A stretch of 32,000 bases of DNA from Candidatus Altimarinota bacterium (GTDB lineage Bacteria > Patescibacteriota > Gracilibacteria > UBA1369). Of this stretch, positions 1 through 32,000 are shown piece after piece. The position numbers and the translations under genes are program-made. The stretch is from contig JBAZYK010000002.1 of NCBI GenBank assembly GCA_041659405.1, positions 60,001-92,000 of the forward strand, in the 5' to 3' direction. Every line of letters starts with the position of its first letter. Within the stretch, counting starts at the first letter, position 1. Below the pieces are notes generated by a model, which saw nothing but the letters and a program-made list of their open reading frames with translations, ran no database searches and was not told the DNA's origin.

Positions 1-8712: not shown

Positions 8713-8788
8713 TGGTGGACGCTGTAGGGCTCGAACCTACGACCCTCTCGGTGTAAACGAGATGCTCTACCAGCTGAGCTAAGCGTCC
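8713..8788 (-). tRNA. tRNA-Val (anticodon TAC), CCA encoded
   Basis: The reverse complement GGACGCTTAGCTCAGCTGGTAGAGCATCTCGTTTACACCGAGAGGGTCGTAGGTTCGAGCCCTACAGCGTCCACCA folds as a cloverleaf: 7-bp acceptor, GCTC/GAGC D stem, anticodon loop TTTACAC, and GTAGG/CCTAC T stem with a TTCGAGC loop. Confidence 0.93.
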
Positions 8789-8896
8789 ATATGAAACAGC
8801 GAGAGAAAAGTTATCACAGGGCTCTATCTATTTCAAGTTAATTTTCATTATTAAGACCGATTTAAAGACTTATTTTGTTAATTTCAGGCCATCCCG

Positions 8897-10159
8897 CTAT
8901 TTCTGGAAAATCGTCAACATAGTAAGTGTTAAAGCCATTCCAACGATAAAAACAATCGAAAGAACAGAAATCACATTCAGCCAAGGACCATTTTTATATT
9001 TTCCCATTAAATTTTCCTTATTTAGAAGGATCAAAATTGCCACAAACAAAATTGGCAACACGAACGTATTCAACATCTGCGACCCTACCAAGATTGGAAT
9101 CAAGGGCAAACCCGGAATAAGAATCACCGCCGCAGTCGAAAATATACTAAAAGTCAAAAGCTTATAAAACGAAGGAGATTCTTTTTTTAGATCCACACGC
9201 CCCTCCCAACCAAAAGCTTCTGTCACAATATACGAAGAAGTCATGGAAACCACCGCCAAACCAAGCAGAGAAGCATTTAAAAGGCCCCAGGCGAAAAGAT
9301 GTTTGGCAAAAGCTCCAGCCAGTGGTTCCAACGCAAGAGCAGCCTGTCCGGCATCCTGAATAACAATTCCATTTTTATAAAGAGTTGCCGCAGTCGCTAT
9401 CACAATGAAGAAAGCGACAAAATTCGTCCAAAAACTGCCAACAAACACATCCGCACGGGCATATTTAAGATGCTCGGCAGCCAAACCCTTATCCACGAAA
9501 TATGACTGTACAAAAAACTGTCCCCAAGCCGTAATTGTAGTACCAATCAACGCCACGGCCGTATAAAAGAAGGTAGGGGTCAATTCAATCGTTGGGATAA
9601 AAGTCCCCTTCAAAACCGCGGACCAATCCGGATGAGCCATAAAGCCAGCCAGGACATAAGAGAAAAACAACAAAGAAGATGTCAAAAATATTTTTTGAAC
9701 AATCTTAAAAGAACCTTTATAAACGATCCACCAAATCAGCAAACTGGCCAACGGAATCGCAATATATCTTGGAACATGATAAACATCGGCAACACTTGAA
9801 ATACCTGCATATTCAGCCAAAATATTTGTCCAGTTGGCAATAAAGGTTATGGCCACAACAAAAGTCGTAATTTTTAATCTAAAATTCTCCCGAATCAAAG
9901 CCGCCAAACCACGGCCGGTAACCAAACCCAAGCGCGCGCCCATTTCTTGAGTAATCGCTAAAATAAAAGTAATCAACAGCAAAATCCAGAGCATTTTGTA
10001 CCCAAAAGATGCCCCAACAACCGAATAAGTTGTTATACCACCGGCATCATTATCGGCAGTCCCGGCAATAATCCCCGGCCCCAAAAGGCCTAAAATCATT
10101 ATGAGCTTAATTTTAAAAGGGGAAACCTTGTGTTTGATTTCATTTTCAAAGCTTTTCAT
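8897..10159 (-). CDS. NRAMP (SLC11) family permease with non-canonical metal-site residues (NRMT-like, possible Mg2+ transporter)
   Basis: 420 aa polytopic membrane protein. It aligns by eye to E. coli MntH. The TM1 region GTADNDAGGITTYSVVGASFGY corresponds to [21 protein letters not shown]. The TM6 region LIGTTITAWGQFF corresponds to LGATIMPHVIYLH. So DPGN becomes DAGG and the MPH Met/His are lost. Confidence 0.8.
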   Translation of the reverse strand: MKSFENEIKHKVSPFKIKLIMILGLLGPGIIAGTADNDAGGITTYSVVGASFGYKMLWILLLITFILAITQEMGARLGLVTGRGLAALIRENFRLKITTFVVAITFIANWTNILAEYAGISSVADVYHVPRYIAIPLASLLIWWIVYKGSFKIVQKIFLTSSLLFFSYVLAGFMAHPDWSAVLKGTFIPTIELTPTFFYTAVALIGTTITAWGQFFVQSYFVDKGLAAEHLKYARADVFVGSFWTNFVAFFIVIATAATLYKNGIVIQDAGQAALALEPLAGAFAKHLFAWGLLNASLLGLAVVSMTSSYIVTEAFGWEGRVDLKKESPSFYKLLTFSIFSTAAVILIPGLPLIPILVGSQMLNTFVLPILFVAILILLNKENLMGKYKNGPWLNVISVLSIVFIVGMALTLTMLTIFQK

Positions 10160-10170
10160 ATCGGAAAAAA

Positions 10171-11385
10171 TTAAGCATCAGGAACCAAAAGACGCATGAT
10201 ATCGTCCACGGTAATAATTCCTTTCAAATGTTTACGACGATCAACAACGCCCACAGAGAGCAAATTATATTTAGTCATAATTTTGGCAACTTCACGTGCA
10301 TGAGTTGAAATCTTCACGGTTTTAACCACCTTGGACATTAATTCACCGATTTTTTCGCTATGATCAGCCAAAAGCAAAGTCCTAATGGAAACAATTCCAA
10401 TTAAAGCATTATCTTTATTTACCACAAACGCGTGGTAAATCGAACGATGTTCATCGGATTTCTTCCTGATTTCCTTAATAGCTTCACGAACAGATTCATC
10501 TTCACCAATATGCAAATATTCAGTATTCATCAAACCTCCGGCACGATCTTCTTCATAAGTCGTAAGTTTATGTAAAGTTTTTGCCTTTCTAATTCCCAAG
10601 CGACGAAAAACCTGGATACGCTTATGCTCGGAAAGATCCTGAATAACATCAGCAGCTTCATCCGTTGGCATTTCCTCCAAAATCCCCGCCAAATATTTAG
10701 GGTTAATATGATCAATCAAAGTTTCTTTATATTCAGGTTCAACTTCACCCAAAACCTCAGCGGCTTTTTCTTTATCAAACGCCTGAACCAACTTGGTACT
10801 TTGATGTAATGTTAAGTTTTCAATCAAATTCGCAATATCCGCAGGATGCAATTTCTCCAACTTCTGATACGGAGTTTTTAGCTTAAGACTACCAATATTT
10901 CCCTTCACCAGATTCACATTATGCCAATCTATAAAACGTGATTGCATGGAACGAATAAAAGGTAAATGCGCCAATCCCAGGCGACGCATCAGCGCTTTAT
11001 TACTAACATCAATTCCCACAACCGAAAAATCATCCTCAATTTTTGAAAGTTGCAAATCATTAACGCGCACCACCCTGATTCCCTCCACATCAAAAATTTG
11101 CTGATCAAGAACATCACGAACCAACAAAACCTCATCATTGGAAAACTCATAATTAACTTTCCAGCAATTTGATCGATTGAGAGTTATTTCAGCACGACTC
11201 AAATTTTCTATACAAGTATAAGGAATAAAATTGACCTCTTTTCCTCTATAAAAAATCAAACCCTGAACTCGCGGATACTCTCCATTTTTTGTCTTTGCAT
11301 TAACAACAACATCTCCCAAACAACCAATAACATCTTCCCTGCTATCAATAATATCGGCCTTCACTAATTGGCTTAAAAAAATCAT
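10171..11385 (-). CDS. soluble MgtE-like protein: PRC-barrel-like N-terminus + MgtE_N domain + CBS pair, no transmembrane domain
   Basis: 404 aa. LHPADIANLIENL...EKAAEVLGEVEPE...ILEEMPTDEAADVIQDL matches the MgtE N-domain pattern. AGGLMNTEYLHIG...IYHAFVVNKDNALIGIVSIRTLLLAD...KYNLLSVGVVDRRKHLKGIITVDDI is a CBS pair as in MgtE. The protein ends right after the CBS pair. It lies 11 nt upstream of the NRAMP-like gene. Confidence 0.8.
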   Translation of the reverse strand: MIFLSQLVKADIIDSREDVIGCLGDVVVNAKTKNGEYPRVQGLIFYRGKEVNFIPYTCIENLSRAEITLNRSNCWKVNYEFSNDEVLLVRDVLDQQIFDVEGIRVVRVNDLQLSKIEDDFSVVGIDVSNKALMRRLGLAHLPFIRSMQSRFIDWHNVNLVKGNIGSLKLKTPYQKLEKLHPADIANLIENLTLHQSTKLVQAFDKEKAAEVLGEVEPEYKETLIDHINPKYLAGILEEMPTDEAADVIQDLSEHKRIQVFRRLGIRKAKTLHKLTTYEEDRAGGLMNTEYLHIGEDESVREAIKEIRKKSDEHRSIYHAFVVNKDNALIGIVSIRTLLLADHSEKIGELMSKVVKTVKISTHAREVAKIMTKYNLLSVGVVDRRKHLKGIITVDDIMRLLVPDA

Positions 11386-11412
11386 AAAAAACTCCTGAAA
11401 AATTTCACCGAA

Positions 11413-11441
11413 ATTATATACTGCATTTACAAAGCGAACAA
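11413..11441 (-). promoter_or_regulatory. candidate sigma70-type promoter for the MgtE-like/NRAMP-like pair
   Basis: Minus-sense TTGTTC (11441-11436), a 17-nt spacer, then TATAAT (11418-11413), about 28 nt upstream of the ATG at 11385. Motif evidence only. Confidence 0.4.
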
Positions 11442-11474
11442 CAAAAAAGAGATGGAAATTTTAATTCCACCTCT
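11441..11474 (-). terminator. Rho-independent terminator after the Lys/Ala-rich protein gene
   Basis: Minus-sense agaggtggaa-ttaaaat-ttccatctct forms a 10-bp stem with one G.U pair, followed by TTTTTTGTTGTT. Confidence 0.7.
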
Positions 11475-11506
11475 TTTAAATTTGAAGATGAACCGAATTC
11501 CAAAAT

Positions 11507-12322
11507 TTATTTTGTGTCAGAAGTCTTATTTTCTTCCTTCAATACTTTCTTTGCTTCTTTCTGGGCTTTCTTTTGATCTTTTTCTAACTGAGCCTGAGCC
11601 TTTAAAGTAACTTTCAAAGCATTCAAAGCATCCTTTTTAACTTTCTCAGCAGCTGAAACAGCAGCGTTAAACGTCTTTCTTGCTGCTTCTCTAGCTGTTT
11701 GTAAAACTGCACGAGCTGCACTTACTCCACCTTTGTAAGTCTTACGAGCGGCATTCATAGCGTCATTATAAGTTTTCCTGGCAGCCTGATTCTTAGCTTT
11801 ATCAGTAGTTGCTGAACAAACAGTAGCCTTCAAAGTATTCAAAGCCTTTTGCATAACAGCCTTACGAGTTGCAACCAAAGCATCAACCTGTGTTTTAAAC
11901 ACTGCAAAAGCAGCATCTACAACCTTCTTATGATCTGCAATCGCAGCCTTCATACTTGCACGGAAAGTCTCAAGTATCTGTTGAACCTTAGAATCCTTTA
12001 CAACTTTCACATCACGTTCCGCACGTTTATTTGCCATATTACCATCATATTCAGAACGATTTTTGGAAGATTTAACATTATTTTCCGCATTCTTATTTTC
12101 AGATTTCACCTGTGAATCGATAGCATCTTTTGTCGATTTTTGCTGTTTTTCTTCAAAATTGACCACATTACAAAGCTTATTCACCTTATCGGATAAAGAA
12201 ACACTCTGAGTAGACTCATCCTTCGATTTTACCTGATCCGAAGTCCCTTCCATCGCAAAAGAAGGAGCCGCAAAGCTTAAAACGGTCATACCAACCAAAA
12301 GTGCCGAGGTTACCTTTTTCAT
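11507..12322 (-). CDS. secreted Lys/Ala-rich alpha-helical repeat protein (hypothetical)
   Basis: 271 aa. It has a signal-peptide-like N-terminus (MKKVTSALLVGMTVLSFAAPSFA). The C-terminal half is low-complexity K/A/Q-rich, with a recurring AARKTY/AARKTF/AARAVL motif. No family was recognised. Confidence 0.6.
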   Translation of the reverse strand: MKKVTSALLVGMTVLSFAAPSFAMEGTSDQVKSKDESTQSVSLSDKVNKLCNVVNFEEKQQKSTKDAIDSQVKSENKNAENNVKSSKNRSEYDGNMANKRAERDVKVVKDSKVQQILETFRASMKAAIADHKKVVDAAFAVFKTQVDALVATRKAVMQKALNTLKATVCSATTDKAKNQAARKTYNDAMNAARKTYKGGVSAARAVLQTAREAARKTFNAAVSAAEKVKKDALNALKVTLKAQAQLEKDQKKAQKEAKKVLKEENKTSDTK

Positions 12323-12482
12323 AGAAAAAAGTTATGAAATAAAATTCTTTTGTTACCTGCATATTCTAACGTAGATCACAGAAAATACTTACAACCTAAA
12401 ATCCTTTCCCCTTGTGCAATCCAAAATTCATTTTCTAAAAAATATCTATTTTTAGCCAGATCAAGATTTTAGCCACGTCAAA

Positions 12483-12612
12483 TATAAAAAAACATGAGCG
12501 AAAAATTCGAAGCAAAGCGTGGATTTTTGAGGATTGGGTCTCGTGGGCCCCAACCGCAGAAAATCCCGCTACTGCGCAGAATTTTGAACGAATAACAATA
12601 TAGGGGAAAAAG
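12483..12612 (+). repeat. copy B of the duplicated intergenic element carrying a 33-codon ORF
   Basis: See copy A. ORF 12494-12595 = MSEKFEAKRGFLRIGSRGPQPQKIPLLRRILNE. It is followed by an AT-rich hairpin plus T-run (ttgtttcacaaacaa gttttt) and a GC hairpin (gcccgc-ttgagg-gcgggc) before tRNA-Leu. Confidence 0.85.
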
Positions 12613-12747
12613 CCCAAAATAAGGTCTTATCTTTTGCTTCGCAATAGGGAAAACCTCGCCTCGAAAGAATTTGGAGTTTGTTTCACAAACAAGTTTTTGC
12701 TATGCCCGCTTGAGGGCGGGCGCGGACACTCGCTATGCTCGTGTCTA

Positions 12748-12833
12748 TGGTGCGCGGGAGAGGACTCGAACCTCCACGCCCTTTCGAGCGCTACCACCTC
12801 AAGGTAGTGCGTCTGCCATTTCGCCACCCGCGC
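12748..12833 (-). tRNA. tRNA-Leu (anticodon GAG), long variable arm, CCA encoded
   Basis: The reverse complement GCGCGGGTGGCGAAATGGCAGACGCACTACCTTGAGGTGGTAGCGCTCGAAAGGGCGTGGAGGTTCGAGTCCTCTCCCGCGCACCA has a CTACC/GGTAG anticodon stem with loop TTGAGGT. It also has a class-II variable arm and a TTCGAGT T loop. Confidence 0.92.
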
Positions 12834-13139
12834 TAAACACATTGCCTATACCACAACCAAAAACAGAGAAGGCACAAAGCTCACCCATTTTAGCCAAATT
12901 CTGAAAAATCTCAAGGTGTTCTAACAATATTTCACCGTTCTTAACCCAAAAGACCACTTCTACTCATACAAAAGTGATCTTTTAACCTGCTTTTTAGCTA
13001 CATTTTATAAAACCTGCCTCCTGGCCTAAGCACTTGCCTTTAGTGCCGCCGCCGCATCCTTACTTTAAGTATGTAACAGATTACAGTTAATTTGATTTTT
13101 CCAGGCTTTATTAATTTCAAAAAAAATGTTTAAATATAC

Positions 13140-13703
13140 ATGCCCATGAAAAAAACACTTCGCCAAATAAAGCTTTTAGAAAGACTGGCCCACCATCCGG
13201 TTGAAAAAACTAAAAAAGATCGGCTTATACTTAAAGGAATCTGCAATTTACCCGAATTCAAAAAGGCCAAAAACATCTTATTCTACACTCCAATTAAAGG
13301 AGAAGTGGATATTTCTAAAATCCTGAAGAAATCTAAAACTAAAAAGTTTGTCCTTCCTCGAATTAATGGAAATAAACTCGATCTTCACTATATAGAAGAC
13401 CTTTCTCAAGCCGAAGAAAACAAGTTTAAAATCCTTGAACCCAAAAAAAATCTCCCCAAAGCAAAACCACAAGATATCGACTTGGCAATCATCCCTGGTG
13501 TTGTATTTTCCGACAACGGCCATAGGGTTGGCTATGGCAAGGGATTTTATGATCGTTTTCTTAAAAAGACTCTAGCCGTAAAAATTGGTGTTGCATATCG
13601 GTTTCAAATCGTTAAGAATATCCCCGGTGAAAAACACGACGTACCAATGGAGATAATCATCACGGAAAACAAAACCATGAGAATCAAACACAATACTCTT
13701 TAA
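13140..13703 (+). CDS. 5-formyltetrahydrofolate cyclo-ligase
   Basis: 187 aa. [13 protein letters not shown] and [23 protein letters not shown] are the MTHFS family motifs. It lies directly upstream of glyA. Confidence 0.85.
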
Positions 13704-13714
13704 CCCCAGTTTCC

Positions 13715-14962
13715 ATGCAGATGCCAGCACTCAAGTCGTATGATCCGCAAGTATACGACGCAATTAAACGTGAAGAAAAACGCCAAAGTGAGGGAATGGA
13801 ATTAATCCCTTCGGAAAATTACGTTTCTCAGGCGGTTTTAGAGGCAAACGGCTCATTAATGACCAACAAATATTCAGAAGGATATGTTGGCAAACGCTAT
13901 TATGGCGGCCAGGAAAATGTTGATACGATTGAAGCATTGGCTATAGATAGAGCAAAGCAGCTTTTTGGAGCTGAACACGTCAATGTACAACCATATTCCG
14001 GAAGTCCCGCCAACACAGCTGTTTATTTTGCTCTATTGAATTATGGCGATACCGTTCTTGGCATGAAACTGGATCATGGCGGACACATCACCCATGGCTT
14101 GCCAATAAGCTTTTCCGGCAGATCATATAAGTTTATCGGCTACGGTGTAGATAAAGAAACCGGCCGAGTTGATATGGAAGAAGTCCGAAAATTGGCTCTG
14201 GAACACAAACCAAAGATGATTGTTGCGGGATTTTCCGCCTATTCACGTAATCTTGATTGGAAAAAATTCAAAGAAATTGCCGATGAAGTTGGGGCCATAA
14301 CCATGGCCGATATTGCGCATATTGCAGGGCTGATTGCCGCTGGCGAAATTGACTCACCAATCCCCTATTTTGATGTTGTCACCACGACTACCCACAAAAC
14401 CTTACGCGGACCTCGCGGCGCAATGATTATGTGTAAGCAAAAATTCGCCAAAGATATTGATCGCGCCGTCTTCCCGGGATTACAGGGTGGCCCACACGAC
14501 AATGCCATAGCCGCAAAAGCAGTTGCCTTTAAAGAAGCGCTTGAACCTTCCTTTAAAGAATATGCCAAACAAATCATGAAGAACGCCAAAACTTTAGCGG
14601 ACGCCCTAACCGGTTATGGTTTTGAGATCATTTCTAAAGGAACCGACAATCACCTTATGCTTATTGATCTTACAAACAAAGGCGTGACAGGCAAACAAGC
14701 CCAGGAAGCCATGGATAAAGCCGGAATCACCTGCAACAAAAACACTGTTCCATTTGAAACACGCAGCCCAATGGACCCAAGCGGAATTCGTCTGGGAACA
14801 CCTGCTATTACCACTCGTGGCATGAAAGAAGCCGAAATGAAAACAATCGCCGGCTGGATTAACAACTGCATCGCCAACTGGAATAACGATGAAAAACTCG
14901 CGCAAATCGAAGCAGAAGTAAAAACTTTGTGTCTTAAGTTTCCGGTTCCGGGTGTGAATTAA
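13715..14962 (+). CDS. glyA: serine hydroxymethyltransferase
   Basis: 415 aa. It contains [20 protein letters not shown] and the PLP-lysine region [14 protein letters not shown]. Confidence 0.95.
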
Positions 14963-14966
14963 AGCT

Positions 14967-16541
14967 TTATTTTCGTTTCACCACAATCAGCGTGATGTCA
15001 TCCATCTGTTTATAACTTCCGCTAAACTCTTTGACATCGGCCAGCAGCGCATTGCGAATAGCAAGAGCTGTTGGCAAACTTGAATATTCAGTCACCGCGC
15101 GTTTAAAACGAGCCATTCCATACATTTCTTTGTCGTTCTTCCACGATTCCGGAATACCATCCGAATACAAAACCAAAACATCATCTTTTTGCAGACCGAA
15201 TTCTTCTTCCTTAACAACTTTGCTAATATCGGGAATCATGCCTAAAGCCAACCCGCCCGAAGGACACAAAGTCACTTTTTGATCCTGCGCATGATAATGA
15301 ATCATTTGTTCATGACCGGCATTTACAAATTTAAGCTTAGAAGAAACCGCATCCCACTGCAGCATTACCATCGTCAAAAACATATTTGAAGAAGTTTTAG
15401 CCTTAATCACGCGATTAGTATCCATCATAATTGACTTCAAATCTTTCTGCCCAGCCATAGTGTAAATAACAGCATTTGCAATCGAAACAATGATACCGGA
15501 TGGCACACCATGACCGGTCACATCACCAATATAGAAAATGAGCTGATCATCATTCAATTTCAAGAAATCATAACAATCACCACCAATTTCTTCAGCAGGT
15601 AAAAGCCCGGCAGCAAGGTCCAAACCGTTAATTATCGGCATGGTTTTAGGCAAAAGTTGCGCCTGAATTTTTGAAGCCAATTCAAGTTCCTTCGTAACAC
15701 GTTCTTTGTAAAGCATGGCTTTTGTACTGATTTCCAAATCGGCGGCCATTTTGTTAAAAGCTCCCGCCAAAGTGAAAAGTTCATCTTTGGTTTTTACAAT
15801 AACGCGATGCTTAAAATCACCTTTTGCAATAATTCCGGCACCTTCCGTTAATTGCTCAATTGGCTTGGTGATGGTCTTAGAATAGAGCACCGCCATCAAG
15901 ATTCCAATGCCTACACCAAAGATTGCCAATAAAATAATACGCCATGCAGTTTGATTAACCCGGGCTTCAAGAGCCTGGTAAGTAATACCATAGGAAACGG
16001 CAAACTCGGTACCAACCGGCTGCACAAAATAAGAAATCTTTTCGGTTTTACCAAGGTCTGTTGTGGTTTTTTCATCTTGATCAACGGCCTGGAAATTACC
16101 ATTTTCATCTTTTTTAAAATAAACCACTCGCTTGGAATCCGTAGTCAAAACAGACAAATTGCGTGCTTGAATTTGCTTAAACAAAAGATCATTTTGCACT
16201 TTGCGAACAGTTCCATCGTATTGTTTAGACTGCTCAGTATGCGAGTCATAAGCCAATTCCCCGTTATACTTATAAATTTGGACCGAAGCAACATCCACGT
16301 TTTTTTGAAAAACATCCTGAATGTTACGATTGAAATAAATAAAACTCTTCTGAGAAAGATACAAATTGTAATCATTCACAATATTGGGAGCCGTTAACTC
16401 CGCAAAAGAACGCGCATTCAGGAAAATATCATTCGAAAGTTCCTGCCGCTTTTCATTTAAAAGCACAAAGGCTGCTGCCGTTAACAGGACGACAATGAGA
16501 ATACTAATGGTTATGGTGAGTTTTGTTTTGATTGAGCGCAT
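14967..16541 (-). CDS. membrane sensor phosphatase: extracytoplasmic domain + HAMP + PP2C/SpoIIE (RsbU-like) domain
   Basis: 524 aa. It has an N-terminal TM segment, a ~170-aa periplasmic-type region and a second TM segment (WRIILLAIFGVGIGILMAVLY). The HAMP region is PIEQLTEGAGIIAKGDFKHRV...FNKMAADLE. The C-terminal SpoIIE-type PPM domain includes GGDCYDF, IGDVTGHGVPSG, NAGH and LYSDGIPE. Confidence 0.8.
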   Translation of the reverse strand: MRSIKTKLTITISILIVVLLTAAAFVLLNEKRQELSNDIFLNARSFAELTAPNIVNDYNLYLSQKSFIYFNRNIQDVFQKNVDVASVQIYKYNGELAYDSHTEQSKQYDGTVRKVQNDLLFKQIQARNLSVLTTDSKRVVYFKKDENGNFQAVDQDEKTTTDLGKTEKISYFVQPVGTEFAVSYGITYQALEARVNQTAWRIILLAIFGVGIGILMAVLYSKTITKPIEQLTEGAGIIAKGDFKHRVIVKTKDELFTLAGAFNKMAADLEISTKAMLYKERVTKELELASKIQAQLLPKTMPIINGLDLAAGLLPAEEIGGDCYDFLKLNDDQLIFYIGDVTGHGVPSGIIVSIANAVIYTMAGQKDLKSIMMDTNRVIKAKTSSNMFLTMVMLQWDAVSSKLKFVNAGHEQMIHYHAQDQKVTLCPSGGLALGMIPDISKVVKEEEFGLQKDDVLVLYSDGIPESWKNDKEMYGMARFKRAVTEYSSLPTALAIRNALLADVKEFSGSYKQMDDITLIVVKRK

Positions 16542-16562
16542 ATATTTGTTGTTTCAAGGTTA

Positions 16563-18179
16563 TTATTGTACAGAAGCGGCTGAAATATAACCGTCAACCC
16601 GCGGTTCAAAATGAATGTTTTTGGCATAAGCAAAGACTTTTTCACTTTCAAATAAAGGAACTCCAATTACATCTTCATCGACAATTTTCTTCATCAAATT
16701 CTGTAAATCTTCCAAACGTTTTTTAGGATCAAGCTCTTGTCGACTTTGTTCAATCGCCTTATCAGTGTCGGCGTTGCTGTAATGTGAGCCATTAAACTGC
16801 CCATAAAATCCATATCCATCCGGACTATGAACAATGCTTGAAAGGAAATCATCACTATCACCCAACTCGGAACGCCATCCTAGAAAATACAGTTGAGAAG
16901 TACCTTCAGCAATTTTCTTCTGTAAATCCTGACCGGAAAGCGGATTTAATTTTAGATCAATACCCAAAGCCGCAAATTGCGTTTGAATGTATTGACCCAT
17001 AACATCCAATTCTGCCGGGTAGTCAAAAGTCACAATTAAAGCATCCTCTGAAGTCAAACTAACAGATGCAGTCGTTTGAAAATCTTTTTGAGCCTGGGCC
17101 AGATTATAAGCCGGAGCAGCAACATCAGGATTAAATCCAAAAATACCACTACTGACAAATTGACCTATGGGATGCGCAAAACCATTGGCAAAATCGACGA
17201 AAACTTTAGCTTCCAATGATTGTGGAATAGATTTACGCACTTCCACATTTTGCCACAAAGGATCATCAACATTAAACATTAAAAAGTTAACTTCCAAACT
17301 TGGAATTGAAACAGTTTCAAAACCTTTTGTGGCCAAATCCTTAACCGTTGCCGGCGGAACATCAGCCAATATTTGCACTTTGCCCTGTTCCAAAGCCTGT
17401 TGTCTTTCATCTTTATCCAAAATTGTCTTCAAATTAACACTCTGGAAATAAGGCTTGTCTCCCCAGTAATCATTAAATCTCTCCATGATCATAGCCCCGG
17501 AATCAGCAGACACAAAGCTATAAGGCCCTGTCCCAAGCGGCTTAGCAAAATCAGTAAAGTCTTTAGGATAAACAAAAGCCACCGCCAATTTATTCAAAAG
17601 CAAAGGATCCGGCTGGCTTGTGACAATTTGAATTCTGGAATCATCAACAGCTTTAATTGCGGTTACATTACTAAAAAAATTCTTAAGCTGCGATTGAGGA
17701 AAATCCTTGGCACGCTCAAGACTAAAAACGACATCAGCAGAATTTAAAATTTTGCCATTATGAAATTTAACATTGGGACGAAGCCTAAACTCCCAGGTAT
17801 TTTCATCAAGCATTCCCCACGAAACCGCCAAAGCCGATTCGATTTTAAGATTTCGATTAGTCCTAACTAACCCCTGATACACGTCCAAAAGACGACTTTG
17901 AGTAACCGGATCAAAATTGACCGGATCCAGACTATTCACAGGTGAAGCGTAAGCAATAGCCAAACTTTCGGCTGAAGAATGCACAACGGGACGGGCAAAA
18001 AAGTTACTAAGCAGAGCCAGACGATCGCCTAAAATATCACCCAAAAAAAGCTGAGTACCAATTCCTCCCAAAACAATCAGGTACAAAAAGACAAAAAACT
18101 TCACAGCAATTTTTCTGAAAATGCCGTTTTTTTTCTGAGGGTTTTCAACTTCCGCTAATTTTGTATTTTCTAAGCTCAC
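16563..18179 (-). CDS. family-5 (Opp/Dpp/Nik-type) solute-binding protein with N-terminal membrane anchor; no cognate ABC permease/ATPase genes nearby
   Basis: 538 aa with a GTG start. The N-terminal TM helix is FFVFLYLIVLGGIGTQLFL. The body has the SBP_bac_5 pattern (LDPVNFD..., GLVRTNRNLKIE..LA.SW, W.F.LR..VKFHNG, GTGPY.F, W.GDKPY). It lies 21 nt upstream of the HAMP-PP2C gene. Confidence 0.75.
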   Translation of the reverse strand: MSLENTKLAEVENPQKKNGIFRKIAVKFFVFLYLIVLGGIGTQLFLGDILGDRLALLSNFFARPVVHSSAESLAIAYASPVNSLDPVNFDPVTQSRLLDVYQGLVRTNRNLKIESALAVSWGMLDENTWEFRLRPNVKFHNGKILNSADVVFSLERAKDFPQSQLKNFFSNVTAIKAVDDSRIQIVTSQPDPLLLNKLAVAFVYPKDFTDFAKPLGTGPYSFVSADSGAMIMERFNDYWGDKPYFQSVNLKTILDKDERQQALEQGKVQILADVPPATVKDLATKGFETVSIPSLEVNFLMFNVDDPLWQNVEVRKSIPQSLEAKVFVDFANGFAHPIGQFVSSGIFGFNPDVAAPAYNLAQAQKDFQTTASVSLTSEDALIVTFDYPAELDVMGQYIQTQFAALGIDLKLNPLSGQDLQKKIAEGTSQLYFLGWRSELGDSDDFLSSIVHSPDGYGFYGQFNGSHYSNADTDKAIEQSRQELDPKKRLEDLQNLMKKIVDEDVIGVPLFESEKVFAYAKNIHFEPRVDGYISAASVQ

Positions 18180-18245
18180 TTTTTCTTTTTATTTTTAAGT
18201 TCGATAAAGATCAAACTTTATCTTTACATTTTAGCAGAAAATAGC

Positions 18246-18282
18246 CGAAAAAGGAAGATAAAACCGTATCACATATCTCCTT
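18246..18282 (-). terminator. probable terminator after lepA
   Basis: Minus-sense aaggagata...tatcttcctt forms a 9-bp stem with one bulge, followed by a T-run. Confidence 0.45.
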
Positions 18283-18342
18283 CTTTGCTAATTAAAAACA
18301 AACTGAGTTGCCACCCTCTCTCATTTTCCCCCAAATCTTGAT

Positions 18343-20157
18343 CTATTTCTTTAAAATCGCCAAGAAAGCCTCCTGTGGCAAATCAACCCTTCCGACCTTC
18401 TTCATGCGCTTTTTGCCCTCTTTTTGCTTCTTTAAAAGTTTGTCCTTACGCGTTCTATCACCACCATACAGCTTGGCCGTAACATCCTTTCGCAAAGCAC
18501 TAATGCTTTCACGGGCGACTACTTTACTGCCAATCGCAGCCTGAATCGCAATCTCAAACTGGGCTCTTGGGATAAGTTCCTTCAGTTTTTTGGTCAGAGC
18601 AATGCCAATATGAAAAGCATCATCCCTGTGCACAATATTGGAAAGCGCATCAACCCGCTCAGTAGCAATCAAAATATCCAATTTAACCAAGTTCCCGGCA
18701 CGATACTCCAAATACTCATAATTCATGGAAGCATAGCCGGAACTTATGCTCTTTAAACTGTCATAAAAATCAATCACAATCGATGCCAAAGGAATCTCAA
18801 AAACAATCATCACCCTGGTTGGATCTATATATTGCAAACTCTTTTGAAGTCCCCTTTTTTCCTGAGCCAATTGCATAATTGCCCCCACATAATCTTTAGG
18901 AGTCACAATCTCAACCTTCACCCATGGCTCTTTAACGGCCACAATCGTTGCAGGATCAGGATAATCGCTTGGATTTGCCACAAAAATTTCTTCGCCTTTT
19001 TGATTAATCACAACATAAGAAACCGAAGGTGCCGTTACAATCAAATCCAAATTATATTCCCGCTCCAATCTTTCCTGAACAATTTCCAAATGAAGTAATC
19101 CCAAAAATCCGCATCTAAAACCATGACCTAAGGCTCCGGATTGTTCAGGCTCAAAAGTTAAAGCCGAATCGCTTAATTGCAGCTTCTGTAAGGCATCTCT
19201 AAGCAATGGATAATCATCTCCTTCCACACTGAAAACACTGGCAAAAACAAAAGGTTTCACCACTTTATAACCTTCCAGTGGAACCGCCTCATATCTTTCC
19301 AACCGCTTCGTCCCAGGCTTCCAAATCGTGTCCCCCACACGCGCATCAGCCACATTTTTTAAGCCTGAAACAACATAACCAACTTCCCCCGCGACTAAAA
19401 TGTCCGCCGCCAAATATTTCGGCTTAAAATAACCAACTTCAAGCACTTCCAATTCCGTTTTATTATGAAGCATGTAAATTTTATCACCACGCTTTAACTC
19501 TCCCGACATCAAACGCACATAAGAAACAACCCCTCTATAAGAATCATAAACCGAATCAAAAATCAGCGCCTTGGTTTCATCCCCTTCATCAGTCGATTTT
19601 GGCGCAGGAACACGCTGAATAACAGCCTCCAGGACTCTTTCCACATTAGTGCCCTCCTTAGCTGAAATCGAGATTATTTCTTCTTTTGCGATACCCAAAG
19701 TATTTTCAATTTCGAGTGCAACTTTATCAACATCGGCAGAAGGAAGATCAATCTTATTCAAAACCGGAACGATCGTCAGGTTATGTTCCAAAGCCATATA
19801 ACAGTTTGCCAATGTTTGAGCCTCGATTCCCTGGGTAGCATCAACCACTAAAATTGCCCCTTCACATGCGGCTAAACTGCGAGAAACCTCGTAAGTAAAA
19901 TCCACATGCCCCGGGGTATCAATCAAATTTAAAACATACTTTTCTCCCTGATAGACCCAATCCATTCTAACCGGCTGCAGTTTGATGGTAATTCCCCTTT
20001 CCTGCTCCAGGTCCATTGTGTCCAACATTTGCCCATGTTTCATGTCACGCTTGGAAATAGTTTCCGTAACCTCCAAAAAACGATCGGCCAAAGTCGACTT
20101 TCCGTGATCTATATGCGCAATAATGCAAAAATTCCTGATTTTAGAACTGTCTCTCAT
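18343..20157 (-). CDS. lepA: translation elongation factor 4
   Basis: From the internal Met, the protein starts [26 protein letters not shown] (G1), then DTPGHVDF (G3) and NKID (G4), and has the LepA C-terminal domain. This gives 604 aa, the typical LepA length. The 50-codon upstream extension in the ORF track is Cys-rich, is not LepA-like, and would run over the divergent promoter. Confidence 0.92.
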
Positions 20158-20211
20158 GATTTTATTAAAATTAGTCCATATAACCAAAATCGCAGAAGAT
20201 ACTATCAAACA

Positions 20212-20240
20212 TTGAAGAATTGAGCAATTCTTGCTATAAT
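20212..20240 (+). promoter_or_regulatory. near-consensus sigma70-type promoter for the PrgI-family gene
   Basis: TTGAAG (20212-20217), a 17-nt spacer, then TATAAT (20235-20240), 24 nt upstream of the ATG at 20264. The spacer contains the small palindrome gaattgagcaattc. Confidence 0.5.
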
Positions 20241-20263
20241 AAGAAGAAATTTTAAAGAAGTTT

Positions 20264-20716
20264 ATGCAATTCAAAGTCCCACAAAACGTACAACGCGAAG
20301 ATCGCATCGTAGGACCATTAACACTCCGTCAGCTAATAATTTGTGGCATCGGTGGTGGAATCGCCTATGCTATTTATGTTTCTTTGGGCAAAGATTACAT
20401 TTGGATTACCTGGCTTCCACCGGTTGCAATCATCCTGGCAATAACCGCTCTTTTCGCCTTTATCAAGCCACTTGACCTAACTTTTGGAAAATTTATTCTA
20501 ACCTATCTCGAATTTCTATTACTCCCTCAAAAAAGAATTTGGATTCAGGCCAGCTCAGAAGTTTTAACAGCAGGATATCATCCAAAAACAAAATCCAGCG
20601 CTGAACAAAAAGCCGAAGAAAAAGCTCAATTAGTTGAAAATAAAGCCAAAAAAATCATGGAACTAAGCAGAATTCTGGACACCAAAAGCTCCGACGAAAA
20701 AATTGGCAGAGACTAA
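20264..20716 (+). CDS. PrgI family (VirB3-like) small membrane protein
   Basis: 150 aa. The N-terminus [39 protein letters not shown] matches the PrgI-family pattern (VP..i..edki.g.lt.rQl followed by two TM helices). Confidence 0.7.
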
Positions 20717-20748
20717 TTTTAAATACTACAACTCCTAATTACACAAAA

Positions 20749-21570
20749 ATGAACGATCAAAGCGTAAAACAAAGCCAATCCAAGAAAAATCCCAGTTCCA
20801 GTACTCAAATATATTTGAGAATTTCCGAAATCAGGGATAACACACTCGTGCTTAAAAACGGAGGCCTTCGTTCAGTTTTAAGAGTTTCCAGTATCAACTT
20901 CAACCTAAAATCGGAAGAAGAACAAAACGCGATTATCTATTCTTATCAATCATTTCTAAACACGCTTGAATTTCCTATTCAGATCGTAATCAGGTCAAAA
21001 AAACTCGATATTGATGAATATTTGGACAAACTCAAAAAAATCGGTGAAAAACAAACCAATCCGCTACTTCAAACTCAAACTTACGAATATATCGAATATA
21101 TCGCCAAGTTAGTGGAATATGCCGATATCATGGAAAAAGACTTTTTGGTTGTTGTTCCTGTAGATCCTTTCCGAGCACAAAAACCAAATATAGTACAAAA
21201 ATTCCTCCAAAACCTAAATGCCAAGGACTCATATGACTCGGTCAAACGTCGCCACCTGGAATTTGAAGAATTACGCAAAACACTCACTCAACGCTCCAGT
21301 TCAGTTAAAATTGGTTTGGAAAATTGTGGATTAAAAGCCGATGAGCTAACAACAAAAGAGCTTATCGAACTTTTCTACAACATCTACAATCCTTCAGTTG
21401 CCCGTTTTGAAAAAGTAAAAAATCCGGGCGAAACAACTATTCAATCCGACGAAGAAAAATCGACAGAATTTGTCGAAGTAAGCGAAGAAGCTAAGGAAAC
21501 ACCAAAGGAACTTCCAAAAGAAACGACAGAACAAGGAACTATTAAAAACCATTTAATTCGAGCAGAATGA
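20749..21570 (+). CDS. VirB4/PrgJ-type N-terminal domain protein, lacking any ATPase domain (truncated or split)
   Basis: 273 aa. ISEIRDNTLVLKNGGLRSVLRVSSINFNLKSEEEQNAIIYSYQSFLNTLEFPIQIVIRS resembles, from memory, the N-terminal region of Gram-positive-type VirB4 conjugation ATPases. It sits where prgJ/virB4 follows prgI. No Walker A motif is present. It ends in an acidic low-complexity tail. Confidence 0.5.
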   Translation: MNDQSVKQSQSKKNPSSSTQIYLRISEIRDNTLVLKNGGLRSVLRVSSINFNLKSEEEQNAIIYSYQSFLNTLEFPIQIVIRSKKLDIDEYLDKLKKIGEKQTNPLLQTQTYEYIEYIAKLVEYADIMEKDFLVVVPVDPFRAQKPNIVQKFLQNLNAKDSYDSVKRRHLEFEELRKTLTQRSSSVKIGLENCGLKADELTTKELIELFYNIYNPSVARFEKVKNPGETTIQSDEEKSTEFVEVSEEAKETPKELPKETTEQGTIKNHLIRAE

Positions 21571-21771
21571 GTAATTAAAAACTCATTAATGCAAGCGATA
21601 CAAGGAAACAAAAAAAATTACAACCGAGCTAATCGATTTAAGTAATTAAAAACTCATTTGAACAAGCAGTACTAGGAAGCAAATGAATTCCGACCGAGCA
21701 GTATTTTTATACTGAGAGGAAGGAATTTCATGTAGCTGACGACGTAATGCGCCGTTCAAATGAGTTTTTAA
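21541..21771. repeat. cluster of a ~25-nt motif (3 direct + 1 inverted copy) including a degenerate 72-nt tandem duplication and a perfect 18-bp long-range inverted repeat
   Basis: Motif attaaaaac[ct]cattt... occurs at 21541-21565, 21574-21597 and 21645-21669. Tandem units are 21571-21642 and 21643-~21714. ttaaaaactcatttgaac (21646-21663) is perfectly complementary to gttcaaatgagtttttaa (21754-21771). Confidence 0.8.
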
Positions 21772-21780
21772 AAAGCACTG

Positions 21781-21897
21781 TCTTGGCAGCGCCCTACTTT
21801 CCCCTTACTGATAGTATGAGTATCATCGGCGAAGAGTGGCTTAACTTCTGTGTTCGGGATGGGAACAGGTGTACCCCACTCTCTAGAGCTACCAAGA
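21781..21897 (-). rRNA. rrf: 5S ribosomal RNA
   Basis: The reverse complement contains CCTGTTCCCATCCCGAACACAGAAGTTAAGCC...GCCGATGATACT...AGTAGGGCGCTGCCAAG. The helix I arms are cttggtag/ctgccaag. Flanking complementary extensions reach 21775 and 21903. Confidence 0.88.
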
Positions 21898-22127
21898 CAG
21901 TGCCTTCTAAAATATAAATTTTAAAGTAACACCGTCTTTTAAATTGGGCCTGAAAACATTTAATTCTGTTGTTTCGTTTCTTCTTATATCCAGATTTCGC
22001 TGGACGTTTGCCTGAATCTTCACTCAGCGCTAGTTAAAAGAAGCCATCGTGTGCCAGTACTCAATCCCGCCAAGGCGGGACTAAGTACTGACACAATGTA
22101 CTTTTTACGGCCGTGCCGTAAAGATAA

Positions 22128-25200
<3,073 letters not shown>

Positions 25201-25306
25201 TTTACCCTTTTAACTAGCTGTGAGCAAAGACTCAAAGCTAATTAAGATCGAAACTAACATTTATTATTATATTTAATTTACAGAATTTTAATGTTCTACT
25301 GCCCAA

Positions 25307-25319
25307 TTGTTAAAGATCA
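25307..25319 (-). promoter_or_regulatory. boxA-like antitermination element upstream of 23S
   Basis: Minus-sense TGATCTTTAACAA versus E. coli rrn boxA TGCTCTTTAACAA (12/13, consensus recalled from memory). Confidence 0.5.
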
Positions 25320-25358
25320 CTATCTGGACCGGGAATAATTCCCAATCCTTTCCTTCAT

Positions 25359-25387
25359 AAAAAAAGGAGTGTGCCTACGCACACCCC
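25359..25387 (-). terminator. Rho-independent terminator-like hairpin between the 81-aa gene and 23S
   Basis: Minus-sense ggggtgtgc-gtag-gcacactcc forms a 9-bp stem with one mismatch, followed by TTTTTTTAT. Confidence 0.55.
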
Positions 25388-25544
25388 TCAACCTAAAGTA
25401 AGCCGTCTTTCGCTTACCTCTTTAAGTTAAGGGGTATGTGTATGAATTGTTGCATTCAGGGGATACTTTTTAACTGCTTTTCAAAAATAAAGCCATTTGA
25501 TTATAGGCAACGAGTTACCCAAAGTCAAGGATTTATTTGCGAAT

Positions 25545-25790
25545 TTATGAAATACCAAAGAATGGGCCAAGCAAGCCATGAAAAAGGTCCTGGAATGTTC
25601 CCAAAGCGAACATTAATGACAAAAAAGAAATGACAATTCCCAGTATAATAAAAAAAGTATAAGTCCCGCCTGAACCAAGATATTGTTCCGCAAACGCAAT
25701 GTTTCCGAAAAACTGCTTAATCTGATAACGATAAATCATTAACAAAAAGCCACCTGGAATACCTATAATAGCAACTAAGAATCTAGACAT
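25545..25790 (-). CDS. small two-TM membrane protein (hypothetical)
   Basis: 81 aa with two clear hydrophobic helices (FLVAIIGIPGGFLLMIY and TYTFFIILGIVISFLSLMFALG). It is followed by the terminator-like hairpin. No family was recognised. Confidence 0.5.
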   Translation of the reverse strand: MSRFLVAIIGIPGGFLLMIYRYQIKQFFGNIAFAEQYLGSGGTYTFFIILGIVISFLSLMFALGTFQDLFHGLLGPFFGIS

Positions 25791-26197
25791 GTTTATTATT
25801 TAGATCACCCAATGATAGCATTTTTTCAAGATAAATTCAACATTGATAAGGTGATTTTTCTTTACTGTAAGCTAACATAGACCACCCTGTCCGACTTTCA
25901 ATTAAGGCATTCTCTGTAAATTTAAACTTCTAACGGTCAGTTCCAATTCTTTGATATTGGGATTTCTTGAAAATTCCTGGGATTTTTCATATGAATCCAA
26001 GAACTTTATCAAATTTTTTAATACCTGGTAAGAACGTGAAGTGGTTTTCATTTGGAATTTGTTAAGATTTAAGTTCGTTCTGAGTATAGGTGAGTATACA
26101 CTCACCTGTCAAACTAATTTTTTATAATTTGGCAAAAAAGCAAAAGAAAGCCATAATCTTTACAATTACGGATTAAGAATTATTAATTATAAATTTT

Positions 26198-27334
26198 TTG
26201 TTAAAAGCTAAAGCTGACAAACCCGAAGACCTTTCCCTATATATACACATTCCGTTTTGCAAAACGATCTGTCTTTACTGCAATTTTTTGACGTTTGCCC
26301 ACAAAAACAAATGGATCCCGGATTACGTTGAAGCGGTTTGCAAAGAAATCGCATCATCTTCAAAAAAACATAATCAGCGCATAATTAAAAGCATTTACTT
26401 TGGCGGAGGAACGCCCAGTTTAATCGAAAGCAAGTACATCCACAAAATTCTTCAAACCATCTCAAAACATTTTAAACTTCAACCAAGCCTGGAAATCAGT
26501 ATTGAATGTAATCCGGAAAGCGTGAATGTGGATAAGTTGAAAGATTACGTCAAAATGGGCATCAACCGGTTTTCTTTGGGAATTCAAAGTTTTAACCAGG
26601 AAACCTTACGTAGAATTGCCCGCCCCCATAATCGCGAAACAATTTTCAAGGCACTCGAAGCCATTAAAGAAGCAAAAATCAAAAACTTTGGAGCAGACTT
26701 TATAATGGGACTACCCGATCAAACTCTTACTTCATTTAAAAAAGAGGTTTCAACTATCCTCAAATATAAGCCCACTCACCTCTCTTACTATTTTTTGTCG
26801 TATGATACCAAAAAAATCGACCTGTTTATCAAAGACTGCCCAAACGATGAAGAGCAAATCAAATACTATGAATACCTGACTCGCACACTCAAAAGAAAAG
26901 GATTCAAACATTATGAAGTCTCCAATTATGCCTTGCCCGGATTTGAGTGTCTTCATAACCAAAGATATTGGCAACAAAAGGATTACCTTGGCCTTGGCTT
27001 GGGCGCACACTCTATTGTGGATGGACAAATGTGGGAAAATCAAAAAAACTTTGAAGCTTATTTGCAAAATCCCGCCAAAATTGAAAATGAAATGGAGATT
27101 GATTCCGATCTTAAGCGCATGGAATACATTATGTTAAGCCTGCGAACAATTGAAGGTCTTGATCTTGCACACTATGAACAAGAATTTGGCCACAAACAAG
27201 ATAACGTGCAAAAACTTCTGCTCAACGCCGATGAATACATCAAATCAAAACACTTAAAAAAAGATCATAACAGCTTAAAAGCCACCGAAAAAGGTTTTTT
27301 GATTCTGGAGAAGATTACCCACGATTTAATTTAG
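26198..27334 (+). CDS. hemW: radical SAM HemW/HemN-like protein (heme chaperone / coproporphyrinogen-III oxidase-like)
   Basis: 378 aa with a TTG start. It has the radical-SAM cluster motif YIHIPFCKTICLYCNF, then GGGTPS and NRFSLGIQSF, with a HemN_C-like C-terminus. It is on the strand opposite to the rRNA genes. Confidence 0.8.
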   Translation: MLKAKADKPEDLSLYIHIPFCKTICLYCNFLTFAHKNKWIPDYVEAVCKEIASSSKKHNQRIIKSIYFGGGTPSLIESKYIHKILQTISKHFKLQPSLEISIECNPESVNVDKLKDYVKMGINRFSLGIQSFNQETLRRIARPHNRETIFKALEAIKEAKIKNFGADFIMGLPDQTLTSFKKEVSTILKYKPTHLSYYFLSYDTKKIDLFIKDCPNDEEQIKYYEYLTRTLKRKGFKHYEVSNYALPGFECLHNQRYWQQKDYLGLGLGAHSIVDGQMWENQKNFEAYLQNPAKIENEMEIDSDLKRMEYIMLSLRTIEGLDLAHYEQEFGHKQDNVQKLLLNADEYIKSKHLKKDHNSLKATEKGFLILEKITHDLI

Positions 27335-28171
27335 ACGTTTATTTAAACGCTCCGATTTCTCTTTCAAAAATTTAACCATTTCCAAAGCCACATCCTGTTT
27401 TAGTACTTGATGAGCCCGCACAAAGTTGCATGGAAAATTGACCTCTGCCACATAGAACTTTCCATCACTTTCTAAAACATCAACTCCACCAAACTCCAAA
27501 TCCAAAAGATGCGTAGCCTTTATAGCCAACTCTTCCATCTTTTTAGGATATTTTTTGGCCTTAATGCGCGGAGATGTGGATTCATTGGTACGAAAATCCT
27601 TATTAATTTTAAGATATTCCAGGCTCGCGATAACTTTATCCCCCAAAACAATGAACCTGGCTGAAGCTTTTGTAGGGATAAACTGCCTCAAAACAAGCAA
27701 CTTATTCTGAAATAAAAGAAAATCGACAATTCCATATAAAGAGGAAAACGACCCCACTTTCATCACGCCCATTCCCCTGCTTCCACCCAAAGCTTTAATC
27801 ACAATCGGAAAACCTCCCAAAGCCTTTACATATTTTTGAAGTTTAGCGCGATCTTTAGTCACGCAAAAAATAGTCTTTGGAGAAAGATCGTTATCTTTAA
27901 GCAAAATAAAAGGATCCTTAAATCGAAGCAAAGGATCTTGATTAAAGGTTACCACTCCGGGCTGAAGTATATAACTCTCAAAAGTCTGCAAAATTTTGCC
28001 TCTGCTAACACGATAAACCAAATCCCCTTTCTTTACAGGCGACGGTTTGGAAAAATCAAAACTCAAAGGATCAAGAGCCTTAAAGGCTACCTTTAATTTT
28101 TGACAAGCCTTCTCCAGCAACCGAACACGGTCCGGATCAACGCCTGGCAAATGAAGAACATAAAAAACCAT
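27326..28171 (-). CDS. ATP-grasp fold ligase (RimK-related)
   Basis: 281 aa. GGFPIVIKALGGSRGMGVMKV (glycine-rich ATP loop) and FGGVDVLESDGKFYVAEVNFPCNF (the ATP-grasp C-terminal E-x-N motif). Its 3' end overlaps hemW convergently by 9 nt. Confidence 0.6.
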   Translation of the reverse strand: MVFYVLHLPGVDPDRVRLLEKACQKLKVAFKALDPLSFDFSKPSPVKKGDLVYRVSRGKILQTFESYILQPGVVTFNQDPLLRFKDPFILLKDNDLSPKTIFCVTKDRAKLQKYVKALGGFPIVIKALGGSRGMGVMKVGSFSSLYGIVDFLLFQNKLLVLRQFIPTKASARFIVLGDKVIASLEYLKINKDFRTNESTSPRIKAKKYPKKMEELAIKATHLLDLEFGGVDVLESDGKFYVAEVNFPCNFVRAHQVLKQDVALEMVKFLKEKSERLNKRLN

Positions 28172-28185
28172 CTGGATTGAATAAA

Positions 28186-28262
28186 TGGTGGGCGGGAGAG
28201 GACTTGAACCTCTGACCTCGTCATTATCAGTGACGCGCTCTAACCAACTGAGCTACTCGCCC
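28186..28262 (-). tRNA. tRNA-Ile (anticodon GAT), CCA encoded
   Basis: The reverse complement is GGGCGAGTAGCTCAGTTGGTTAGAGCGCGTCACTGATAATGACGAGGTCAGAGGTTCAAGTCCTCTCCCGCCCACCA, with anticodon loop CTGATAA. Confidence 0.93.
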
Positions 28263-28300
28263 AAAAGATGTGAGAAAATCGTTTCCGGTACATTAAACCT

Positions 28301-28377
28301 TGGTGGAGCCTAAGGGAGTCGAACCCTTGACCTCCTCGGTGCAAACGAGGCGCTCTGGCCAGCTGAGCTAAGGCCCC
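28301..28377 (-). tRNA. tRNA-Ala (anticodon TGC), CCA encoded
   Basis: The reverse complement is GGGGCCTTAGCTCAGCTGGCCAGAGCGCCTCGTTTGCACCGAGGAGGTCAAGGGTTCGACTCCCTTAGGCTCCACCA. The anticodon loop is TTTGCAC and the G3:U70 Ala identity pair is present. Confidence 0.93.
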
Positions 28378-28531
28378 ACATTGTGGTTCATCTTTTCAAA
28401 ACGCGAACATTATAAAGAAGTCGCCCAAATTTGCAAATCAATTTAATTTAAATTGTACTAAACTGGAACAAAACCATTCAAAAATCAATACAGAAGAATA
28501 AAACAAACCGTATTTAAATGCATCTTAAAAG

Positions 28532-28560
28532 CAAAAAAGAGCCCCGCCGAAGCAGGACTC
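28532..28560 (-). terminator. strong Rho-independent terminator after the zinc-ribbon gene, upstream of tRNA-Ala
   Basis: Minus-sense gagtcctgc-UUCG-gcggggctc forms a 9-bp stem (2 G.U pairs) with a UUCG tetraloop, followed by TTTTTTGC. Confidence 0.75.
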
Positions 28561-28585
28561 TTTTTCTAATATCAAATTGATTCAA

Positions 28586-28861
28586 TTACGCCATTCTTCT
28601 TTTGCCGCCTTTAGCGTCAAAACAAGCGCGACATAAAACTGGACGGTCACCCTTTGGAACAAAAGGAACCTCAGTCTCAACTCCGCATTCGGAGCAGTTT
28701 ACCTTAGTGAAAGAAAGCTTTCTGTTATCTTTCTTTTCTCTGCGGCAATTGCCACAACGTTTTGGATCTTGGAAACCTTTTTCAGCAAAGAACTGTTGTT
28801 CTTCAGCTGTAAATTCAAAAGGTTGACCACAATCCTGACAAGTTAATGTTTTACTTTCCAT
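28586..28861 (-). CDS. double CxxC zinc-ribbon protein (zf-trcl-like, hypothetical)
   Basis: 91 aa. It has two zinc knuckle pairs: CQDCG...x17...CGNCR and CSECG...x17...CRACF. The pattern C.dCg..F.F.a.EQ.F...KGF..P.RC..CR matches the probable zinc-binding domain family, as recalled from memory. The C-terminus is basic. Confidence 0.7.
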   Translation of the reverse strand: MESKTLTCQDCGQPFEFTAEEQQFFAEKGFQDPKRCGNCRREKKDNRKLSFTKVNCSECGVETEVPFVPKGDRPVLCRACFDAKGGKRRMA

Positions 28862-29092
28862 GTGAACGATGTATAAAAAATAAAGTTTCTCCCTTAAACC
28901 TGGAAACCTCGGGAGATGTTGTTACTCGACCTTTATAGAAACGTCCCGATGTGATTCCCCTGAAAAAAAGAGTTTTTCTTGGTATGTTTAATACCCAGAA
29001 TGTAATAGAGAAGTAGCATGCACCTCGCTTGCGCGAGGCTCGACCTAGAAGGTTCCTATGAATAAATTCATAAGTCTTCTAATATCTCCTAG

Positions 29093-30593
<1,501 letters not shown>

Positions 30594-30748
30594 AATTCAA
30601 CCCTAAGGTTGAAAATAGCAAAGAAATTTGAATTCTTGCTTGCTTTGATTCTGGCGAACCAAAGACTTAATTTTTAATTTAGTACGACATTTGCTTTCCG
30701 GGGAGGAAAACAAATGCAATTACGCATGACTTCTCTATTACATCCTGA

Positions 30749-30761
30749 ATGTTAAAGAACA
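30749..30761 (-). promoter_or_regulatory. boxA-like antitermination element in the 16S leader
   Basis: Minus-sense TGTTCTTTAACAT versus E. coli boxA TGCTCTTTAACAA (11/13). It lies between the promoter and the 16S processing-stem strand. Confidence 0.5.
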
Positions 30762-30806
30762 AACCAAATGCTTGTGAGCACATAAAACATACTCGAAAGC
30801 AGGACA

Positions 30807-30835
30807 ATTTTAGTGAATGGGGTCGACGAAGTCAA
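30807..30835 (-). promoter_or_regulatory. sigma70-type promoter for 16S rRNA
   Basis: Minus-sense TTGACT (30835-30830), a 17-nt spacer, then TAAAAT (30812-30807). It is preceded by an A/T-rich UP-like tract (aaagaaattgtaaaaatcttc) and lies about 205 nt upstream of the mature 16S 5' end. Confidence 0.6.
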
Positions 30836-31167
30836 GAAGATTTTTACAATTTCTTTATGGCGAACCGATTAAACCAATTTTAACGCAGCAGTTAACTATT
30901 ACACAGCCCCCTGTTCAACCCTAAATCTCTGTTTTAAACCATAAAAAAAATTTTATTTCTCTAATAATTTTAAAACTTCACACTTAAATAAAGTCCCCAT
31001 TTTTAAAAGTTTAGAAGGAATTTAGAGTTTATAAAACTTTGAAAAACCATAAACCTCTCAACAGGCACAACATTTCACATGAACATGTCAAGGAACTTGC
31101 TCATCTCAAAGCCAATAAAATATGGTACAATATCTCAGACAAAAATAAATTTTTCACTTTAAACAAT

Positions 31168-31818
31168 ATGCAATTTCAACAAGGCCAGACCCAAGGAGGA
31201 CAAGCTCAACCAATCAGTAACAATATTCTTATTCCTACAGTAATAGAGAAAACCAGTATGGGCGAACGAGCTTATGACATTTATTCTCGTCTTTTAAAGG
31301 ATCGCATCATTTTTTTGGGCACCGCTATTAATGATGCTGTCGCAAACACAATCATTGCCCAGCTTTTATTTTTGGAGAGTGAAAATCCTAAAAAGGACAT
31401 CACCATATATATTCAAAGTCCGGGCGGACACGTAACTGCGGGACTTGCGATTTACGACACCATGCAACACATCCAACCGGAAGTTTCAACCGTTTGCGTT
31501 GGCATGGCTGCTTCAATGGGCGCGATTATATTGGCCGGAGGAGCAAAAGGTAAACGTTTTTGTTTACCAAATGCAGAAGTTATGATTCATCAACCTCTTG
31601 GTGGAACCGAAGGTCAAGCGAGCGACATCTTCATTCATGCAACTCATATTATCAACACTAAAGACCGCCTTAACAAAATTTTAGCTGAACATACCGGTCA
31701 ACCACTAAAAGTCATTGAAAAAGACACCGACCGCGATAACTTTATGTCTGCCGACGATGCCATGAAGTACGGATTGGTTGATAAGGTCATCAAAAAAAGA
31801 CCGGCAACCTCAAACTAA
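31168..31818 (+). CDS. clpP: ATP-dependent Clp protease proteolytic subunit
   Basis: It contains [30 protein letters not shown], the catalytic-Ser context GMAASMGA, and IHQPLGG. The start is set at the ATG at 31168 (216 aa). The track ORF begins at a TTG 43 codons upstream, giving a non-ClpP-like extension that overlaps a TGgTACAAT extended -10 box at 31123-31131. Confidence 0.9.
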
Positions 31819-31838
31819 TCTTACATAAATAAAAACAT

Positions 31839-31875
31839 AAGGCTTAGCTCTTAACAGACTAGGCCTTTATTTTTT
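31839..31875. terminator. bidirectional terminator between clpP and the convergent RimK-like gene
   Basis: aaggcttag (31839-31847) pairs with ctaggcctt (31859-31867) in a 9-bp stem with one G.U pair, followed by TATTTTTT on the plus strand. The stem overlaps the stop codon of the minus-strand gene. Confidence 0.6.
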
Positions 31876-31999
31876 GCTTCTTTTCTTTTGAAGCCAAATG
31901 ACTCTTGGCAAATTCAATGGCATATTCCACAAATTTTTTGCCAACATCCACTTGAGTTGCCTCCACTAAACCAATAAAACCGGGATTGGAATTAACTTC
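31859..31999 (-). CDS. RimK-family ATP-grasp protein, C-terminal 46 codons only (5' part beyond window end)
   Basis: Manual minus-strand translation gives EVNSNPGFIGLVEATQVDVGKKFVEYAIEFAKSHLASKEKKQKIKA*. This resembles the E. coli RimK C-terminus ([31 protein letters not shown], recalled from memory). Confidence 0.55.
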   Translation of the reverse strand, partial: EVNSNPGFIGLVEATQVDVGKKFVEYAIEFAKSHLASKEKKQKIKA

Positions 32000-32000
32000 C

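Follow-up and report, generated by a model that had tools for sequence, protein, structure and literature searches.

An nrmT operon of a CPR bacterium encodes an NRMT-clade permease and a soluble copy of the cytoplasmic part of MgtE

The stretch of DNA analysed here, which is 32,000 nucleotides long and is called the window below, carries the nrmT operon of a Peribacteria/Peregrinibacteria-like CPR bacterium, in which the gene for an NRAMP-related magnesium transporter (NRMT) is preceded by a gene for a soluble copy of the cytoplasmic part of MgtE. NRMTs are the fourth means of Mg2+ uptake known from bacteria. The best explanation for the gene pair, to which we assign a probability of roughly 0.55, is that the NRMT and its MgtE-like partner together give Mg2+-dependent negative feedback on uptake. 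Both the operon type and the feedback hypothesis have been known since 2014, and the window adds another example. Shin et al. 2014 (PMC4072509) first described an MgtE-like fragment gene adjacent to nrmT, speculated that the fragment exerts cytoplasmic feedback regulation on NrmT, and also suggested a chaperone role. Thus, the view of the sequence-only reading that the pairing is uncharacterised does not hold, given that the adjacency and the feedback idea are both found in this earlier work. Our searches found no later literature on the partner, and the available portions of the EleNRMT paper (Ramanadane et al. 2022, PMC8806188) contain no mention of it that we could find.

Both genes of the operon lie on the minus strand. 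The upstream gene (10171..11385) encodes the partner, a 404-aa soluble MgtE-type sensor protein that corresponds to the published “MgtE-like fragment” type. Its TAA stop codon is separated by 11 nt from the ATG start codon of the permease gene (8897..10159), whose 420-aa product is assigned to the NRMT clade of SLC11/NRAMP proteins. These coordinates and the gap between the two genes confirm what the sequence-only reading had reported. That reading had also proposed a promoter at 11413..11441 on the minus strand. The hexamers of this candidate (TTGTTC-17 nt-TATAAT) can indeed be read from the sequence, with a perfect -10 hexamer, but the site is absent from the list produced by a consensus scan because its -35 hexamer matches at only 3/6 positions. 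An AGGAG Shine-Dalgarno sequence (11392-11396) follows the candidate promoter. A terminator-like hairpin with a T-run (11445..11477, minus strand) terminates the upstream 271-aa gene and therefore provides the 5′ boundary of the operon. At the other end, a gene for tRNA-Val (TAC) is located 108 nt 3′ of the permease stop codon (8713..8788, minus strand) and is itself followed on its 3′ side by a terminator-like hairpin (8683-8699). This tRNA gene marks the 3′ boundary of the operon and may be co-transcribed with it.

The partner is equivalent to the entire cytoplasmic portion of an MgtE of the PRC-barrel type from which the pore has been removed. Its N-terminal beta-rich module (aa 1-160; 10906..11385) comprises two PRC-barrel-like subdomains, at approximately residues 1-70 and 85-160, according to the secondary structure of an AF2 model. 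This module is followed by an MgtE_N helical domain (aa 173-280; 10546..10869) and a CBS pair (aa 282-400; 10186..10542), all three being encoded on the minus strand. Pfam matches are obtained for MgtE_N at residues 179-280 (E 1.4e-24) and for the CBS pair (E 6.5e-21). The PRC match at residues 86-136 is weak in this protein (20.8 bits versus a cut-off of 21.2), and PRC (PF05239) matches 57/64 members of the partner family, with a best E of 4.9e-12. The partner also matches 2yvy, the cytosolic domain of TtMgtE, with an E of 1.2e-34, and its AF2 model (pLDDT 86.2) superimposes on the same structure in Foldseek with a TM of 0.83 and an rmsd of 2.2 Å over 229 columns. Neither a PF01769 membrane domain nor a hydrophobic segment was found in the partner, whose C-terminus lies 4 residues past the CBS pair, and therefore this protein is not an MgtE channel. 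All these results agree with the initial description of a complete MgtE cytoplasmic architecture that lacks a pore and begins with a PRC-barrel-like N-terminus. The same PRC-like N-terminal module heads MgtE channels of 600-650 aa. It is carried by 1227 cluster representatives, and almost all of the 150 matches listed have it at the N-terminus or close to it.

The metal-binding residues of MgtE are retained selectively. Alignment with TtMgtE equates D242 and D395 of the partner with the Mg4 residues D91 and D247, respectively, and D246 with the Mg6 residue D95. D242 and D246 are carried by the MgtE_N domain of the partner, and D395 by its CBS pair. Each position is Asp in 63-64 of 64 sequences, and all three are Asp in 140/144 partner homologs. 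In MgtE, the homologous cytoplasmic module closes the channel once Mg2+ is bound, and mutating the Mg4/Mg6 ligand residues of TtMgtE abolishes this Mg2+-dependent closure. Defective gating of MgtE was revealed by toxicity at high Mg2+ and by hypersensitivity to Co2+/Ni2+. Other sites have diverged. The Mg5 ligands (TtMgtE D226/D250) are replaced by N374 and R398, the Mg7 ligand (TtMgtE E59) corresponds to E210 at a position that varies across the family, and the plug helix is absent from the partner, as are the Mg2 and Mg3 sites. The pattern of retained residues suggests that Mg2+ is the ligand sensed by the partner.

Nucleotide sensing was also considered. The adenine-stacking residue F227 of TtMgtE corresponds to L375 in the partner, a position that is Leu in 64/64 sequences, and N203 and D188 are replaced by S or K and by T or R, respectively. 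Among the TtMgtE ATP residues Y170, R187, D188, N203, and F227, only R187 is kept (R335). ATP sensing as in TtMgtE was rejected on the grounds that the binding motif is largely unconserved.

An architecture equal to that of a PRC-type MgtE minus its membrane domain could also be produced if the partner were a functionless, decaying MgtE remnant that has lost its pore. This reading is effectively refuted by the conservation data, which include the invariance of the ligand residues described above and the preservation of the protein at full length (residues 1-404) at over 120 loci spread across many phyla. Likewise, both genes are under strong purifying selection: in a comparison with the closest relative, in which dS was saturated, dN/dS was 0.05 for the partner gene and 0.03 for that of the permease.

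Judged by its sequence, the permease is a clear NRMT-clade member of SLC11/NRAMP. It matches the Pfam Nramp family (PF01566) with 291 bits (E 1.6e-86) across profile positions 1-356 of 357, and it scores 126 bits against the MntH NCBIfam model, whose cut-off is 430. The best PDB match is EleNRMT (7qia, E 3.6e-91), compared to an E of 1.4e-20 for the best MntH. In a HMMER alignment to DraNramp, the helix-1 motif D-P-G-N corresponds to D38-A-G-G41 in the permease, and the helix-6 motif A-T-V-M-P-H corresponds to T207-T-I-T210-A-W212. W212 is found in place of the first helix-6b His, and the position of the second falls on V217 in one alignment and on Q218 in another. By this comparison, the helix-6b histidines of the proton pathway have been lost. 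Other site residues are Q361 of helix 10 and E116 of helix 3. Across 117 permease homologs, DAGG and TTxTxWGQFF are invariant. Residues D38, G41, T207, and T210 fit the published NRMT signature, which consists of DxxG on helix 1 and TxxA/T on helix 6 and accompanies an enlarged site that admits Mg2+ (PMC8806188). The substitutions in both motifs had been anticipated exactly before any alignment was made, as had an NRAMP fold without the transition-metal signature, for which Asn and Met are absent at the aligned site. A suspected kinship with NRMTs is likewise borne out, given that EleNRMT is the best solved relative and that the site signatures match.

These features suggest that Mg2+ may be the physiological substrate of the permease. 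EleNRMT is reported to transport both Mg2+ and Mn2+ independently of protons, and residue T224 of that protein is needed for Mg2+ and is less important for Mn2+ (PMC8806188). It is conceivable, if unlikely, that the pair examined herein mainly takes up Mn2+ or another transition metal, and that the partner senses Mn2+ or some other ligand. The transport of Mn2+ by EleNRMT accords with this alternative, as does the behavior of the riboswitch-less NrmT of A. capsulatum, which is encoded adjacent to a partner. As described in PMC4072509, this protein fully rescued a Mn-transport mutant, rescued a Mg deficiency poorly, and behaved mainly as a Mn2+ transporter. The permease in the window, however, carries the full NRMT signature including T207, the equivalent of EleNRMT T224, and is missing the soft Met ligand, whereas its partner keeps the hard-oxygen Asp ligands that bind Mg2+ in MgtE. 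The lack of an M-box at this operon would fit Mn2+ uptake, but an MgtA-type pump adjoins the operon in this lineage, which favors Mg2+. No M-box riboswitch (RF00380-type) was detected between positions 5200 and 12500, whether hits had to pass the gathering threshold or a permissive limit of E<=5, and the same search of this interval, which includes the regions upstream of the operon and of mgtA, revealed no other cis-regulatory RNA. M-boxes are located upstream of many nrmT-partner members (PMC4072509) and are not obligatory.

The pump gene (5891..8461, plus strand) is a convergent neighbor that encodes an MgtA-type Mg2+-translocating P-type ATPase, and its product scores 718.1 bits against the TIGR01524 equivalog model, whose cut-off is 610.75. 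Its proximity had led to the proposal of a “magnesium-homeostasis cluster.” Among 77 loci examined for this synteny, MgtA is found beside the pair in 5 distinct loci (L001/L007, L008, L009, L012, and L014), all of which belong to close Peribacteria/Peregrinibacteria relatives, and in none outside this group. MgtA is absent next to the pair in the Gracilibacteria loci L002-L004. We therefore reject MgtA as part of the system, because the synteny is lineage-specific and limited to close relatives.

In contrast to MgtA, the two genes of the operon are strongly linked across many phyla, as a survey of gene neighborhoods confirmed. A full-length partner is directly adjacent on the same strand in 58/62 informative NRMT loci from genomes, the other four lacking a partner nearby, and an NRMT is located directly downstream in 69/77 informative partner loci from metagenomes. 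The two genes of a pair are separated by a median of 4 nt, with gaps of <=25 nt in 43/48 pairs and overlapping genes in 11 pairs. Pairwise distances of partners and permeases correlate with an r of 0.86. The pair is present in Patescibacteria/CPR groups, Margulis/Saganbacteria, Omnitrophota, Rickettsiales, and proteobacterial MAGs, as well as in Dormibacteria and Eggerthellaceae. We take the last of these to be the family of the EleNRMT source organism. Among the readable partner-associated permeases, the site is of the NRMT type (D..G / T..T, A or S) with one exception (D..A), and none has an N/M site. Eggerthellaceae partners carry one additional C-terminal transmembrane helix, which places the module at the membrane.

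It could be proposed that the partner makes no contact with the NRMT and acts as a free Mg2+ or nucleotide sensor on another target, such as MgtA or a cytoplasmic process, so that adjacency reflects co-expression only. In its favor, approximately 10% of partner homologs are indeed orphans, whose neighbors are unrelated and include no common transporter gene. We nonetheless consider it very improbable, given that each gene accompanies the other in approximately 90% of cases, in many phyla and with almost no sequence between them. The specificity of this association for permeases with the NRMT signature, the membrane-anchored partner variant of Eggerthellaceae, and the lack of conservation of MgtA as a neighbor also speak against it.

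Natural fusions of the two proteins were also sought by using the concatenated pair as a query. Two proteins, P0242 (967 aa) and P0263 (638 aa), contain both halves, and P0334, P0336, and P0337 have Arg/Gly/Pro-rich tails that are typical of frameshifts. P0242 adjoins a transposase on a 5.6-kb contig. These fusions were rejected as firm evidence for an interaction, because each is a singleton and a frameshift is apparent in several of them.

By analogy with MgtE, a regulatory mechanism for the partner is plausible. The partner and the permease are translationally coupled, and the partner, most likely dimerized through its CBS pair, would dock on the cytoplasmic face of the NRMT. Mg2+ would be bound at the interface between the N domain and the CBS pair by the Mg4/Mg6 equivalents D242, D395, and D246. 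With an adequate supply of Mg2+ in the cytoplasm, the partner would close and restrain the transporter. The outcome would be negative feedback on an uncoupled, potential-driven uptake process, as MgtE achieves in cis. Thus, we infer both a physical contact between partner and NRMT and an inhibitory direction of control. The partner is dispensable for transport itself, given that CabNRMT complemented without it in the experiments described in PMC4072509, and the term “two-component” system used in the sequence-only reading is therefore not retained.

Tight coupling and co-inheritance would suit any stoichiometric subunit, including one that binds the NRMT and acts positively or structurally as a low-Mg2+ activator, as a metal chaperone that delivers or accepts the ion, or as a factor for assembly or stability. 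The chaperone role noted above was proposed by Shin et al. 2014 (PMC4072509), and EleNRMT alone was unstable in detergent and required consensus mutagenesis (PMC8806188). Still, CabNRMT (PMC4072509) and EleNRMT (PMC8806188) are functional alone, and the homologous module shuts the channel in MgtE when Mg2+ is bound. Moreover, in a single test, co-expression of the A. capsulatum partner with NrmT left Mg rescue unchanged (PMC4072509) rather than improving it. Given these observations, we regard a positive or structural role as quite unlikely. For negative feedback, the reading that we prefer, the co-expression test is probably less telling, as it sought an improved rescue that is not expected from an inhibitory subunit.

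Taking the feedback reading one step further, we would give somewhat less than even odds to the possibility that the partner is a detachable Mg2+-operated gate, wherein the cis sensor of a channel is re-used in trans on an unrelated LeuT-fold carrier, tethered by a single helix in some lineages (Eggerthellaceae) and free in CPR bacteria. The idea of a gate has been published as speculation since 2014, and no demonstration was found in the literature searched.

Because EleNRMT is not proton-coupled, Mg2+ overload of the cell could result if an NRMT were left unregulated. Should the partner supply the missing brake, one Mg2+-sensing module would control two unrelated membrane machines, acting in cis on a channel and in trans on a carrier. 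If true, this would explain how small-genome CPR bacteria maintain steady Mg2+ without riboswitches. With this locus, a CPR lineage supplies an operon that is clean, compact, and free of riboswitches, and the surveys add numbers to the known association in the form of approximately 90% co-occurrence in both directions. Three details were not found in the literature searched, namely that the partner and long MgtE channels have a PRC-barrel head in common, that the ligands of Mg4 and Mg6 are retained selectively, and that a membrane-anchored partner exists beside relatives of EleNRMT. A search for literature linking the PRC-barrel with Nramp likewise returned nothing relevant.

Among known systems, the nrmT operons of C. 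acetobutylicum (Ca_c0685/Ca_c3329) and A. capsulatum (Acp2976-2977) have the same gene order as the locus, with the MgtE-like homolog upstream. The partner is split at Ca_c0685, whereas it is a single gene in the window. Many of the operons of Shin et al. 2014 carry an M-box, unlike the locus described herein, and we found no mention of the PRC-barrel N-terminal module in the accessible portions of that report (PMC4072509).

EleNRMT, for which structures are available (PDB 7QIA/7QIC/7QJI/7QJJ; PMC8806188), can be aligned with residues 7-414 of the permease. The two proteins share DAGG on helix 1, the Thr that replaces Ala on helix 6, Trp in place of the helix-6b His, the helix-10 Gln, and the helix-3 Glu. 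They differ on helix 6, where EleNRMT has TTIAPW and the permease has TTITAW, such that Ala is found instead of T210 at the former Met position and Pro instead of Ala. Both sequences fall within the published signature TxxA/T. Close Eggerthellaceae relatives of EleNRMT have a PRC-MgtE_N-CBS gene directly upstream, as at the locus, but the encoded partners end in a transmembrane helix that the locus partner lacks. The permease has the same LeuT-type Nramp fold as the canonical bacterial NRAMP/MntH proteins DraNramp, ScaDMT, and EcoDMT and keeps their conserved Asp on helix 1. These proteins carry DxxN/AxxM where the permease has DxxG/TxxT, and their helix-6b histidines are absent from the permease.

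For the partner, the closest comparison is with MgtE. The plug helix and the PF01769 domain of MgtE channels are absent from the partner, which therefore has no pore and no Mg1, Mg2, or Mg3 sites. Compared to T. thermophilus MgtE (PDB 2YVX/2YVY/2ZY9), the partner has other residues in place of the Mg5 ligands and at most ATP-binding positions, whereas the fold of MgtE_N and the CBS pair is shared, as are the ligands of Mg4 and Mg6. The resemblance to long MgtE channels, such as P0351 (647 aa), begins at the very N-terminus, with the same PRC-like module and the same MIFLS... start.

The partner and permease form a minus-strand pair of ORFs of 404 amino acids (10171-11385) and 420 amino acids (8897-10159), and the 11 nt between the partner TAA and the permease ATG agree with the spacing given in the sequence-only reading of this DNA. 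The gene upstream, an ORF of 271 amino acids (11507-12322, minus strand), ends in a hairpin and T-run (11477-11445). A candidate promoter read from the sequence (TTGTTC-17 nt-TATAAT; 11441-11413) lies 3′ of this hairpin and is itself followed by AGGAG six bases ahead of the partner ATG. This promoter is missing from a consensus promoter scan because its −35 hexamer agrees at only three of six positions. Past the permease, a tRNA-Val gene follows after 108 nt, and then comes a terminator-like hairpin. The best matches to the flanking loci and proteins are found in Candidatus Peribacteria and Peregrinibacteria MAGs at 86-88% identity (loci L001/L007). The 271-residue product has a signal-peptide-like N-terminus and a low-complexity remainder rich in Lys, Ala, and Gln, with no meaningful Pfam match.

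The permease scores 291 bits against the Pfam Nramp model, and its closest solved structure is the NRAMP-related Mg2+ transporter (NRMT) of Eggerthella lenta, EleNRMT (7qia; E 3.6e-91, residues 7-414). Structures of MntH reach at best E 1.4e-20, and the MntH NCBIfam model gives 126 bits, compared to a cut-off of 430. In printed alignments, the D-P-G-N of DraNramp falls on D38-A-G-G41 and its A-T-V-M-P-H on T207-T-I-T210-A-W212, the same substitutions that had been noticed by eye. EleNRMT carries DAGG and TTIAPW at these positions. DAGG and TTxTxWGQFF are invariant among 117 close homologs. The permease matches the clade signature DxxG-TxxA/T given in passages of Ramanadane et al. 2022 (PMC8806188), and belongs exactly to the NRMT clade that the sequence-only reading had mentioned. 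The same passages report that Thr224 of EleNRMT is required for Mg2+ interaction and Asp55 and Gln379 for transport; the equivalents here are T207, D38, and Q361. EleNRMT is described there as carrying Mg2+ and Mn2+, not Ca2+, without proton coupling. Mn2+ instead of Mg2+ is a real alternative as the substrate of the window permease, given that a riboswitch search found no M-box at this operon and that, in the relevant part of Shin et al. 2014 (PMC4072509), the riboswitch-less NrmT of A. capsulatum was more effective at rescuing Mn transport than at rescuing Mg transport.

In the partner, Pfam places MgtE_N at residues 179-280, together with two CBS domains, and finds no MgtE membrane domain; no hydrophobic segment is present. 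The proposal of an MgtE_N and CBS module lacking a pore is therefore borne out. A PRC match at 86-136 falls slightly below the cut-off in the window protein, and PRC matches 57 of 64 aligned family members (best E 4.9e-12). The AlphaFold2 model built from this 64-sequence alignment (mean pLDDT 86.2) comprises two beta-rich subdomains (approximately 1-70 and 85-160) that are joined by a disordered linker (162-173) to a helical MgtE_N domain and the CBS pair. Its C-terminal 229 columns superimpose on the Mg2+-bound cytosolic domain of Thermus thermophilus MgtE (TtMgtE) with a TM score of 0.83 and an rmsd of 2.2 Å.

Ligands of the TtMgtE Mg2+ sites were carried to the partner by HMMER alignment and then onto the 64-sequence family alignment. 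The Mg4 ligands D91 and D247 correspond to D242 and D395 (Asp in 63/64 and 64/64), and the Mg6 ligand D95 to D246 (Asp in 63/64). All three are kept in 140 of 144 partners in a wider set. The Mg5 ligands D226 and D250 are replaced by N374 and R398 and are not conserved in the family, the Mg7 ligand E59 corresponds to E210 at a variable position, and Mg2 and Mg3 are absent, having been lost along with the plug helix. Residues that bind ATP in TtMgtE are mostly substituted, including F227, which is Leu in 64/64.

Homology searching also recovered MgtE channels of 600-650 amino acids that combine PRC, MgtE_N, CBS, and the membrane domain PF01769. These proteins (P0341-P0360; for example P0351, 647 amino acids; locus L132) open with the same MIFLS... 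PRC-barrel start, and therefore the partner equals their entire cytoplasmic part with the pore removed. This suggests that the partner may derive from a PRC-headed MgtE channel by pore loss, or vice versa. When its N-terminal 165 residues were used as query, 1227 cluster representatives were found, and in nearly all of the 150 matches listed the module occupies an N-terminal or near-N-terminal position. The main lengths of proteins with this module are approximately 400 and 600-650 amino acids, plus many that are shorter.

A gene-neighbourhood survey, proposed as a check in the sequence-only reading, reveals that the pairing is kept when approached from either gene. The NRMT alignment yielded 66 genome loci, four of them cut at a contig end, and in 58 of the 62 uncut loci NRMT is directly adjoined on the same strand by a partner of full length (covering query residues 1-404), which lies upstream of it except in three Rickettsiales loci, where it is downstream. 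Two of the four NRMT loci that lack a partner have unrelated neighbours. The partner alignment yielded 80 metagenome loci, in 69 of which NRMT lies immediately downstream; one encodes a true long MgtE channel, seven are orphans that show no common neighbourhood, and three are uninformative. The intergenic gap has a median of 4 nt and is at most 25 nt in 43/48 cases, and 11 pairs overlap. Among permeases linked to a partner, every readable case but one shows an NRMT-type site (D..G with T..T, A or S); the exception has D..A, and the N/M site occurs in none of them. The pair is also present in Dormibacteria. Pairwise distances of partner and NRMT correlate with r = 0.86, which demonstrates that the two are inherited together but does not demonstrate contact. 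Comparison with the closest relative gives dN/dS values of 0.05 (partner) and 0.03 (permease).

In pairs from Eggerthellaceae, presumably the family to which EleNRMT belongs, the partner is 450-455 amino acids long and has one predicted C-terminal transmembrane helix (residues 416-450, just past the CBS pair; Adlercreutzia/Raoultibacter loci L073 2615-3982 and L075 2645-3997). This version of the sensor is thus predicted to be membrane-anchored. Orphans with unrelated neighbours and no Nramp gene nearby make up about 10% of partner-like genes (loci L098, L107, L113, L124, L140, L147, L157, and L078), including one found by direct look-up outside the 80-locus survey. All seven orphans from the metagenome loci end in a basic tail of the type W-K/R-K/R-x-L-P-R-L-F/Y, as do some paired members (L088, L134), but this tail is lacking in the window partner. 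A 967-residue ORF (P0242; L077 1601-4504) joins PRC-MgtE_N-CBS to an EleNRMT-like permease through approximately 150 residues that include hydrophobic segments. This ORF occurs once, next to a transposase gene on a metagenome contig of 5.6 kb, and is either genuine or an assembly artefact. Natural partner-permease fusions were set aside as firm evidence for contact, being few, singletons, and in several cases frameshifted.

An MgtA-type gene (5891-8461, plus strand) that passes the Mg-ATPase equivalog cut-off is convergent to the operon, with tRNA-Val in between. This agrees with the MgtA-like pump of the sequence-only reading. The proposed magnesium-homeostasis cluster is not upheld: among the fetched loci this synteny occurs only in L001/L007, L008, L009, L012, and L014, all from Peribacteria, Peregrinibacteria, or close Gracilibacteria, and it is absent from all others. 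It is a lineage-specific juxtaposition and does not belong to the system. Two copies of a 122-nt direct repeat (8511-8632 and 12487-12608; 94% identical) flank tRNA-Val, the NRMT operon, and the 271-residue ORF, each approximately 80-140 nt to the 3′ side of a tRNA gene on the minus strand (tRNA-Val, tRNA-Leu) and with a T-run at its end. The repeat has no Rfam match and no significant fold (z −0.78), and is absent from 77 fetched loci. Elsewhere in the window, the rRNA genes (21781-30593) do not form one compact operon. The 16S gene (29093-30593), tRNA-Ala, and tRNA-Ile lie approximately 3 kb from 23S (22131-25197) and 5S, and the gap holds a RimK-like ATP-grasp gene (27326-28171, minus strand) and a radical-SAM HemN-like gene (26198-27334, plus strand). 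The 23S match spans 3067 nt compared to a 2925-position model, and therefore may contain an insertion. A 43-nt repeat (21570-21612 and 21641-21683; 81% identical, 71 nt apart) lies between the end of an ORF (20749-21570) and the 5S gene.

On the reading with the best support, the partner would be a cytoplasmic Mg2+ sensor that restrains NRMT once Mg2+ is sufficient. This is suggested by a pairing that is near-obligate, translationally coupled, and specific to permeases with the NRMT signature, by the selective retention of precisely the ligands through which the N and CBS domains of MgtE are clamped together, and by the membrane-tethered Eggerthellaceae variant; an uncoupled Mg2+ carrier would also need a brake. 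According to passages of Shin et al. 2014, NrmT was discovered via M-box riboswitches, C. acetobutylicum transporters rescued Mg without a partner, and Mg rescue was no better when the partner from A. capsulatum was co-expressed. This last result does not count strongly against a brake, since the assay sought better growth at low Mg2+, which would not be expected from an inhibitor.

The sequence-only reading held the pairing and its regulation in trans to be uncharacterised, but Shin et al. 2014 had already proposed the same hypothesis, and therefore its central inference is a hypothesis already in print and not new. The searched passages of Ramanadane et al. 2022 do not discuss the partner, and no later paper on it was found in the literature searched. 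Thus, the original observation stands and its interpretation is supported in part, without the novelty. The remaining interest lies in the role of the partner, for which the window offers no better test case than do dozens of other examples: the locus is an uncharacterised nrmT operon with an MgtE-like partner, of a kind already known.
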